From positions 32,872-96,871 of the forward strand of contig JAFGHS010000050.1 of assembly GCA_016930075.1 (NCBI GenBank): 64,000 nt of DNA. Reading direction: 5' to 3'. Source of the DNA: Deltaproteobacteria bacterium (GTDB taxonomy: Bacteria > Desulfobacterota > Syntrophia > Syntrophales > JAFGHS01). The notes beneath the pieces were generated by a model. That model was not told where the DNA came from, ran no database searches, and saw only the letters and a list, made by a program, of their open reading frames with translations. This document shows, piece after piece, positions 1 to 64,000 of the stretch. The translations under genes and the position numbers were made by a program. Positions within the stretch are counted from its first letter, which is position 1. Each line of letters opens with the position of its first letter.

Positions 1-261
1 CACGACATGAACCGCTTTCTGTTCGAAAGCGGAAACGACAAGGACAAACTCAAAGCCGCCGCATATCTGCAGTTTTCCCTGGAACAGCCTCCCGTTATTT
101 ATTATGGAACGGAGGTCGGGATGACCCATGAATCTCCGGTGAGCGTCGGCATTCCGCATTCGGATCTCCAGGCCAGGCAGCCGATGCTCTGGAGCAGGCA
201 GGACAAGGGGCTTCTTTCATTTTACAAGATATTGATCCATCGGAGAAAACAAGTCCATTGA
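1..261 (+). CDS. GH13 alpha-amylase-family glycoside hydrolase, C-terminal fragment (5' end outside window)
   Basis: Frame 1 is open from base 1 (H-D precede the ATG at 7). HDMNRF resembles GH13 conserved region IV (NHDxxR), and PPVIYYGTEVGM is typical of the following strand. Stop at 259-261. Confidence 0.6.
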   Translation, partial: HDMNRFLFESGNDKDKLKAAAYLQFSLEQPPVIYYGTEVGMTHESPVSVGIPHSDLQARQPMLWSRQDKGLLSFYKILIHRRKQVH

Positions 262-560
262 GTCTTCATGAAGAGCTGAAATATTCTGAACAAAGGAGCA
301 ACACATAGGTGTCGATACTTTTTTCACCATTTAAATTGAGTGATCCTGGGCTGCAAAACCGTTTTGTTTTTTCCACCCGTGAAGACAATCTTGCCGCCGA
401 TCGGGGGTGGGTGATAAAGAAGAATCGTGAGCAAACTGCGGCGGCCGGGGTCGGTGGCATTCAGCTACATGCGGCCTGCATCAGTTGCAACCGGTGTTTT
501 TTGCATCGGCCTATGATCTTCCCGTCCGCTGTTATGGCAAGGGCCTGCCTGTCTAATAAC

Positions 561-599
561 AAAAGGGGACGTTTTGCATTGAGCACTCCGTCCCCTTTT
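561..599 (-). terminator. Rho-independent terminator downstream of the thiolase gene (possibly bidirectional)
   Basis: AAAAGGGGACG (561-571) pairs with CGTCCCCTTTT (589-599) across a 17-nt loop. On the minus strand the stem is followed by TTTTGTT. It lies 20 nt after the thiolase stop and between convergent genes. Confidence 0.55.
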
Positions 600-619
600 C
601 ATTGAGATCCTTTTTCTGA

Positions 620-1828
620 TTATCGTTGCAGATTTTCGATAACCGTGGCAACACCCAATCCGCCGCCGCAGCAGGAGCTGAAGAATCCGTATCTTCCGCC
701 CTTCCGGATCAGGTGGCGCATGGTGAACATACAGATTCTGGAGCCGGATGCGCCGTTGGGATGGCCGTAGGAAATAGCGCCTCCCATGGGGTTCCATTTT
801 TCACGATCCACTTTTTCACCCATCTGTTTTTCCAGTTCTTTGATGACCGCCAGGTTCTGCACGGCAAAGGCCTCGTTGCATTCCATGTGATCGAAATCGG
901 ACAGCTTCAAGCCCGCGCGCCTGATGGCGAGGGGCAGGGCATAGGCCGGGGCGATGCCCATAATCGTGGGATCGACGCCGTAGTCGCCGCCGGAGATCCA
1001 TTTTGCCATGGGGGTATAGCCCAGTTCCAGGGCCTTTTCTTTGCTCATCATCAGGACAAAAGCGGCGCCGTCGTTCTGTCCGGAAGAATTTCCCGCCGTA
1101 ACCGTTCCGCCCTCTTTAAATGCTGGCGGAAGCTTGGCCATACCTTCCAGTGTGCTTTCGGGCCGGGGATGTTCGTCCTTATCGAAGATGATATCCGGGG
1201 TTTTCCTGCTTCCCTTAATGATTACGGGAACGATTTCATCCTTGAAATAATTATTATCCATCGCCATCTTCGTTCTCATCTGGCTGTCGTAGGCAAATTT
1301 GTCGGCATCTTCCCTGGGGATGTTGTACATGACCTGCAGCTTTTCCGCCGTGAGTCCCATGCCGAGGTTTTCTTCTTCAACGGGGGACAGCATGCGGGTG
1401 ATGGGGGTCGGTGGAATCAGCTTGTAGGGTTGAACGGACATGGAAAATTTTGCGGGCATCTGGCTGTAAGATTCCATGCCGCCGGCAATGATAATGTCCG
1501 CATGGTTGCAGAGTATTTTCCAGGCCGCGTGGTTGATGGAATCGATAGCCGAGCCGCACTGCATTTCAATATAGGACGCCGACGTTGAATGGGGCAATCC
1601 TGCGTCGAGCGCTGCCCATCGGGCAGGGTTCAAGGTGTGGGAACAATGAGCCGCTGATCCGGCAAACACGCAATCCACATGGGCCTTTTCTGCGATCTTT
1701 GTTTTATCAAGCAGGCCTTTCAGTGCGATACTGGCGAGCTTTGAACAAAAAATGTCTCGCAGGGTTCCACCCAGTCTGCCAAAGGGGGTTCGCATACCGT
1801 CTACAAATACTACTTCTCTTTCTGCCAT
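620..1828 (-). CDS. Acetyl-CoA C-acetyltransferase (thiolase II family)
   Basis: 402 aa. Thiolase hallmarks are present: active-site Cys context [22 protein letters not shown], and C-terminal CCGGGLG. Confidence 0.9.
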
Positions 1829-2159
1829 AATGCCTCCTAAATTGATTTTATTTGTTGTCGCTCATGTTGATGTGAAAACAGGGTGCAAACCGGGAATCCT
1901 GGGAATGTGCATCGATGCCGTGAGCAGCGCCGGAGTTGAAAAATGGATAGAGACCTGAAACGATCCGCTATAATTCATGGTCACCACTTACAACTCCCTT
2001 GTTCCTACTACACCTGTTTTCATGCCTCTTGGGCCCCACGGGGTCAAGGGGATTACTTCAAAAGCGCAAAGCATCCTATATCAAATTATGAAAAAATACG
2101 AAATGATAAAAAATCAGTTTATTATACTGAAGGTCTCAAGGGTTTAAGGATGCAGTTCT

Positions 2160-3146
2160 TCAGGATTTGACGCCTTTGTAAATAAAACGTTCCAATAACC
2201 GGTGAAAGGGGGTCCATTCGGAATCGCCTGCCGGGGCGTATTCCTGGAATGCATTGACTTTGGCGTCCATGTCGTCGATGTGATGAACGATGAGGGCTTC
2301 CAGTGTCTTGGGTCGTTTGGGAGAGCCGAACTCCAGCTCGCCGTGGTGGCTCAGGATCAGATGGCGAAGTTCCATGGCCGTCTGTTCGGGGAAATCTTTG
2401 ATGGCGGCTATTCCGGCGTTCACCATTTCCATGCCGATGATGATATGTCCGATCAGCCTTCCTTCATCGGTGTAGTCATAGACGCCGTCAAAGGAGAGCT
2501 CGTGAATTTTGCCGATATCGTGGAGGATGCCGCCGGCAATGAGAAGGTCATGGTTTACGCCCTGATAATGACCTGCCGCGAATTTGAGGAGGCGCGTTAC
2601 GGAAAGGGTGTGTTCGAGAAGGCCGCCGATGTAGACATGGTGAAAGCCTTTTGCGGCGGGCGCCTGTTTGAACAACGCCGCTGTCTCATCGTTCTGCAAA
2701 AACGCCGAGACAAGTTCCTTCAGGCAGGGCGATTCCATTTTATCGACAAACTCAAGAATCTCCGCATACATGGTTTCAATATCATATTTTGACGATGGGA
2801 AATAATCGGCCGGATCGATTTCTTCCGGGTTCGCCTGCTTCATCGCAAGCACCGAAAGCTGCAGGGCGCTTTTATAGCTGACGGCCCGTGCCGTAATCTG
2901 GATGATGTCGCCTTTTTTGCAGACGTCGTTGAATTCCAGGGCGTTTTCCCAGACCTTGCCGTCCACTTCGCCGGTTTTGTCCTTGAGACGGAGGTTGAGG
3001 TAGGGAGCGCCTTTTTGGCTGAAAGCCAGATTTTTTTCCGTAAGCAGAAATCCGGTGCTGATCTTTTCGCCTGCCTTGATGTCTCTGATGTAAATGTTTT
3101 TTGTTTTCAAATGGTCACCCCGTTTCTGATGCGTGTAAATATTCAT
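2160..3146 (-). CDS. YhaM-family 3'-5' exoribonuclease-like protein (N-terminal OB fold plus HD domain)
   Basis: 328 aa. The N-terminal OB-like region (LRLKDKTGEVDGKVWE) is followed by the HD motifs GGLLEHTL, HDIGK and SHHG. Confidence 0.7.
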   Translation of the reverse strand: MNIYTHQKRGDHLKTKNIYIRDIKAGEKISTGFLLTEKNLAFSQKGAPYLNLRLKDKTGEVDGKVWENALEFNDVCKKGDIIQITARAVSYKSALQLSVLAMKQANPEEIDPADYFPSSKYDIETMYAEILEFVDKMESPCLKELVSAFLQNDETAALFKQAPAAKGFHHVYIGGLLEHTLSVTRLLKFAAGHYQGVNHDLLIAGGILHDIGKIHELSFDGVYDYTDEGRLIGHIIIGMEMVNAGIAAIKDFPEQTAMELRHLILSHHGELEFGSPKRPKTLEALIVHHIDDMDAKVNAFQEYAPAGDSEWTPFHRLLERFIYKGVKS

Positions 3147-3222
3147 TTTCCTCCCCGGACGCAGCCGATGAGGGTTGTTCCCGCGTCTGTCGATGTGTGA
3201 AGATTTATAGATGCCGCCTTCC

Positions 3223-5133
3223 TTATTTTTCTCTCAGGATCCGTTGATCACCGGCCCTTATGGTCAGCTTCACCATATCGAAATATTCCATCATGGGGAT
3301 AATGAATTTCCGGGACAATCCGGTCAATTCCTTGAAAGTCGCCGGCGTTGCCTTGCCGTCTTTTAAAAGGAGATTTTTATAGCTTTCCCGTAATCCGGAA
3401 AGTATGTCCTTATGTAAATAGATGTCCTCATTGATTTTCACAAGTGTTCCGTCCTTGATCATGACGGTCATCACTTTACTCAATTGATTCTTGCGCTGGG
3501 AGAATTTTTCCTGGACTTCCTTGATCGTGGGCGCCGCAAGCCCCGCGCTGATGTACAGGTCGGCGACCAGGGCGCGTATTTCGTCCAGTTCGCCCGACAG
3601 ATCGACGCGGTGAGCCGGCAGACGGACCATTTCCTTTTCCGTGACTATCCTGCTGCTTTTTTCCAGGTCTTTGACCGCCGTGTTGAACAGCTTCGGATTG
3701 ATATAATCGCCGAGAACATTTCTCAATTCCTCTTTTGGGATGCCTTCTTTCAGCGGAAATTTATCGTGAAACTGTTTTGTTTCATCAAGGATTTTTTTCT
3801 GAAGGGTCTGGTAAATATCTGTTGAAATGATCCTTGATTCTTCGCCTTCCAGAGCCAGGATTTGACCTTTGCCGTTTAATGATTCCAGGATTTTTTTAAC
3901 GTCATGACCGTTTATGCCCGTTCGCACGATGAGATTGGCCGTTGTGATCCCTTCATACCCCGTTCTTTCAATGACAGCCGCCGTTTTTCCCACATTCGGA
4001 CCGTTTTGCAGAAGGGAAAATTCACGCATGATCGCGTCGTCATGCCGTCTGTGCTTGCGGGGGAGGGGATCGATGATAATGCCGCCGCCGATGGTGGTGA
4101 CGGGCGAATAACGCCGGACGACAAACCGGTCTTTCGCGGCGGCAACAATGGGCGATTCGAGGTTGATCTGTGCGTAAGCCTGCTGTCCCGGTTCCAGTTC
4201 ATCCCGGTCGAGCAGAATCAATCGGGCCATGATTTCACTGGTTCCCGCGTGAAAGCGCACGATGGTCCTGTTTTTGATTTTTTTGGCCGCCTCGGGCAGG
4301 TAATCGAAAATAACGTCGAGGCGGCGGGTCGGTTCAAAGGTGCCGACGCCGGCAAGGACATGGCCCCGTTCGATGCTGCTCTTTTCCGTTCCCTGAAGAT
4401 TGATGGCGGTTCGTTGTCCCGCTTCTGCCCTTTCTGCCGGCTGATTGTGGATCTGGATGCCCCGGATCTTGGCGGTGTCCGGGCCGGGTAAAATCTGTAT
4501 GGTGTCTCCCACGTTGATTTGCCCCGACGTCACCGTGCCTGTGACAACGGTTCCGAATCCCTTCATTGTGAAGACCCGGTCCACAGGCAAACGGAAAAGG
4601 CCCGTATCGGATTTTTCTTTTATCTCGGATGATGCCTTGTCCAGGGCCTCAAGAATCTCCGGCAGGCCCGCCCCTGTTGCGGCGGATACGGGGATAATGG
4701 GCGATCCATCCAGGAAGCTTCCTTCGAGAAAAGTATGAATGTCGTCTTTGACCAGTTCCAGCCAGTCCTCATCGACCATATCGATCTTCGTAAGGGCGAC
4801 CAGTCCTTGTTGAATGCCTAAAAGAGAACAGATTTGAAGATGTTCGCGCGTTTGCGGCATAACGCCCTCATCCGCGGCGATGACCATCAGGACGAGATCG
4901 ATGCCCGTAGCGCCGGACACCATGTGCTTGACAAACTTTTCATGGCCCGGCACGTCGATGATGCCCATGGTCATGCCGTTTGGAAGGTGGAGCGAAGCGA
5001 ACCCGAGTTCAATGGTGATGCCCCGCTCTTTTTCCTCTTTGAGCCTGTCCGTATCGATGCCGGTAAGGGCTTTGATCAGGGCGGTCTTGCCGTGATCGAC
5101 ATGCCCCGCCGTTCCTAAAATGATGTGTTTCAT
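3223..5133 (-). CDS. selB: Selenocysteine-specific translation elongation factor SelB
   Basis: GTPase motifs [14 protein letters not shown] and TKID are followed by EF-Tu-like domains II/III and a long C-terminal winged-helix extension typical of bacterial SelB. The start is placed at ATG 5133 ([17 protein letters not shown]); the ORF extends to a GTG at 5166. Confidence 0.85.
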
Positions 5134-5263
5134 GGCAGTCCCATAACAAACTCGCGGGGTTTTCACAACAGCAAAAGCAGAAAGGGCTTTATTTTGTAAT
5201 TATAATGTTGATATAATCGGTCAAAATTGGTAGAAAGCTCAACTTTGCCTGAGGAAACGCCCA

Positions 5264-5692
5264 ATGAGGATACTGGGGCTCGATTATGGAGATAAGCGCA
5301 TCGGGGTGGCCGTCTCCGATGAACTGGGCTATACAGCCCAGGGTCATTCGACTATTGTGAGAAAAAATCGCCGTCACGATCTGGTAAGGATTGCAGAATT
5401 GGCGGCTAATTACAGTGTCGATGCCATTGTAATCGGCTATCCCGTCCGGCTTGACGGAACCGAAGGCATACAGTGCGAGAAGGTTGATCGTTTCATCGGT
5501 CATCTTGAAGCTTACGTTCAGAAGCCCATTGTCAAATGGGATGAAACGCTGACGACCAAAACGGCGGAGGACATTCTCATTGCCGCCAATATGCGGCGGG
5601 AAAAGAGGAAGAACGTCATCGATAAACTGGCCGCCACGCTGATCCTTCAAGATTATCTCGACCATGCGAAAGATATGAAGAAACGGTCATAG
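5264..5692 (+). CDS. ruvX: Holliday-junction-resolvase-like nuclease RuvX/YqgF
   Basis: 142 aa with the canonical N-terminus MRILGLDYGDKRIGVAVSD. Confidence 0.85.
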   Translation: MRILGLDYGDKRIGVAVSDELGYTAQGHSTIVRKNRRHDLVRIAELAANYSVDAIVIGYPVRLDGTEGIQCEKVDRFIGHLEAYVQKPIVKWDETLTTKTAEDILIAANMRREKRKNVIDKLAATLILQDYLDHAKDMKKRS

Positions 5693-5714
5693 TCGGTAAC
5701 TTGGATATGAAATA

Positions 5715-6740
5715 ATGAAAAGAAAAGGGATTCTATCTTTAAGTATAAAAAAAATAGTTTTCATTGCCGCTGCTGTTTCCTGTTTGTTCGTCTTGACCAT
5801 TCTCATTTACGCCCATACGCCCATCGACGATCGCCGCATTGTTTCACTGGTCGAAATTCCCAAAGGCGCCAGTTTTGTTAAAATCGTCGACATTCTCGAT
5901 CAGAAGGGGCTTGTAGAAATCAAACCGATTTTTTATGTGCTTGCCATCGTAAAAGGTGCGGCAAGGCAGATACGCGCCGGTGAGTATGAATTCGTCAGCA
6001 CCATGACGCCGGACCATATCATTGACAGGCTGGTTCGGGGGGAAATCAAAAAATATAAAGTGATCATTCGGGAAGATTTGACGTTTCGCGACATAGCCGC
6101 CATACTCTCTGCCGACGAATATAAACTGGTGAGCGAAGAAGCCTTTCACGCGGCCGCGTCCGATCCCGTGTTGCTGGCGTCTCTCGGTATTACGGCGGCC
6201 ACGGCGGAGGGTTACCTTTTTCCCGAAACGTATTTTTTTGATCATACCATGAACGCGAGAGACATCATCACGACCATGGTTCATCAATTTCGTAAAAAAG
6301 TAGCGCCGGAGATGATTAAAAAAGCCGAGAAGCTTGGCTTGACGGAAATTGAACTCATTACGCTTGCCTCGCTTATCGGCAAGGAATCAGGCAACAAGCA
6401 GGAAAAAGTAATCATCTCCGCTGTTTTTCACAATCGATTAAAAAAGGGGATGAAACTGCAATCCGATCCGACGGCGATTTATGATCTGTGGAACTTTTCC
6501 GGAGGCATCAAAAGGAGCCATCTGAAAAGGAAATCGCCTTACAATACTTATGTTATAGATAGGTTGCCCCCCGGGCCGATTGCCAATCCCGGGATCGATT
6601 CCCTGGAGGCTGCCGTCAATCCTGCCCCGGTTCCGTATCTCTATTTTGTTTCTCAAAACGACGGAACTCACTATTTTTCTTCTAATCTCTCCGATCACAA
6701 CGAAGCGGCATTAAAATTTCAAATGGCCAAGCAAAAATAG
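5715..6740 (+). CDS. mltG: Endolytic murein transglycosylase MltG (YceG family)
   Basis: 341 aa. An N-terminal TM helix is followed by YceG motifs (EGYLFPETY, ASLIGKES, VFHNRLKKGMKLQSDPT). Confidence 0.85.
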   Translation: MKRKGILSLSIKKIVFIAAAVSCLFVLTILIYAHTPIDDRRIVSLVEIPKGASFVKIVDILDQKGLVEIKPIFYVLAIVKGAARQIRAGEYEFVSTMTPDHIIDRLVRGEIKKYKVIIREDLTFRDIAAILSADEYKLVSEEAFHAAASDPVLLASLGITAATAEGYLFPETYFFDHTMNARDIITTMVHQFRKKVAPEMIKKAEKLGLTEIELITLASLIGKESGNKQEKVIISAVFHNRLKKGMKLQSDPTAIYDLWNFSGGIKRSHLKRKSPYNTYVIDRLPPGPIANPGIDSLEAAVNPAPVPYLYFVSQNDGTHYFSSNLSDHNEAALKFQMAKQK

Positions 6741-6761
6741 TAAAATTTCGTAAAATTTTCC

Positions 6762-6790
6762 TTGACAAACGCCATATCGCTCTTTATAGT
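6762..6790 (+). promoter_or_regulatory. Near-consensus sigma70-type promoter of the dcw cluster (Pmra-like)
   Basis: TTGACA (6762-6767), a 17-nt spacer, then TATAGT (6785-6790), located 45 nt upstream of the proposed mraZ start. Confidence 0.6.
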
Positions 6791-6797
6791 CCGAATC

Positions 6798-6823
6798 GTG
6801 GAGCAAAGTGGATGTTTGTGGAG
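6798..6823 (+). promoter_or_regulatory. Putative MraZ operator: three direct GTGGAG/T boxes at 10-bp periodicity
   Basis: GTGGAG 6798-6803, GTGGAT 6808-6813 and GTGGAG 6818-6823, each separated by 4 nt, directly downstream of the -10 box. MraZ is known to bind short direct repeats with about 10-bp phasing in its own promoter. Confidence 0.55.
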
Positions 6824-6834
6824 GGAAAAATCAA

Positions 6835-7281
6835 GTGTCTGTTTTTCGTGGTCAATATCATCATACAATCGACGAAAAGGGAAGGATTATTTTCCCCGCG
6901 AAGCTTCGCGAAGTATTCAACGAGAAGTATGACAACAGACTGGTCATCACGACCTGGGACGGCTATCTTATGGTCTTCCCGTTCGAGGAATGGCGCATCA
7001 TTGAAGAGAAGTTTTCCCACCAGTCCATCATAAAAAAACAAGTCAGAAAGTTTCAACGCTATTTTTTATCCCCAGCTTGCGATTGCACGATCGATTCCCA
7101 GGGCAGGGTGCTCATTCCGCCGAATCTCCGGGAATACGCGAAACTTGAAAAGGACATCGTCCTGGCAGGGATGACGAAAAACATAGAAATATGGTCCAAG
7201 GATCGTTTTGTTCAGGATATGGCATCTTCCGAAGGCGATCTGGATAGTTTCGGAGATTACATGGCCGATTTGGGCATCTAG
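6835..7281 (+). CDS. mraZ: Transcriptional regulator MraZ
   Basis: [25 protein letters not shown] matches the MraZ N-terminus (FRGxxxxxxDxKGR), and a second DxxGR repeat ([10 protein letters not shown]) is present. GTG 6835 has a GGAGGG RBS at 6820-6825. The track ORF starts at GTG 6808, which lies inside the operator repeats. Confidence 0.9.
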
Positions 7282-7295
7282 CGGAGGCCTGTGAC

Positions 7296-8231
7296 ATGCC
7301 GTTTTACCATATGCCGGTCATGCCGAAAGAGGTGGCAGAGGCCATGAGGTTGAAGCCCGGCGGCATTTACGTTGACGGTACCGTGGGCGGCGGCGGGCAT
7401 GCTCTTGACATACTGGAAAGGATTGCACCGGACGGCGTGCTGATCGGCATCGATCTGGACGATGAAGCTCTGGCGTCGTCAGCGGAACGCTTGAAGCCTT
7501 TCGGCACGCGGAAGATATTGGTGAAGGGGAACTTCGCCGACATTGATGCCATCTTGGGAGGGTTAGGCATAACACAGGTTGACGGCATCCTCTTCGATTT
7601 GGGGGTTTCTTCCCATCAACTGGATACGGCCGACAGGGGTTTCAGCTTTTCCCTCGATGCACGCTTGGATATGCGAATGGATCGAAACGGCCGGTTAAAT
7701 GCTTATGATCTCGTCAATACGTTGCCTCCTCACGATCTGGAGAAGATCATCAGGGAATACGGCGAGGAAATGATGGCAGGAAGAATCGCAAAGGCTGTTG
7801 CACAAAGGAGAAAAACAGCGCCTATTCAAACGACGGCGGAATTGGCGAACCTTGTCTTTCAGGTTTCCCCGCCTGCTATAAGGCGTAAAAGAATTCATCC
7901 GGCGACCAAAACGTTTCAGGCCATCCGCATTGCCGTAAATGACGAACTCCTGAGCCTCCACAAAGGGATTAATCAGGGCATCGATGTCCTGAAGCAAGGC
8001 GGCAGATTTTCCATCATTTCGTTCCATTCCCTGGAAGATCGCATGGTGAAAGATGCTTTTCGATCCTGGGAAAAGGGCTGCATCTGTCCGCCGGGATTTC
8101 CTTTTTGTACATGCAACCGGAAGCCGAAACTAAGGATTGTAAATAAAAAGCCCATCACAGCCGATGACAGGGAGATCGAATCAAACTACCGGTCGCGGAG
8201 CGCCAAGCTCCGAATCGCAGAAAGGGTTTGA
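7296..8231 (+). CDS. rsmH: 16S rRNA (cytosine1402-N4)-methyltransferase RsmH/MraW
   Basis: 311 aa. Contains the SAM-binding DGTVGGGGH, DLGVSSHQLD and FHSLEDR motifs, and sits in the dcw position after mraZ. Confidence 0.92.
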   Translation: MPFYHMPVMPKEVAEAMRLKPGGIYVDGTVGGGGHALDILERIAPDGVLIGIDLDDEALASSAERLKPFGTRKILVKGNFADIDAILGGLGITQVDGILFDLGVSSHQLDTADRGFSFSLDARLDMRMDRNGRLNAYDLVNTLPPHDLEKIIREYGEEMMAGRIAKAVAQRRKTAPIQTTAELANLVFQVSPPAIRRKRIHPATKTFQAIRIAVNDELLSLHKGINQGIDVLKQGGRFSIISFHSLEDRMVKDAFRSWEKGCICPPGFPFCTCNRKPKLRIVNKKPITADDREIESNYRSRSAKLRIAERV

Positions 8232-8234
8232 TGT

Positions 8235-8549
8235 ATGACGGCAACAGAAACAACAACGCCGGATGCAAAAAACAGCGGGGATACAAATATCCGGTATTCG
8301 ACATTCATTATCTTTTCACTGCTGCTCATGGCGGTGGTGCTTCTTTATGTATGGTGTCATCTTCATATGAGGCAGTTGGAATACAGGGTCGCAGAAGAAA
8401 TGGGTATGCAGGAAAGGTTGCTGGAAGAGCAGAAAAGGCTGAAGGTCGAATATGCCACCTTGAAGTCGCCTCAGCGTATTGAAGCCATAGCACGCGATAA
8501 ATTGCAGATGTCCTATCCCGAGCGGGAACAGGTCGTCATTCTGAAATAG
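8235..8549 (+). CDS. ftsL: Cell division protein FtsL
   Basis: 104 aa with a single TM helix followed by a coiled-coil segment. It sits in the conserved slot between rsmH and ftsI. Confidence 0.7.
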   Translation: MTATETTTPDAKNSGDTNIRYSTFIIFSLLLMAVVLLYVWCHLHMRQLEYRVAEEMGMQERLLEEQKRLKVEYATLKSPQRIEAIARDKLQMSYPEREQVVILK

Positions 8550-8562
8550 CAGGTGCGACGAA

Positions 8563-10563
8563 ATGAACGGCACAGCGGCGAAATGGTTAAAATTTAGGAT
8601 TGTCACCCTCCTGGTGTTTTTTCTGGTTCTCTATATTGCCCTCGTTTCAAGGGCACTGCATCTCCAGGTCCTTTCCAACGAAACGCTGAAGAACCTTGCG
8701 GACCGGCAACATGTGCAAACATTGCAGGTTTCCTCGGAGCGGGGCGTGATATTTGACCGCAACGGGGAAAAAATGGCGGCAAGCGTCATGGCGGACTCCG
8801 TGTGCGCCGATCCGACAAAAATCCGCCGTCCTGCCGATGCGGCCGGGAAATTATCGGGGATTCTGAATCTCGACAAGGGCGTCATCCATAAAAAACTTTC
8901 TGCCAATAAAAGTTTCTGCTGGCTTGCCAGAAGAATTTCGCCGGATCAGGCCGCCGGCATCACTGATCTTAAAATAGCCGGCATCTTTGTCGTCAAGGAA
9001 CCGAAACGGTTTTATCCCAACCGTGAATTGGCAGGCCGTCTCATCGGTTTTGTCGGCATGGATTCCACGGGGCTGGAAGGTTTGGAACTCAAGTATGAAG
9101 ATTATCTGAAAGGGGCGCCGGATAAACTGATCTGGACAAGGGATGCCAAAGGGAAAAAGTTATATCCCCGGTTGGAAGATTCGGCAGTCCATAAGCGGGA
9201 CAATTATAATCTCATTTTAACCATTGACAGCCGCATACAGCATGTTGTCGAGGTGAACCTGCGGGAAGCGATCAGGGACAAAGGCGCCAAGGGCGGGTTT
9301 GCCGTCGTCATGGATCCCAAAACCGGCGAAATATTGGCCCTGGCCGATGAGCCGGGTTTTGATCCCAATAATTTTGCTAGTTACGCCAACGGGAAAAGCA
9401 AAATTAAACCTATTACGGACTGCTTTGATCCCGGGTCGACATTCAAGCCGTTTCTGGCCGCTGCCGCACTGGAAGAGAACATTGCCAAGGAGACGACCCG
9501 TTTTTATTGCGAGGATGGAAACTATCGGATTGCCGACCGGGTCATCCGTGAAGCAAATAGGAAAAGACACGGCGCCCTGACTTTTCATGACATCCTCAAA
9601 TACTCGAGCAACATCGGTTCGGTGAAAATCTTTGAAAAACTCGGGAAGGAAAAATTTTATCATTACATTACCCGGTTTGGCTTCGGTCAGAAGACGGGCA
9701 TCGATCTGCCCGGCGAGTCGTCAGGGCTTCTCCGGCCGCATGAGAAGTGGACAAGGGTCGACGGTTCGACGATTGCCTTCGGGCAGGGTATATCCGTTAC
9801 GGCGATTCAGTTGATTACCGCTTTATCGGCCATTGCCAATGAGGGTATGTTGATGAAGCCCTATATTGTCAGAGGTCTTGTCGATAAAAACGGGAAAGTC
9901 CTCCAACTGATGAAGCCTACTCCGGTCAGGCAGGTGATTTCCGCCAAAACGGCAAAGAGGATGGCGTCTATTCTGACCGATGTCGTCGGCGAGGAAGATG
10001 GGACGGGTAAAAAAGCGCGCATCGACCATGTTGCCGTTGCCGGCAAGACGGGTACATCCCAGAAATTCGATTTCAGCCGCCGCGTCTATTCATCGGAAAG
10101 AGTCCGGACGTCTTTCATGGGCTTCTTTCCTGCCGATAATCCGCAGATCGTCATGCTGATCACCCTCGATGAGCCGCTGCGTGACAAGTGGGGAGGCATG
10201 GCGGCAGCGCCGGTTTTTAAAAATATCGGCGAACAGATACTGACCCGTTTTAAGACCGACATTCGAGGCAATTCCCCGTCCGTCATTGAGGAAGAAAAGA
10301 TCGCCCCCAACCCTGCAGGCATAAGGCTCGTATCGGCTAATTCCATTATTAATGATTCCGATGCCGATGCGGGTGGGAGCGGAGAACCGGTTATGCCCAA
10401 TTTCCGGGGGCTGACGATCCGGGAGACCTTAAAAAAATCACGGCAAATGGGCATTGAGATTAAGGCCGTCGGCAGCGGCTGGGCGGTGAGTCAAAGCCCG
10501 GAGCCCGGCGTATTGCTGAGGGATCACAAGATATGCACCGTATCATTCCATACAGGTCAGTGA
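8563..10563 (+). CDS. ftsI: Peptidoglycan D,D-transpeptidase FtsI (class B PBP) with a C-terminal PASTA domain
   Basis: 666 aa with an N-terminal TM anchor, a PBP dimerisation region, and the transpeptidase motifs STFK, SSN and KTGT. The last ~57 aa have a PASTA-like pattern. Confidence 0.9.
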   Translation: MNGTAAKWLKFRIVTLLVFFLVLYIALVSRALHLQVLSNETLKNLADRQHVQTLQVSSERGVIFDRNGEKMAASVMADSVCADPTKIRRPADAAGKLSGILNLDKGVIHKKLSANKSFCWLARRISPDQAAGITDLKIAGIFVVKEPKRFYPNRELAGRLIGFVGMDSTGLEGLELKYEDYLKGAPDKLIWTRDAKGKKLYPRLEDSAVHKRDNYNLILTIDSRIQHVVEVNLREAIRDKGAKGGFAVVMDPKTGEILALADEPGFDPNNFASYANGKSKIKPITDCFDPGSTFKPFLAAAALEENIAKETTRFYCEDGNYRIADRVIREANRKRHGALTFHDILKYSSNIGSVKIFEKLGKEKFYHYITRFGFGQKTGIDLPGESSGLLRPHEKWTRVDGSTIAFGQGISVTAIQLITALSAIANEGMLMKPYIVRGLVDKNGKVLQLMKPTPVRQVISAKTAKRMASILTDVVGEEDGTGKKARIDHVAVAGKTGTSQKFDFSRRVYSSERVRTSFMGFFPADNPQIVMLITLDEPLRDKWGGMAAAPVFKNIGEQILTRFKTDIRGNSPSVIEEEKIAPNPAGIRLVSANSIINDSDADAGGSGEPVMPNFRGLTIRETLKKSRQMGIEIKAVGSGWAVSQSPEPGVLLRDHKICTVSFHTGQ

Positions 10564-10572
10564 TGATAAAAA

Positions 10573-12113
10573 ATGAGAATAGATGAATTGTTGAATAACT
10601 GCCCCGTGCTTCATGTGACAGGAGACCCTGCCGTCGATATATCGTCCATTGCTTACGATTCGCGAAACTGTACGAAAAGTTCCTTGTTTGTGGCGGTGCA
10701 GGGATTAAAGACGGACGGGCACGAATATATCGACCAGGCAGCAGCCAGAGGCGCCATTGCCGTCGTTTACGAAAGAGACCTGCCCCTGCTGCCTGCAGGA
10801 ATGACGGCTATCCGGGTGGAAAACTCCCGCCGCGCCCTCGGCATCCTTGGCCGAAACTATTACCACGACCCTTCTTCTCAGCTGTTTCTGGTCGGTGTGA
10901 CCGGTACGAAAGGGAAAACGACGGTTACCTATTTACTGGAATCGATTTTCCAGAAGGCCGGTTTATCCGCCGGTGTTTTAGGGACGGTGAATTATCGGTT
11001 TGGCGGCAAGATCATGCCGGCGTCCAACACAACGCCGGAATCCATCGAGATGCAGAAGATGCTGAGGCTGATGGTTGATGAAGGGGTGACCCACGTTGTT
11101 GCCGAAGTATCCTCCCATGCCGTCGATCTTAGGAGGATCGACGATTGTGCCTTCGACATCGGCGTATTTACAAACCTGGCGCAGGACCATCTCGATTACC
11201 ATCTGACGCTGGAGAATTACTACCAGGTCAAAAGGCGGTTTTTTACGGAAGTGATTCCTGAAGGCGGAAAGAAACAGCAGCCGCAGAGGATTATTAATGC
11301 AGACGATGCCTGGGGCAAAAGACTCATTGACGAACTCGATTCCGGATCGCTGACTTACGGCATAGATAGTCCCTGCCATGTCCGGGCGGAAAAATATGAT
11401 CTGGCTATTGATGCGATCCGTGCGGATATTGCGAGTCCGTGGGGCGGCCTCCATGTCATGTCCGGATTGACGGGGAAATTTAATCTTTACAACATCCTGG
11501 CTGCTGTAGCCTCTGCCCTATCCTTTGGTATTGAGCCGGAGGCGGTTCAAGAGGGTGTAAAAGCCCTGTCCTCGGTTCCCGGACGTCTGGAGAAAGTGAA
11601 GACAGGTATCGATGCCGAACCGATGGTGTTTGTCGATTATGCCCACACGGAAGATGCCCTGCGCAAGGTTCTGGAGAGTCTCCGTCATTTTAAGGAGGGG
11701 AAAATCATCACGGTGTTCGGATGCGGCGGAGACCGGGACCGCGGGAAAGGCCCCTCATGGGTGCCGCCGTCGCGGAATTAAGCGATATGGCCATTGTCAC
11801 ATCCGATAATCCGAGAACGGAGGACCCGCTGGCGATTATTGATGCGATCGAAAAAGGGATTTCCGGAACCGTCATGGCCAGGGTGCTTCCGGTTGATTTT
11901 AAGTTGAATCAATCAAAAGTGTATACGGTCATACCGGATCGCAAAACGGCTATTGAGGCGGCCATCGCCGTTGCCGATCCTTCAGACATCGTGCTTATTG
12001 CCGGGAAGGGCCATGAGGACTATCAGATCATCGGTTCCGTGCGCTTTCCTTTTGACGACCGGATGATCGCGAAAGAAGCGCTTACAGAGCAGTTTCACAA
12101 GGGGAAATTATGA
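10573..12113 (+). pseudogene. murE: UDP-N-acetylmuramoyl-L-alanyl-D-glutamate--2,6-diaminopimelate ligase MurE, split by an apparent 1-nt deletion at about 11746-11749
   Basis: ORF 10573-11781 (frame 1) ends ...FGCGGDRDRGK-GPSWVPPSRN*. ORF 11721-12113 (frame 3) carries ...RPLMGAAVAELSDMAIVTSDNPRTEDP. Adding one A to the GGGAAAGG run restores the conserved GKRPLMG junction. The DNPR motif indicates meso-DAP specificity. Confidence 0.85.
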
Positions 12114-13555
12114 TGTCCTGCGACAATGCGCCCATTTTTACGTGCGGGGAGATTATCAAGGCCACAGGGGGCGTATTGTTGAACGGCGATTTGGATCGGC
12201 AATTTCGCGGTGTTTCAACGGATTCCCGGCAAACGGAGCAGGGTAATCTGTTTATTGCCCTGAAAGGCGATGCCTTTGACGGCCATGATTTTCTGGATGC
12301 CGCCATTTTAAGCGGTGCTGCCGGTTTGGTCATCGAAACGGCCAGCCAGGGCAGGCTGAAGAAGAAAGCCCTCAAGCGTATTGCCGTGATCAGCGTTGCG
12401 GATACCCTCGGAGCCCTGGGAGCCATCGCCCATTTCCGGCGCAAGGCATTCGATATTCCCGTTATCGGCATTACGGGCAGTGCAGGAAAGACAACGACGA
12501 AAGAGATGACGGCGGCTATTTTTGCCCTGACGAAAAAATGCCTTAAGACAGAAGGCAATTTCAACAACCTCATCGGTCTGCCCCTGACGCTTCTCAACTT
12601 GAACAAAGAGCATGAAATAGCCGTCATCGAGATGGGAACGAACTTCCCCGGCGAAATCGGCCGCCTGACACGCATCGCCGAACCTACCATTGGGCTTATT
12701 ACCAACGTTGGTCCCGCGCATCTCGAAGGACTGAAAACCATCGATTGCGTCCGGGAGGAGAAAGGCGACCTTTTCCGGTACATGGCCAAAGACGGCATTG
12801 CCGTTGTCAATCTCGATGATGAGAATACAAAAAAACTGGGTAACGCCCGACGGGGAAGAAAAGTGACCTTCGGCCTTCAGCCGGCGGCCGATGTGGAAGC
12901 CGTCAATATCAGGAAGCTCGGCATGCGTGGCTGCCGTTTTGATCTTCGGTTAGGCGAGATGAGGCAGGAGGTTCAATTAGCGCAGACCGGCGAACATCAT
13001 ATTTACAATGCCCTGGCGGCAGCGGCGGCGACGTGGACTCTGGGGACGGAGCCGTCCCTGATTTCCCGGGGCCTGTCGGCGGCAAAGCCTCTGTCGGGGC
13101 GAATGGAGATACATCCCCTGGGGAACGGAAGTTTCGTTATTAACGATGCCTATAACGCCAATCCCCTGTCTGTTCGCGCAGCCGTTAAAACCCTGGGCGA
13201 TCTGATGAGCGGCGGAGATGCCGTCGTTATCCTGGCGGACATGCTTGAGCTGGGCGAGTATGCGGTTGAGTTTCACGAAGAAATTGGCTCTATAATCGCC
13301 GCCCGGCATCCCGCCGCCCTGTTTCTTAAAGGCGACTATGCCAGCTATACCGCTCGCGGCGCCTGCAAGGGCGGATTGTCGAAAAAGAAGATTTTCCTTT
13401 ATGGAGAATCCAATGAAGTGTTGGCTTATCTCAAAAAGAATTTGAAAAAAGGACAATGGATTCTGGTGAAGGGTTCAAGGAGAATGAGGATGGATGAACT
13501 CGTCCGTCAAATCAAGGAGGCCTTTGGCGCCGATCCCTCGTTGATAAAGGATTAG
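12110..13555 (+). CDS. murF: UDP-N-acetylmuramoyl-tripeptide--D-alanyl-D-alanine ligase MurF
   Basis: 481 aa with the Mur ligase P-loop [17 protein letters not shown]-type overlap with the murE stop. Confidence 0.9.
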
Positions 13556-13557
13556 CT

Positions 13558-14637
13558 ATGATTTACCATTTATTGTATCCCCTTCATACAACCTTTTCAT
13601 CCTTCAACGTTTTTCGTTATATTACGTTTCGGACGATTTATGCCGCCATTACGGCCCTCGTCATCTGTTTTATCTTCGGCCCCTGGCTGATCAGGAAACT
13701 CCAGTCGCTCTCGATTTCTCAAACGATCCGTGATGACGGCCCCGATTCCCACCAGGCCAAGAAAGGGACGCCCACGATGGGGGGCATTCTCATCATCTTT
13801 GCCGTTTGCATTTCCACATTTCTGTGGGCAAATCTCAGGGTTGACTATATCTGGCTTACGCTGCTTGTTTTGGTCGGTTTTGGTTTGATCGGTTTTGCCG
13901 ACGACTTCAGAAAGCTCACAAAACAAAACAGCAAGGGCATTCCGGGAAAGGTGAGACTTTTCGGGGAAATCTTGATTGCCCTTTTCGTCAGTGCGATTCT
14001 TTATGTCAAGCCGGGATTTACCACAAATCTGACGATTCCATTTTTCAAGACGGTGCTTCCCAATATCGGGTGTTGGTATATCGTGCTTTCTGTTTTTATC
14101 ATCGTCGGAACGGCCAATGCCGTCAATCTGACGGACGGCCTCGACGGTCTGGCCATCGGTCCGGCCATTACCTGTTTCATGACGTATCTCCTGTTCGCCT
14201 ATTTTGCCGGCAATATAAAAATCGCCGGTTATTTGCAGATTCCCTATGTGGCGGGGACGGGGGAACTGGCCGTTTTATGCGGCGCCATGGTCGGTGCGGG
14301 CATCGGTTTCCTCTGGTACAACAGTTATCCGGCGGAGATGTTTATGGGCGATACGGGATCGCTTTCCCTGGGCGGCGCTCTGGGCGCCGTCGCCATCATT
14401 ACAAAGCAGGAAATCCTCCTGGCCATTGTGGGCGGATTGTTTGTCATGGAGACCTTCTCTGTGATTTTCCAGGTGGGCTGGTTTAAGATGTCGAAGGGCC
14501 GGCGGATATTCAGAATGGCGCCCATCCATCACCATTTTGAACTGAAAGGCTGGGCGGAACCCAAAGTCATTGTGCGCTTCTGGATTATTTCATTTTTACT
14601 GGCCCTCGTGGCCGCCAGTACGCTTAAGCTAAGGTAA
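13558..14637 (+). CDS. mraY: Phospho-N-acetylmuramoyl-pentapeptide transferase MraY
   Basis: 359 aa polytopic membrane protein with the MraY motifs [20 protein letters not shown] and PIHHHFE. Confidence 0.95.
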
Positions 14638-14644
14638 AAGGTCT

Positions 14645-16006
14645 ATGGTTTTGAAAGGCAAGCGGATATTGGTGATCGGATTGGGAAAGACGGGGCTTTC
14701 AACGGTTCGTTTTCTCATCAGCCGGGGTGCATCCGTTCTGGCAACAGATGAAAAGCCCGTTGCCGAATGGCGTGAAGCCCTGCGTACACTGGAAAGGGGG
14801 GATGCCGACATCGAAGCATGTGCTTACGATACAGACGTTCTTTCCCGGACGGACATGATCATTCCATCTCCCGGCGTGCCGCCGGCAAATCCGATCCTGT
14901 CGGCGGCCGTCGATCGTCACATTCCGGTTTACAGTGAAATAGAACTGGCCAGCCGTTTTTTGACAACGCCCATGATGGCCATTACCGGCACCAACGGTAA
15001 GACGACCACGACGACCCTGATCGGAGAGCTCCTGAAGGCCGCCGGCAAAAAGGTTTTCGTCGGCGGCAATATCGGCAATCCCCTGATAGATTATGTAAAC
15101 GGCAATCAGGATTGCGACTATGCCGTCGTAGAGGTGAGCAGCTTCCAGCTCCAATGGGTTGAGCAGTTTCATCCCGTCTGCGCCATCCTCATGAACGTGA
15201 CGTCCGATCATATCGATTATCACGGTGATTTTGCCGCTTACCGGCAGATCAAAGAGAGGATATTCATGAATCAGACCGCCCATGACCTGGCCGTTCTGAA
15301 CGCCGATGAAGACGGGACGGACGCTGCGCTAAACGCGCGGCTTGCGGCGCGCGTCTGCCGCTTCAGCGCCGCCACAGTATTGGAAAGAGGCGTTTATCTC
15401 GATCATGAAACCATCGTTTACAGGGAGGTAGAGGGTCACGATAACCCGGAGACCTACCCCCTTTCCATGATAAAAATCCCCGGCGTTCACAATATCCACA
15501 ATGTCATGGCCGCCGTGGCTGCGGCAAGGTACTGCGGCTGTTCCCCTTCCGCCATCATCCGGTGCATAGAGAATTTCCGGGGGATTTCCCACCGCATCGA
15601 ATATTCCGGTGAGAAACGGGGAATTGCCTTCTATGACGACTCCAAGGGAACCAATGTCGGCGCCGTTTATGTGGCCGTCGAGTCGTTTTCACGATCTGTC
15701 ATCCTTCTGATGGGTGGGAGGGATAAAGACATCGATTTTTCGGTTCTCATTCCCGTACTCAAAAAGAAAGTAAAGCGGCTGATCCTCTTCGGCGAGGCGA
15801 GGGATAAAATATACCGTGCCATTGGCGACGTTGTTGAGACGGTTCGCGTCGGAACAATGAAAGAAGCCGTTGAAACGGCTTACCGCTGCGGAGTGTCAGG
15901 GGACATTGTCCTCCTGTCGCCCGGTTGTGCGAGTTTCGATGAGTTTAAGGATTACAAGGAAAGGGGACGTTTCTTTAAAGAAGTGGTGGGGGGCCTTGAC
16001 GCATGA
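14645..16006 (+). CDS. murD: UDP-N-acetylmuramoylalanine--D-glutamate ligase MurD
   Basis: 453 aa. An N-terminal Rossmann motif (VIGLGKTG) is followed by GTNGKTTT and the Mur ligase C-domain. Confidence 0.9.
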   Translation: MVLKGKRILVIGLGKTGLSTVRFLISRGASVLATDEKPVAEWREALRTLERGDADIEACAYDTDVLSRTDMIIPSPGVPPANPILSAAVDRHIPVYSEIELASRFLTTPMMAITGTNGKTTTTTLIGELLKAAGKKVFVGGNIGNPLIDYVNGNQDCDYAVVEVSSFQLQWVEQFHPVCAILMNVTSDHIDYHGDFAAYRQIKERIFMNQTAHDLAVLNADEDGTDAALNARLAARVCRFSAATVLERGVYLDHETIVYREVEGHDNPETYPLSMIKIPGVHNIHNVMAAVAAARYCGCSPSAIIRCIENFRGISHRIEYSGEKRGIAFYDDSKGTNVGAVYVAVESFSRSVILLMGGRDKDIDFSVLIPVLKKKVKRLILFGEARDKIYRAIGDVVETVRVGTMKEAVETAYRCGVSGDIVLLSPGCASFDEFKDYKERGRFFKEVVGGLDA

Positions 16007-17184
16007 ATCGCACGCAGAAAGTCCACAAGTCTTTCTGGACGGATCGTATCCGTGAGTTCCGGTTGAAAGTGATTCCGATGAGCAAGCTGCCGGCGCCTGA
16101 TAAACGGCCGGATGTTCTGTTGCTCATTGTCACGCTGATCCTCGTTTCCGTCGGTACGGTCATGATCTACTCTTCAAGCTCCATCATGGCTGCCGCGCGT
16201 TATCATGACGGATATTTATTCCTGAAAAAGCAGCTCATATTCCTTGTCCTCGGTTTGGCCCTCATGGTGTTTTTGACGAAGGTTCCCTACCACTACCTGA
16301 AAAAAGCGGCCTACCCGTTGATCGGCCTGTCGTTCTTACTGCTTGCCGTCATTTTTATTCCCCATTTCGGCGTCCGGGCGGGCGGCGCCAGACGCTGGCT
16401 GAATCTGGGCTTTATCGCCTTCCAGGTCTCGGAGATGGTCAAGGTCGTCATCGTGCTTTTCCTTGCCCATTTTTTAACGAAGAAGATGGCCCATCTGCGT
16501 GATTTTAAAAAGGGCATTGTCGTACCCCTGATCGTAACAGTTTTTCTTGTCGGTCTGATCATCCTGCAGCCGGATTTCGGGACGGCTGCCATTATTGCGT
16601 TTTTGCTGATGTTCATGCTCTACGTATCCGGATGCAGAATCCTCCATCTTTCCGCCATGGTGGCGGCGTTGATTCCCGTGGGCATTTTGTTCGTCCTGCT
16701 GGCGCCCTATCGATTGGCCCGTGTGACGGCCTTTCTCAATCCCTGGAATGATCCTCAGAAAACGGGGTTTCATATTATTCAGTCGCTCCTGTCGTTCGGA
16801 TCGGGTGGCGCCTTCGGAGTAGGGCTCGGCGACGGCATGCAAAAACTCTTTTATCTCCCGGAGCCGCATACGGATTTCATTATCGCCGTTATCGCCGAAG
16901 AGGGGGGATTTATAGGAGTTCTTGCCGTAATTATGCTTTTTGCGGTTTTTATCATCAGAGGCTTTATGATTTCGTTAAAAGCCGCCGATCGCTTCGGTTC
17001 CCTGCTGGCCGCAGGTTTGACCATGATCATCGCCCTGGAGGCCTTTATTAACATTGCCGGCGTGATGGGGCTTGTTCCTCTGAAGGGATTGGCGTTGCCG
17101 TTTTTAAGCTATGGCGGGACGTCGCTCATGATGTCTTTAGTAACGGTCGGGATTCTGTTGAATGTGTCGTCCTATGGAAAGTGA
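16003..17184 (+). CDS. ftsW: Peptidoglycan glycosyltransferase FtsW (SEDS family)
   Basis: 393 aa multi-TM SEDS protein (QPDFGTA, EPHTDFI, LPFLSYGGTS). It overlaps the murD stop by 4 nt; an internal ATG (MSKLPAP...) is an alternative start. Confidence 0.9.
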   Translation: MNRTQKVHKSFWTDRIREFRLKVIPMSKLPAPDKRPDVLLLIVTLILVSVGTVMIYSSSSIMAAARYHDGYLFLKKQLIFLVLGLALMVFLTKVPYHYLKKAAYPLIGLSFLLLAVIFIPHFGVRAGGARRWLNLGFIAFQVSEMVKVVIVLFLAHFLTKKMAHLRDFKKGIVVPLIVTVFLVGLIILQPDFGTAAIIAFLLMFMLYVSGCRILHLSAMVAALIPVGILFVLLAPYRLARVTAFLNPWNDPQKTGFHIIQSLLSFGSGGAFGVGLGDGMQKLFYLPEPHTDFIIAVIAEEGGFIGVLAVIMLFAVFIIRGFMISLKAADRFGSLLAAGLTMIIALEAFINIAGVMGLVPLKGLALPFLSYGGTSLMMSLVTVGILLNVSSYGK

Positions 17185-18280
17185 CGCAGTGATGGGTGAA
17201 TGCAGAATGATCATAGCCGGGGGCGGCACAGGGGGTCATCTTTTCCCGGGCATTGCCGTCGCGGAAGAGTTATTAAAGCGAAATCCGAAAAACGCCGTGC
17301 TGTTTATCGGAACGGAAAGGGGACTGGAAAACAGGATTCTTCGTGAGCTTGGGTACGAGTTGCGATTGCTTGACGTGGAAGGCGTCAAAGGAAGGGGCAT
17401 CATGAAAGCCGCGCAGGCGGTTCTGAAAATACCGAAGAGCATGATGGCGTCCCTCAAAATTATCCGGGACTTCCGGCCCGATATCGTCATGGGCGTCGGC
17501 GGCTACGTGTCGGGGCCCAGTGTGATCACGGCGCACTTCATGGGAATCAAGACGGTCGTTGCCGAGCAGAATGTTATTCCGGGGGTGACCAATCGCATCC
17601 TCGGCAGGTTTGTCGATAAAATATTCATTACCTTTTCCGATACTGAAAAATGGATTTCCGGCAAAAAAGCTTTCATGTCCGGCAACCCGATCCGTGCCGG
17701 TTTTATGGCTGAAAATGGGGCGTCAAAAGAGGACAACGGCCGCTTTAACATCCTCGTATTCGGGGGCTCTCAAGGCGCACGGGCCATCAACAGGGCCTGC
17801 ATGGATGCCCTGGATCATTTGGGGACGATGAAAGATCAACTGAAATTTGTTCATCAGACGGGGAAAGACGATTGCGAAGAGGTTTCAAGAGGATACCGTA
17901 CCCGCGGTTTTGATGCAGTGGTCCTGCCTTTCATTATGGATATGCCTGCGGCATACCGATCGGCCGATTTGCTGATCTGCCGCGCCGGCGCCACATCCAT
18001 TGCCGAGTTGACCGCGTGCGGCAAGGCGTCTGTTTTGATTCCCTTTCCCTATGCGATTCATGACCATCAGACCAAAAACGCCGAGGTTCTGGTCAGGGCG
18101 GGAGCGGCGGAGATGATTCCCGAAACCGAATTAAGCGGCCCGGTGCTGGCGCATATGATCGAAGATTTTAAAGACAACCCCGATGTAATCTGGGCCATGG
18201 AGAAAAAATCCTTTGCCCTGGGCAATAAACGGGCGGCGGCGGATATTGTTGATGAGTGTTTGAGAATGATAAAAAAATAG
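17162..18280 (+). CDS. murG: Lipid II N-acetylglucosaminyltransferase MurG
   Basis: Carries GGGTGGHLFPG and C-terminal GT28 motifs. The start is uncertain: ATGs at 17162, 17174, 17192 and 17207 are all in frame, and family N-termini favour 17192-17207. Confidence 0.9.
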   Translation: MCRPMESDAVMGECRMIIAGGGTGGHLFPGIAVAEELLKRNPKNAVLFIGTERGLENRILRELGYELRLLDVEGVKGRGIMKAAQAVLKIPKSMMASLKIIRDFRPDIVMGVGGYVSGPSVITAHFMGIKTVVAEQNVIPGVTNRILGRFVDKIFITFSDTEKWISGKKAFMSGNPIRAGFMAENGASKEDNGRFNILVFGGSQGARAINRACMDALDHLGTMKDQLKFVHQTGKDDCEEVSRGYRTRGFDAVVLPFIMDMPAAYRSADLLICRAGATSIAELTACGKASVLIPFPYAIHDHQTKNAEVLVRAGAAEMIPETELSGPVLAHMIEDFKDNPDVIWAMEKKSFALGNKRAAADIVDECLRMIKK

Positions 18281-18296
18281 CATCGGCGGATTCAAA

Positions 18297-18380
18297 GCGT
18301 GTAGCGTAACTCGTGAAGCGTGAAGCATGACGACATGACGAGCAGGATACGAGACGCGAGCGACGAACGACGCATCAACG
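18297..18380. repeat. Dispersed repeat family E (GTGAAGCG iterations ... GAGCGACG-ACGAACGACG), copy 1
   Basis: GCGTAACTCGTGAAGCGTGAAGC ... GACGCGAGCGACGAACGACGCAT fills the murG-murC spacer. A related copy lies at 60691-60808 (GCGTATCTCGTGAAGCGGGAAGCGTGAAGCG ... GACGAGCGACGCACCACGAACGACGGAT). Confidence 0.6.
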
Positions 18381-18432
18381 GACCGGAGGGATATAACAAA
18401 CGGTGGAAGAAAGCAGAAGAAATACGGACGTC

Positions 18433-19803
18433 ATGCGCAGAAAAGTGCAGTGCATCCATTTTGTGGGCATCGGCGGCATCGGTATGAGCGGCATTGCGGA
18501 GGTCCTCCTTAATCTGGGATATGCCGTCAGCGGGTCCGATCTGGGACAGTCCGACATCACGCAGCGTTTGAGTGCCCTGGGCGCAAAAATCGCCGTCGGC
18601 CACGACGCAGGGAATCTCAGAGAGGTCGATGTGGTTGTCACTTCCACAGCGGTCAGGGCCGACAATCCGGAAGTCGTTGAAGCCCACCGCCGGATGATTC
18701 CCGTAATCCCCCGCGCCGAGATGCTGGCAGAGCTCCTCAAAATGAAATTTTCCATCGCCGTATCGGGCAGCCACGGCAAGACCACAACCACATCCATGGT
18801 GGCTACAGTTCTTGCGGACGGGGGGCTTGACCCGACCATGGTGATCGGCGGGAAACTGGGCAGCATCGGCAGCAATGCCAAGATGGGCGGCGGCTCCGTG
18901 ATTGTCGCGGAAGCCGACGAGAGCGACGGCTCCTTCCTGAAACTGAGTCCCTCCATTGCCGTCATTACCAACATAGACCGGGAACATCTCGACTACTATC
19001 GGGATATTGATGATATAAAAAGCGCCTTCCTCCAATTCGCCAACATCGTGCCTTTTTACGGCTCCACAATCATCTGCGCCGATGACGCCCATTGCCGGGA
19101 GATCATTCCTCTGGTGAAGCGCAAAGTGATTACCTACGGCCTTTCGCAGCCGGCGGATTACCAGGCCGCGGACATGACATTTGCCGGCTCGTCCTCCCGT
19201 TTTTCCGTCCGGCATGGAGGCGCCCTTCTGGGTGAAGTGGTCCTGAATGTTCCCGGTATATTTAATATTTCCAACGCCCTGGCTGCCGTTGCCGTCGCCC
19301 GTGAACTTGACATGGCGTTTGCCGTCATCTGCGACGGCCTTTCAAAGTTCGGCGGCGTCCAGCGGCGGTTGGAGGTGAAGGGCAAGACGGGCGGTGTGAC
19401 CGTTGTGGACGACTATGGCCATCATCCGACAGAAATCAAGGCGACGCTTGCCGCGGCCAGGCATGTATGGCATGACCGGGTCATCTGCGTCTTCCAGCCC
19501 CACCGCTATACAAGGACGAAGGCGCTGTATCAAGAATTTCTGTCGGCCTTTGCCGATGCGGATGTCCTGATCCTGACGGACATTTACCCTGCCAGCGAAG
19601 AACCCATTCCCGGCGTCGATTCCCTGAATTTATGCAGGGGAATCACCGAGGCGGGCCACAAAGACGCGACATATATGGCTGACGCTCGTGAGATCGTGGA
19701 AAAGCTGCGCGCCATAGCAAAACCTTCGGATTGCATCATTACCCTCGGTGCCGGAAACGTGTGGAAGATAGGGGAAGAGTATTTGAGAAAGGTTGGTGAG
19801 TAA
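18433..19803 (+). CDS. murC: UDP-N-acetylmuramate--L-alanine ligase MurC
   Basis: [18 protein letters not shown] and [11 protein letters not shown] motifs are present. The start is placed at ATG 18433 ([15 protein letters not shown]); the track ORF begins at GTG 18403. Confidence 0.9.
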
Positions 19804-19857
19804 AATGCGTGCATATTTGACCAAAGCTTTTAAACGGGGTTTAAAATTTGGAGACAA

Positions 19858-19910
19858 ATCGGGAAGCATGAGGACCGATTTTAAATCTGTCCCCATGCTT
19901 CCGAATCGGG
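19858..19910. repeat. Palindromic element family A, extended and degenerate copy in the murC-murB spacer
   Basis: ATCGGGAAGCATGAGGACCGATTTTAAATCTGTCCCCATGCTTCCGAATCGGG. The core GGACCGATTTTAAATCTGTCCCC is related to the GGGGACAGATTTSAAATCTGTCCCC consensus, and the flanks (GGGAAGCATG / CATGCTTCC) extend the hairpin. Confidence 0.6.
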
Positions 19911-20044
19911 CGTTGCCCTCGTACATTGAATCGATCGAACGCAGCGTCAGAATTGAGTGGTACCCCAATAAAACGTGGATTGGCCCCCTGCGCAGATCAT
20001 CATCTTTGCAGCGGTAGGGCATTCATGAACAGGAATATCGCAAC

Positions 20045-20965
20045 ATGACGAACAAGGCCCTGATCCGGGAAGTGGAAAAAGCAATTGCCTGTCCCGTTCT
20101 CTATGACGAGTCCATGAAGCAGCATACGTCCATGGGCGTCGGCGGCAAGGCGGATGTGTTTTTTTCCCCGACGGGCGCAGATGAACTTGCCAGGATTGTG
20201 ATGTTTTTAAAAGATCGCGACATACCGTTTGTCGCCGTCGGCAACGGAACAAACGTTATTGTGAAGGACGGCGGCTACCGGGGCGCCATTCTGTCGCTGA
20301 AGGGCCTTCGGAAAATGGGCCTTGAAAAAAGAGATGCAGAGCGTCATGCGGTTTTTGCCGAGGCCGGCGTCGGCCTGGCCGCCCTTGTTCAATATTGCGC
20401 CGAAGAAATGCTGACGGGCCTGGAATTTGCCGCCGGCATCCCGGGCAGCGTCGGCGGCGCCGTTAAAATGAATGCCGGCGCCTACGGCTGGGAAATGAAA
20501 GACGTCATCGAAAAGGTTTGCCTTTTGAATGACGCAGGCGGGATGCGCGACGTAGAAAGGGCTGCACTGAAATTTGAATACCGGAAACTCCATCTGAATA
20601 CGGATGAGATTATTGTCGGCGCGTCTTTTCTCCTTGAACGGGGCAACAGGGAAAGCATCCGGGCGGAGATCAGTCGCATTCTCGCTTTGCGGAAAGACAA
20701 ACATCCCCTGGATTACCGAAGCGCCGGTTCCATCTTCAAAAATCCGGCAAAGACGCCGGCAGGGAGGCTTATCGAAGAAGCGGGTCTGAAAGGCGTACGG
20801 TCGGGCGACGCCCAGGTATCGGAGAAGCACGGCAATTTCATCATCAACCTCGGTCAGGCAAAAGCCGCCGATGTGCTTGATCTGATGGCCGTCGTCAAGA
20901 AAAAGGTGTTTGAGAAAAAAGGGATTGTTCTGGAAGAAGAAGTTGTGATTCTGGGGGAAGATTAG
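20045..20965 (+). CDS. murB: UDP-N-acetylenolpyruvoylglucosamine reductase MurB
   Basis: 306 aa with an FAD-binding PCMH-type N-domain (GVGGKADVF, GNGTNV) and a MurB C-domain (SAGSIFKNP). Confidence 0.9.
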   Translation: MTNKALIREVEKAIACPVLYDESMKQHTSMGVGGKADVFFSPTGADELARIVMFLKDRDIPFVAVGNGTNVIVKDGGYRGAILSLKGLRKMGLEKRDAERHAVFAEAGVGLAALVQYCAEEMLTGLEFAAGIPGSVGGAVKMNAGAYGWEMKDVIEKVCLLNDAGGMRDVERAALKFEYRKLHLNTDEIIVGASFLLERGNRESIRAEISRILALRKDKHPLDYRSAGSIFKNPAKTPAGRLIEEAGLKGVRSGDAQVSEKHGNFIINLGQAKAADVLDLMAVVKKKVFEKKGIVLEEEVVILGED

Positions 20966-21826
20966 ATGGAAGGGTTGTTCAAACCAAAATTTTCGACAAG
21001 AAAATACCGGGCGAAAAGACGCCTGGGACAGACGTTTCTTGATATCCTGAAAGCCTTGTTTTTGATCTGCGCGGTTTTGGCGGTCGGCGCCGTAATGATC
21101 TATGCTTATAATTATACCATTACGAATCCGTATTTTCAGATCCGGGAGACGGTTGTCCGGGGCTGCAATGAATTGACGGAAAAGGATATTTTATCCCTGG
21201 CCGATACAGCGGTGCAGTCGCCTAACCTCCTTGCGATCAATGCGGAGGCTATTTCCCGGAAGGTCGGACAAAATCCCTGGATAAAAAAAGTCTATATCGG
21301 CAGGGAGCTGCCCAACAGGCTTGTAATCGAGGTCCGGGAGCGAAAGGCCGTTGCCGTCATCAGGATAGGCGACGAGTTGTACCTGCTCGACAGCGACGGC
21401 GTTGTCTTTAAAAAGAGAGAAAACGCCGACGCCGCCGATCTGCCCATCCTGACGGGGTTTTATCGTAATGGGGCGATAGATAAAAACCTTTTGCATCAGT
21501 CGCTTGAGTTGCTCCGGCATCTGGCTAAAACGACGGACTTCCCCATTCTCAGCGCCGTTTCCGAGGTTCACGGCGACGACGAATTCGGGTTTTCCCTTTA
21601 CACGAATACGGGTTTGTGTCTGCAACTGGGATTTGACTGTTATGAGAGCAAATTCAAGCGACTGGTCCCTGTGCTGGCCGATTTGGAGAAGAAAAATTTC
21701 CATGCGGCTTATTTGAAGATTGATCTTTCCGATCCGGTGAAGATTACCGTTAAAAGAAGCGGCATCCTGAGCCCCCGGGGACCGATCGAGCAACCTTCGG
21801 GCGCGAAAAACAGGGTTCGTGCTTGA
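20966..21826 (+). CDS. ftsQ: Cell division protein FtsQ
   Basis: 286 aa with an N-terminal TM helix and POTRA-like region (FQIRETVVRGCNELTEKDI). It starts immediately after the murB stop and precedes ftsA. Confidence 0.8.
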   Translation: MEGLFKPKFSTRKYRAKRRLGQTFLDILKALFLICAVLAVGAVMIYAYNYTITNPYFQIRETVVRGCNELTEKDILSLADTAVQSPNLLAINAEAISRKVGQNPWIKKVYIGRELPNRLVIEVRERKAVAVIRIGDELYLLDSDGVVFKKRENADAADLPILTGFYRNGAIDKNLLHQSLELLRHLAKTTDFPILSAVSEVHGDDEFGFSLYTNTGLCLQLGFDCYESKFKRLVPVLADLEKKNFHAAYLKIDLSDPVKITVKRSGILSPRGPIEQPSGAKNRVRA

Positions 21827-21885
21827 GATGATGATATAAAAGCTGACACCAGCCGTGAAGACGGCAAGGAAAGGCGGATGGAACA

Positions 21886-23115
21886 ATGGCCAAAAAAAGG
21901 AGCATGATTGTCGGATTGGATATCGGGACAACAAAGACGTGCGCCATCATCGGTGAAATCACCGAGACGGGCATCGACATTGTCGGTCTGGGTACGAATG
22001 CCTCCGAGGGGATCCGGAAAGGCGTGGTCGTCAATATCGACAGCACCGTAGAGTCTATAAAGGGAGCCATCGATGAGGCGGAGCATATGTCCGGATGTGA
22101 AATCGCCTCGGTTTATGCCGGCATTGCGGGCGGTCATATTAAGGGGCAAAACAGCCTCGGCATTGTGGCCGTAAAGGGACGTGAAGTCGATGCTGAAGAT
22201 GTGGACAGGGCGATTGAGGCGTCGACGGCCATTGCCATGCCGGCGGACCGGGAAATCCTGCATACCCTGCCGCAGTATTACGTTGTCGATGAACAGGACG
22301 GCGTGAAAGATCCGGTGGGCATGTCGGGTGTGAGGCTGGAGGCGAAGGTCCACATTGTCACCGGCGCCGCTGCCGCGATACAGAACATTATGAAATCCGT
22401 CAACCGTGTCGGCCTCGATTTGAACGGCATCGTCCTGGAACAACTGGCCGCGGGCGAGGCGGTTCTCAGCGCCGATGAAAAAGATCTCGGCGTCGTGCTG
22501 ATCGATATCGGCGGCGGGACGACGGATATTGCCGTATTTTCCGAAGGCAGCATCAAATACACGGCCATCCTGCCCGTGGGAGGCAACTACGTAACAAGCG
22601 ATATTGCGGCGGGCTTAAGGACGCCCATTGCCGATGCGGAAAAGATCAAAATCAAATACGGCTGCGCTTTTTCGTCTCTGATCCAGAAGGATGAGGTGAT
22701 TGAGGTTCCCAGCGTGGGAGGCCGGGAGCCGCGGGAGGTTTCCCGCCAGATATTGGGCCGGGTCATCGAGGCCCGGATGGATGAAATCCTCAATCTGGCC
22801 TACAAGGAAGTTTTGAAATCCGGCCTGGAAGAGCGTCTGGCTGCTGGCGTGGTCTTGACGGGCGGGACGGCCATTCTGGACGGCATTACGGAACTGGCGG
22901 AGCAGATTTATAATATGCCGGTCAGGCGCGGAACGCCGAAAGGCGTCGGGGGACTGACGGACATCATCAACAGCCCTTTGTATGCCACAGCGGTGGGACT
23001 GGTGATTTACGGAGGCAAAAATTTGCCCAAGGGGGCGTTAAAAAGAACAGATAAAGGCGGCTTTGGCGGGAATATTTTTCAACGGATGAAGGATTGGATC
23101 TTAGAGAATTTTTAA
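21886..23115 (+). CDS. ftsA: Cell division protein FtsA
   Basis: 409 aa actin-like ATPase (VGLDIGTTK, DIGGGTTD, VLTGGTA). Confidence 0.95.
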   Translation: MAKKRSMIVGLDIGTTKTCAIIGEITETGIDIVGLGTNASEGIRKGVVVNIDSTVESIKGAIDEAEHMSGCEIASVYAGIAGGHIKGQNSLGIVAVKGREVDAEDVDRAIEASTAIAMPADREILHTLPQYYVVDEQDGVKDPVGMSGVRLEAKVHIVTGAAAAIQNIMKSVNRVGLDLNGIVLEQLAAGEAVLSADEKDLGVVLIDIGGGTTDIAVFSEGSIKYTAILPVGGNYVTSDIAAGLRTPIADAEKIKIKYGCAFSSLIQKDEVIEVPSVGGREPREVSRQILGRVIEARMDEILNLAYKEVLKSGLEERLAAGVVLTGGTAILDGITELAEQIYNMPVRRGTPKGVGGLTDIINSPLYATAVGLVIYGGKNLPKGALKRTDKGGFGGNIFQRMKDWILENF

Positions 23116-23127
23116 AGGGGAGGGGAA

Positions 23128-24261
23128 ATGATGTTTGAATTATCTGATTCAGGTTCGACAAGCGCGGCGAAAATCAAGGTGGTCGGTATCGGCGGCGGGG
23201 GAGGAAACGCCGTCAACACCATGATCTCTTACAGCCTCATGGGGGTCGATTTTATGTCGGCCAACACGGATGCCCAGGCTCTTGGCGCATCCAAATCACC
23301 GATCAAGATTCAGCTCGGCCACGGCCTTGGCGCCGGTTCGGACCCGGAGATCGGCAAGTGTGCGGCTGAGGAGGCGAGAGACAGAATCCGGGAAAACATC
23401 GGCGATGCGGATATGGTTTTTATCACCGCCGGTCTGGGCGGCGGCACAGGGACCGGCGGAGCGCCCATCGTGGCGGAAGTGGCCAAAGAACTGGGCGCTC
23501 TCACCGTGGCCATCGTCACGAAGCCTTTTCAGTTTGAAGGCAAGAAGAGGAGCCGGCAGGCGGAAGAGGGCGTTATCGAATTGCGGAAGATCGTCGATAC
23601 CCTCATCGTTATTCCCAATCAGAGGCTTCTCAGTCTGGGCGGCAGAAATCTGTCCCTCATCGACGCCTTCAAGAAGGCCGACGATATTCTGTACCACGCC
23701 GTCAAGGGAATATCTGATCTGATTACCGTGCCGGGCCTCATCAATCTCGACTTTGCCGACGTCAAGAACATCATGTCCGAGATGGGGCTTGCCCTGATGG
23801 GGACGGGTATTGCGTCCGGCGAGAACCGGGCCGTGGAAGCGGCGCAGAAGGCCATTTCGTCTCCCCTCCTGGAGGACAACACTATTCAGGGCGCCCACGG
23901 CATTCTCCTTAACATCACGGGCGGGCCGGACATGTCGCTCTTTGAGGTGAACGAGGCATCGACCCTCATTCAGGCGGAGGCCCATGAAGACGCCAACATC
24001 ATCTTCGGCACCGTCATCGACGAGAAGATGGGTGATGAAATCCGCATTACCGTTATCGCCACGGGGTTCGAAGAGGTGGGCAAAAAACGCCTTCCCGGCG
24101 TGACGCACATTAACGCTTACAGAAGAGACGACATGTCGATCCCCGCATTTATGAGGAACGACAAGAAGTCGGCTGATAATATCCATATCAAGCCGGGCGC
24201 CGTTGACGACGACGATCCCGATCTGGAGATTCCGACATTCCTTCGGAGGCAGGCGGATTAG
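23128..24261 (+). CDS. ftsZ: Cell division GTPase FtsZ
   Basis: Carries the tubulin signature GGGTGTG and the [11 protein letters not shown] and NLDFADV motifs. The conserved C-terminal peptide is [13 protein letters not shown]. Confidence 0.97.
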
Positions 24262-24308
24262 AAGCGAAGCAGGATTTGGAATGACCGGATGTTTGGAAAT
24301 GACGTGAT

Positions 24309-26009
24309 ATGGCCTGGTCCCTGAGAAGGAAATACCTCGATCTTTTAGACCGTGAGGAAGGATGGGTAAAAAAGATCTGGGGAGATCATATGACGATTTG
24401 CCTGGCCTATCCGAATCACTACCGGGCCGGGATGTCCAACCTGGGATTTCAGACAATTTATCGAATCATCAACAATCATCCTTCCTTTCTTTGTGAAAGA
24501 GTTTTCCTCCCCGACCCCGAGGATGAAGAGAGCTTCTCCTCGGGGTCACTCCCCCTTTTCAGCCTGGAGTCGCAAAAACCTCTCCGGGAATTCGATGTGG
24601 TTGCCTTCTCTATTCCCTTTGAAAATGATTATCCCAACATCTTAAAGATGCTCGACATGGCCGGCATTCCCCTGACGGCGGCGGATCGGACCGACGCGGA
24701 CCCCCTGATCGTCGGCGGCGGGTTTTCGGCCTCCCTCAATCCCGAACCGCTTGCGGATTTTTTTGATCTCTTTTTACTGGGCGAAGGGGAAGACCTGGCG
24801 CCGGAATATCTGGAAGCCGTGAAAAGTGCGCGCACCGGCGGTCTTACAAAGCGGGAAACCCTTTATCGGATTCAAAGGCATGTAAAGGGGGCCTATTGCC
24901 CGCAATACTATAAAGTCGAATACACACAGGACGGTCTTATCGAAAGCTTCAAACCCCTCGATCCGACCTTTCCTGAAAAAATAAAAAGGAGAAAGATGAC
25001 GGGGATCGATCATTTCACGACCGATCAATGCCTGACGACTCCGGATACGGAATTCGGCGGCATTTTTCTTACCGAGGTTAGCCGGGGCTGCGGGCGGGGA
25101 TGCCGCTTCTGCGCCGCCGGATTCGTGGGCCGTCCGCCACGTTTTCGTCATGGGGAAATCCTGGCATCCTCCATCCACAGGGGGCTTGCGGCAGGCCAAA
25201 AAATAGGGCTTCTGGGCACGGCGGTTTCCGATATGCCGGACCTTCCTCGTGTATGCCGTTCAATCATCTCACAGGGCGGCAAATTCAGCATCGGCTCTCT
25301 GAGACTCGACAGGATCAACAAGGAAACGGCAGCCCTGCTCGGGCAAGCCGTTGCGGAAACGGTCGCCCTTGCCCCCGAAGCGGGTTCGCAGCGCCTGCGC
25401 GACGTCATTCATAAAGGCATTACGGAGGAGCACATCTTTACCGCCGCCGATGCGCTTCTTGCCCAGGGAATCACGAACATCCGCCTTTATTTTATGGTGG
25501 GGCTGCCCTCGGAAACGGCGGAAGACGTCGAGGCGCTCATCGACCTTGTTCAAAAAATCAAAGGCCATGCCGTCAAATCGCCCGCCGGGAAGCGGACATT
25601 CCGGCTCATCACCGTCAGCGTCAACCAGTTCATTCCCAAGGCGGCCACGCCTTTCCAGTGGTGCCCCCTTGAGGATGTCAATGCGGTGCGGAAGAAAATG
25701 AGACGCATCGTAAGCGCCCTCCGGCGCGAAAAGGCCGTCAAGGTGATCCACGACATTCCGAAGTGGAACTATATTCAGGCCCTTCTTTCCCTGGGCGACA
25801 GGCGCGTTGGAAAGATTCTCCTGGCGGCTCACCGGCATGGAGGCAACTGGTCCCAGGCCATGAAAGCGGCTGATGAAGATCCCGACTTTTATGTTTATCG
25901 CCGGAAGGACTTAAGCGAAATTCTGCCCTGGGATTTCATCGATTACGGGGTGACAAAATCATTTCTGATGAAAGAATATGAAAAAGCCTCACAGGGGGCG
26001 ATTACATAG
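24309..26009 (+). CDS. Radical SAM protein with an N-terminal B12-binding-like domain (resembles the uncharacterised TIGR03960-type family)
   Basis: 566 aa. Contains the CxxxCxxC cluster motif SRGCGRGCRFCAAG after a ~230-aa Rossmann-like N-domain. Confidence 0.7.
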   Translation: MAWSLRRKYLDLLDREEGWVKKIWGDHMTICLAYPNHYRAGMSNLGFQTIYRIINNHPSFLCERVFLPDPEDEESFSSGSLPLFSLESQKPLREFDVVAFSIPFENDYPNILKMLDMAGIPLTAADRTDADPLIVGGGFSASLNPEPLADFFDLFLLGEGEDLAPEYLEAVKSARTGGLTKRETLYRIQRHVKGAYCPQYYKVEYTQDGLIESFKPLDPTFPEKIKRRKMTGIDHFTTDQCLTTPDTEFGGIFLTEVSRGCGRGCRFCAAGFVGRPPRFRHGEILASSIHRGLAAGQKIGLLGTAVSDMPDLPRVCRSIISQGGKFSIGSLRLDRINKETAALLGQAVAETVALAPEAGSQRLRDVIHKGITEEHIFTAADALLAQGITNIRLYFMVGLPSETAEDVEALIDLVQKIKGHAVKSPAGKRTFRLITVSVNQFIPKAATPFQWCPLEDVNAVRKKMRRIVSALRREKAVKVIHDIPKWNYIQALLSLGDRRVGKILLAAHRHGGNWSQAMKAADEDPDFYVYRRKDLSEILPWDFIDYGVTKSFLMKEYEKASQGAIT

Positions 26010-26069
26010 AATTGGGTCCCTGTTTTCTTTTTGCTTTTGCTTTGTTCCAATAAATCTTCAATAATTATT

Positions 26070-26098
26070 TTGACACAGAAGTCTGCATTTTTTATACT
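26070..26098 (+). promoter_or_regulatory. Near-consensus sigma70-type promoter upstream of the TAXI binding-protein gene
   Basis: TTGACA (26070-26075), a 17-nt spacer, then TATACT (26093-26098). This leaves a ~155-nt leader before ATG 26259. Confidence 0.5.
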
Positions 26099-26258
26099 GC
26101 TGTCGTCAAAAGGCGGCGCCTTCATAAATCCGCCTTGCAGGCGCGGGCGTGCGCCGGACTTATCATGAATCAGACCAGTCCCTCTGTCCTATCCGGAAAA
26201 AGATGAAAAGATAGTTTGAGATACATAAAAATATCAAGGAGTTAAGGGAGACTTATCA

Positions 26259-27218
26259 ATGAAAAGGTATTTTATCTTGGTATGGGCATTAAGTTTGATC
26301 GTCGGAATCTCTATGGCATGGGGACAGAATAAAGTTCGGTTATCGATTGCAACGGGCGGTACAGGAGGGGTTTATTATCCTTACGGCGGCGCCATAGCGA
26401 AAGTCGTTTCAACCTATGTTCCAGGCGTTGAAGCAACGGCTGAAGCAACGGCGGCCGCTGTAGATAATCTCAAACTCATAGGCGCAGGCAAAGCGGATCT
26501 CGGGTTTGCTTATCCTGATCTTTCTTGCGATGCCCTGGAGGGAAAGGGCGTATTCAAGAGCAAGCTGCCGATCAGAATGGTCGCCCAGCTTTATATGAGT
26601 TACAGCCATCTGGTTACCCTCTCAGACAGCCATATAAAGTCCGTAGCCGATCTAAAGGGCAAAAAAGTCTCAACGGGGTCGCCAAACAGCGGGACGGAGG
26701 TGGTGGCTTTTCGTGTCCTCGAGGCTCATGGGATAAATTCCGATAAAGATATAATCAGGTCCCGCCTGAGCGTTGTTGAATCGGCTGATGCCCTGAAGGA
26801 CGGAAAGATCGACGCCTTTTTCTGGACGGGGGGTCTTCCGACAGAAGCCATACGGGATCTTGCAGCCGTACCCAACATTTCCATAAAACTTGTTCCTACA
26901 GATACGGCCCTTCCAATGATCTTTAAAAAATATGGCGAGGTCTATGTGAAGGCGTCGATTCCGAAGACTGCATATTCCCGAATGGGGGGCGACATCGGCG
27001 TTGCAGGCATTCCAAGCGTCCTTATATGTAACAAAAATGCCGATCCTGATCTTGTCTATCAAATCCTGAAGGCCATGTTTGATCATAAGGCAGATCTTGT
27101 TGCCGTCCATTCCCAGGCCAAGGAGCTTACCGTCCGGGGCGCGGTCATTAAAACGGCGGTTCCCTACCATCCCGGAGCAGTAAAATATTTCAAGGAAAAA
27201 GGGATCAAGATACCATAA
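26259..27218 (+). CDS. TAXI-family TRAP transporter solute-binding protein
   Basis: 319 aa with a signal peptide, then IATGGTGGVYYPYGGAIAKV and FFWTGGLPT motifs typical of TAXI receptors. Confidence 0.85.
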   Translation: MKRYFILVWALSLIVGISMAWGQNKVRLSIATGGTGGVYYPYGGAIAKVVSTYVPGVEATAEATAAAVDNLKLIGAGKADLGFAYPDLSCDALEGKGVFKSKLPIRMVAQLYMSYSHLVTLSDSHIKSVADLKGKKVSTGSPNSGTEVVAFRVLEAHGINSDKDIIRSRLSVVESADALKDGKIDAFFWTGGLPTEAIRDLAAVPNISIKLVPTDTALPMIFKKYGEVYVKASIPKTAYSRMGGDIGVAGIPSVLICNKNADPDLVYQILKAMFDHKADLVAVHSQAKELTVRGAVIKTAVPYHPGAVKYFKEKGIKIP

Positions 27219-27236
27219 GACGTTGACGAATTTGCT

Positions 27237-27731
27237 GTGATGAAAACGGTCCGGATCGGAATTTTACTGATAGTGATGTCGCTCCTCATACCGGCAATCG
27301 TCATTGCTGAGGAGGCCAAAACATGCCTTGTGATCCTGGATGGCGATTCGGACTGCATACTGATTCTTATTCCTCTTGAGGCAGACGTTCCGTTTCATTT
27401 CGATTTCATCAATTCCATATACCTTGCCCCCGTACGGGAAACATTCAAATATACGGAAACCGAAGGGATCGTCCTTGTTAAAGTTGAGAGCGCATCAGCG
27501 GGCGTTTTTGAATACTACGGACTGCCGACGGATGGGACAAATGCAGCTTCCCTCAATCGTGTTATCGGCGACATCAGGTTAAGGAGCTTTAACTATGAGA
27601 ATCACCGGCTGACTGCCGGAGGTGAAAGTGTCCGGTTTCGGGATTTTGCCTCGGACGGACACCCCCTGATCATCATGGTACGACACGGCAATGGTTGCAA
27701 ACCGGGAGGGGCGGGAGGGGGACTCCCTTAG
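27237..27731 (+). CDS. DUF1850 domain protein (TAXI-TRAP accessory)
   Basis: 164 aa with an N-terminal TM/signal segment. FHFDFINSIYLAPVRETF ... ESASAGV matches my recollection of the DUF1850 pattern, and the gene follows a TAXI gene as usual. Confidence 0.65.
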   Translation: MMKTVRIGILLIVMSLLIPAIVIAEEAKTCLVILDGDSDCILILIPLEADVPFHFDFINSIYLAPVRETFKYTETEGIVLVKVESASAGVFEYYGLPTDGTNAASLNRVIGDIRLRSFNYENHRLTAGGESVRFRDFASDGHPLIIMVRHGNGCKPGGAGGGLP

Positions 27732-27856
27732 AATTTCAAGTTATTGCTGCGACAGCAGCCAGTCGTTTTCTTACAGGCCAAGCGTTTCATTTCTGTTAAT
27801 GCTGAGCGGGTATATGTCCTGGGGCTGTCAGTCAATAATGGATTTCTAATATTTCC

Positions 27857-27890
27857 GGATAACATGGCACTTTGCGCCTCGCAATGACAG
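27857..27890. repeat. Dispersed repeat family B (GTCATTGCGAG... unit), single copy in reverse orientation
   Basis: The reverse complement reads CTGTCATTGCGAGGCGCAAAGTGCCATGTTATCC. It shares the TGTCATTGCGAG head with the pair at 36694-36777. Confidence 0.55.
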
Positions 27891-28073
27891 AATAACATGC
27901 ATTCAAGGCTCTCAGATAGATCGGAATTGCACAATAAAAGGCTTTTTTAAAGATAATCCGGGATTTGGACTTAGGGTTCGGATGCGGTTGGGAAAAAACA
28001 ATAAAAAAGGGCAGCCTCCGAATCGACCGCCCTTTTTCGCTGGATATTCATGGTTAAGACGGGATAGGGATTG

Positions 28074-29450
28074 TTATTGCAATCGCGTTTTCTCATCCCA
28101 TTCCCACTTCACACGGGGTGAGGCGGTCCATTCTTTTTTTATCTGTTCAGCGGTCCAGTTGTAGCGATGCTTGGGATGGAACTGGTCGTATGCCGTTTCC
28201 CAGCTCTTCCCTTCAGCCAGCGCCTTCTTGATCAAATTAACGCGCCGCGCCGATTCTGCTCTAACCAGATTAAACCACCAACTGTATTGCGAGGTGATCT
28301 TCGGATCGGCGAACTTGTTCAGCGTCGCCTGGGTTTCATCCCACTGCTGCTGGGTTACGCCGTGCTTGAGCACATACCTTTTGCCGCCTTCGACGGCCGC
28401 CTTTTTGAGTTTTTCATATTCTGCCGGATACTTTGTGGCAATGCCGACGTCAGTGACCCCATGTTGATTGATCAGACGATATATATTTAACTTTTGCATG
28501 CAAAGGCCTTCGTATGTACCGGTCCAGCTCATCAGGTCGAAGGCGTCGAGGATAATTCTTTTGTAGTTCTCGTGCAATGAATTCCACTTGTCCCGGTTCA
28601 TGTAGATCTGAAAATAGTGAATCCCGACGGAATCAGGCGGATAAATCGGCATATTGAGGTAGTATTTGCCACCCTCATAAAATCTGTAATCATGAAACAG
28701 GCCGATGCTCGAACTGATGACATTGATCGATCCGTTATAAAAGGCCATGTATGTTTCGCCGAATGACTTCATGACCGGCGTGCCGCCCCATGCGGCGATA
28801 TAGGCGTTGGAAAGTTCCCCATAACTCCAAATTTTCTTGCCTCTGAGTTCTTTCATGGATTTGATCCTGGTTTTCGACCAGTAATCCCAGTTGCCCATAT
28901 TGGCGCTAACGAGGGGTTTCAAATTCCATTTTCCCTTGGCCAGCCGATCCTCCAACTCATACCATTCTTTACTGCAGGCCAATGCCATGAGGTGTTCGGG
29001 GTTTTTCCAGACATAACCGATAATCCAGGGGGCATAGCCGTTTTCTCGTGACATCAGTAGGCCCTTGTTGATGCCTCCGACATGAACGGTGCCGATGGGA
29101 ATAACTTTTGGCAGGTCATTGCTTTTGTACAATGACCCGTATCGATGGAGGTCGAATTTGATTTTTCCCTTGCTTTCCGCTTCGATAAGTTTGACAAGAT
29201 TGACGACCAGGACATCGCCGAGGCTGTTATGTACACCGTCGCCGGCATAAACCAGCGTGACCGGCGCCAGTCCGTCGACGTTATGACCGAACAGCTCCCT
29301 TGTATCCCTCGTAGACTCATTGGCCGTCGTTTTGGCAGGTCCTTTTTTAACCGCGTTAGCTTTTTGGGGCGCCGCAATGCTGAAAGTGGCGGTTCCCATA
29401 AAAAGCAATAAGGACAGTGTTAAAATAATACACATCTTTGTTTTCTTCAT
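28074..29450 (-). CDS. Periplasmic solute-binding protein, DctP/TRAP-like (orphan, extended C-terminus)
   Basis: 458 aa with a signal peptide (…FSIAAPQ). The central region follows the DctP pattern (IKSMKELRGKKIW...GGTPVMKSFGETYMAFYNGSIN...YEGGKYY). No dctQ/M genes are adjacent. Confidence 0.5.
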   Translation of the reverse strand: MKKTKMCIILTLSLLLFMGTATFSIAAPQKANAVKKGPAKTTANESTRDTRELFGHNVDGLAPVTLVYAGDGVHNSLGDVLVVNLVKLIEAESKGKIKFDLHRYGSLYKSNDLPKVIPIGTVHVGGINKGLLMSRENGYAPWIIGYVWKNPEHLMALACSKEWYELEDRLAKGKWNLKPLVSANMGNWDYWSKTRIKSMKELRGKKIWSYGELSNAYIAAWGGTPVMKSFGETYMAFYNGSINVISSSIGLFHDYRFYEGGKYYLNMPIYPPDSVGIHYFQIYMNRDKWNSLHENYKRIILDAFDLMSWTGTYEGLCMQKLNIYRLINQHGVTDVGIATKYPAEYEKLKKAAVEGGKRYVLKHGVTQQQWDETQATLNKFADPKITSQYSWWFNLVRAESARRVNLIKKALAEGKSWETAYDQFHPKHRYNWTAEQIKKEWTASPRVKWEWDEKTRLQ

Positions 29451-29821
29451 GTCATCCTCCTTAATATATAGTTAATTTCTTCGTGAAAGTCTCTTTCCCA
29501 ATGGATAACAAACGTAAACGAACGGAACTCACAAGGGATATCCGACTCAACGCAGATGCTTGTTATGACAGGGGGTAAATTTTTTTGACTTTTACGAGAT
29601 TATCAATGTTAACCGTCTTAACAGATTAAAACCTGTGATGGAAAAGAATGAATCCAGTCTAAAATTTGCCTAAACTCTGTCTGAAATCCTCTATTTACTG
29701 CAATACATTGTTTGCAAGTCATATGCCATGATAGAGAATCCGTGGGGGTGATAATAACGTCATATAGTTATTTATGAAATTCAATTTTTGGAAAAACAGC
29801 AGACCAATGAATAGGCAAATT

Positions 29822-29869
29822 CGTTTAACGTATTGTTAAACGCAGAGTAAGGATTTAACGATACGTTAA
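29822..29869. promoter_or_regulatory. Two TTAACG-type palindromes (candidate operator pair)
   Basis: CGTTTAACgtatTGTTAAACG (29822-29842) and TTAACGataCGTTAA (29855-29869) lie in the divergent spacer, ~70-115 nt upstream of the -35 box at 29937. Confidence 0.3.
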
Positions 29870-29936
29870 GCCGGCAAATGCATGGAGATACCCTTAAAAG
29901 CGCTCATCATTCAAGACTTCTCAGACAGGATTTATT

Positions 29937-29966
29937 TTGACATTGTGTTTCATTTCTTTCTATACT
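29937..29966 (+). promoter_or_regulatory. Sigma70-type promoter upstream of the VOC-family gene
   Basis: TTGACA (29937-29942), an 18-nt spacer, then TATACT (29961-29966), 107 nt before ATG 30073. Confidence 0.5.
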
Positions 29967-30017
29967 GGTCGCATCCCAATCCCGGGTCCGTCAGGAAAGA
30001 ATCGATATCTGATATTT

Positions 30018-30047
30018 CCGGATACCCGATCGCATCCGGAATGACGG
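30018..30047. repeat. Dispersed repeat family D (…CCGGAATGACRGG type), copy in the VOC leader
   Basis: CCGGATACCCGATCGCATCCGGAATGACGG is a hairpin plus GGAATGAC tail. It is related to copies at 40085-40116, 43358-43437 and 62852-62985. Confidence 0.5.
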
Positions 30048-30072
30048 GAAAAAGTTTAGGAGGTTATCGTTT

Positions 30073-30663
30073 ATGGAGCCGTTGATTTTGCGCATCGACC
30101 ATGTTTCTCTTGCCGTCCGGGATTATGAAAAGGCGGAGAAGTTTTTCCGTACAATCCTGGGAGGGATACCGGGGACGGCAGCCGAAGATCCGGGGATGAA
30201 GTATATCTGGCAGATGTTTTCCCTGGGAGACTTGAGCCGATTTGAATTGATGAGACCGACAGGGAAGGGCAGCTTTCTCGACAACTTCCTGGCGGACAGG
30301 GAGGGCGGCGTTCACCACGTTACCGTGCAGACGCCGGACATTGAGAAAGCCAAAAACATCCTGACGCAAAACGGCATTCCCTACTTCGGCTATAACGAAT
30401 ACAAGGACGCCTACTGGAAAGAGCTTTTCATCCATCCCCGCCATGCCTTCGGCGTCCTGATCCAGATCGCCGAGTTCAACGCCCCCGACTGGCTCTCCGA
30501 CGAGGTCAACCTTCCGAAGGGGCGGCGCTGGACCATCGAGAAGGCTAGCGGCGGAATCCGTCTCGATCTTGCCCATCCCGGCGGCGGCAGGCTCAAAATG
30601 GAGCTGACCAAAGAAGAAGCCAAAAAACTCATCAAAGATTTGGAAGAAGGCATCAAGTCGTGA
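30073..30663 (+). CDS. VOC (glyoxalase/bleomycin-resistance/dioxygenase) superfamily protein
   Basis: 196 aa. IDHVSLAVRDYEKAEKFF is the typical VOC N-terminal beta-alpha-beta module, and GGVHHVTVQTPDIEKA is a second module. The 225-aa antisense ORF 30064-30741 has no recognisable motifs. Confidence 0.7.
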   Translation: MEPLILRIDHVSLAVRDYEKAEKFFRTILGGIPGTAAEDPGMKYIWQMFSLGDLSRFELMRPTGKGSFLDNFLADREGGVHHVTVQTPDIEKAKNILTQNGIPYFGYNEYKDAYWKELFIHPRHAFGVLIQIAEFNAPDWLSDEVNLPKGRRWTIEKASGGIRLDLAHPGGGRLKMELTKEEAKKLIKDLEEGIKS

Positions 30664-30664
30664 A

Positions 30665-30706
30665 AAATATTTGGGGGACAAATTTGAAATATGTCCCCCA
30701 AATATT
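30665..30706. repeat. Palindromic element family A, variant copy between convergent VOC and tex genes
   Basis: AAATATTTGGGGGACAAATTTGAAATATGTCCCCCAAATATT is a 42-nt palindrome with one arm mismatch. It lies 2 nt after the VOC stop and 32 nt after the tex stop, so a bidirectional terminator role is plausible. Confidence 0.65.
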
Positions 30707-30737
30707 GATTTAAAATTTATCCCCAATATTTTGCCTC

Positions 30738-33083
30738 TCAACGTTTCCGGAAGGCCTCGGCGAAGGGATTGTTGAATGGTTTGGGCGGTTCCTTCTTAGG
30801 GACAGATTTGAAATCTTTCCCTCCCTTCCTGTCGTCGCGTTGTGGCGGCTTACCCGTCGCAGATTGGGATTTGGGGACAGATTTCAAATCTGTCCCCAAA
30901 CGGTGCAAACCGTTGGCATCGGCCTGTTGATCCGTTGCGGCCTTTTCGCCCGGCGTCTTTTTCATGGAGAGGGAAATCCGCTTCCTTTCCACATCGACGG
31001 CGAGCACCGTCACTTCCACCTTCTGGCTTACTTTCACCACATCCCCCGGCGATTTGATGAACCGGTCGGCCATCTCGCTTACGTGGACCAGGCCGTCCTG
31101 ATGGACGCCGATATCGACAAAAGCGCCGAAGGCCGTAATGTTCGTCACAATGCCGTTGAGCGTCATGCCCACGATGAGGTCCTCGATCTTTTCGACTCCC
31201 TCGGCGAAAATGACATTTTCAAATTGCTCCCGCGGGTCCCGCCCCGGCTTAGCCAGCTCGGCCATAATGTCCCGGAGGGTCGGAAGGCCGATCTTTTCGG
31301 TCGCATAGTTTGTCAGGACGATCTTTTGCCGGCGTGCCTCATCCTGGATAAGATCCATCACGGAACAGCCCTGATCCTGCGCCATCTTTTCGACGACGGA
31401 ATAGCTCTCCGGGTGGACGGCGCTTGTATCGAGGATATTTTCGCTTCCCCGCACGCGAAGGAAGCCTGCGGCCTGCTCGAAGGCCTTTGCCCCGAGGCGG
31501 CGGACTTTCTTGAGTTCCTCCCGGTTTTTGAACGGCCCGTTTTCGTCACGGTGCTTGACGACGTTTTCCGCCAGGGCTGGTCCCATGCCCGATACGTAAG
31601 ACAGGAGCTGGGCGCTCGCCGTGTTGACCTCGACGCCGACGGCATTGACAGAGCTTACCACGATGTCTTCGAGGCAGCGCTGTAATTCGTCCTGATCCAC
31701 GTCATGCTGATACTGGCCGACGCCGATGGATTTTGGTTCGATCTTGACGAGTTCCGCCAGGGGGTCCATCAAGCGCCGGCCGATGGAGACGGCCCCGCGC
31801 ACGGTGATATCATGATCGGGGAATTCATCCCGCGCCGCCTTGGAGGCGGAATAAATGGACGCACCGCTTTCATTGACCATAATGACGGGGATGCTTTGCG
31901 GCAGATCGAGGGTGCGGAGAAAGGCCTCCGTCTCACGGCCGGCCGTGCCGTTCCCCACGGCGATGGCTTCGATGCCGAATTTTCCGCATAAGGTTCTGAC
32001 TGTCCGGGCTGCTTCTTCGCGGCCCCTTTCGGAAAGAAGAGGGAAGATAGTTTCATGGTGGAGAAGCTTTCCCTGACGATCCAGGCAAACGGTCTTGCAG
32101 CCCGTGCGGAAACCGGGATCGACGGCCAGAACAGCCTTCTGCCCTAAGGGCGGCGCGAGGAGGAGCTGGCGAAGATTATCGGCAAACACCCGGATGGCGG
32201 TCTCGTCGGCCCGCTTCTTGGTGGTGAGGCGGGTTTCCGTCTCCATGGAGAGGGCAAGCAGGCGTTTGTAGCTGTCATGAACGGCCAGCTTCACCTGCTC
32301 CGCCGCTTCATTTGTGCTTTTCACGAAAAGGTCTTCCAGAATCTTCAGGGCCTCTTCTTCCGGCGGCGTCATGCGCAGGGTCAGGAATTCCTCCCGCTCA
32401 CCCCGGCGCATCGCCAGGACGCGGTGGGACGGCGCGGCGGCAACGGCCTCTTCCCATTCGTAATAATCCTTGTACTTGATCCCCTCCGCTTCCTTATCCC
32501 GTGCAACCTTTGACCGGATGACGCCGTGGTCGAAAAACAGGGTCCGCATCTGCGCCCGTGCTTCCTGGTCTTCGTTCACCCATTCGGCGATAATATCCCG
32601 CGCCCCGGCCAGGGCTTCATCAATCGACGCGACACCCAGCTCTTCATTGATAAAACCTGCGGCCTCTGCCCCGCAATCCATGTCTGCCTGGGCGAAGATT
32701 TTAAGCGCCAGGGGCTCCAGGCCCTTTTCTTTGGCGATGGTTGCCCGCGTGCGGCGTTTCGGGCGGAAGGGCAGGTAGATGTCTTCAAGGACCGACATGG
32801 TTTCCGCAGCGGCGATCTTTGCCGCCAACTCTTCCGTCAGGAGGTTGCGTTCCGTCAGAGACTTGATGATGGCGTCACGCCGCGCTTCCAGTTCCTCCAG
32901 TTGCAGCAGGCGATCCCGGATGCTTGTAATAACGACTTCATCAAGGGAGCCCGTCGCTTCCTTCCGGTAGCGGGCGATAAAGGGCACTGTCGCCCCTTCG
33001 TCAATCATCTGGGCCGTATCGGCCACCTGTTTGCCCGTCAGGCTGAGTTCTCCGGCAATCTTTTCGTATCTCAGTTCGTTCAT
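30738..33083 (-). CDS. tex: Transcription accessory protein Tex (S1 RNA-binding domain protein)
   Basis: Carries the N-terminal TVPFIARYRKEATG motif, YqgF/HhH core, and C-terminal S1 domain (GMTLNGIVTNITAFGAFVDIG...RISLSMK). The tail FNNPFAEAFRKR resembles the E. coli YhgF C-terminus. The start is placed at ATG 33083 (AAGGAT RBS); the ORF extends to 33125. Confidence 0.9.
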   Translation of the reverse strand: MNELRYEKIAGELSLTGKQVADTAQMIDEGATVPFIARYRKEATGSLDEVVITSIRDRLLQLEELEARRDAIIKSLTERNLLTEELAAKIAAAETMSVLEDIYLPFRPKRRTRATIAKEKGLEPLALKIFAQADMDCGAEAAGFINEELGVASIDEALAGARDIIAEWVNEDQEARAQMRTLFFDHGVIRSKVARDKEAEGIKYKDYYEWEEAVAAAPSHRVLAMRRGEREEFLTLRMTPPEEEALKILEDLFVKSTNEAAEQVKLAVHDSYKRLLALSMETETRLTTKKRADETAIRVFADNLRQLLLAPPLGQKAVLAVDPGFRTGCKTVCLDRQGKLLHHETIFPLLSERGREEAARTVRTLCGKFGIEAIAVGNGTAGRETEAFLRTLDLPQSIPVIMVNESGASIYSASKAARDEFPDHDITVRGAVSIGRRLMDPLAELVKIEPKSIGVGQYQHDVDQDELQRCLEDIVVSSVNAVGVEVNTASAQLLSYVSGMGPALAENVVKHRDENGPFKNREELKKVRRLGAKAFEQAAGFLRVRGSENILDTSAVHPESYSVVEKMAQDQGCSVMDLIQDEARRQKIVLTNYATEKIGLPTLRDIMAELAKPGRDPREQFENVIFAEGVEKIEDLIVGMTLNGIVTNITAFGAFVDIGVHQDGLVHVSEMADRFIKSPGDVVKVSQKVEVTVLAVDVERKRISLSMKKTPGEKAATDQQADANGLHRLGTDLKSVPKSQSATGKPPQRDDRKGGKDFKSVPKKEPPKPFNNPFAEAFRKR
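30798..30822. repeat. Palindromic element family A, intragenic copy 1 (inside tex)
   Basis: AGGGACAGATTTGAAATCTTTCCCT has one arm mismatch and is translated on the minus strand as GKDFKSVP. Confidence 0.7.
30870..30900. repeat. Palindromic element family A, intragenic copy 2 (inside tex)
   Basis: TTTGGGGACAGATTTCAAATCTGTCCCCAAA has perfect arms and is translated on the minus strand as LGTDLKSVPK. Confidence 0.75.
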
Positions 33084-33452
33084 CGTGATCCTTTTTTGTT
33101 TTTGTGGAATCCGGGAGGCTATCACAAGCCACGAAGTAAATGCAATCGCCAGATTGACGGTGTTCAGAAAAATTATTTTGGAATATTTTACAAATAATCC
33201 TTGCTATTTATGAATTAACCCTGTACAAGGCGCCATGTGATCGCGATAGTTATTGACCTTCCCACCTTTCTTCTTCAGAAACTTCGGCAGGAAAATCCAG
33301 CTCATCGTAATAGAATCCAGCTATTGTGCAATGCTTGTAACCGGTCTTGCCGGTTGGGCATCAGTGTATGACGCGGTGCAACTTGAAAGCCGCAACGATT
33401 AGACATGGGTTCAAATGTCACGAATACTTAAATACAGAAGGAAAAAGAAGAA

Positions 33453-34742
33453 ATGAGTTTTGAGAAGTTTGCTTTAAACGCGAAATTAATTGCCGGCGTG
33501 CAATCCGCAGGATACACAACGCCGACGCCCATTCAACTAAAATCAATCCCGCCGATCATGGAAGGCCGCGATGTTATGGGGCTTGCCCAGACGGGCACGG
33601 GGAAAACGGCGGCCTTTGTGCTGCCCATCCTGCAGCGGCTCATGGCCGGTCCGCGCGGCCCGGTCCGCGCCCTGATCATCGCCCCGACGCGGGAATTGAG
33701 CGAACAGACCCATCAGGTCATCAGGCAGTTGGGCTGCAAGACGCAACTCCGCAGCACCTCCATCTACGGCGGCGTCAGCATGCAAGGACAGATCAAAAGA
33801 CTGCATGATCGTGTGGACATCATCTCCGCATGCCCCGGCCGTCTCCTGGATCACCTTGATCGCGGCACCGTGGATCTATCCCACATCGAGGTTCTGGTTC
33901 TGGATGAGGCCGATCATATGTTTGACATGGGCTTCCTGCCGGATGTCCGGAGAATTGTGAAGCGCCTTCCGGCAAAGCGTCAGACTCTGCTTTTCTCTGC
34001 CACCATGCCCGAAGACATCCAGATCCTGGCCAACGATCTCCTGCAAAATCCGCTGGAGATTAAAATCGGCCGCACAGCGCCCGTTGAGAGCGTTTCGCAT
34101 CGATTTTATCCGGTCCGGATGGAAACGAAAACCGACCTGCTGAAAGATATTCTCGACCATACTGAGACGGATTCCGTTCTGATCTTTACGCGGACGAAAT
34201 CGCGGGCGAAGAGCGTGGCGGGACAACTGGACAGATCAGGATATAAAGCGATTTCCCTGCACGGCAACCTGACGCAGCAAAAAAGACAGCAGGCCCTGGA
34301 CGGTTTCCGCGACGGCCGTTACGACATCATGGTTGCCACCGACATCGCCGCCCGCGGCATTGATGTGATGGGGATTTCGCATGTCATTAATTACGATATG
34401 CCGGCGACGACGGATGCCTACACCCATCGCATCGGCAGAACGGGCCGCGCCTCCCAAACGGGAGAAGCCTTTACGTTTGTGACCGGTCAGGATGTGAGCC
34501 TGGCGCACTCGCTGAAAAAGACCCTGGGAGACAAACTTGCTTATCATTGCATCGACGGACTGACCATTGCCATGCCGACGGTCCAGGTGGATGCTCCCGG
34601 CCGCAATCGCGGTGGGAGGGGCATGAAGCCGCAAAAAGGAAACGGCGGCGGCCGGTCATTTTCTTCTCCCAAGTCCTATGAAAGCAGAAAATCCAGACCG
34701 CGCTCTCTCCCATCCGCGGGCCGTCATTCATGGACCCATTGA
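33453..34742 (+). CDS. DEAD-box ATP-dependent RNA helicase (RhlE-like)
   Basis: 429 aa with the Q-motif, AQTGTGKT, PTRELS, DEAD, SAT and HRIGRTGR motifs, plus a basic Gly/Arg/Ser-rich C-terminal tail. Confidence 0.92.
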   Translation: MSFEKFALNAKLIAGVQSAGYTTPTPIQLKSIPPIMEGRDVMGLAQTGTGKTAAFVLPILQRLMAGPRGPVRALIIAPTRELSEQTHQVIRQLGCKTQLRSTSIYGGVSMQGQIKRLHDRVDIISACPGRLLDHLDRGTVDLSHIEVLVLDEADHMFDMGFLPDVRRIVKRLPAKRQTLLFSATMPEDIQILANDLLQNPLEIKIGRTAPVESVSHRFYPVRMETKTDLLKDILDHTETDSVLIFTRTKSRAKSVAGQLDRSGYKAISLHGNLTQQKRQQALDGFRDGRYDIMVATDIAARGIDVMGISHVINYDMPATTDAYTHRIGRTGRASQTGEAFTFVTGQDVSLAHSLKKTLGDKLAYHCIDGLTIAMPTVQVDAPGRNRGGRGMKPQKGNGGGRSFSSPKSYESRKSRPRSLPSAGRHSWTH

Positions 34743-34757
34743 TAGCTAAATAGAGCC

Positions 34758-35435
34758 TTACTGCTGCAACTGCACGAAGGCCCGGAGCTTGCCCATATTT
34801 TCCCTGAAGGCGGAGGCGACCTTCTCTTTACGGTCCTCCGCCCAATCGGGTTCCCAGCCCAAACCGACGTCTTCACCGACCAGAATAACGGCGATTTGCG
34901 TGACCCGCGGTTTTGCCTCGATGATCGTCGTGACCGTGCAGACCCTCATGGGAGATTTGCAGTCATTGCACTTGCCGCCCTCGACGGCGCAAGGCGTTTT
35001 GAGCCCTGCGATCTTTGCCATGGCCGGCGCTGTTGTTGTTTTTATGCGATTTAGGGCGGCGGTTACATCTCTGACGATCTTATTTATCCCGGCGACGACG
35101 ATGACCTGTTTAGGCCCGAAGATCATGGCCGATACGCGATTTCCCGTCATATCCGTATTCACCAGCTTGCCGTCCATGGTAATGGCGTTGCTGCTGGTCA
35201 GATAAACGTCCGGCTGCTTCCGCGTCATGTTGCCCCGCTTCACCAGTTCATCCGTAATGCCGAGCTGCATCAGCGACACGGAACCGCCGATGCCCACCTT
35301 CGCCTCCGGCGGGATCATGGCCAGAACGATCTTTGCGACGTCTTCGGCTTTCTCTACATATTCCACGGGATCAAAACGGTTTGACTTCAGGGCCTTGATG
35401 GTTGCCTGTACATCCTGTTCCATTGTTTCAGTCAT
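34758..35435 (-). CDS. LUD-domain (DUF162, LutC/YkgG-like) lactate-utilisation-family protein
   Basis: 225 aa. VGIGGSVSLMQLG, SSNAITMDGKLVN, GNRVSAMIFGPKQVIVVAGINKIV, and C-terminal TPC...GKCNDCKSPMRVC match my recollection of the family pattern. Confidence 0.75.
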   Translation of the reverse strand: MTETMEQDVQATIKALKSNRFDPVEYVEKAEDVAKIVLAMIPPEAKVGIGGSVSLMQLGITDELVKRGNMTRKQPDVYLTSSNAITMDGKLVNTDMTGNRVSAMIFGPKQVIVVAGINKIVRDVTAALNRIKTTTAPAMAKIAGLKTPCAVEGGKCNDCKSPMRVCTVTTIIEAKPRVTQIAVILVGEDVGLGWEPDWAEDRKEKVASAFRENMGKLRAFVQLQQ

Positions 35436-35473
35436 GGCAGACTCCTTTTCTTCATTGTGATGTCTGTAAGAGA

Positions 35474-35524
35474 TATGGGGACAGATTTGAAATCTGTCCC
35501 CATAGTAAATTTGTGTCCCCCAAA
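35474..35524. repeat. Palindromic element family A: perfect copy plus adjacent half copy
   Basis: TATGGGGACAGATTTGAAATCTGTCCCCATA (35474-35504) is followed by the half-site AAATTTGTGTCCCCCAAAAT (35507-35524). It lies 39 nt upstream of the LUD-gene start on the minus strand. Confidence 0.75.
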
Positions 35525-35622
35525 ATCCCTTAGCATTAATCCAAAACGATAGTCAACCTTATGGGTGCCAGAAGCGCTGTTGCAAGGCAAACCATACATT
35601 AAAAATCAAGGCTAAAATAATA

Positions 35623-35651
35623 TTGACAGTCGCGCAGGTTGTTTCTATAGT
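35623..35651 (+). promoter_or_regulatory. Near-consensus sigma70-type promoter upstream of the LLM oxidoreductase gene
   Basis: TTGACA (35623-35628), a 17-nt spacer, then TATAGT (35646-35651), the same hexamers as the dcw promoter. The leader is ~215 nt. Confidence 0.5.
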
Positions 35652-35699
35652 CCGGCCATCGAAGAATTTTTGCTAAGTACTTTGTTTCATAAGTCCAGT

Positions 35700-35785
35700 G
35701 TCATATCGACCGAAGGGAGATATCTGGTTGTAAATGTTTACCCATATAGATTTCTCATCCCGCTGAGGCGGGATTCGAAATGACA
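35700..35785. repeat. Dispersed repeat family C (~86-bp element), reverse orientation
   Basis: The reverse complement reads TGTCATTTCGAATCCCGCCTCAGCGGGATGAGAAATCT...AGATATCTCCCTTCGGTCGATATGAC. Both ends are near-identical to the copy at 39588-39673. Confidence 0.7.
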
Positions 35786-35868
35786 ATATGTATCGTTCGA
35801 AATAACAATGCATAACTGAATTTATGAATTTTTGCACTAAGCCATTTTCTAAACATGAGGCCCCCGGC

Positions 35869-36642
35869 ATGCCGATAAAAATCAGCGCCGAGTTGTCCCA
35901 CATCTGTCCCCTTGACGACATCAGGCGGCACGCAGCCGCGCTTGAACGCCTCGGTTATTTTCGGGTCTGGATTCCTGATACGCTGGTTTCCCCCTGGGAG
36001 GCATGGACGGCGGCAGGCATTGCCGTGCAGCATACAAACAGAATCCAGATCGGCGTTGGCGTCATGAACCCTTATACCCGCCACCCTGTCGTGGCCGCCC
36101 AGATGGCCGCAACCCTGCAACATTTAAGCGGCGGGCGGATGGCTGTATCCGTCGGCAAAGGCATCGGGCGGTTTCTGGAAAAAGCCGGAATCGAGCAGAA
36201 AGACAGGGCCGTTGAAGAATATATCAGTGTGCTGCGAAGATTGATCGCCGGCGAACGGACAAGTTTCCAGGGCAATGCGTTTCATCTGGACGGCATGCGC
36301 ATCAGGGTGCCGGCGCCGGAGAAGCCCGTTCCCGTCTATATGGCGGCCATCGGCGTCGATAGCTGGCAGTCGGCCATAGAGGCGGCCGACGGCGTGGAGA
36401 CGATCTGGAATGATAATATTATGGAGATCCGCAGTCAGGTCAGGCATGTGCGCACCCTCCCCACGGCAGTCCTGATGCCGTTTTCCGTCTCCCGGAGCGA
36501 TTTTTTCAAGGACCGGATTGTTTCCGCTGCCGACTTGCAGGACCGGATCTCCATCCTGGAGGAGACCGGATTTGATGAAGCGATTGTGGCTTACGGTGAT
36601 ATGGCCGATTTGAGCGAAGCCGTTTTGTTGCGTACCGGTTAG
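35869..36642 (+). CDS. LLM-class (luciferase-like) flavin/F420-dependent oxidoreductase, short form
   Basis: 257 aa from ATG 35869 (GAGG RBS). LERLGYFRVWIPDT, IQIGVGVMNPYTRHP and RMAVSVGKG resemble the luciferase-like monooxygenase family. Confidence 0.65.
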   Translation: MPIKISAELSHICPLDDIRRHAAALERLGYFRVWIPDTLVSPWEAWTAAGIAVQHTNRIQIGVGVMNPYTRHPVVAAQMAATLQHLSGGRMAVSVGKGIGRFLEKAGIEQKDRAVEEYISVLRRLIAGERTSFQGNAFHLDGMRIRVPAPEKPVPVYMAAIGVDSWQSAIEAADGVETIWNDNIMEIRSQVRHVRTLPTAVLMPFSVSRSDFFKDRIVSAADLQDRISILEETGFDEAIVAYGDMADLSEAVLLRTG

Positions 36643-36693
36643 ATGGCTGCCTGTTTTAGCCGGAATCGCGAGACCTTTGAAAAAAGGCCTTTT

Positions 36694-36777
36694 TGTCATT
36701 GCGAGCGTAGCGAAGCAATCTCGTAAGTATACGACAATGCAAGAGATTGCCACAGCACTCGGCGCTTCGCAATGACA
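36694..36777. repeat. Dispersed repeat family B, inverted pair forming a long imperfect hairpin
   Basis: TGTCATTGCGAGCGTAGCGAAGCAATCTC (36694-36722) faces GAGATTGCCACAGCACTCGGCGCTTCGCAATGACA (36743-36777). Confidence 0.65.
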
Positions 36778-36944
36778 CAAAACACAGAAATTCAAAGCGC
36801 TCATCGCGTTTCGTGATCATGAAAATCCTTTTCACCTCAGTCGCGATAGGGTATATTAGCCGCATTGAAAGTAAATGATGGTTCGTATGTGATCATACAA
36901 GCTTGACATGGCTTATCATAAAGCGAAAAGGAGACCAATTTGCC

Positions 36945-39500
36945 ATGACGGGGAAATCCGAAACCGGCAGCAAAACAAAGGCAGCCGCAAAATCCAAATC
37001 AATTGGTCTAAAGAAATCGGCCCTTAAGCCGAATAAAAAATCAAACAGAGAGCAAGAAAAATCAGATCTCTTTTTTAAAGATGTTCTCAATAACATCGGC
37101 GTCGGCATTTATATCGTCCAGGGAAACAAATTTGTCTATGTAAATCCCCTGTTTGAGATTATCAGCGGCTATAGCAACGACGATTTAATCGAAATAAATC
37201 CGCTCGATCTGATCTATCCCGACGATAGAGAAAAAATCAGAAGAGTGGCCGTAAAAAACTTAAAAGAAAAAAGAGCCGACTTTTATGAATACAGATTTAT
37301 CAAGAAAAACGGTCAGATCATATGGATCCTGGAGAAGGTCTCATCCATTCAATATCAGGGGAAACGCGCCACTTTAGGCAGTTTCATGGACATCACGGAA
37401 CGTAAATATACGGAAGAGGATTTACGCCGAAGCGAAGAAAAACATCGAACAATTGTCGAAAATATTGAAGATGGATATACGGAACTCGACCTCAAGGGCA
37501 ACTTTATTTTTATCAATGAAGCATTGTGCAAGATTCATGGATACGCAAAAGACGAATTAATGAAATACAACTATCGCGACTTGATGGACAAAGCCAATGC
37601 CGAATGGATATTTACGGCATACAACAAAGTTTTCACCACAGGCGAATCGGAAAAAGAAGTCTCGTATGAAATTATTCGCAAATCCGGAGAACGCAGGTAT
37701 GTGGATACGTCGATTACGCCCATAAAAGACAACGCCGGCCGGATCGTTGCCTTTCGCGGTATCCTTCGGGACAGAACGGAGCGTCAGAAAATGCAGAAGG
37801 CCGTTCTTGAATCGGAAGAAAGATACCGCTCCATTATCGAGCAAATGGAAGACGGCTATTTTGAAACCGACCTGGACGGCTGTTTTACCTATGTGAACGA
37901 CGCCGAATGCCGGAATCTCGGATATTCCCGTGAGGAATTGATCGGCAGGGATCGCAACCTCTACTCGGATGTGGAGAATTCAAAAGCCCTATTTCGTCTT
38001 TTTCACGGCGTCTATGAAACGGAACAGCCGGTCAGGGCCTATGACGTTGAATTGATTAAAAAAGACGGTACGAGAACATTCAATGAAATATCCGTTACCC
38101 TGATAAGGAATGCACAAGGGGAGCCTGCCGGTTTCCGGGGCATTGCCCGCGACGTCACGGAACGGAAACGCGCGGAAGAGCAGATCCAGTATCTGGCTAC
38201 GCACGACAGTCTCACGGGCGTGCCCAACCGGGCCATGTTCAGCCAGTTGTTCAACCATGCCATCCAGTCCTCGAAGCGGTACAATCGCCGGTTGGCCGTC
38301 TTGTTCATCGATCTGGATCGCTTTAAAATCATCAATGATACACTGGGCCATGAAGCAGGCGACCAGGTGCTCAAGGAGATTGCATCGCGGTTCCGGCAAA
38401 TGCTGCGCGCCACGGATGTTGTTGCGCGGCTGGGCGGGGATGAATTTGTCATCTTGATGGAAGAGGTAAAAGATATGGAGCAGGTTGCCGAAGTCGCTCA
38501 CAAGCTCCTCGCCGCAGTGATGAGATCCATGTCCGTTATGGGCGAAGATTGCCGTGTAACGGCGAGCATCGGCATCAGCATGTTTCCGAGAGACGGTGAA
38601 GATGAACAAACTCTGATGAAAAATGCCGATATCGCTATGTATTTGGCGAAAGAAGAAGGGAAAAACAACTTCCAGTTCTACTCCCGGAGCATTAAATCGC
38701 ATTCCATTGAGAAACTGGCTTTAGAGACACAACTGCGCTTTGCTCTCGAACGGAAAGAGCTTTCCCTCCAATATCAGGCCAAGCTGGACTTCAATAAGGG
38801 CTCTATTGCCGGCGTCGAGGCCTTATTGCGCTGGAACAACCCATACCTTGGGGAAGTGACGCCGACGCAGTTTATTCCCGTCGCCGAAGAGAGCGGGTTG
38901 ATCGTACCGATCGGCAGGTGGGTCTTGGAAACCGCATGCAGGCAAAATGTCGTCTGGCAGAAACAGGGGCTTCCACAGATTTTAATGGCTGTCAATCTTT
39001 CGCCCCGTCATCTCCTCGATGACGGTCTGATAAGGGATATTAAAGAAGCGCTGAAGACGTCAGGCATGGCGGCCAATCTGCTGGAACTCGACATCACTGA
39101 AAGTATGGTGATGCATAACCCCGGTCGTGTGATTGCTGTTTTGAGTAAAATAAAAGATGTGGGCGTGCGGATTGCCATTGACGATTTCGGCACCGGTTAT
39201 TCGTCGCTTGCCCATATCAAGAGCTTCCCCATCGACACGCTGAAGGTGGACAGGTCTTTCATACGCAATATCGTGCAGGACGCCGGCGACAAGGCCGTCA
39301 CCGAAGCCATCATCGCCATGGGCAAAACGCTCAGCCTGACCGTCATTGCGGAGGGCGTGGAGACTCAGGAACAGATGGATTATCTGCACGAGCAGTCCTG
39401 CGACCTGATACAGGGATTTTATTTCAGCAAGCCTGTTGCGCCCGACACGTTTGCCGATCTGTTGCGCACACATAACCCCGCCTTACACAAAAGCAACTGA
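36945..39500 (+). CDS. Signalling protein with three PAS/PAC domains, a GGDEF diguanylate cyclase and an EAL phosphodiesterase domain
   Basis: Three PAS-PAC repeats each end in D(I/V)TERK or RDRTERQ. The intact GGDEF motif ([10 protein letters not shown]) and EAL motifs ([21 protein letters not shown]) are present. The start is placed at ATG 36945 (AAGGAG RBS); the ORF extends to TTG 36903. Confidence 0.9.
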
Positions 39501-39587
39501 TATTCCGGCATGTCTGTATCGGACTGGTCCCTATCAGTGTCAGCCCGGCAACGTTAGTGTGCTGTTGAAATAACGACTTTACAATAC

Positions 39588-39673
39588 TGTCATTTCGAAT
39601 CCCGCCTTAGCGGGATGAGAAATCTTTACGACTTCGGATAGAAAGAAAGATATCTCACCTCGGTCGATATGAC
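39588..39673. repeat. Dispersed repeat family C (~86-bp element), forward orientation
   Basis: TGTCATTTCGAATCCCGCCTTAGCGGGATGAGAAATCT...AGATATCTCACCTCGGTCGATATGAC lies 88 nt downstream of the GGDEF-EAL stop. Confidence 0.7.
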
Positions 39674-39738
39674 TATATACCATTGAAACACTACGATAGA
39701 GGGCTCCGTTCGGGTTCTGCATGATCCGATTTCCGGAG

Positions 39739-40012
39739 CTACTCCTCCATCATCCGTTCGATTTCATTCTGCAGTCGATTCAAATGATCCCGATATGAAG
39801 TGTTCTGATAATGAAGAACATCCTGAGCGGCGTCTGTATCATACCAGTCGCACCAGCCGGGTGATTCGAGGTAGTTCACATCTTCAAGACGACATCGCCT
39901 TTTTTATCAATCCGTCGAGCCCGGCGGCCTCCTACACGGTGAGAATCTTGGCAACCATGCTGGTCTGCGTCGAATAGCTGCATCCGTCCATGAAATATTC
40001 TTTAGATGGCAT
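39739..40012 (-). pseudogene. Disrupted small ORF of unknown function (~90 codons, in-frame TAG plus frameshift)
   Basis: The minus-strand ATG at 40012 has a GGGAGA RBS (MPSKEYFMDGCSYSTQTSMVAKILTV*). The reading continues in other frames (EAAGLDGLIKKGDVVLKM..., then VNYLESPGWCDWYDTDAAQDVLHYQNTSYRDHLNRLQNEIERMMEE*). The span is 274 nt, which is not a multiple of 3. Confidence 0.3.
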
Positions 40013-40084
40013 TTCTTTAATTCTCCCTTATTCAATAACCTTCATGTGATTTCGGGATGGATACGGGATCCGGATTATTTAAAT

Positions 40085-40116
40085 GATTGGACTCCCGCCA
40101 GCGCGGGAGTGACAGG
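40085..40116. repeat. Dispersed repeat family D copy
   Basis: GATTGGACTCCCGCCAGCGCGGGAGTGACAGG has a hairpin CTCCCGC/GCGGGAG followed by the TGACAGG tail. Confidence 0.5.
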
Positions 40117-40141
40117 ATACGATCATAGGCGGCAATACGGG

Positions 40142-40188
40142 GACCGGTCATATGGGGACAGATTTCAAATCTGTCCCCATATGACCGG
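40142..40188. repeat. Palindromic element family A, longest perfect copy (47 nt); probable terminator of the AOR gene
   Basis: ACCGGTCATATGGGGACAGATTTCAAATCTGTCCCCATATGACCGGT has 23-nt perfect arms around a single central base. It lies 12 nt downstream of the AOR stop codon (40200, minus strand). Confidence 0.8.
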
Positions 40189-40199
40189 TGTGACGGTCT

Positions 40200-42065
40200 T
40201 TACGAAGCCGTCCTCTCGATGTATTTGTTTGCCCATTCAATATCGAGCTCCACCAGCCGCGCGTAAGTCGGCACGCCTTTTTCGTCCCAGCCCAGCATCT
40301 GATAGTAGATTTTCTGTGCTTCCGCAAGTTTTTCCGGGTCCACCGCCGTGCTCTTCATCGGTCCTTCAGCGGGGGACGAGAAAAACCTTTTCGGCAGGAC
40401 ATCGTCCTTTGCCGTAATGCCTTCCCGGAGATTGAAGATGCGCGTGAGCGTCATGCCCCGTTCTGCCGTCTTCATCAGCCGCCAGTAGCTCATGGGCCAG
40501 CCTGTGATGTATTCCGTCGCCTCCATGAGCTGCTGCTGCCGCCAGGGCAGGAAGATGCAGATGCCCAGGTAATTGGCCACCTGACGCCACATGCCGAAAA
40601 GATAAAGGATGCGCGTCTTGCGCGGGCTCAGCTCCGTGGATGGGACGGCCTCGGCAATATCCACGCCGTCCAGGGCTTTGAGATTGACGACGTCGTCATG
40701 GATGCCCGTGCAGTGGTCGGCGCCGGAGCCGTGGGCGCTGTAGTGGAGGCCAAGTCCCTGCTTGTATCGCGGTTCGTGCATGGGAATTTCATTGCCTTTG
40801 ACATGGATTGCGTAGTCTTCCGCACCCTTGCCGATGATCTGGGCGGCCTTCCGCGACCCTTCGGCAAGAATGTTCCCGAATCCCTTGCGGTAGGCGATCT
40901 TCTGAAGCATCTCGACCATAGCCACGCCGTTTCCGAAGGAAAGATCGATGCCGTCCGTATCCGTCCTGGTCAGGATGCCTTTTTCCGTCAATTCCATGGC
41001 AAAAGCGATGGTTCCTCCGGCAGAGATGGTGTCGATGCCGTAGCGGCCGCAGATTTCGTGGCCTTTGATGACGGCTTCCACGCTGTCGATCCCGCAATTG
41101 GAGCCCAGGGCGGCCAGGGTTTCATACTCCGGCCCGCCGTAGATGGGATCGACGGGCCAGGGTTCGCTTAGACGGTTGAGTTTTTTCTTGCAGCGCATGG
41201 CGCAGCCATAACAGCTTTCCATGGTGTCCCAGTAGCCCTTTTCTTTCATCCGTTGGGGCGTCAACTCTTTTACGGTAGGGAAATGGCCACCCTGAAAGTT
41301 GCGGATAGGAAGATTACCGATGGCTTCGTACTGCTCCATCGTGGAGCCCGTTCCGTAAACGGAAAAGGGCGTCGGTTTCTCTTTCACTTTCTTGTTCAGT
41401 TGCCGAGACATCTCGATAATTTTTTCCCGATCCGCCATGTCCGGGGCTTTTGAACCTTTGACGGCGATGAGTTTCAGTTTTTTTGATCCCATGACAGCGC
41501 CCAAACCGGTTCTGCCGGCAGCATGAGAAACGTCATTGATGATGGCGGCAAACCGGACGAGATTTTCCCCGCCCGGCCCGATGGCGGCCGTGCGATAGTT
41601 GTCACCCAGCTCTTCCCGGACGGCACGGTCGGCATCAGCGATTTCCATTCCCCAGAGTTTTCCGGCGTCCCGGATTTCCGCCGCGCCGTTTTCAATCTTG
41701 AGATAGACCGGTTTCCCCGCCGCGCCTTCAACAATAATACAGTCGAAGCCGGCCCTCTTCAATTCAGCCCCCCAGAATCCACCCGCCTCCGCTTCGCCGA
41801 AGCAGCCCGTCAAAGGCGATTTGGCGCCGATGCTGTTCCGGCCGCTTCCCGGCAGGGGCTGTCCCGTCACGGGTCCCAGGGCAAAGATCAGCTTGTTTTC
41901 CGGTCCCAGCGGGTCCGCCCCGGCAGGCACCTCCGTCAGGAGTTTTTCCACAATAAATCCCCGGCAACCGAGGTAGCGCCGATAGTAAGACTCCGGCGGC
42001 TCTTCAATGGAAATATTCCCATTGGTCAGGTTTACTCTTAAAAACTTGCCATTATAACCGTTCAT
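40200..42065 (-). CDS. aor: Tungsten-type aldehyde:ferredoxin oxidoreductase (AOR family)
   Basis: 621 aa with the AOR N-terminal domain (GKFLRVNLTNG...YLGCRGF...GPLTG). The central and C-terminal domains carry Cys motifs (CYGCAMRCKK) and GIDTISAGGTIAFAME. Confidence 0.9.
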   Translation of the reverse strand: MNGYNGKFLRVNLTNGNISIEEPPESYYRRYLGCRGFIVEKLLTEVPAGADPLGPENKLIFALGPVTGQPLPGSGRNSIGAKSPLTGCFGEAEAGGFWGAELKRAGFDCIIVEGAAGKPVYLKIENGAAEIRDAGKLWGMEIADADRAVREELGDNYRTAAIGPGGENLVRFAAIINDVSHAAGRTGLGAVMGSKKLKLIAVKGSKAPDMADREKIIEMSRQLNKKVKEKPTPFSVYGTGSTMEQYEAIGNLPIRNFQGGHFPTVKELTPQRMKEKGYWDTMESCYGCAMRCKKKLNRLSEPWPVDPIYGGPEYETLAALGSNCGIDSVEAVIKGHEICGRYGIDTISAGGTIAFAMELTEKGILTRTDTDGIDLSFGNGVAMVEMLQKIAYRKGFGNILAEGSRKAAQIIGKGAEDYAIHVKGNEIPMHEPRYKQGLGLHYSAHGSGADHCTGIHDDVVNLKALDGVDIAEAVPSTELSPRKTRILYLFGMWRQVANYLGICIFLPWRQQQLMEATEYITGWPMSYWRLMKTAERGMTLTRIFNLREGITAKDDVLPKRFFSSPAEGPMKSTAVDPEKLAEAQKIYYQMLGWDEKGVPTYARLVELDIEWANKYIERTAS

Positions 42066-42375
42066 CTGCGCGCTCCTTTCGCCATGTCAGGTATTGTCAG
42101 TAGCAATTTTCCGTTATCGATCATGTATAAAATTTATTATCCTTAGTTATATCAATGGGAATATGTCAAGTAAAATAAGCGGGTTGTCGCATACCGATAA
42201 TGCGGCGGTTGTGAAGACTGTAAGGGATCGCCAGGGCAATGGGCAATCGGGAGTTGACGTTAATTCCCGTTGACAGATGCTTTATTTTTACCTAATCGCT
42301 CGGCGGGTTCATCGCAAAGATGCCCATCGCGAATCTTCCCTGATCCATCGTAAAACAAATTCGGAGCGTACCTTG

Positions 42376-42745
42376 ATGACCGACCGACAAGTTGAACGCA
42401 GGCTTGCTGCCATTTTCAGCGCCGACGTGAAAGGCTACAGCGGCCTCATGGGCAGGGATGAAATCGTCACCATTCGCATGCTCACCGATTACCGGGAGCG
42501 CATCTCCCATTACATTGAACGGCATAAGGGCCGTTTGATCGACGCTGCGGGCGACAACCTTCTGGCGGATTTCGGCAGTGTGGTGGATGCCGTGCATTGC
42601 GCCGTCGAAGCCAGAAAGAAATCAGCGAAGTCCTGCGGATCGAACCGGCCCTTACGCTTGCCCTTATCGAGAAGACCCGTCCCAGCGGAAACAAGGATTA
42701 TTCGTTCGATTCATGGAAGCCCTGAAAAAAGCAGGGCTCAAGTGA
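42376..42745 (+). pseudogene. Remnant of a class III adenylate/guanylate cyclase gene (internal deletion plus frameshifts)
   Basis: MTDRQVERRLAAIFSADVKGYSGLMGRDEIVTIRMLTDYRERISHYIERHKGRLIDAAGDNLLADFGSVVDAVHCAVE is the first ~80 aa of a cyclase homology domain. Similarity then stops. Other frames encode LRIEPALTLA (TPR-like) and ...PYREDPSQRKQGLFVRFMEALKKAGLK* (stop 42743-42745), which resembles the usual C-terminus of cyclase-TPR proteins. Confidence 0.5.
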
Positions 42746-42777
42746 CGTGGTTCAGGGATAAAAAACGGTATGATGTG

Positions 42778-42966
42778 TTACATCTTTGACTTTATTCCGA
42801 GGTCTTTGAATATTTTCCCGGCGAGGTGATCATTAATCTCCGGATGTCTGGGCATGGATGAACGTTTGTTTTGATCAGGATTCCACCACCAAGAATGGCT
42901 GCCGCCTTCTCTCAGCAATTCACACCCTTGTGAGCGCAGGCATTTCAGCAAGTCTTTTCGCTTCAT
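42778..42966 (-). CDS. hicA: Type II toxin HicA (mRNA interferase)
   Basis: 62 aa. LLKCLRSQGCELLREGGSHSWWWNP fits the HicA/YcfA dsRBD-like fold with the catalytic GSH. ATGA overlap with the upstream hicB. Confidence 0.8.
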   Translation of the reverse strand: MKRKDLLKCLRSQGCELLREGGSHSWWWNPDQNKRSSMPRHPEINDHLAGKIFKDLGIKSKM

Positions 42967-43175
42967 ATAGCGATTTTTTCTTCCTTATACCCGGATTTTA
43001 AAGCGGCAAGCGCATCCTGTCGATTAAATTCAAGCGCTTCTTGCAAAGTTACTTTGAGGCTTTTTAATAATTCCTCATGGGTTGGCTCCTGGCAGTTAAC
43101 ACCGGGCACTTCTTCAATCCATCCTATCCACCAGTTTCCATCCTGTTTTATAACCGCTGTATATTCTTTGTTCAT
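42963..43175 (-). CDS. hicB: Type II antitoxin HicB (short form without an obvious DNA-binding domain)
   Basis: 70 aa. YTAVIKQDGNWWIGWIEEVPGVNCQEPTHEELLKSLKVTLQEALEF matches the HicB/UPF0150 N-terminal fold. Confidence 0.75.
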   Translation of the reverse strand: MNKEYTAVIKQDGNWWIGWIEEVPGVNCQEPTHEELLKSLKVTLQEALEFNRQDALAALKSGYKEEKIAI

Positions 43176-43233
43176 TGCAAGTCCCTCAAACTTATGATTG
43201 TCCTATCCATTCGGACATTTATGATATGAGCGG

Positions 43234-43262
43234 AGAATAACAAAGGCAAGCTGCGTTGTCAA
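43234..43262 (-). promoter_or_regulatory. Candidate sigma70-type promoter for hicBA
   Basis: On the minus strand: TTGACA (43262-43257), a 17-nt spacer, then TATTCT (43239-43234), ~58 nt upstream of the hicB ATG. Confidence 0.4.
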
Positions 43263-43328
43263 CGAACATTCATGCTCCTTTCCACCCCATAGGTGACCTT
43301 GAATTTCTTGATATTATCCATTGATAAC

Positions 43329-43450
43329 CTTGTAAAAAGTCAATAATTTACCGGCCACGTCATACCTGCGAAAGTCGGTATCTGGGAATATCCGGTGATT
43401 ACAAAAGCACTGGATCCCGGCTTTCGCCGAAGTGACAACTTTTTACGGGA
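43329..43450. repeat. Composite MITE-like element built from two family D units with inverted ends
   Basis: CTTGTAAAAAGTCAA...CGTCATACCTGCGAAAGTCGGTATCTGGG...CTGGATCCCGGCTTTCGCCGAAGTGACAACTTTTTACGGG. The terminal GTAAAAAGT / ACTTTTTAC are inverted repeats. Confidence 0.55.
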
Positions 43451-43519
43451 GCGTGAATTTTATGCCAATAAAATGCCGCCTCAAAATGTCATGACCCCGG
43501 ATAAGATGTATGGGAAAGC

Positions 43520-44122
43520 TTACTTATTTTCTGTCGGCTGGGCCACCGGCTGCGCTGCCGGCTGATCTGCCGGTTGGGCCTTCCCGCCGTCAAATTTCAT
43601 TGCCTTGACGGCCTCTTCCATTTTGGCAATTTGCGCCGACAACTCTTCGATTTTCGCCTTCGTCTTGTCCAGGCCGGCCTGAATATCAATTTTGTCTGCC
43701 TGCACCTTTAATTTCTTGACTTGCAGATCGGACCTCAGTTTGGCATTGGCCTCTTTGCTTTTTCCCAGGCCGCATTTGTCGATGGCTTCGATTTTCACGA
43801 CATCATAGGCCAGTGATGACACTTTGCGATAGTTTTCGGCCATGTCTTTTTCATATTCGGCGTACTTTTTTTGCGCGCTTGCCCGCTCCGTTTTTAATTC
43901 AGCCAGTTGCAGTTTATCCGATGCAACTTGCAACTCATATTCCGCTTCTGCAAATCCTTCGCGTTTATCCGCGGGCACCTGGTTGACCAAAGCAGGATCA
44001 ACATTAGATGTGATTAAGGCAATCTTATCAGAAGTGGTTTCCTTGACTTTGTCAATCCATCCCGCCTGTGCGGTTGCTGCAAAAATCAGTACAGATGCCA
44101 ATGCCATAATGATCTTTTTCAT
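43520..44122 (-). CDS. Secreted coiled-coil protein of unknown function
   Basis: ATG 44122 has an AAGGAGG RBS and a signal peptide MKKIIMALASVLIFAATAQA. Lys/Glu/Ala-rich heptad-like sequence follows, then the C-terminal repeat QPADQPAAQPVAQP. Confidence 0.5.
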   Translation of the reverse strand: MKKIIMALASVLIFAATAQAGWIDKVKETTSDKIALITSNVDPALVNQVPADKREGFAEAEYELQVASDKLQLAELKTERASAQKKYAEYEKDMAENYRKVSSLAYDVVKIEAIDKCGLGKSKEANAKLRSDLQVKKLKVQADKIDIQAGLDKTKAKIEELSAQIAKMEEAVKAMKFDGGKAQPADQPAAQPVAQPTENK

Positions 44123-44342
44123 GTTTGCCTCCTTCCAAAATAGGTTCGAATTTTTCATTGCTTAAGAAATTTATAGTGTAGGTGATCGGGAATGTCAAGG
44201 GCGCAGGAGTTTATCAAGACTCCATTCAGCCCCCGGCAACCGGTCCCGCCCTGAACCACCTGTAAGGCCGGTTCTATTAATCATTGAATTTACGGCATGA
44301 GCCTGTTAAAAGACAGGCAGCCCTTTAAGAAGGAGAAGATCA

Positions 44343-45683
44343 TTGGAACTTAAACGCCAGCTTGGATTGCCGACCGCCATATTCATCATCATTGCCGATG
44401 TTATCGGTACGGGGATTTTCATGACGACCGGAAACGTCCTCGGCATTACGGGAAGCGCCGCGGCGACGCTTGCCTTATGGGCCGTGGGCGGCCTCGTCGC
44501 TCTCACGGGGGCTCTGTGTTATGCGGAACTGGCCACCCTCTGGCCCGACGACGGCGGCGAATATGTTTATCTTAAAAAAATATTCGGCCTCCTGCCGGCC
44601 TTTCTGACCGGCTGGATCTCCCTGGTCGTCGCTTTTTCCGCCGCCGCCGCTCTGTCGTCCATGACCCTGGTTTTATATCTCAACGAACTATGGCCGAACG
44701 GACCCCTGTCCGGAATATGGGCGCAGAAGATCACGGCCGCGGCGATCATCTGCTGTTTCGGAGTCCTGCACATCACCGGCGTGAGGCGCGGCAGCTTTAT
44801 CCAGAATTTTCTGACGGTCTTCAAGATCATGATTGTTTTTTCCATCATTGTCTTCGGCCTGGCCCTGGCCGACTGGGGCGAGGTCGGAAGGCTCGCGGCG
44901 GATTATCCGTCAGCGGACAAAAACGTTTTCCATTTCGGATTTCCCCTTCTGCTGATCATGTTTGCCTATTCCGGATGGAACGGGGCGAGCTACATGGCCG
45001 GTGAAATCAAAAACCCGCAAAAAAACCTCCCCCGTGCCATGCTTTCGGCGACCGTGATCATTACCGTCCTCTACCTGCTGTTAAACGTCGTCTATCTCAT
45101 CTCGACGCCCGGCGAAGGGCTGATGGGGAAAACGGCTGTCGGCGCCATCGCGACGGGAAATCTTTTCGGGCCGCGTTTTTCACCCCTGTTCACCCTTGGC
45201 ATCGCGTTTATTCTGCTGACGTCCGTCTCGGTGCAGATGATGATCGGCCCCCGCGTCTATTACGCCATGGCCAGGGACGGCATGATCTTTAAATCTCTCA
45301 AAAAGGTGAGCCCGCGCTTCGGAACGCCCCATGTGGCCATCATCACCCAGATGATCATTGCGGCGGCGTATGTCTTTATCGGCAGGGAGAGCATCGAAAC
45401 GCTCCAGGCGTTTATGGGGTTTGCCCTCGGTTTTTTCCCGCTCCTTACCGTTTCAGGGCTCGTCATCGTGCGCTACAGGCATCCGGAAATGGAGAGCCCT
45501 TACCGGACGCCTTTTTTCCCTCTCGTCCCCTTGATCTATATCACCCTGACGGCCGCCATGATGGTGTCCGCGCTTTTCACCTGGACGACAACGTCTCTGT
45601 TTGCCGTCGGCGTCTGCCTTGCGGGCGTCATCGTATTTTTTATCTGGCAGAAATGGTTGGGACAAAAGACCCCTGCGGGATAG
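44343..45683 (+). CDS. APC-superfamily amino acid permease
   Basis: 446 aa with ~12 TM segments. The N-terminal LKRQLGLPTAIFIIIADVIGTGIF is typical of the family. TTG start as in the track. Confidence 0.85.
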   Translation: MELKRQLGLPTAIFIIIADVIGTGIFMTTGNVLGITGSAAATLALWAVGGLVALTGALCYAELATLWPDDGGEYVYLKKIFGLLPAFLTGWISLVVAFSAAAALSSMTLVLYLNELWPNGPLSGIWAQKITAAAIICCFGVLHITGVRRGSFIQNFLTVFKIMIVFSIIVFGLALADWGEVGRLAADYPSADKNVFHFGFPLLLIMFAYSGWNGASYMAGEIKNPQKNLPRAMLSATVIITVLYLLLNVVYLISTPGEGLMGKTAVGAIATGNLFGPRFSPLFTLGIAFILLTSVSVQMMIGPRVYYAMARDGMIFKSLKKVSPRFGTPHVAIITQMIIAAAYVFIGRESIETLQAFMGFALGFFPLLTVSGLVIVRYRHPEMESPYRTPFFPLVPLIYITLTAAMMVSALFTWTTTSLFAVGVCLAGVIVFFIWQKWLGQKTPAG

Positions 45684-46133
45684 GTTTCAGGCGCCGGGAC
45701 ATGCGCATCGGTTGCTGTTCCCTCCGCGGCGCAAAAGTCCGTGATTAAAGACATATCCTGATCCCATCACCCATAAACGGCGATCTGATTCGTGATTTCC
45801 CGCCGTGAAGGGGTCTTTTCTTTTCTTGACAAGGCCGGACGGTCTATACTAAACGGTAAGTACAGCGCCGCGGCTTTACTCCAGAATCACTTTGAAATTC
45901 GGTAATTACAAATAACCACATAAACAGGAGGGTGTTGAGATATGGGGGGGGACTGCTTGAAGGCGCCACCGTTCTGGATTTTTCGGATTATATTGCGGTT
46001 CCTTACCGCGGGAGAGCACAGCGCCGAGGTCCTTGCACAGTTCGGGTACGGTCCGGGGGAGATCGAAGAGTTTAAAAACAGGCCGTCATCCGATAGGACG
46101 GTCGTTCATACGGATGGAGCGCCAAAGGAGTCT

Positions 46134-47003
46134 ATGATGAAAAAAATTGCCGCCCTTGTGTTCATGTTCATGCTGCTTGCCGCCGGGCCGCTTCTGGCGG
46201 TGCAATCGACCATTCTTGATGTCGAAGGCAAAGCCTGCATGGGAGACGACAAATCGAGAAAACAGACGGAGCAGGCGGCCATGACCGACGCCAAAAGAAC
46301 TGCTGCGGAACGGGCGTTGACCTACGTCAAGAGCGAAACCCAGGTCAAGGATATGGCCGTCGAAAAAGACCTTGTCAATGCGTATTCGCGGGCGACCGTC
46401 AAGGTCGTCGAGGAGCTTGATAAAGCCTGGTATAAAGATGCGGACGCCGGCAACTGCTATCGCATAAAGATCAGGGCGGAGATTGTTCCCGATGAGCAGA
46501 TGCTGGCCAAGGCCGCCGATGTCAAAGGTCTGGCCGATGATCCGGGGGCGCCGCTTGCCGTAAAGCTCTGGACCGACAAGTCCGAATACAAGCAAGGAGA
46601 AACGGTCAAGATATATATCAAGGGGAATAAACCCTTTCACGCCCGTCTCCTGTATAAGGATGCGGCAGGACAGATGCTGCAGCTGCTGCCCAACCCCTAC
46701 CGCAGCGAAGATTATTTCAACGGCGGCGTCATCTATGAAATCCCCTCGACGCAAGACCGCTTTGAATTGGAGGTATCGCCCCCTTTCGGCCGGGAGGATA
46801 TTGTGGTCTATGCCGGCACAGCGCCCCTGGGGGAGATCAGACTGAAGGCCGGGAAAAATGATCCCGTGTATCAGGTTGTGTCCAAATCGGATGATTTGCC
46901 CCGGCTGACGAGGGGCATCAAGATTAAGGAGAAGACCTCCGGCGGCAAGGATTTGCCGTCGGAATTTTACGAACAGACCTTAACCATCAAAACCTCCCGG
47001 TGA
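46134..47003 (+). CDS. Exported DUF4384 domain protein
   Basis: ATG 46134 has an AAAGGAG RBS and a signal peptide MMKKIAALVFMFMLLAAGPLLA. The C-terminal half (LAVKLWTDKSEYKQGETVKIYIKGNKPFHARLLYKDAAGQMLQLLPN...FELEVSPPFGREDIVVYA) fits the DUF4384 beta-sandwich pattern. The upstream 64 codons of the track ORF are probably not translated. Confidence 0.7.
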   Translation: MMKKIAALVFMFMLLAAGPLLAVQSTILDVEGKACMGDDKSRKQTEQAAMTDAKRTAAERALTYVKSETQVKDMAVEKDLVNAYSRATVKVVEELDKAWYKDADAGNCYRIKIRAEIVPDEQMLAKAADVKGLADDPGAPLAVKLWTDKSEYKQGETVKIYIKGNKPFHARLLYKDAAGQMLQLLPNPYRSEDYFNGGVIYEIPSTQDRFELEVSPPFGREDIVVYAGTAPLGEIRLKAGKNDPVYQVVSKSDDLPRLTRGIKIKEKTSGGKDLPSEFYEQTLTIKTSR

Positions 47004-47065
47004 TGTTGAGAGTCATGTTGAAAAAAAAGGTAAACGCGACCCCCTTTAAAGGATGGAGCCGAATC

Positions 47066-49417
47066 ATGATAAAGCCGACGTATTGCAATTCTGAAAGAAA
47101 ACAGTCCCTTTTTCACCGGGTGCGAATCCTGTGTCTCTTTTGCCTAATCGTTTTTCTCATCGGCGGGTGCGGCGCGGGGATGGTTCAGGACATGAAAACC
47201 AATATTGAAGACATCAAAATCAGTTCGCTCATGCAGAAAAAGCAGCACCATGAACTGATCCGCACCCTCCAGCCTGCGCTGGACAAAAACGAACCGTTGT
47301 CTTCTTTCCGCACGTTCCTTCTCGCAGCGGCATACTATGAAATCCGCGACTACGAAAAAATGTTCAGGACGGCGGATTTGCTGGAACGCCAAATCGGGAA
47401 AGGGGATGTCGCCGGGTACGGCGGGAATCTCTCCGTTTATCCGTATACATTGCGGGGTTTCGCCTATCTTGACCAGGGGGTTTTCGACAAGGCCCTGGCG
47501 GAAGCGTCAAAAGCCGCCGTCATCCTTGATCGCGACGCAAAGAATGACAACACCTTCTATCGAACGCAGCTCATCGACATCTCCTGCATCGCCGGAATCG
47601 CTTCGGCCGAGGCCGGACGCATGAAGGACGCCGACAGACACATCAAAACCATCGAAGATGTGACGACTATCGGCGGCATTCTGGGTCCGGAAAAATATGT
47701 CGCCTTGGCCAGGATACACATGGCCAAACGGGATTATCAAAGCGCTCTATCCGCTGTTCAGAATCCGCGTGCCGGCGTCCTGGGCCTTTATACGGTCTTT
47801 TACGATCAAACCTTTCAGGAACTCCCCAAATATTTCATCCTCGTCAAGTGCCTCTATGAAACGGGCAAAGTGGAAGAGGCGAAAAAAGGCTACGATCAAC
47901 TCCTCGGCCATCCCCAGATGCGGCAGATCGGGGGGCTTCTGTGGCCCGCGCTTCTCGACCGGGCCCGCATCGCCCGCCGCGAGGGTGACGTGAAACGGGC
48001 CGAAGAGCTTTTAAAAGAGGCTGTTGAGGTTATCGAAAAGCAGCGGGCGTCCATCAATACGGAAACGGGCAGGATCGGCTATGTCGGCGACAAGCAGGAT
48101 GTCTACCGGGAACTGATTGCCCTGCTCTGCGGCGGCAACCGTGCGGCGGAGGCCTTTGAATACGTCGAACGGGCGAAGGGACGGGCCCTCGTGGACCTGC
48201 TGGCGGCCCAGACGAAGATCGCCGTCCGCGGAAAGAATGCGGAAAATATCGACCGGACCCTCAGCCGTTTGACCGATGCCGAAAAGGCAAGCGCCACAGT
48301 GGCCGATGTGAAAATGCCCGGCGATGTTGCCGGAACCCGCGGCGTTGTTTTAAAACTGAAAAAAGAACTTCAGGCCCAGGACCCGGAACTGGCTTCCATC
48401 ACGACGGTCACGGACACGGATGTCAAATCCATTCAGTCGCGCCTGAACGCCGATGAGTCGATCCTGGAATATTTCGAAACAGACGAAGCGTGGTATGCCT
48501 TCGTTCTTTCCCGAAACCACATCCGGGTCACCGCCATCAACGGGGCCGGTCTGGCGGACGATGTAGCGGATTTCCGGCAAAAGCTGACACGAGCCGGCAA
48601 AACGGATTATATGGCCCGTGCAAAAGCACTCTATGGAAAGCTCTTTGCACCGGTGGCGGGGCAGTTGGCCACGCCCAGACTGATCATCGTTCCCCACGGC
48701 GTCCTCCATTACCTCCCCTTCAACGCTCTCCATTCCGGGAAGGAATTCCTCCTTGACCGCTATCAGCTGAGAATTCTGCCCAGCGCAAGCATTCTCGGCA
48801 TATTGGCAGACAGGGCCGGAACGGGCAGGCGCTCGGCCCTCATCATGGGCAATCCGGATTTGAAGAATCCGTCCCTCGACCTGAAATATGCGGGACAGGA
48901 GGCCATCGCCCTGGGCAAGATCATTCCGCAGGCAACGGTCCTTTTGAGAAACAACGCCCGGGCCGACGTGATTCGTGATAAAGGCCATCAATACGGCATC
49001 CTTCATTTCGCCGTCCACGGCGTCTTTGATGCGGAAAATCCCCTCAACTCCGCCCTTCTTCTTGCCGGAAACGGGTCGGGTCAGGGCCTTCTTAAGGCGG
49101 GAGATCTCTATCAGCTCCGTTTGAACAGCGACCTGATTACTTTAAGCGCCTGTGAAACGGCCTTAAGCGTCATATCCAAAGGGGACGACGTCATCGGTTT
49201 TACAAGGGGGTTTCTCTACGCCGGGGCGCGATCCATTGTTTCAAGCCTCTGGCAGGTGGATGACGAGGCAACGCGGGACTTGATGGTGGGCTTCTACCAG
49301 CGGCTTCCCCGAATGGACAACGATAAGGCCCTCAGGGAGGCCCAGTTACAGGTCAAAAAGGGCCGGCCTCACCCCTTTTACTGGGCGGCTTTTCAATTGA
49401 CGGGTCTGCCGAAATAG
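47066..49417 (+). CDS. TPR-repeat CHAT-domain (caspase-like) protease, predicted lipoprotein
   Basis: ATG 47066 (GGATGGAG RBS) gives MIKPTYCNSERKQSLFHRVRILCLFCLIVFLIGGC, with a lipobox-like IGGC. The central region has TPR-like helices. The C-terminal CHAT domain has the His/Cys dyad contexts LHFAVHG and LTLSACETA, then SLWQVDD and HPFYWAAFQLTG. Confidence 0.85.
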   Translation: MIKPTYCNSERKQSLFHRVRILCLFCLIVFLIGGCGAGMVQDMKTNIEDIKISSLMQKKQHHELIRTLQPALDKNEPLSSFRTFLLAAAYYEIRDYEKMFRTADLLERQIGKGDVAGYGGNLSVYPYTLRGFAYLDQGVFDKALAEASKAAVILDRDAKNDNTFYRTQLIDISCIAGIASAEAGRMKDADRHIKTIEDVTTIGGILGPEKYVALARIHMAKRDYQSALSAVQNPRAGVLGLYTVFYDQTFQELPKYFILVKCLYETGKVEEAKKGYDQLLGHPQMRQIGGLLWPALLDRARIARREGDVKRAEELLKEAVEVIEKQRASINTETGRIGYVGDKQDVYRELIALLCGGNRAAEAFEYVERAKGRALVDLLAAQTKIAVRGKNAENIDRTLSRLTDAEKASATVADVKMPGDVAGTRGVVLKLKKELQAQDPELASITTVTDTDVKSIQSRLNADESILEYFETDEAWYAFVLSRNHIRVTAINGAGLADDVADFRQKLTRAGKTDYMARAKALYGKLFAPVAGQLATPRLIIVPHGVLHYLPFNALHSGKEFLLDRYQLRILPSASILGILADRAGTGRRSALIMGNPDLKNPSLDLKYAGQEAIALGKIIPQATVLLRNNARADVIRDKGHQYGILHFAVHGVFDAENPLNSALLLAGNGSGQGLLKAGDLYQLRLNSDLITLSACETALSVISKGDDVIGFTRGFLYAGARSIVSSLWQVDDEATRDLMVGFYQRLPRMDNDKALREAQLQVKKGRPHPFYWAAFQLTGLPK

Positions 49418-49429
49418 AAGGGAAACCGG

Positions 49430-50131
49430 TCATATCCCCTCGAAGAGGTATTCGACGGAATCCAGCTTTTCCTCAATAGCCAAACTCAATATTTTGGAAA
49501 AGGTGTCGAGGATGACGATGGCGTTGCTGTTGGCCTCCGCCTTTTTATTCGTCTTGATGACCCTGGCAATACGCCTGCACATGGCTTCATTCAGCCGCTC
49601 GACGTTCCGGTAGGCCCGATTCAGTCCGTCGAGGGAAATGTCCGGTTTTCCGCCTTTTTTGGCGATGAAATACTGGGACATCAGGTACATGGACGCTGAA
49701 CGGATGACGGTTTCCTGGGAAGTGGAAAAAGGCAGATGGAACCGGGCCATGGGTTTGAGAAAATCCATGACCGGACAATTGCTGGTTGCCATAATGATGC
49801 CGAGAATGGAGGCGATGGCCCGCTGGGCCGGCGCCTCCTTAAAATAAGTCCGTTCCTTGGTTTCAACGGTGATCTTCATCATCTCTATGGACTGCATTTC
49901 TTTGAAGCATTCGACGAGGCCTGCGATATTCACGGCGATCGGGCAGTACGGATGTCCGTCGCTTTCAAGCGGGCAGACGTCGCAGCGGCAATTGTCCAGT
50001 TCTGTCCACGCGGGCGGTTCCCCCTGCTCCTTGACGATGAGAGAATTCGTCGCGCTGTCGATGACGATGGGATACGTTATCGATGTCCCGTTTGACATTT
50101 CAAAGGTATAGTTAATTTGGATATTATCCAT
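49430..50131 (-). CDS. Hypothetical protein with a CxCxxC-x9-C motif
   Basis: 233 aa with no family I can name. It contains DNCRCDVCPLESDGHPYCP and three further Cys. It is convergent with the CHAT gene (12-nt gap) and lies downstream of, and on the same strand as, the carboxylase. Confidence 0.5.
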   Translation of the reverse strand: MDNIQINYTFEMSNGTSITYPIVIDSATNSLIVKEQGEPPAWTELDNCRCDVCPLESDGHPYCPIAVNIAGLVECFKEMQSIEMMKITVETKERTYFKEAPAQRAIASILGIIMATSNCPVMDFLKPMARFHLPFSTSQETVIRSASMYLMSQYFIAKKGGKPDISLDGLNRAYRNVERLNEAMCRRIARVIKTNKKAEANSNAIVILDTFSKILSLAIEEKLDSVEYLFEGI

Positions 50132-50353
50132 GTTCTCACGTTTCCTTTAAATGCCGCGCCGCCTGACCGCTCACGGAATACGGCGGCTATCCTGTTCGAT
50201 TCCGCCCTGCAACCGTTGCCGGACGATCCTTCCCGGCGTTTTCCGGCATCTGCGTGTCATACTACATCGGTTTGCCGCGCTTGTAAATACGCCAAATCGA
50301 CTATTCAAAAATATTCGGGTAATTGCGTATCGATCCGCCCCTCCGGGAGGGGT

Positions 50354-53300
50354 TTACCAGGTGTCCACAAGGGGGCGTTTTTTACCCGACCGGCGTTCGG
50401 GCGGCGAGGCTGATTTTAATACGCCTCTTACAATCCGGCGGGTGTCGGCGGGGTCGATGGCGTCGTCGATGCCGAAGGAGACGGCGGCGCTCATGGCCTT
50501 GCCTCGCTGGTAGGCCATCTCCACGAGTTCCGCGTATTTTTTGTTTCGTTCGTCGGCGTCTTTGATATCGGCGAGAAGCGTCCGGAATCCGAGTTTAACC
50601 TGCCCTTCCAGTCCCATGCCCCCGAACTCGCCCGTCGGCCAGGCAACCGTGGCGGCGGGCGCCTTGAAGTGCCCCCCGCCCATGGTCATGGCACCCAGTC
50701 CGTAGCCCTTTCTTAAGATAACGGTGATCGTGGGAACCGTCAGGCTGGCTCCGGTGACAAACATCCGGCAGGCATGGCGCACCAGGGCCGTCTTTTCGAT
50801 TTCAGGCCCCACCATGATGCCCGGCGTGTCGCACAGAAAAACAATCGGCAGGTCGAAGGCGTCGCAGAGCTGCATGAACCGGGCGGCCTTGTCGGCGCCG
50901 GGGGCGTCGATGGCCCCGGACAGATAAGACGGGTTATTGGCGATGAGGCCCAGGGGTCTGCCTTCAATGCGGATGAGGGCCGTGATCATGCCGAGGCCGA
51001 AGTATTTGCGCAGTTCCAGAACCGAACCCGTATCGGCCATCGTTTCGATGATTTCACGGGGATCATAAACCCGCAGCCGGTTCTCCGGAATGATATGGCG
51101 CAGGATCCGCTGGTCGGCGGCTTCCCATGTTTTGAGCGTTCCCTGAAAGTAAGAGAGATATTTTTTTGCGGCCCCGACGGCCTCCGCTTCATCCTTCACG
51201 GCCACATCGACGACGCCGTTGGGCGCCTGAACGGACATGGGGCCCACCTCATCGGGGTGGAACACCCCGAGGCCGCCCCCTTCGATCATGGCCGGTCCGC
51301 CCACGCCGATGCGGGAATTGGCGGTGGCAATAATGACGTCGCAGCAGCCCAGCATCATGGCGTTTCCCGCAAAGCAGTATCCGGAATTGACGCCGATGAC
51401 GGGAACCAGGCCGCTCAACTGGGAGAGGGTGCGCCAGCTCGGAATATCAAGTCCTCCTGTTCCGCCGCCCGGGACGGGACCGCCGGGCGTCGAGGCCGGC
51501 ATCGGAGCGCCTCCGCCGCCGGCCCGGCCGCCGCCGCCTTCGGTGAAAAAGATTACCGGCACGCGCAGTTGTTCCGCTACGTCCAGGATGCGGTCGGTTT
51601 TGCGATGGTTCAGTCCGCCCTGAGTCCCTGCCAAAACCGTATAGTCATAAGACAGGACGGCGCAGCGGGCAGCGGTTTCTTCAAACAAATCGCCGTTGAC
51701 GGAAGCAAGACCGACGTACATGCCGTCGCCGGGATAGCGTGTGATCAGTTCGTCCAGGGAGCGGCGCATGCCGAGGGGGAGCACCAAAGAACCGTATTCC
51801 ACAAACGAGCCGGGGTCGCACAAATCCTCAAGGTTTTCTCTCGCCGTCCGCTGCCCTGTGGCGCGGCGGCGTTCCACCGCATCCGGCCGGGCGCTGTCCG
51901 CCGTCGCCGCGTGGCGGTCGAGGACCTCTTTTAAATCCGGGCGGATCTTATTCAGGTCGTATTTTTTAGCGGCTTCCCGCCTTGCTGTCTCCGTCTCGGC
52001 CTCTTCGATCAAAACGAGGGGGTGACCGGCATAGACGGCGTCTCCGACGGCGACGGTCATGCGGCGGATGATGCCGCTTACGGGCGCCTGCAACTCATGC
52101 TCCATCTTCATGGCTTCCATGATGAGGATGATTTCGCCTGCCTGCACCGTATCGCCGGAGAGCTTTTCAATTTTCCAGATCGTTCCCTGAATCCGGGAAC
52201 GGACGATGATGAGGCCGTCCGGCGATTTCATGGCCGTTTCATCGGCAATATACGTTGAGGAAGCGTCATCGTCTGCCAGTTGGCGCGTGGCCTTGCCGTG
52301 CTGCAGGACCGCCAGCGGGTCCGCATCATCCACGGCGGCGCCGGCAAAACGCGCATCCACGTCGTTTTCAAAATAAAGACGGCGGTGGCTTCCGTCCTCC
52401 TGTGCGAGCAATTCCCCGGCGTGATCCTCCATAAACCGGGTGTATAAATCCCCGGCCCGGACGGCGTCATGGCTTAAGATATTCTGCAAAAACGGGATGT
52501 TTGTCGGCACGCCCGCAATCCTGAATTCGCCGAGGGCGCGATAGAGCTTGTTTACGGCCTCGGAAAACCGGTCTGAATGCGTGTGGCAGATCACCTTGGC
52601 CAGGAGCGAATCATACCGGGCGCTCGTTTGGTAATCGCGGTATCCGAAGGTGTCGGTCCGGATGCCGGCCCCCGAAGGAATCTCAAAGGCGCTGAGGATG
52701 CCCCCCGCGGGCTGGGGAACGCCGTCTTTGTCCATCGTTTCCATATTCACCCGCGCCTGGATCGCGAATCCCTTCGGTCTGGGAATATGGTTCTGTTCCA
52801 GCCCCAGTTCCGCGATGGTGGCGCCCTGGGCCAGGCGCAGCTGAATCTGCACCAGATCCAGTCCCGTCGCCTCTTCCGTCACCGTGTGTTCGACCTGCAA
52901 GCGGGGGTTGACTTCAATAAAGGCAAAGGCGCCGTCGTCTTTGATGTCATCGACGTCCACCAGAAATTCAAACGTGCCGAGATTGTTATACCTGGTGTTG
53001 GCCGCCAGACGGCATGCGGCGTCGATGATGTTTTGCCGGAGCCCTTCGGGCAGGCCGGGACTGGGGGCGCATTCAATCAGCTTCTGGTGTCGGCGCTGGA
53101 TGCTGCACTCCCTTTCCCAAAGGTGCGAGACGGCGCCGGTTCCGTCGCCGATGATCTGCACCTCAATGTGGCGGGCTCTGGGAATCAGTTGTTCGACGTA
53201 GACATCGCCGTTGCCGAAGGCCTGCTGCGCCTCAAAGCGGCAGCGGTTCACGGCAGTTTCGATATCCTCAAACTGCCAGGCTTCTTTGATGCAGCGGCCG

Positions 53301-53794
53301 CCGCCGCCGGCCACGGCCTTGATCATAAGGGCGCTGCCTTCGGGGAGAAATGACCTGAATTCCTGCGCCACATTAACCGTTGTGGCGCCGTAGGTGCCGG
53401 GCAGGACAGGGACATTATTTTGCCGCGCTGCGGCTTTCGCCTGGAGTTTGTGGCCGAAGAGGTCCAGCAGCTCGGCACGGGGGCCGACAAAGACAATGCC
53501 CTCCTCCTCGCAGCGCCTCGCAAACGCCGCGTTTTCACTGAGGAACCCGTAGCCTGGATGGATGGCGTTGCAGCCCGACGCTTTTGCCGTGCCGATGATT
53601 TGCTCTATGTCCAGATAAGCGGCGGCGCCCTGACCCCTCAGGGCTCTCGCTTCGTCCGCTTTCTTGATGTGCAAAGACCGGCTGTCGTCTTCGGAATAGA
53701 CGGCAACCGTGTATATTCCCATTTCCGCAGCGGCGCGGAGGATGCGAACCGCAATCTCGCCGCGATTGGCCGCAAGCAGGCGCATATCCGTCAT
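50354..53794 (-). CDS. Single-chain multidomain acyl-CoA carboxylase (biotin carboxylase, BCCP, and carboxyltransferase fused)
   Basis: 1146 aa. The N-terminal ATP-grasp BC has EVNPRLQVEHTVTEE. The biotinyl domain has the EAMKMEH attachment motif. The C-terminal ~520 aa form a PccB/AccD-type carboxyltransferase (ARENLEDLCDPGSFVEYG, KAARFMQLCDAFDLPIVFLCDTPG, RKGYGLGAM). Confidence 0.85.
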   Translation of the reverse strand: MTDMRLLAANRGEIAVRILRAAAEMGIYTVAVYSEDDSRSLHIKKADEARALRGQGAAAYLDIEQIIGTAKASGCNAIHPGYGFLSENAAFARRCEEEGIVFVGPRAELLDLFGHKLQAKAAARQNNVPVLPGTYGATTVNVAQEFRSFLPEGSALMIKAVAGGGGRCIKEAWQFEDIETAVNRCRFEAQQAFGNGDVYVEQLIPRARHIEVQIIGDGTGAVSHLWERECSIQRRHQKLIECAPSPGLPEGLRQNIIDAACRLAANTRYNNLGTFEFLVDVDDIKDDGAFAFIEVNPRLQVEHTVTEEATGLDLVQIQLRLAQGATIAELGLEQNHIPRPKGFAIQARVNMETMDKDGVPQPAGGILSAFEIPSGAGIRTDTFGYRDYQTSARYDSLLAKVICHTHSDRFSEAVNKLYRALGEFRIAGVPTNIPFLQNILSHDAVRAGDLYTRFMEDHAGELLAQEDGSHRRLYFENDVDARFAGAAVDDADPLAVLQHGKATRQLADDDASSTYIADETAMKSPDGLIIVRSRIQGTIWKIEKLSGDTVQAGEIILIMEAMKMEHELQAPVSGIIRRMTVAVGDAVYAGHPLVLIEEAETETARREAAKKYDLNKIRPDLKEVLDRHAATADSARPDAVERRRATGQRTARENLEDLCDPGSFVEYGSLVLPLGMRRSLDELITRYPGDGMYVGLASVNGDLFEETAARCAVLSYDYTVLAGTQGGLNHRKTDRILDVAEQLRVPVIFFTEGGGGRAGGGGAPMPASTPGGPVPGGGTGGLDIPSWRTLSQLSGLVPVIGVNSGYCFAGNAMMLGCCDVIIATANSRIGVGGPAMIEGGGLGVFHPDEVGPMSVQAPNGVVDVAVKDEAEAVGAAKKYLSYFQGTLKTWEAADQRILRHIIPENRLRVYDPREIIETMADTGSVLELRKYFGLGMITALIRIEGRPLGLIANNPSYLSGAIDAPGADKAARFMQLCDAFDLPIVFLCDTPGIMVGPEIEKTALVRHACRMFVTGASLTVPTITVILRKGYGLGAMTMGGGHFKAPAATVAWPTGEFGGMGLEGQVKLGFRTLLADIKDADERNKKYAELVEMAYQRGKAMSAAVSFGIDDAIDPADTRRIVRGVLKSASPPERRSGKKRPLVDTW

Positions 53795-53851
53795 ATCCTT
53801 ATGTTCTCCTTAATACGAACACTCATGCCCGTCGCGGGCACAACAAAGCAT

Positions 53852-53937
53852 GAGAATACAGAAGCCGGGAGTCAGGAGCCGGAATAACCATGATATTGAT
53901 TTTCTTCTGAATTATGAATTCTGACTTCTGTATTCTC
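53852..53937. repeat. Inverted repeat pair (family F, CTGACTYCNGNCTTCTGTATTCTC-type units) in the carboxylase 5' region
   Basis: GAGAATACAGAAG (53852-53864) and CTTCTGTATTCTC (53925-53937) are perfect 13-nt inverted repeats. The flanking GAGTCAGGAGCCGGAAT / GAATTCTGAC show unit similarity. A small GCCCGtcgCGGGC hairpin lies at 53826-53838. Confidence 0.55.
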
Positions 53938-53945
53938 GTAAAAAC

Positions 53946-55061
53946 CTATTCGGGGCGCGTAATGACGACCCGCACGGTCCGGGGAGGCGTCTTGCTCAGG
54001 GTAATCGCATTGGCCGGACAAAAATGTGCGCACACGCCGCAGCCGATGCAACGATCAGGATCGACGTGCGAAACGCCGTCTTCGCCCAGTTTGATGGCAT
54101 CCGTATGGCAGCGGATCGCGCATGTCCCGCAGCCTTTGCAGATGTCCGGGTCCACATGGGACAGATAGGTGGCAACATTGACGACGAATCGGGTCGAATT
54201 CCCGCAGCAGTCCTTGCAGCAATTGCAGATGCTCGTCTCATCCTTGGTGATGTCGAAATTGGGATGGTAGGCCTTGTGGACCAGACCGTCCTCCTCCGAT
54301 TTCATGAGAATCTCCAGGGCCTCTTTTTTGTCGATCATGCGCATGAAGCCGTTTTCCGTGGTGAAGCGCGCCGACTTGCCGAAGGTAAAGCAGGTCTCCC
54401 GCAGGTCCGTCTGCTTGCAGTGCTTGCCTTCCGTGTCTTTGTGCTGGCGGCAGAAACAGTAACCCACGGCAATCTCATCGAACTTCTCGATCAGTTCCTT
54501 CACGTCGCCCGTCAGGAGTATCCGGTCCGCCGCATCCTGGGCTACTTCTTCATTGATGTCTATGACCGTACGCTTGCCGGTTGCCTTGTTCGTCCGGATA
54601 GGAACCGTCCGATCAGGAGGCGGGATGACCTTGATGATTTCCGCCCACTGTTCCGGCTTAATCGCATTGAGTCCCCCCCTTTCAGAAAAAAGTTTGGTGA
54701 ATAAAGCAGCCAGACGTTTTTCTTCCTCCGTGTAGGTCAGTTTTTTCATAAAGGTGTATTCGAAAATGCCGACATTGGCCAGAGGAAGCAGGCGAAATAC
54801 GAGGACGCCTGCCGAGTTCGGCTGGTTGAAGATGACGCCTTTTTTAGCCAGGGCGCTGGTCTTCTCCAGGACTTCTTCCTCCGACAATCCGCTTGCTTCC
54901 TTCAACTGATCGATGCTCTGAGACTTGCTCTTCTTAAAAGTCAAAAGCAGGTCAAGCTGATCTTCCTTCACCAGCTCTTTAATAATGTCTACCAGCGTAT
55001 CGGAAGCGCCCCTGCTGCTGATCGTTTCAGCCACCGCCCGGTATTTCTCATCTGTGTTCAT
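53946..55061 (-). CDS. Multi-cluster Fe-S protein: N-terminal winged-helix-like region, Cys-rich middle, C-terminal 2x[4Fe-4S] ferredoxin domain
   Basis: 371 aa. CKGCGTCAIRCHTDAI and CIGCGVCAHFCPANAI are classic CxxCxxCxxxCP motifs. Additional motifs are YCFCRQHKDTEGKHC and CNCCKDCCG. Confidence 0.7.
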   Translation of the reverse strand: MNTDEKYRAVAETISSRGASDTLVDIIKELVKEDQLDLLLTFKKSKSQSIDQLKEASGLSEEEVLEKTSALAKKGVIFNQPNSAGVLVFRLLPLANVGIFEYTFMKKLTYTEEEKRLAALFTKLFSERGGLNAIKPEQWAEIIKVIPPPDRTVPIRTNKATGKRTVIDINEEVAQDAADRILLTGDVKELIEKFDEIAVGYCFCRQHKDTEGKHCKQTDLRETCFTFGKSARFTTENGFMRMIDKKEALEILMKSEEDGLVHKAYHPNFDITKDETSICNCCKDCCGNSTRFVVNVATYLSHVDPDICKGCGTCAIRCHTDAIKLGEDGVSHVDPDRCIGCGVCAHFCPANAITLSKTPPRTVRVVITRPE

Positions 55062-55196
55062 AGGTCCTCCATAATGTTTTTAACTCGAAATAAATTACCG
55101 ATCCCTTACTATGATTGAAAGCCTACTGTAAAGACAAAATTCAACAGTCAGGGGAGGGAATTAGAGGGCGTCCTCAGGTTCGTAATGCAAAGAGAA

Positions 55197-56174
55197 TTAA
55201 TGCCCTAAAATCGGGTGTGGTTGATAAAGCTCTTCCAGAAACAGCAGCTCCTCCGGAGACAGCTTGATGTCGATGGCAGCAAAGGCCTCATCGAGATGCT
55301 GCAACTTGGTCGAACCGACAATGGGCGCTGTGACGTCCTGTTGATGCAGCATCCAGGCCAGGGCGATTTGCATGCGGCTCACGCTGCGTTGGGAAGCCAG
55401 TTCGGCGACGCGATTGGCGATCGTAAAATCGCTGTCCCGAAAGTACATGTTGTGCATGGACTTGTCGTTTTGGGAGCGGCTTGTCTCGCCCCTGTTTTCA
55501 GCCGTCCGTCCTCCGGCAAGGAATCCTCGCGCCAACGGGCTCCAGGGGATGACGCCGATGCCCTGTTCGCGGCAAAGCGGCAGCATCTCGCGTTCTTCTT
55601 CACGATAAATCAGATTATAGTGGTTTTGCATGGAGACGAAGCGGGTCCATCCGTGCTTTTCCGCCGTGTACAGCGCTTTGGAAAACTGCCAGGCGTACAT
55701 GGACGATGCACCGATGTAACGCGCTTTCCCGGCCTTGACCACGTCATGAAGGGCTTCCAAGGTCTCTTCGATCGGCGTTCGGCTGTCCCAGCGGTGAATC
55801 TGATAAAGATCGACGTAATCCATGCCCAGCCGCTGCAAAGAATCGTCTATGGCATGCATGATGTACTTTTTGGACAGGCCCATGCGGTTCGGTTTTTCGC
55901 CCATGGGAGCAAAAACTTTCGTGGCCAGGACAATCTCTTCCCGCCTGGCGAAGTCCTTCAGGGCGCGACCTACGACGCGTTCGCTTTCTCCCAGCGAGTA
56001 CGAATCTGACGTGTCAAAAAAGTTTACACCCGCTTCCAGGGCTTTCTTGATGAACGGACGGGACTCCTCTTCGCCGAGCGCCCAACCATGCCACTTGCTT
56101 TCGCCATAACTCATGCAGCCTAAACAAATTCGCGATACCCGCAAACCAGTTTTTCCTAAACGGACATACTTCAT
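55197..56174 (-). CDS. Aldo/keto reductase (Tas/YajO-like)
   Basis: 325 aa. LGCMSYG, FFDTSDSYS, DLYQIHRWD and RYIGASS indicate AKR catalytic tetrad contexts. Confidence 0.9.
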   Translation of the reverse strand: MKYVRLGKTGLRVSRICLGCMSYGESKWHGWALGEEESRPFIKKALEAGVNFFDTSDSYSLGESERVVGRALKDFARREEIVLATKVFAPMGEKPNRMGLSKKYIMHAIDDSLQRLGMDYVDLYQIHRWDSRTPIEETLEALHDVVKAGKARYIGASSMYAWQFSKALYTAEKHGWTRFVSMQNHYNLIYREEEREMLPLCREQGIGVIPWSPLARGFLAGGRTAENRGETSRSQNDKSMHNMYFRDSDFTIANRVAELASQRSVSRMQIALAWMLHQQDVTAPIVGSTKLQHLDEAFAAIDIKLSPEELLFLEELYQPHPILGH

Positions 56175-56390
56175 CTCTTCCCCCTTATTGAAGATTTATC
56201 GATATTCAGTTCACTCGGACTTATACGATATAACAAAGAATAAGACAAATGATAATGGTAATGGGCTGTGGGATTATAAAAACGAGCCTGTCAAGTTTAA
56301 CGACTTTTTTAAAGTCCGGATGCTATGCTATTAAAAAAGCTTTTCCATGTCCTGCAATGTCATCGGTTATTTCGGGTGCAATGCAACCGC

Positions 56391-58340
56391 TCACGCCCCG
56401 GTGCGGGCTTCCTGATAATCCTTAACGGGCATCAACTGCCAGGCGTCGGGGCCCTGCAAATTGAGCACGTAATGGTGATAGTTCAGGATGCTGCTCCGGT
56501 GGCCGACGCTGATGTAATGGATGCCCATTTCCTTGAGCTTGCCGTAGAGGTTGGCTTCGTTGTCCATATCGAGGGCGCTGGTGGCCTCGTCAAGAACGGC
56601 GAATTTCGGCCGGTTGACAAGGAGGCGGGCGAAGGCCAGGCGCTGCTGCTCGCCCAGAGACAGAACGTCCGCCCAATCCAGGGCCGTGTCGAATCCGCCG
56701 ACCCGTTCCGGCAGCCCTTCCAGGTTGACCTGCTTTAAAACGTCCGACAGCTCCGCATCGGAGACTTGACGCTCCGCCCGCGGATAGATGAGCTGATCCC
56801 GCAGGGTTCCCAGAAGCATGTAGGGGCGCTGGGGGAGAAAGAAGATATCCTTCAGGGCCGGGCGCCTGACGGCGCCTTTGCCCTGGGTCCACAAGCCGGC
56901 GACGGCGCGCAGGAGTGAGCTTTTTCCCACGCCGCTTGAGCCGACAATGACCAGGTTGTCTTTTACGGGCAGGTCCACAGTCAGGTCGCAAAAGAGGGTC
57001 CGCTCTTTGTTCGGCGTCCGGAGGGTTAAATCGTTTAAAGCGAATCGGTCCGCTTCGGCCGACGCAATGCCTCCCGCCTCCCGCTGCCCCGGTTCGACGG
57101 CGTCGGAGAAGGCGGAAAGACGCTCAACGCCGGCGGCGAAGTTGGTGATCTGCTCGATTTGTGAGACAATGAGAGACAGGGCGCCGTAAACCTGGAGAAA
57201 GGCGAAATTGGCCTGCACCATGTCTCCATATTCAATCTTGCCGCTGAAATAGGGGGGAAATAAAATCAGGAAAGGCAGAACCACGGGCAGGTAGCTGTAG
57301 GCCGTGGTGAAAAACGACAGGTTCCGCTGCCAGCCGATGAGGAGATTGAAGTTGCCCAGGACATTGCGGAAGCGCTCGGCGATCGTTTCCACCTCCGGCT
57401 TTTCCCCCTGATAAAAGGCGATGGATTCCGCGTTGTCCCGCACATGGACGAGGGAGTAGCGGAAATCCGCCTCGTACCGCAGTTGATTGAAATTGAGGCG
57501 GACAAGGCGGCGGCCGATCAGGACGGTAAGGGCCGTGCCGATAAGGGAGTAGCCAAGGACGACGCCCACCAGCAGGGTTGATTTCGACCAGAGGATCCCG
57601 GAGAAGGAGACGATGTCCATGACGGCGCCCAGAATCACAAGAAGAAAGGCCAGGGACGTACGGGTGAAGGAGCGGACGTCCTCCATGATCCGCTGATCGG
57701 GGTTGTCGATGCGGCCTTCCATCTCTATTTCATAGTAGCTGCGGTTTTTGAAATATTTTTCCAGGAAGTCCCCCGTCATCCATTCCCGCCACCGCATGCC
57801 CAGGTAGTTCTGCACGTAATGATAGAAGGCGACGATGGGGATGCCGATGAGGAAGCCGGCAAAATAGACGGCCACAAACGTATAGGCCATGTCCTGGTTT
57901 TTTTTCACCAGGGCGTTGGTGAAGTAATTGCCGATGTAGCTGAAGGCGACGTTTATGCCTGTCACGGACAGGGATAAAATAAGGACGATTGCCAGAAGCG
58001 TCCAGGCCCGCCGGCGATTCTTAAGGTGTCCGCCAAAAAAAATAAAGCAGGCCGCCGGGATGATAAGAATGCCGATGACGATCATCCAGGCTTTGGATGT
58101 GAACGCATTTGTTACCATACCCAGCAGGCCGCCGGCCGTTTTTGAGACCAGATCGGGGGCGAAGTAATTGACGGTAACAATAAGACCTGAAACGGTCAAA
58201 AACAGGACGCCGAAAAGAAAGATCAAAAGCATGACGAGGAGCAGCAGCATGGCCCAGCCGCCGCGGGGAATAAGGGGGAAAAAATAGGGCTGGGCGATGG
58301 CGACGAATCGTTTCCATAATGAAGGTTTTTCCTGGCTCAT
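56391..58340 (-). CDS. ABC transporter, fused permease/ATPase (SbmA/BacA-type TMD, ABCD-like half transporter)
   Basis: The N-terminal ~6 TM region is followed by Walker A GSSGVGKSSLLRA, signature LSLGEQQRLAFARL, and Walker B FAVLDEATSALD. The start is placed at ATG 58340 (AAAGGA RBS); the ORF extends to 58361. Confidence 0.85.
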   Translation of the reverse strand: MSQEKPSLWKRFVAIAQPYFFPLIPRGGWAMLLLLVMLLIFLFGVLFLTVSGLIVTVNYFAPDLVSKTAGGLLGMVTNAFTSKAWMIVIGILIIPAACFIFFGGHLKNRRRAWTLLAIVLILSLSVTGINVAFSYIGNYFTNALVKKNQDMAYTFVAVYFAGFLIGIPIVAFYHYVQNYLGMRWREWMTGDFLEKYFKNRSYYEIEMEGRIDNPDQRIMEDVRSFTRTSLAFLLVILGAVMDIVSFSGILWSKSTLLVGVVLGYSLIGTALTVLIGRRLVRLNFNQLRYEADFRYSLVHVRDNAESIAFYQGEKPEVETIAERFRNVLGNFNLLIGWQRNLSFFTTAYSYLPVVLPFLILFPPYFSGKIEYGDMVQANFAFLQVYGALSLIVSQIEQITNFAAGVERLSAFSDAVEPGQREAGGIASAEADRFALNDLTLRTPNKERTLFCDLTVDLPVKDNLVIVGSSGVGKSSLLRAVAGLWTQGKGAVRRPALKDIFFLPQRPYMLLGTLRDQLIYPRAERQVSDAELSDVLKQVNLEGLPERVGGFDTALDWADVLSLGEQQRLAFARLLVNRPKFAVLDEATSALDMDNEANLYGKLKEMGIHYISVGHRSSILNYHHYVLNLQGPDAWQLMPVKDYQEARTGA

Positions 58341-58596
58341 TGACAAAAATATCCTTTCCATGGATAATGATGCGGTAAAAATACAGAAACTTCACATAAT
58401 TTGCAAAATAAAGATTGGCGGGGCTGAACCGCCGACCCGGCATGGATTATCGGTATAGCCGTCCACTTTATGATGAGCCGCCTTTCTTCTTGAATTATGA
58501 TCATGTTGTGTGTATCGTGCACCGGTGTTTGAGTTGAGAATAAAATCTACAGACCTTTTGCCGTCCTTCGGGGTTTTGTGTTTTGGGGTTTAATCC

Positions 58597-60684
58597 ATGT
58601 CATTTTTAAAAAAAAGAAGATTCTTATGGTCTGTCGGCGGTGCCTTTTTGGCGGGGGTGATTCTGGTTATATTTGCGTCCAGCCCCTGGGCCAAATCCAT
58701 CTATCCCGGCAGCTCCGACAAACTGATCGCTAAAACCGTAGCAGCCCTTATGAAAAGCGAACATCTTTCGGGACACTTGCTGGATAGAGAGATTTCGGAG
58801 CGCTGCTTCCGGAATTTCTTCCAGACCCTCGATCCGCAAAAGGTTTTCTTTTATCAATCCGACATTGATGCATTCAGCCGCCAGAAAGAAAAGCTGGCCG
58901 GGATGATCGAGCAGGGCGACATCGGCTTTGCCTATGAAGTCTTCAGGACATACCGGGTCCGCATCGACGAACGCATCCGGACCATTGAGAGCCTGCTTGC
59001 AGCGCCGCAGGATTTCAGCCGCGACGAGGAAATGGTGATCGCCAAAGATTTGATCACGTATGCCCGGACGCCGGCAGAAGCCCGTGATCGCTGGCGTCAG
59101 AGGCTGAAATATGAGATTTTGCTTCTCAGGGCCGATAAGGCCATGGGCAAGGCCGAATCGGGCGATACGATGGCACCGGAAAAACGTCTGCTCCGCCGCT
59201 ACCGGAGCTTTGCCAAGCAGATGCACCAGACGGATAATGAAGAGCTTTCAGGCATCTATCTGACGGCCCTGACGACGGCCTTCGATCCACATTCGGTCTA
59301 TATGTCGCCGCGCATAACAGAGAATTTTGAAATTGCCATGCGTCTTGAGCTGGAAGGGATCGGCGCATCCCTGAATTCCGTGGACGGCTATACGATCGTC
59401 AAAGAGATCATCCCCGGCGGGGCCGCGGACCGCGACGGCCGGTTGAAGGTGGAGGACAAGATTATCGGCGTCGGGGAAGGAATAAACGGCGAAGTGCATG
59501 ATGTGGTTGATATGAAGTTAAACGATGTCGTCAAGATGATCCGTGGAAAGGCCGATACGATCGTTCGCCTCCAGGTCCTCACCGTCAAGGATGAGCAAAA
59601 GCTCATCACAATCAAACGGGCAAAGATCGAGTTGAAGGACCGGGACGCCCAGGGTGAAATCTTTGAAGCCGGGCATCACGGGAAGGGCCGGGCCGTCAAA
59701 ATAGGCGTCATCGATCTGCCCAGTTTTTACATGGATGCGGCAGGCGCCAACAAGGGACAAGCCGATTATAAAAGCACCACGCGGGACGTACGGAAAATCC
59801 TGGAGGATTTTAAGCGAAAAGGCGTAGATGCCGTCGTCCTCGATCTGAGGAGAAACGGCGGCGGGTCGCTGCCTGAGGCAATCAATCTGACGGGGCTTTT
59901 CATTATGGATGGTCCTGTCCTGCAGGTCAAAGATGCGGAGGGCCGCATTTATCCCCATCCGGATCCCGATGAGCGTATGGTCTGGTCGGGTCCGCTGGTC
60001 CTGATGACCAGCCAGTTCAGCGCCAGTGCCAGCGAGATTCTTGCGGGCGCCATACAGGATTACGAACGGGGCCTTGTTGTCGGCGATGAGGCCACGCACG
60101 GCAAGGGAACCGTGCAGAATCTGATCGATCTGGATCGCCTGAGATCGCGCCTGTTGAATCCGCAGACAAAAATGGGCTCCCTGAAAATCACGACGCAGCA
60201 ATTCTTCCGGCCCAGCGGCGCCAGCGTGCAAAAAAGGGGCGTCCGGTCGGATATCGAACTGCCGTCGCTGACCACCCATCTTGATGTCGGCGAATCGGAC
60301 CTCGAATACGCTGTGCCCTTCGACAAGGTACCGCCGCAACGTTTTATGACATTCGGCAATGTCAACAAGGATTGGCTGGATCAACTCCGGCGGCGCTCCG
60401 ATATCCGCGTGAAGGCCTCCGAGAAATTCCGGAAGGTTGTTCAGAATATTGAGCTTTATAAGGTGCAGAAAAACCGGAAAACCGTCAATCTTCATGAGGC
60501 AAAATTTCTTAAAGAACGGGCGGCGTTTAACGCGGAGCGGGAAGATGAAAACGGACCGGATGATACGAACCGGGACGTCAAAAGAGGCATAAAACGGGAC
60601 TATTATCTCAATGAAGTCATGGCAATTACGGTGGATTACCTGGATCTCCAGCGCTATATTGTCGATGAAAAAGACGCAGCCTGA
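58597..60684 (+). CDS. Carboxy-terminal processing (tail-specific) peptidase, family S41
   Basis: 695 aa with an N-terminal TM/signal. The PDZ region is GIGASLNSVDGYTIVKEIIPGGAADRDGRL. The catalytic region has LDLRRNGGGSL and SASASEILAGAIQDY ... THGKGTVQ. Confidence 0.9.
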   Translation: MSFLKKRRFLWSVGGAFLAGVILVIFASSPWAKSIYPGSSDKLIAKTVAALMKSEHLSGHLLDREISERCFRNFFQTLDPQKVFFYQSDIDAFSRQKEKLAGMIEQGDIGFAYEVFRTYRVRIDERIRTIESLLAAPQDFSRDEEMVIAKDLITYARTPAEARDRWRQRLKYEILLLRADKAMGKAESGDTMAPEKRLLRRYRSFAKQMHQTDNEELSGIYLTALTTAFDPHSVYMSPRITENFEIAMRLELEGIGASLNSVDGYTIVKEIIPGGAADRDGRLKVEDKIIGVGEGINGEVHDVVDMKLNDVVKMIRGKADTIVRLQVLTVKDEQKLITIKRAKIELKDRDAQGEIFEAGHHGKGRAVKIGVIDLPSFYMDAAGANKGQADYKSTTRDVRKILEDFKRKGVDAVVLDLRRNGGGSLPEAINLTGLFIMDGPVLQVKDAEGRIYPHPDPDERMVWSGPLVLMTSQFSASASEILAGAIQDYERGLVVGDEATHGKGTVQNLIDLDRLRSRLLNPQTKMGSLKITTQQFFRPSGASVQKRGVRSDIELPSLTTHLDVGESDLEYAVPFDKVPPQRFMTFGNVNKDWLDQLRRRSDIRVKASEKFRKVVQNIELYKVQKNRKTVNLHEAKFLKERAAFNAEREDENGPDDTNRDVKRGIKRDYYLNEVMAITVDYLDLQRYIVDEKDAA

Positions 60685-60690
60685 GGAGAA

Positions 60691-60808
60691 CGTGAAGCGT
60701 ATCTCGTGAAGCGGGAAGCGTGAAGCGTGGAGCGCAGAATGTGGATCATGTTCTGCGCATCACGAAAGACGAGCGACGCACCACGAACGACGGATTTCAC
60801 GCTTCACG
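60691..60808. repeat. Dispersed repeat family E, copy 2 with terminal inverted repeats
   Basis: CGTGAAGCGT...(60691) pairs with ...ACGCTTCACG (60808). There is an internal hairpin GCGCAGAAtgtggatcatgTTCTGCGC. The GAGCGACGCACCACGAACGACG block is shared with 18355-18375. Confidence 0.6.
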
Positions 60809-60825
60809 TATGGGGGGAACAAGAA

Positions 60826-61794
60826 ATGCGATACATCATCTACGGCGCCGGCGCCATCGGCGGCGTTATCGGCGCCCGGTTGTTCAGGGCCGGCAAGGAG
60901 GTTATCCTCATCGCGCGCGGTCCGCATCTGGAGGCCATTCATGAACACGGGCTAAAGCTCGAAACGCCGGAATGGACGGAGACCTTCCGCATACCTGCCG
61001 TATCCGGACCCGCAGAAATCCGTTTTCAGGAGGGCGATGCGGTCATCCTCGGCATGAAATCGCAGGACACGGAAGCGGCGGTTACGGCGCTCAGAGCCGC
61101 AGCGGGCGATGTCTTGCCGGTGGTCTGCACCCAGAACGGCGTGGTCAATGAACGGACGGCTCTGCGGCGGTTTGAAAATGTCTATGCCATGCTTGTCATC
61201 CTGCCGGCCATGCATATGGCGCCGGGCGTTGTGGAGCAGAATTTCGCGCCGGTTCCGGGGATATTGGATACGGGGCGTTATCCTGCCGGTATTGATTCAA
61301 CAACGGAAATGATCTGCGCCGATCTGCGGGATGGCGGCTTCAGCGCCTTGGCCGATGCCGCCGTCATGCGTCAGAAATACGCCAAATTGCTGATGAATCT
61401 GACGAACGCCTTTCAGGTGATCTGTGGAAATGAAGCGGACGGCAGAGAGATTCTGAGGGCGGCGCGGCAAGAGGCCATCGCCTGTTACCAGGCAGCGGGC
61501 ATCGACTATGCCACAGATGAAGAAGTCCGCAACCGCCGGGGAAATCTGATTACCATAAAACCGATTGGCGAGGGACGGACACGGGGAAGCTCCTCATGGC
61601 AAAGCGCCATGCGCCGCACCGGTTCAATCGAGGCAGACTGGCTCAACGGCGAGATATGCCTCCTCGGACGTCTGCACGGTGTGCCGACGCCGGTTAATCG
61701 TTTATTGCAGACAACGGCAAACCGCATCGCCCGGGAGAAACTGCCACCGGGATCCATGTCGTCCGAAGAGCTGCTCAGGCTGATGAAGCAATAG
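60826..61794 (+). CDS. Ketopantoate reductase (PanE/ApbA) family oxidoreductase
   Basis: MRYIIYGAGAIGGVIGARL Rossmann start at ATG 60826. The upstream 33 codons of the track ORF are repeat family E sequence. Confidence 0.8.
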   Translation: MRYIIYGAGAIGGVIGARLFRAGKEVILIARGPHLEAIHEHGLKLETPEWTETFRIPAVSGPAEIRFQEGDAVILGMKSQDTEAAVTALRAAAGDVLPVVCTQNGVVNERTALRRFENVYAMLVILPAMHMAPGVVEQNFAPVPGILDTGRYPAGIDSTTEMICADLRDGGFSALADAAVMRQKYAKLLMNLTNAFQVICGNEADGREILRAARQEAIACYQAAGIDYATDEEVRNRRGNLITIKPIGEGRTRGSSSWQSAMRRTGSIEADWLNGEICLLGRLHGVPTPVNRLLQTTANRIAREKLPPGSMSSEELLRLMKQ

Positions 61795-61845
61795 CCGTTG
61801 CCAGAACTTATGAGCTTATGAGATTAATAGAATGGAGACATGTTT

Positions 61846-62302
61846 ATGCAGAAGTATGTGGAACCCCAAAAAGAGATCGATGTTTACTGTGAAGCGGATG
61901 TTATTGTTGTCGGCGGGGGACCGGCGGGATTGGCGCGGCATTGGCCGCGGGCCGGTCGGGCGCCAGGACGGTGATCATCGAGCGGTTCGGCTGTCTGGGC
62001 GGCCTGCAGACCCAGTGTCTACCAGGTCATGTTTACCTTTTGCGATCCCATGCTCCGCGGCGGCGATGGCGACCCGTTGGGCAACCACCAAGGCACGAAC
62101 GGCTTCGGTCCTGGTCGCAAAAGCCGGCATCAACCCCAGGGCCGTCGATATGAAGAAATTGCCGGAGAGCCTGCACGAGCAGGGCGCATTTGTCTCCGTC
62201 GGGGATTTACCCGGCGAAGCCCTGGAAGCCTATCGGGCCATCCAGGAGTTGATCCTGTCGCTGCCGAGGCCGGAATTGTATGATGAAGCGGCAAAATACT
62301 AG
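61846..62302 (+). pseudogene. Decayed FAD-dependent oxidoreductase gene (frameshifted and internally deleted)
   Basis: ATG 61846 gives MQKYVEPQKEIDVYCEADVIVVGGGPAGLA, a dinucleotide-binding GGGPAG motif. A 1-nt loss then shifts to AAGRSGARTVIIERFGCLGG (frame 3). The C-terminal-like segment VAKAGINPRAVDMKKLPESLHEQGAFV is in frame 2. The total is ~150 codons, against the several hundred I would expect for an intact FAD-dependent oxidoreductase of this kind. Confidence 0.5.
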
Positions 62303-62320
62303 AATAAGGAGAACCAAAGC

Positions 62321-62719
62321 ATGCAGATGAGCAACTATATGGGCGCTACGGGCATCGGCGTGAGCGATCTGAAAAGGTCGGCGGATTTTTATATGAACGT
62401 CTTCGGGATGAAGAAGCTCTGGAAGTTAAAGCTGCCCCACATGCATGAAATAGTCTTGAATCTTGAGGGCGAAAAGGGGGCATCGGTCGTGCTGATGCAT
62501 TATGTTGACGGGTCCGATCCCAATTACAAAAATCTTCCGGTCAAACTGGTGTTTTATGTGACGGACCCGAAGGCGTGCATCGAAAAAATCCGCGGGGAAG
62601 GTCTGGAGATCGTCCGCGATGCGGAACCGGTGCCGGAGCTGCGCAATGCCGTCGTCGGCCTGGCGAAAGACCCGGACGGCTATCTGCTCGAGATCCTTGA
62701 GGCCCAGGCCCAAGCGTAG
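62321..62719 (+). CDS. VOC/glyoxalase-family protein
   Basis: 132 aa with an AAGGAG RBS. GIGVSDLKRSADFYMNVFGMK and DPDGYLLEILE are typical glyoxalase I-like modules. Confidence 0.75.
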   Translation: MQMSNYMGATGIGVSDLKRSADFYMNVFGMKKLWKLKLPHMHEIVLNLEGEKGASVVLMHYVDGSDPNYKNLPVKLVFYVTDPKACIEKIRGEGLEIVRDAEPVPELRNAVVGLAKDPDGYLLEILEAQAQA

Positions 62720-62787
62720 AATCGAGATTCAAGTCAAGAAAATACAAACGTCATTCCGGCGGAGAGACTGCGTCGAAATTCGTTTTT

Positions 62788-62985
62788 AGTCATTTCGCCC
62801 CCCCGCATGTTGCGGGGGAGAAATCTTGTTGTTTAATGATATGAACAAGGTCAGATTCCTTATCCCGCCGCTGCGGGACTCGGAATGAAAAAGTCTTTTA
62901 TTGTGACACCGTCTCGAAAGCCGGAATCCGGTCCTGCTTGGGTGGGATCATAGAACTGAATTCCTGATTATGTCCGGAATGACAG
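62788..62985. repeat. Cluster of short dispersed repeats (family C-like and family D-like units)
   Basis: AGTCATTTCGCCCCCCCGCATGTTGCGGGGGAGAAATCT (62788-62826) is a C-like hairpin unit. CAGATTCCTTATCCCGCCGCTGCGGGACTCGGAATGAAAAAG (62852-62893) and ...TGTCCGGAATGACAGG (to ~62985) are D-like units. Confidence 0.55.
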
Positions 62986-63023
62986 GATAAATTATTTTAA
63001 ATACGACAGGAGGTAGTCAAAAC

Positions 63024-64000
63024 ATGAAGGCAGCAATGATTTTAGAAGGCAATCGATTGGAGATTCAAGATGTGCCCAAGCCTGTACCGGCGTTCGAAGA
63101 AGCGTTGGTGAAGATTATAACTGCAGGCGTCTGCCATTCCGACGTACACTTGGTGAAAGGAGACTGGCCGCGGTTTATCCGGTCTTTTCCGACCCCCGTG
63201 GGGCACGAGGGTATCGGTATCATCGAAGCATTGGGCCCCGGAGCTGATAAATACTTCCAGATCGGCGACCGGGTCATCCTTGGCCTGGGCGGCGCAGGCG
63301 GCGCTTACTGGTGCGGCGCCTGTGAATTCTGTCTCAGCGGCAGACCCCGGCTTTGCAGGCAGGCCAAAGGCGTCAGGGGCGTCTACGCCGAATACGTATC
63401 CCTATGGGCGAAAGCATTGGTCAAGCTGCCGGAAGCTGTCAGCAACGAAGAGGTCTCCCTGGCCTGCGGCGGCCTGACCAGTTACAGCGCCGTAAAAAAA
63501 TTCCTCAAGTTCGGCGTTGTACCGGGCAAGCCGATTGCTATCGTTGGCGCAGCGGGCGGCCTCGGCCACTATGCCGTTCAGTCCGCCAAAGCCTTCGGTT
63601 TTAAAGTTCTCGGCGTGGACGTGGGACAGGATAAAATTGATTTCATTAAAAATCACCTGGGTGCGGATTATGCTGTCGATGCCGCGGACGCCCGCCGGTT
63701 TGTCAAGGAAGAGTTGGCTGGGGGAGTATACGGCAGCGTTGTATTCACGCCGAAGATTGCCGGTTTTGCACTGGGTTTGAAGCTCATGAGGCAGGGCGGC
63801 ATATTTGTCAGTGTCGGCATGCCGGCGGAAAGCGAAGGCGGGATCGAAATCAACCCGCTGGAGCTGCTCAGCAGAGATCCGATCATCATGTCGTCGGCCG
63901 TCGGTACGGTGGAGGAAATGCGGGAACTGGTGCAACTGTGCGCCGACGGCAAGGTGAAAAGCCATATCAGCAGGCGCGCGCCGCTGTCTCAGCTTCAGAA
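63024..64000 (+). CDS. Zinc-dependent alcohol dehydrogenase (MDR family), 3' end outside window
   Basis: This ORF is not in the supplied track because it has no in-window stop. My manual translation from ATG 63024 (AGGAGG RBS at 63008-63013) is open to base 64000. It gives MKAAMILEGNRLEIQDVPKP...GVCHSDVH...GHEGIG...CGACEFCLSGRPRLC...VGAAGGLGH, i.e. catalytic and structural Zn ligands and a GxGxxG NAD site. Confidence 0.85.
   Translation, partial: MKAAMILEGNRLEIQDVPKPVPAFEEALVKIITAGVCHSDVHLVKGDWPRFIRSFPTPVGHEGIGIIEALGPGADKYFQIGDRVILGLGGAGGAYWCGACEFCLSGRPRLCRQAKGVRGVYAEYVSLWAKALVKLPEAVSNEEVSLACGGLTSYSAVKKFLKFGVVPGKPIAIVGAAGGLGHYAVQSAKAFGFKVLGVDVGQDKIDFIKNHLGADYAVDAADARRFVKEELAGGVYGSVVFTPKIAGFALGLKLMRQGGIFVSVGMPAESEGGIEINPLELLSRDPIIMSSAVGTVEEMRELVQLCADGKVKSHISRRAPLSQLQ

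Follow-up and report, generated by a model that had tools for sequence, protein, structure and literature searches.

A 25-nt palindrome inside and around tex, probably a minimal mobile element made of two TIRtron repeat ends

The gene tex, which encodes an RNA-binding transcriptional accessory protein, lies on the minus strand of the window, the whole 64-kb stretch of DNA that was analysed. Its full open stretch covers 30738..33125. The start is probably at 33083, given that P0001, an NCBI protein with 100% identity to the tex product, is 781 aa long. Pfam Tex_N, YqgF, HHH and S1 domains were found in P0001. The gene carries copies of a 25-nt perfect palindrome, GGGGACAGATTT-S-AAATCTGTCCCC, with 12-nt arms, which is called PAL here. 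Six PAL copies were found in the window, while 100 shuffles gave an expectation of 0. A relaxed scan allowing up to six mismatches returned the same six copies and none in 20 shuffles. Two of the copies are in frame inside tex and one is located shortly beyond its stop. The features are listed below.

30738..33083, minus strand: tex, the host gene, an intact ORF with the full Tex domain set
30870..30900: perfect PAL in tex; core 30873-30897, 0 mismatches; flanks TTT/AAA
30798..30822: decayed and older PAL in tex; 3 mismatches to the consensus, 1 between its own arms
30666..30706: PAL past the tex stop; core 30674-30698, 2 mismatches; 20-nt arms
30713..30724, plus strand: degenerate solo right arm AAATTTATCCCC, 6 nt beyond the 30666-30706 copy
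35474..35504: perfect intergenic PAL; core 35477-35501, 0 mismatches; flanks TAT/ATA
40143..40189: perfect PAL; core 40154-40178, 0 mismatches; 23-nt perfect arms
19862..19902: decayed PAL; core 19870-19894, 3 mismatches; palindromic flanks GGAAGCAT/ATGCTTCC

Both tex copies are located between the end of the S1 domain (...ERKRISLSMKK) and the C-terminal tail PFNNPFAEAFRKR. On the minus strand the perfect copy is translated as L-GTDLKSVP-K, with GTDLKSVP at residues 730-737 of P0001, and the decayed copy as GKDFKSVP at residues 755-762. An earlier note on this DNA had placed two palindromes in this linker, one perfect over 30870-30900 and one with a single arm mismatch, and had read them as LGTDLKSVPK and GKDFKSVPK. 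The scan and the translation confirmed all of this. The note had also described the unit as free of stops. This is correct for five frames but not for the sixth, since the third frame reads TGA when the central base is G. The tex reading frame was kept open because five of six PAL frames are stop-free and both copies fell in the S1-to-tail linker, whose length is variable. A third copy had been reported 32 nt past the tex stop. It is present, but it ends 31 nt from the stop codon. The occurrence of the same 25-mer outside tex was borne out by the two perfect cores at 35477-35501 (intergenic) and 40154-40178. The copy at 19870-19894 was missing from the earlier list.

The surroundings of the other four copies were inspected. 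The 30666-30706 copy lies between the convergent stops of the ORF 30073-30663 (plus strand) and tex (minus strand), and the solo arm next to it is followed by the flank AATATTTT, which is similar to that of the preceding PAL copy. The 35474-35504 copy is 42 nt upstream of the start of the ORF 34758-35435 (minus strand), and a degenerate right arm comes next, at 35507-35521. The 40143-40189 copy is found 11 nt beyond the stop of the ORF 40200-42065 (minus strand). The 19862-19902 copy is within a 218-nt spacer separating murC-like and murB-like ORFs, and this spacer is missing from both related genomes compared. Of 320 PAL flanks, 24 had a solo arm within 20 nt, where about 2 were expected.

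The RNA hairpin predicted for the perfect tex copy had an energy of –22.6 kcal/mol (z = –6.2), and that of the decayed tex copy was indistinguishable from shuffled sequence. For the 40143-40189 copy the value was –41.7 kcal/mol (z = –9). The hairpin of the 30666-30706 copy (–22.9 kcal/mol) is followed by AUAUUUUUC on the tex strand, and this copy is a putative bidirectional terminator. Its fit to the criteria for intrinsic terminators is loose, and a scan for consensus terminators made no call there. No U-tract follows either intragenic tex copy. No match to Rfam families at gathering score was obtained anywhere in the 64-kb window. Several other sequence classes were considered and rejected. 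A CRISPR array was rejected because the copies are irregularly spaced over 20 kb and occur inside genes, and no array was seen. A DNA uptake sequence does not apply, since the unit is the palindrome rather than the solo arm and the copies are insertions. An operator of a conserved regulator was discarded because copies sit within ORFs. The circle junction of an insertion sequence has the wrong polarity: inner ends, not outer ends, abut in PAL.

The history of the tex copies was traced in the 120 closest Tex orthologues. The earlier note had taken the palindromes for an inserted element, not for a motif of Tex, and had proposed this comparison. Its view held, as 117 of the 120 lack both blocks. 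Among them the perfect copy is present only in the window's own protein. The decayed copy is shared with no orthologues but those of the two closest lineages (P0002 and P0004), in which it decays independently; at the orthologous position L118 has AGGGACAGATTTCAAATCTGTCCCC and L119 has GGGGACAGATTCCAGATCTGCCCCG. It is absent from L121 and about 115 other orthologues. Since the perfect copy is private and the decayed copy is shared, there were two insertions of different age in tex. The comparison indicates that the older one dates to the common ancestor of the three lineages and is now decaying, and that the younger one arose recently in this genome alone and has kept its perfect sequence.

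At least 117 stretches of DNA contain the exact 25-mer, and they represent about 68 or more species-level genomes. The hosts belong to Syntrophales and other Desulfobacterota, to Geobacter, to Nitrospirota and to many Gammaproteobacteria; Syntrophales E10_metabat.bin.36 and Marinobacter sp. ELB17 are among the PAL-rich genomes. Metagenome-assembled genomes predominate, and the isolates include Marinobacter sp. ELB17, M. gelidimuriae, Halorhodospira abdelmalekii, Geobacter argillaceus and Desulfurivibrio dismutans. The exact 25-mer also occurs in 15 viral-contig stretches. Collections of plasmids and phages yielded a single Marinobacter plasmid with a PAL-like copy, whose neighbours were uninformative. 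The DNA around PAL is unrelated between copies. Proteins that carry PAL in frame, with a Pfam domain on either side of it, include RecG, HsdR, GlnE, cytochrome b, glycogen synthase, an amine oxidase, a NuoG-like and an HgdD-like protein; Mfd, SelB and PMT_2 have two such copies each. Unrelated proteins carry the PAL DNA in all three frames. The earlier observation that the 25-mer lies in non-coding DNA as well as in a gene was thus extended to many other bacteria. Taken together, these sequences indicate that PAL has reached many different sites and lineages.

Orthologous sites with and without PAL were compared, among them L127 versus L124 and L136, and L110 versus L074. In all pairs the net gain at the filled site was +15 to +21 nt, not 25, and the junctions were unalignable; the pairs are all only 70-90% identical, as the protein database merges relatives above 90% identity. 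Such a gain without a duplication is not predicted by simple cut-and-paste or by IS608-type insertion, although every comparison involved diverged sequences. No target-site duplication was detected, and direct repeats of 3 nt or more were at chance level (3 of 137 copies). On the other hand, palindromic flanks extending the stem were found in 26 of 137 copies against about 2 expected. The flank consensus is AAT|PAL|ATT, and GTAG and CGTC are absent. Clustering of the ORFs of the 117 PAL loci revealed no gene consistently linked to PAL; peroxiredoxins, ABC ATPases and others recur by chance. A transposase bracketed by pairs of PAL copies was also considered and rejected, because the enclosed ORFs are ordinary genes or phage structural genes. 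In phage-like contigs, the genes enclosed between PAL copies encode tail tube, head decoration and capsid-like proteins.

The arms point to a known class of transposons. TIRYT enzymes are Y1/HUH tyrosine transposases (TnpA_REP subclass 2.1) related to the REP-associated RAYTs, and a TIRtron is a TIRYT gene flanked by inverted repeats. The consensus of these repeats is GGGG[AT][CG]A[CG] (Di Nocera et al. 2013, PMC3733652; subclass 2.1 of Quentin et al. 2018, PMC6006769), and the PAL arm GGGGACAGATTT begins with GGGGACAG, in agreement with it. Of 67 metagenomic TIRYT loci, about half have the gene flanked on one side or on both by GGGGACAC or GGGGACAG repeats. Inverted repeats of GGGGACAGATTTATTTTC bracket a Y1_Tnp (PF01797) gene in Aquisalimonas and in Thioalkalivibrio ALJT and ALE31. 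At an Ectothiorhodospira locus and a third Thioalkalivibrio locus, GGGGACAGATTTATTTTC copies were found on the upstream side only. The outer (first) 12 nt of GGGGACAGATTTATTTTC, the TIR repeat of these Ectothiorhodospiraceae TIRYT genes, are the PAL arm in the same polarity. The match of 12 out of 12 nt goes 4 nt beyond the family motif and holds at five of five loci of a family that was picked for carrying PAL. Intermediate forms were also found. In Aquisalimonas, a 38-nt element made of two whole abutted repeats lies 2 kb from its own TIRtron. PAL-bearing loci also hold the long form of the repeat, and in L078 MITEs of about 200 nt are bounded by the long repeat, and a PAL variant is nested in two of these MITEs. 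The forms make up a graded series of 12-, 13- and 18-nt arms and MITEs with the same ends.

The enzyme itself was searched for with phmmer. With 12 published RAYT/TIRYT sequences as queries, neither the 64-kb window nor the PAL loci, which amount to about 1 Mb of genome fragments, yielded a TIRYT or RAYT homologue, and IS200 and IS608 queries had no hits there either. Among the TIRYT loci inspected, 80 metagenomic and 20 viral, none had an exact PAL next to the TIRYT gene. In Ectothiorhodospiraceae, PAL (L011, L098) and TIRtrons (L239-L244) both occur, in different genomes. Plasmid-borne TIRYT homologues belong to unrelated genera. A literature search for the 12-mers of the arms returned unrelated eukaryotic primers only, and we know of no experiment or published assay on TIRYT activity. 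A RAYT gene of Sphingomonadales is flanked by an analogous palindrome, GGGGACAGTCASSTGACTGTCCCC. A homologue search for the RAYT relatives at L170 led to Sphingomonadales rather than to PAL carriers.

Four other explanations were weighed. The GTDLKSVP blocks could be an ancestral or functional Tex peptide motif, with the palindromy of the DNA incidental. Both blocks are read in the same frame and tex is intact, but the lack of both in nearly all orthologues, the perfect copy private to this genome, and the same DNA in non-coding regions and in all three frames of unrelated proteins leave this explanation practically no chance. An assembly or sequencing artefact, such as an adapter or hairpin chimera, might be suspected as metagenome-assembled genomes are the majority of carriers. 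It is just as hard to credit, because PAL is present in isolates sequenced by different technologies and in the Marinobacter plasmid, related lineages share decayed copies, and reading frames are kept.

The hairpins are highly stable, copies lie right after stops or between convergent genes (30666-30706, 40143-40189), and phage structural genes are bracketed by PAL. PAL could then be primarily a selected functional site, such as a protein operator, a transcription terminator or an mRNA-stabilising hairpin, gained or kept at places that benefit from a hairpin, with no dedicated transposase. However, an identical 25-nt sequence across phyla cannot recur by point mutation, PAL occurs in coding sequence, in which termination would do harm, the tex copies have no U-tract, and the arms are transposon ends. 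A function acquired after insertion fits a mobile element and is no substitute for one, and we consider a purely functional site improbable. PAL might also be a MITE of a DDE insertion sequence or a hairpin oligonucleotide captured at breaks by host repair, in which case the TIRYT match would reflect shared ancestry or chance. The missing TIRYT gene near any PAL in the loci searched would fit, as would the symmetric palindromic flanks of variable length and the net gain below 25 nt with replaced junction bases, which resembles repair-mediated capture. In contrast, the target-site duplications expected of DDE elements were not found, the arm match exceeds the family motif at all five loci (with the selection of that family noted above), and the graded arms and same-ended MITEs tie PAL to the TIRtron. 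This origin is unlikely.

Since the arms are termini of TIRYT repeats and intermediate forms exist, PAL is best read as a minimal non-autonomous derivative of a TIRtron. We therefore consider it fairly probable that PAL is a tiny non-autonomous mobile element consisting of two outer 12-bp TIRtron repeat ends (GGGGACAGATTT) placed head to head around 0-3 central bases. In the proposed mechanism, a TIRYT enzyme encoded elsewhere in the genome would copy PAL in trans, presumably acting on the hairpin in single-stranded DNA by analogy with the IS200/IS605 and RAYT enzymes. Selection would purge insertions that break frames or are otherwise harmful. The survivors would be intergenic copies and in-frame copies in loops and linkers, mainly in the hydrophilic frame GTD[L/F]KSVP. 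Intergenic copies may serve as terminators or mRNA-stabilising hairpins.

PAL was compared with known systems. Self-complementary families of TIR repeats, paired and clustered, are known from Stenotrophomonas maltophilia (PMC3733652/PMC6006769). PAL differs from TIR repeats in having only 12 nt per arm and 25 nt in total, in being identical across several phyla, in being often intragenic and in frame, and in having no cognate gene in the PAL-bearing loci searched. The intragenic copies reported so far belong to GTAG and CGTC REPs and not to TIR repeats (PMC3733652, PMC6006769). REPs and REPINs with RAYT (REPtrons) are, like PAL, short dispersed palindromes in many copies and paired clusters, mostly after genes, and are associated with a single-copy Y1/HUH enzyme. 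Some REPs are intragenic, notably in DNA repair genes (PMC3733652). Classical REPs, however, are lineage-specific imperfect hairpins with an unpaired GTAG/CGTC tag, whereas PAL is perfect, untagged and cross-phylum.

Rickettsia palindromic elements, to which the earlier note had likened PAL, are also found in frame in many unrelated protein genes and are tolerated in surface loops or linkers. They are about 100-150 bp and known only from Rickettsia. The parallel is right for the in-frame colonisation of ORFs, but PAL itself is not such an element: it is 25 bp long and differs in sequence, and its hosts are free-living bacteria of the Desulfobacterota, Nitrospirota and Gammaproteobacteria. The repeats of the Rickettsia elements end in CGTC (PMC3733652). 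Bacterial MITEs (Correia/NEMIS, RUP) resemble PAL in being non-autonomous and defined by the inverted repeats of a parent transposon. However, they are 70-300 bp, DDE-derived and make target-site duplications, while PAL has practically no interior and no duplication was seen. The small dispersed repeats of Nostocales were reportedly described by Elhai et al. in 2008. These repeats (PMC5861425) and the GC clusters of yeast mitochondria are mobile units of 20-40 nt, some of them palindromic, which are mutually nested and occur inside conserved sequences. They differ from PAL in sequence and hosts and have no known transposase, whereas PAL is tied to a transposon end.

TIRYT/TnpA_REP subclass 2.1 enzymes occur in about 15% of strains, and no REP-like sequences were found near them (PMC6006769). 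PAL is a candidate for their dispersed substrate. It is a hairpin of 25 nt that occupies hundreds of insertion sites in nature, and it would allow direct tests of activity and target choice. PAL also extends the in-frame colonisation known from Rickettsia to free-living bacteria with one identical sequence. It puts strong hairpins into mRNAs, and its short peptides in conserved proteins matter for annotation and alignment. Because shared decayed copies can be distinguished from private perfect ones, PAL can be used as a lineage marker. It is quite possible, although we lean slightly against it, that PAL, a 25-bp hairpin with nothing in it but two 12-bp TIRYT ends, is the smallest transposable unit so far tied to a transposase, copied in trans by a Y1/HUH enzyme, moved between phyla and routinely adding 5-9 residues to essential proteins. 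If this were true, PAL would be a defined minimal substrate for testing TIRYT enzymes, and these enzymes would actively shape both genome and proteome, with Tex, RecG, Mfd, SelB and GlnE among the proteins lengthened.

The window was searched with GGGGACAGATTTSAAATCTGTCCCC, the 25-nt palindrome (PAL) composed of two 12-nt arms and a centre, at up to three mismatches, and shuffled sequence was searched in the same way. Six copies were found in the window and none in shuffled sequence. A looser scan (up to six mismatches) returned the same six copies, and 0 in 20 shuffles.

PAL copies in the window (position, mismatches, location)
19870, 3 mismatches, spacer between the murC-like and murB-like ORFs
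30674, 2 mismatches, immediately beyond the tex stop
30798, 3 mismatches, within tex
30873, 0 mismatches, within tex
35477, 0 mismatches, intergenic
40154, 0 mismatches, immediately beyond the stop of ORF 40200-42065 (minus strand)

The tex gene, on the minus strand, spans 30738-33125 with its stop codon. Its real start is probably at 33083 because an identical NCBI protein, P0001, is 781 aa long; the GTG opening the mechanical ORF is 14 codons 5' of the start of that protein (33084-33125). The two internal copies are translated as LGTDLKSVPK and GKDFKSVPK, in the stretch that links the S1 domain to the PFNNPFAEAFRKR tail. The description of these copies in the earlier note was accurate apart from two small corrections. 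One arm mismatch had been assigned to the copy at 30798. This is right between its own arms, but the consensus differs at three positions. The unit had also been regarded as free of stops in either orientation, which holds for five of the six frames, whereas the third contains TGA when the centre is G. The copy beyond the tex stop has 20-nt arms (30666-30706) and lies where tex and the upstream ORF converge, between their stops. A second small hairpin with a 6-bp stem and a GNRA-type loop (AACGGT-GCAA-ACCGTT, 30900-30916) adjoins the perfect tex copy inside the coding sequence and may be due to chance. Isolated 11-mers like one PAL arm occur within ORFs at 23646-23656 and 35900-35910 (minus strand), with 0 and 1 mismatch. 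They are probably not elements because about one such match per 64 kb is expected by chance.

In order to separate an insertion from a Tex motif, the C-termini of the 120 closest Tex proteins (74-100% identity) were compared. All of them have the S1 end R[IV]SLS[ML]KK and the PFNNPF tail, and the linker between differs in length and sequence. GTDLKSVP is found only in P0001. The second block is also present in P0002 (GTDFKSVP) and, decayed, in P0004 (GTDSRSAP), the closest relatives of P0001, with which they have the FAEAFRKR tail in common. Neither block occurs in the S1-to-tail linker of the other 117 proteins. The orthologue alignment, proposed as a check in the earlier note, thus supports its claim that the element entered tex and is not a Tex motif. 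The DNA of the second block is AGGGACAGATTTCAAATCTGTCCCC in stretch L118 and GGGGACAGATTCCAGATCTGCCCCG in L119 (L-numbers denote DNA from other genomes or viral contigs). Different original bases were kept in each lineage, so a full PAL was present in the ancestor. Two insertions therefore reached tex, the first in the ancestor of the three lineages and the second recently. The younger copy folds as RNA at –22.6 kcal/mol (z = –6.2), and the fold of the old copy is indistinguishable from shuffled sequence.

The same behaviour was examined in other genes by Pfam scans of long reading frames across a PAL copy, with domains required on both sides or the copy located within one. This strict test places many copies genuinely inside genes and in frame, with a minimum of 19 among about 160 exact copies. 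The hosts are RecG, HsdR, GlnE, a NuoG-like protein, cytochrome b, an HgdD/BzdN-like dehydratase subunit, amine oxidase and glycogen synthase; Mfd, SelB, a PMT_2 glycosyltransferase and a spermidine-synthase-like protein have two copies each. All three frames are used, as GTD[L/F]KSVP (about 12 times), GDRF[E/Q]ICP (four) and GQISNLSP (three). In alignments to solved structures, the PAL residues are discrete insertions, which add 7 aa relative to two HgdD/BzdN homologues and 5 aa relative to E. coli GlgA. Orthologous spermidine-synthase-like genes are arranged as flank-PAL-flank or PAL-rightflank-leftflank-PAL (L066 5973-6069, L106 880-990). This arrangement looks circularly permuted and therefore suggests recombination or slippage between PAL copies within a coding region. 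Also, in a Deltaproteobacteria group with 42% GC, PAL forms the middle of a larger composite palindrome, CCCTCCCCCTGTCCCCCTTTTCT-PAL-ACAGGGGGACAGGGGGAGG (L038 6017-6090, L070 2411-2482, L071 3734-3804), which is itself repeated and occurs as in-frame insertions in SelB and GlnE.

A scan for exact matches, with each species represented by one genome, located PAL in at least 117 stretches and at least about 68 assemblies. The carriers among the matches listed are Syntrophales, Desulfobacterales, Desulfurivibrio, Geobacter argillaceus, several independent Nitrospirota MAGs and many Gammaproteobacteria, among which Marinobacter sp. ELB17, M. gelidimuriae and Halorhodospira abdelmalekii are isolates. 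By label alone, single MAGs of Chloroflexota, Bacteroidota and Coprothermobacterota are among them. A near copy is on a Marinobacter plasmid, and PAL was also found in fifteen stretches of viral contigs. The 54-kb phage-like contig IMGVR_UViG_3300033489_000011 (L125, L126, L132) has at least 10 copies. Three different viral contigs (see also L123 and L134) have structural genes enclosed by PAL pairs, namely those for tail tube, head decoration protein D and a capsid-like phrog_30644 protein. These phage copies suggest that PAL acts as an inter-cistronic hairpin and that phage carry it between hosts. In the window, a 218-nt spacer (19801-20017) with a decayed PAL lies between the murC-like and murB-like ORFs. 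The whole spacer looks like acquired DNA because murC and murB abut or overlap in two related Syntrophales genomes (L013 2900-2930; L058). Those genomes share a PAL upstream of murC, and the window site is empty (about 18277-18397).

The flanks are unrelated between copies, with a weak consensus AAT|PAL|ATT, and comparison of the ORFs at PAL loci gave no common gene neighbour. No target-site duplication was found; direct repeats of at least 3 nt are at chance level (3 of 137 copies). By analogy, this would fit the insertion mode of IS200/IS605-type Y1 enzymes. The net gain at filled against empty sites is below 25 nt: +18 nt for each tex copy, +21 nt for a phage gene (L127 against L124 and L136) and +17 nt for a gene end (L110 against L074), the pairs being 70-90% identical with junctions not alignable base by base. 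The centre has 0, 1 (any base), 2 or 3 nt, and variants with 13-nt arms exist. Tandem copies 14-20 nt apart were also found, and solo arms are enriched about 10-fold in the 20 nt next to a copy. The flanks extend the palindrome by at least 3 nt in 26 of 137 copies (about 2 expected), and fourteen copies have a stem extension of 6-11 nt. These symmetric extensions may reflect insertion into pre-existing palindromes. They may instead be longer arms specific to subfamilies, a reading drawn from L089, where two copies in one gene have the arms GAAACAAA/TTTGTTTC in common, and from L078, another PAL-bearing stretch.

The exact PAL 12-mers were absent from the bacterial literature in a text search. 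Di Nocera et al. described TIRtrons as genes of a RAYT-like Y1/HUH transposase (TIRYT) within inverted repeats sharing GGGGWSAS; certain of these repeats are self-complementary and form repeat families (PMC3733652). Quentin et al. treat TIRYT as TnpA_REP subclass 2.1, present in 14.9% of strains, and remark that a REP-like partner had not been found near its genes (PMC6006769). The PAL arm start, GGGGACAG, matches the GGGGWSAS consensus. Published TIRYT sequences were taken, eight were aligned, and 80 metagenomic loci were fetched. About half of the 67 loci examined have GGGGACAC or GGGGACAG repeats about 55 nt 5' of the ATG, 30-60 nt 3' of the stop, or both. At one of the loci, a Sphingomonadales RAYT gene (L170), which adjoins an rsmA/ksgA-like gene, is flanked on each side by doublets of the 22-24-nt palindrome GGGGACAGTCASSTGACTGTCCCC (1395-1441 and 2078-2124). 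Its outer 8 nt are as in PAL and its centre is different; it is a separate PAL-like family.

The direct match came from a search with the Thioalkalivibrio TIRYT, chosen because that family carries PAL (L011, L098), and from reading the loci of the matches.

Y1_Tnp genes bracketed by inverted GGGGACAGATTTATTTTC
L243 7218-7985, Thioalkalivibrio sp. ALJT
L244 9945-10711, Thioalkalivibrio sp. ALE31
L246 7627-8381, Aquisalimonas

GGGGACAGATTTATTTTC is also upstream of the gene in a further Thioalkalivibrio (L239) and Ectothiorhodospira (L242), and a matching downstream copy was not found at these two loci. The PAL arm is identical, base for base and with equal polarity, to the outer 12 nt of GGGGACAGATTTATTTTC. 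The Aquisalimonas contig also has GGGGACAGATTAATTTTC-GT-GAAAATAAATCTGTCCCC at a distance of 2 kb from its TIRtron, in which two complete repeats adjoin each other as a longer form of PAL. The long repeat is also found in the PAL-bearing loci L078 (six times), L028 and L115. Three MITEs in L078, of about 180-230 nt, end in the long repeat, and two of them have a nested PAL variant. The analysis showed, at the sequence level, that the PAL arms are TIRtron ends. Because of the graded series from TIRtron through MITE and 38-nt repeat pair to 25-nt PAL, our main argument, PAL is best read as a minimal internal-deletion derivative of the TIRtron transposon. The 768-nt TIRtron is at different places within polysaccharide-biosynthesis gene clusters of the two Thioalkalivibrio isolates, so the autonomous element is itself mobile; its right repeat is only 10-18 nt beyond the transposase stop codon. 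A search for TIRYT genes across the window and about 1 Mb of PAL loci gave none, but RAYT-type genes are usually single-copy.

We propose that a TIRYT enzyme whose gene is at another place in the genome would recognise the stem of two PAL arms in single-stranded DNA and would then copy the unit into new sites. The two end repeats of a complete TIRtron could pair likewise. Selection would filter the insertions: copies breaking frame or fold would be lost, and those in linkers and loops would survive, aided by five open frames and the hydrophilic peptide of the commonest frame. Intergenic copies would persist 3' of genes, as at 30666-30706, at 40143-40189 and around the phage structural genes; their stable hairpins may serve there in transcription termination or mRNA protection.

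PAL behaves like Rickettsia palindromic elements (RPEs) and intragenic REPs, as the gene-invading, RPE-like reading of the earlier note would have it, although it belongs to neither group, without their GTAG/CGTC tag, size and host range. It has the defining sequence features of TIRYT-associated repeats, which were already known. What is new against the descriptions of those repeats is its 25-nt size, perfect symmetry, identical sequence across phyla and frequent residence in frame in housekeeping genes. The overall result showed that PAL is a dispersed, recently active element, common to several phyla and tolerated in frame.

Follow-up and report, generated by a model that had tools for sequence, protein, structure and literature searches.

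Two neighbouring genes at positions 46134-49417 of the 64,000-nucleotide stretch of Deltaproteobacteria DNA analysed here (the window; GCA_016930075.1, JAFGHS010000050.1:32872-96871) encode a DUF4384 protein and a caspase-like TPR-CHAT protein, both with export signals, and raise the question of whether the two products work together in the cell envelope and whether their pairing extends beyond this genome. Caspase-fold proteases are abundant in bacteria, and few of them have a known partner or substrate, as in the cases of Csx29-Csx30 and HetF-PatU3; gasdermin-activating proteases belong to the same small group. If the DUF4384 protein were truly a common partner of exported CHAT and C14 proteases, many envelope caspase homologues that are so far uncharacterised would gain a concrete candidate for an interactor or substrate that can be put to the test, and DUF4384 itself would gain a role.

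Gene layout and predicted products

Both genes are co-directional on the + strand. As the preliminary description had read it, the two open reading frames overlap by 4 nt when the second is begun at GTG 47000 (the stop codon of gene 1 being 47001-47003), while the proposed start at ATG 47066 leaves a gap of 62 nt. They are probably co-transcribed, because they share one direction, the 62-nt gap lacks a terminator-like site and the next gene downstream of gene 2 is convergent. The promoter and terminator scan found no +-strand sigma-70-like site by the rules of the tool and no terminator-like site in the intergenic gap, and the number of sites was about that expected from shuffled sequence, which makes the scan uninformative. 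A regulatory RNA in the 450 nt upstream of gene 1 was rejected, since Rfam yielded nothing at E up to 1 across 45500-47200 and the fold was not stabler than shuffled sequence (z = 0.85).

Gene 1 (46134-47003, + strand, 289 aa) was delimited from its open reading frame, homologues and Pfam match. The open reading frame is listed as 45942-47003, and the NCBI call begins at ATG 45942 (353 aa); a start at 46134, or possibly at ATG 46137, is favoured because the homologues are 283-291 aa long and begin with MK. With 57-77% identity across orders, the protein is very strongly conserved. A Shine-Dalgarno-like AAGGAG, read from the sequence at 46125-46130, is 3 nt upstream of ATG 46134 and 6 nt upstream of ATG 46137. 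The predicted Sec-type signal peptide (aa 1-22, 46134-46199), assigned from its sequence features, would be cleaved after LLA (MMKKIAALVFMFMLLAAGPLLA-VQST, the hyphen marking the cleavage point), and the A-xQST junction is kept in 40 homologues. It is followed by an alpha/beta domain (aa 24-120, 46203-46493) that is modelled with a pLDDT of 84-94 over most of its length, holds two cysteines invariant in the homologue alignment (C35 and C108) and may have an Lpp20-like fold, the Foldseek match to Lpp20 (5ok8) being weak (E 2.7e-3, TM 0.45). This domain has no Pfam match at E up to 1; one relative (P0242) combines CsgG/FlgO with DUF4384. The DUF4384 beta-sandwich (aa 151-230, 46584-46823) is assigned by PF14326 with E 2.7e-23 and 82 bits against a cutoff of 27 over profile positions 1-80 of 81, and weakly matches the fold of the alpha2-macroglobulin MG2 domain (2p9r; TM 0.53, 24% identity). 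The C-terminal tail (aa 238-289, 46845-47000), delimited from the model and from conservation, consists of a low-confidence stretch and a terminal strand. Its aa 238-274 (pLDDT <50) are probably flexible, judging from the model, and its TRG and SEFxEE motifs are conserved (columns R260, G261, E277, F278 and E280), which makes it a candidate interaction or cleavage site. The whole model is moderately confident (pLDDT 67), and every fold match of gene 1 is weak (E >1e-3).

Gene 2 (47066-49417, + strand, 783 aa) rests on its open reading frame, its full-length homologues (50-78% identical) and the structure model. Its start at ATG 47066 is favoured over GTG 47000 and ATG 47003, because the N-termini of the homologues align with it and a GGAG ribosome-binding site, read from the sequence, lies 7 nt upstream (47055-47058). 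The lipoprotein signal peptide (47066-47170, from the homologue alignment) has the sequence MIKPTYCNSERKQSLFHRVRILCLFCLIVFLIGG-C35, in which K3, R11, K12, R18 and R20 precede the stretch ILCLFCLIVFL and the lipobox L-I-G-G-C35; the lipobox cysteine, encoded by 47168-47170, is residue 35 counted from the 47066 start. In the homologue alignment this cysteine is present in 35 of 46 sequences and G, S or A at position -1 in all 46, and a hydrophobic h-region occurs in 109 of the 111 homologues with a complete N-terminus; signal peptides and lipoboxes were assigned by eye and with a simple script. Gene 2 thus carries the sequence features of a bacterial lipoprotein and is predicted to be acylated.

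The remainder of gene 2 comprises a TPR-like alpha-solenoid (about aa 45-460, 47198-48445), recognised from weak TPR Pfam matches, an all-helical model over aa 36-457 and a fold match to Csx29, and a CHAT caspase-fold domain (aa 518-780, 48617-49405) assigned by PF12770 with E 8e-71 and 239 bits against a cutoff of 24 over profile positions 3-288 of 289. The motifs LHFAVH651G and LSAC696ETA, containing His651 (49016-49018) and Cys696 (49151-49153), are invariant in alignments of 20 and 46 sequences, and a profile search of the PDB places them opposite the HG and aCET motifs of Csx29. Gene 2 is predicted to be a His651/Cys696 cysteine protease. In Foldseek searches with the full-length AlphaFold model (pLDDT 80, pTM 0.74), Csx29 was the best match (8eey_B; E 5e-18, TM 0.51/0.54), followed by DdvA (8rw5 and 8rot; E 7e-12 to 9e-12) and separases (about 1e-11). 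The model therefore places gene 2 putatively in the TPR-CHAT family, with a solenoid joined to CHAT as in Csx29 and separase.

These results bear out most of the preliminary description: the signal peptide, N-terminal domain and DUF4384 of gene 1, the lipoprotein signal, TPR array and CHAT domain of gene 2, a dyad that is complete and correctly aligned, and a predicted extracytoplasmic location of both products, whose export signals are conserved in homologues. A start of gene 2 at GTG 47000, which it had named as evidence against its own reading, is disfavoured by the homologues. Its account of the surroundings stands for cas and NTPase genes, none of which lies near the pair in the window, but strictly not for cyclases, as a truncated, fragment-like cyclase-like ORF (42277-42789) is located 3.3 kb upstream of the pair, with a HicAB-like pair, a divergent gene and a permease in between. 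The neighbours of the pair in the window include a permease, a DUF6901 protein, a carboxylase and a Fe-S protein, among others.

Recurrence of the pair and of DUF4384 fusions

Homologue loci were sampled as the best-scoring matches. Among the 84 loci with gene 2 relatives (L001-L083 and the window), a gene-1 orthologue is adjacent in just two, the window and L027, and even L001 and L004, which encode close orthologues of gene 2 (76-77% identical), are without one; orthologues of this CHAT family mostly occur singly. The CHAT family of gene 2 and a gene-1 orthologue are paired in seven independent loci (the window, L084, L168, L171, L169, L167 and L027) and in both orders. Gene 1 usually comes first; the arrangement is DUF4384-C14-CHAT in L167, and CHAT precedes DUF4384 in L027, a low-GC genome in which the CHAT protein is only 37% identical. 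The preliminary description of a two-gene module is upheld as a plausible functional link, on the grounds of recurrent adjacency, but not as a fixed module, with 2 of 84 CHAT loci adjacent.

The gene-1 orthologues have a broader set of protease neighbours. An exported caspase-fold gene lies within 400 bp of the orthologue in 26 of 83 loci, and beside it in 16 of the 39 loci having at least 1.5 kb on both sides; after dereplication at 95%, 26 of 67 gene-1 clusters are positive (a caspase-fold gene adjacent or in the flank). Nearly all caspase-fold genes in the 10-kb flanks are immediate neighbours. They encode C14+FGE-sulfatase, WD40+C14, C14 alone and other TPR-CHAT proteins, and those whose N-terminus is on the contig have a signal peptide or a lipobox. 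The majority of gene-1 orthologues have no protease neighbour: about 60% of the loci contain housekeeping neighbours instead, for example pyrD/pyrK-like, MazG and S1 genes, and in one locus a DUF4185 gene overlaps the orthologue by 4 nt. Clustering of neighbours revealed no conserved third gene around close CHAT orthologues or pairs. Only more distant CHAT relatives (L071-L083) lie in clusters in which CHAT is joined by an ECF sigma factor, an S8 protease and a putative anti-sigma gene that matches nothing in Pfam.

Fusions link the same families. Consistent with the earlier remark that DUF4384 is found fused to caspase-type domains, 5 of 39 long DUF4384 representatives carry Peptidase_C14. 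In three of them, P0257, P0259 and P0254, a gene-1-like protein is fused to WD40-Peptidase_C14 and lies N-terminal to the protease; P0257 and P0259 contain the whole gene-1-like protein (45-49% identical over aa 4-289), and P0257 was found on four contigs from independent sources. DUF4384 also occurs in Ser/Thr kinases and in a TIR-PASTA protein, in each case on the extracytoplasmic side, which fits a binding or sensing module. Together, the related genomes suggest that exported caspase-like proteases of several kinds repeatedly have this DUF4384 protein as a partner, in what would be an envelope protease system of an uncharacterised kind.

A proposed envelope protease system and its alternatives

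The two proteins probably work together in the envelope, and an envelope protease system, in which gene 2 is the protease and gene 1 its binding or regulatory partner, is the reading that we favour by somewhat better than even chances. We propose a physical complex, a direction of regulation, a substrate and a physiological role along the following lines. Gene 2 would be a lipid-anchored TPR-CHAT cysteine protease facing the periplasm, probably on the outer membrane because its residue +2 is Gly, not Asp. Gene 1 would be a soluble periplasmic protein, in which an Lpp20/FlgO-like domain and a DUF4384 beta-sandwich are followed by a conserved, flexible tail, and would bind the protease, most likely on the TPR solenoid. 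As a non-catalytic subunit, it could recognise an envelope ligand or target and gate the His651/Cys696 site. A role in binding or regulation is the most likely one for the gene 1 protein, which may itself be cleaved, perhaps in its flexible linker or tail during the process. The metabolic and housekeeping genes around the pair speak for processing or surveillance of envelope proteins, not for a mobile defence island, and the conservation of the families across Syntrophales, Thermodesulfobacteriota and Nitrospirota suggests a core envelope function in these anaerobes.

A broader proposal, which we advance tentatively and with more doubt than conviction, is a widespread undescribed class in which a single, highly conserved periplasmic Lpp20/FlgO-like + DUF4384 protein would serve different, exchangeable exported caspase-fold proteases (TPR-CHAT lipoproteins, C14+FGE-sulfatase and WD40+C14) as their shared non-catalytic partner. 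The DUF4384 partner would then act as a sensor, an adaptor or a cleavable regulator, and the class would follow the logic of Csx29-Csx30 and separase-securin in the envelope, serving housekeeping envelope proteolysis or surveillance rather than CRISPR defence.

The same evidence could be read in other ways. The DUF4384 protein might be a periplasmic inhibitor or an in-trans prodomain, the exported CHAT protease (and C14 elsewhere) being inactive until its release; staphostatin with staphopain and the chagasin-type Ig-like inhibitors of cysteine proteases provide analogies. The best compact fold match of DUF4384 is indeed an Ig-like beta-sandwich, the macroglobulin MG domain (2p9r, TM 0.53), the fusions hold the gene-1-like part in the position of a prodomain, gene 1 mostly leads in the pairs, and co-encoding would explain its tight adjacency to proteases of differing families. 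Nevertheless, we regard this as unlikely: the fold matches all have E >1e-3 and beta-sandwiches are generic, DUF4384 occurs on kinases and the TIR-PASTA protein without a protease, and the many gene-1 orthologues lacking an adjacent protease, together with the majority of CHAT orthologues that have no gene 1 beside them, would be odd if inhibition were obligatory. The strong conservation of gene 1 (57-77% across orders) is also unlike that of typical inhibitor or immunity proteins.

That each gene's orthologues are mostly found without the other nearby could also mean that the pair consists of incidental neighbours: Syntrophales-like bacteria would have two independent, conserved envelope genes that came to lie side by side in certain lineages but are not directly linked in function. 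Both families are highly conserved and core-like amid housekeeping genes, and no third conserved gene joins them. We consider such coincidence distinctly unlikely, however, as adjacency recurs with four protease architectures on either side of gene 1, both gene orders occur in distant genomes, whole-protein fusions exist in independent assemblies, and flanking caspase-fold genes are almost always immediate neighbours rather than scattered. Improbable, in our judgement, is an envelope-sensing defence or cell-death switch of the DdvA or craspase kind, in which a phage or other envelope insult would be detected in the periplasm via the DUF4384 protein and TPR-CHAT would cleave a signalling or killing substrate. 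The fold of gene 2 resembles both Csx29 and DdvA, the latter a periplasmic TPR-CHAT protein regulating defence islands, distant CHAT relatives lie in the ECF sigma/putative anti-sigma/CHAT/S8 clusters, and DUF4384 co-occurs with TIR. Against this, the window has no cas, NTPase or effector gene and nothing that encodes a sigma or anti-sigma factor within about 10 kb of the pair, gene 2 has no anti-sigma or transmembrane signalling domain, and the high conservation and housekeeping contexts are unlike those of mobile defence islands. The pair has no defence genes beside it, neither protein matched in PADLOC, and the pair was accordingly rejected as a known defence system.

Comparison with known systems

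Gene 2 and Csx29 share their architecture, in which a TPR solenoid is joined to CHAT and the His-Cys dyads align. Csx29 is, however, cytoplasmic, bound to Cas7-11 and activated by RNA, whereas gene 2 has a lipoprotein signal and no cas genes, and the sequence similarity between the two is confined to the CHAT core (E 4e-4). Gene 2 was thus not accepted as a Csx29 (NCBIfam NF041237, 63 bits against a cutoff of 300, CHAT core only), nor its surroundings as a Csx29-type locus, since Cas7-11/gRAMP, Csx30, Csx31 and RpoE are not encoded there. According to one preprint (bioRxiv 10.1101/2022.08.17.504292), one group of C-terminal domains of Csx30, the substrate of the TPR-CHAT protease Csx29, is DUF4384, which provides a precedent for the pairing of a TPR-CHAT protease with a DUF4384-bearing protein. 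By that account, DUF4384 is all that gene 1 and Csx30 have in common, and with this one subgroup only. Gene 1 was rejected as a Csx30-like substrate for want of the Csx30 N-terminal domain: its profile matched no chain among PDB sequences at E up to 1, although complexes such as 8eey contain Csx30.

To our knowledge, DdvA of Myxococcus is the only extracytoplasmic TPR-CHAT protein studied so far. The preliminary statement that all CHAT proteases studied act in the cytoplasm is outdated by its cryo-EM structure, published in 2024, in which the TPR-CHAT domain is periplasmic (PMC11506125). DdvA regulates defence islands, controlling CBASS and CRISPR loci, lacks a three-helix active-site motif and was proposed by its authors to sense a periplasmic protein signal (PMC11506125). 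Gene 2 resembles it as an extracytoplasmic TPR-CHAT protein with a His-Cys dyad and a structural match, but gene 2 differs in being a predicted lipoprotein that has neither the cytoplasmic zinc-binding anti-sigma domain nor the transmembrane helix of DdvA, and no counterpart of DdvA's cognate ECF sigma factor nearby. Only 20 residues precede its h-region and lipobox, which leaves no room for an anti-sigma domain, and with neither a transmembrane helix nor an adjacent sigma factor gene 2 was rejected as a DdvA-type anti-sigma factor.

Separase likewise joins an alpha-solenoid to a CHAT caspase-fold domain and has a regulator that binds to it, the partner protein securin, but this nuclear or cytoplasmic protein of eukaryotes is much larger and lacks both an export signal and a DUF4384 partner. 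Bacterial orthocaspases and metacaspases (Peptidase_C14) share the caspase fold, and their accessory domains include FGE-sulfatase, WD40 and DUF4384, the last being a known one (PMC7475262); surveys of these proteins have noted signal peptides and extracellular members (PMC3501461). In the accessible portions of the literature on DUF4384, no conserved free-standing protein of the Lpp20-like-DUF4384 type is described that recurs beside exported C14 and CHAT proteases. The reported accessory domains of C14 lie within one polypeptide, whereas gene 1 is free-standing, and exported C14 proteins hold the same place beside gene-1 orthologues as gene 2 does in the window.

Gene starts and predicted products

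The ORF listing places two co-directional ORFs at 45942-47003 and 47000-49417, and for both genes the evidence points to starts further downstream. Ribosome-binding site position and homologue lengths and starts set the gene for the secreted DUF4384 protein (gene 1) on the forward strand from 46134 or 46137 to 47003 (289 aa), because AAGGAG at 46125-46130 precedes ATG 46134 and ATG 46137 and nearly all of the best 120 homologues are 283-291 aa long and begin with MK; this argues against the 353-aa ORF. The gene for the TPR-CHAT lipoprotein (gene 2) occupies 47066-49417 on the same strand, where a GGAG at 47055-47058 lies 7 nt ahead of ATG 47066 and the N-termini of homologues align, so that the signal peptide is retained. 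In public annotation (the NCBI record of the same 101-kb MAG contig) both starts appear to be misplaced: the DUF4384 protein is given 353 aa, an excess of about 64, and the CHAT protein 741 aa beginning at MKTNIEDIK, downstream of the signal peptide, whereby the lipoprotein signal is lost. Since the 62-nt gap between the genes contained no terminator-like site in a terminator scan, the downstream neighbour (DUF6901, 49430-50131) is convergent and an upstream amino-acid permease gene ends 450 nt before gene 1, the pair plausibly forms a two-gene transcription unit.

The gene 1 product begins with a Sec signal of classical type, in which MMKK and a hydrophobic core precede the junction LLA/VQST; this junction is kept across 40 aligned homologues. 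Its DUF4384 domain (PF14326) matches at aa 151-230 (E 2.7e-23), and a Pfam search of the preceding N-domain (aa 24-120) found no family. Cysteines C35 and C108 of the N-domain are both invariant among the aligned homologues, which would fit an oxidising compartment. The AlphaFold model (mean pLDDT 67) is confident in the N-domain and parts of the DUF4384 sandwich and poor at aa 238-274. Foldseek returned weak matches of the N-domain to Lpp20 of H. pylori (E 2.7e-3) and of the DUF4384 domain to a macroglobulin MG domain (E 6e-3, TM 0.53). P0242, a relative whose DUF4384 domain is 69% identical and whose N-domain is of CsgG/FlgO type, would support an Lpp20/FlgO-like reading of the N-domain.

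The gene 2 product starts with a basic n-region and a hydrophobic core that lead into the lipobox I-G-G-C35. In the homologue alignment the lipobox cysteine is kept in 35 of 46 sequences and position -1 is G, S or A in all 46, and an h-region is found in 109 of the 111 homologues with a complete N-terminus; a minority has Phe in place of the cysteine, and these would be ordinary secreted or anchored proteins. Pfam gave a strong CHAT match (PF12770, E 8e-71) and weak TPR matches. His651 (LHFAVHG) and Cys696 (LSACETA) are invariant among aligned homologues, and a PDB profile search places them opposite the HG and C motifs of Csx29. The pair reported in the preliminary description is confirmed in its ORFs, predicted export signals, domains and catalytic dyad, including the lipoprotein signal that had been proposed for the CHAT protein.

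Recurrence of the pairing

Seen from gene 1, caspase-fold genes (CHAT or Peptidase_C14) occur in the flanks of 29 of 83 orthologue loci (53-73% identical) and within 400 bp in 26 of the 83. They neighbour gene 1 in 16 of the 39 loci having at least 1.5 kb on both sides and, after dereplication at 95% identity, are adjacent or in the flank in 26 of 67 locus clusters. These neighbours have four architectures (Peptidase_C14 with FGE-sulfatase, WD40 with Peptidase_C14, C14 alone, and TPR with CHAT of other subfamilies), lie on either side and nearly always on the same strand, and those whose N-terminus is on the contig start with a signal peptide or lipobox. Loci without such a neighbour show lineage-specific housekeeping synteny (pyrD/pyrK-like, MazG-like and S1-domain genes). 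At locus L170 (5001-7072), a DUF5005/DUF4185 gene takes the place of a protease, its start overlapping the stop of a close gene 1 orthologue (73% identical) by 4 nt.

A DUF4384 domain search of 1.8 billion representative proteins gave 1,314 matches at E <=0.001. Of the 39 matches exceeding 340 aa in length, Peptidase_C14 is present in five and a Ser/Thr kinase in three, which bears out the earlier statement that DUF4384 is fused to caspase-type domains. In P0257 (1472 aa) and P0259 (1412 aa), WD40 repeats and a C14 caspase domain come after an entire gene-1-like protein, which runs from signal peptide through C-terminal tail and shares 45-49% identity over aa 4-289; P0254 is similar and N-terminally truncated, and the three fusions span 1256-1472 aa. 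The two members of the P0257 cluster were seen on four contigs of independent origin (JGI, Logan and ENA), which makes an assembly artefact an unlikely source of the fusion. Its unfused counterpart, gene 1 followed by a WD40-C14 gene, is found at loci L113, L158 and L164, and at L129 the WD40-C14 gene lies upstream.

Seen from the CHAT side, the pair is largely not a conserved module. In the 84 CHAT-relative loci (from two exact look-ups and one genome scan, plus the window), a gene 1 orthologue adjoins the CHAT gene in only two, the window and L027. At L027, in a genome of low GC content, the CHAT gene comes first, 62 nt separate it from the DUF4384 gene, and the CHAT protein is only 37% identical. 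Close CHAT orthologues at L001 and L004 (76-77% identical) stand without an adjacent gene 1, and neighbour clustering of the 84 loci found no other conserved neighbour around close orthologues. Targeted look-ups beyond this sample gave further pairs in the DUF4384-CHAT order at L084, L168, L169 and L171. At L167 (3382-8295), genes for a DUF4384 orthologue (283 aa), a Peptidase_C14 protein (487 aa) and a TPR-CHAT orthologue (764 aa) follow one another on one strand, two different caspase-fold proteases thus being encoded with one DUF4384 protein. The gene 1 side gives the stronger case for linkage. This case suffers most from the fact that, for either gene, the majority of orthologues lack the other as a neighbour.

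Surroundings in the window and at other loci

The preliminary description had stated that neither cas nor cyclase genes lie nearby, which stands for cas and needs qualifying for cyclases. A 170-aa ORF at 42277-42789 (+ strand) has a middle part (RRLAAIFSADVKGYSGLMG...DAAGDNLLADFGSVVDAVHCAVEA) similar to a class III adenylate/guanylate cyclase domain in its N-terminal half, and then stops; it is probably a truncated remnant, and Pfam gave just a weak Cas10 palm match (E 0.11). Small overlapping ORFs of 62 and 70 aa at 42778-43175 (- strand) resemble by eye a HicA toxin and a HicB antitoxin. A 212-aa protein encoded at 43520-44158 (- strand) has a signal peptide, a long coiled-coil and a Pro/Ala/Gln-rich tail, and profile searches gave no significant family match for it.

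Elsewhere, distant CHAT relatives (29-35% identical) of Pyrinomonadaceae and Chloroflexota (L071-L083, e.g., L079 10001-13028) lie in a conserved four-gene cluster with an ECF-type sigma factor, a putative anti-sigma protein without a Pfam match and a subtilisin-like S8 protease with a prodomain, recalling DdvA-like sigma/anti-sigma wiring. In Betaproteobacteria (L043, L045, L049, L054, L062 and L067; e.g., L062 976-2277), a conserved secreted protein of ~430 aa without a Pfam match precedes the CHAT relative and may be an alternative CHAT partner. Small PEP-CTERM (exosortase-sorting) proteins are encoded a few genes upstream of the CHAT gene or pair at L001 (9113-9418) and L169 (2080-2727); with two cases only, this may be coincidence.

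Proposed function and comparison with known systems

Comparative evidence gives good support for a functional link of gene 1 with exported caspase-fold proteases, because the adjacency recurs with four protease types and in both gene orders and because whole-protein fusions exist; the CHAT family of gene 2 is one of the partner proteases. The most likely mechanism would be a periplasmic complex of the DUF4384 protein with the lipid-anchored TPR-CHAT protease, in which the former would serve, without catalytic function, as a binding or regulatory subunit; a cleavage site may lie in its flexible conserved tail or linker. In kinases (domain order Ser/Thr kinase, PEGA, DUF4384) and in the 504-aa protein P0250 (N-terminal TIR, two PASTA domains, C-terminal DUF4384), DUF4384 also occurs in the C-terminal part, which presumably lies outside the cytoplasm; these architectures suggest an extracytoplasmic binding or sensing module. 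On these grounds we favour an adaptor or sensor role; that the DUF4384 protein is instead an inhibitor or prodomain of the protease appears less likely, as the domain also decorates proteins of these other kinds. The surroundings of the pair are metabolic and housekeeping genes, neither a sigma factor nor a cas gene was found around it in the window, PADLOC matched neither protein, and both protein families are highly conserved, which argues for a core envelope function and not a mobile defence system. The earlier interpretation, an envelope-located regulated protease with a dedicated substrate or adaptor, is partly supported.

In Foldseek the predicted structure of the gene 2 product (pLDDT 80, pTM 0.74) gave a full-length match to Csx29 (E 5e-18, TM 0.51/0.54) and further matches to the periplasmic TPR-CHAT domain of DdvA (E 7e-12) and to separases. 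An assignment as Csx29 itself is ruled out by NCBIfam (63 bits versus a cutoff of 300), and no PADLOC model matched. According to Kato et al. (bioRxiv 10.1101/2022.08.17.504292), DUF4384 is the C-terminal domain in one group of Csx30, the Csx29 substrate, and is often fused to proteases; the accessible parts of the literature mentioning DUF4384 gave no account of a free-standing protein of the gene 1 type. The claim that CHAT proteases studied so far act in the cytoplasm is outdated, as the 2024 cryo-EM study of M. xanthus DdvA (PMC11506125), the only one returned by a literature search for "TPR-CHAT" with "periplasmic", describes a periplasmic TPR-CHAT domain whose His-Cys dyad is in a resting state and for which the authors propose sensing of a periplasmic protein. 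Surveys of prokaryotic metacaspases (PMC3501461) likewise report signal peptides, extracellular members and FGE-sulfatase fusions, so extracytoplasmic caspase-fold proteins are not new per se. The pair is of value mainly because it offers a large set of exported, uncharacterised caspase homologues of bacteria a concrete candidate partner that can be tested, and what appears new beside DdvA and the metacaspases is a predicted TPR-CHAT lipoprotein with a recurrent secreted DUF4384 partner.
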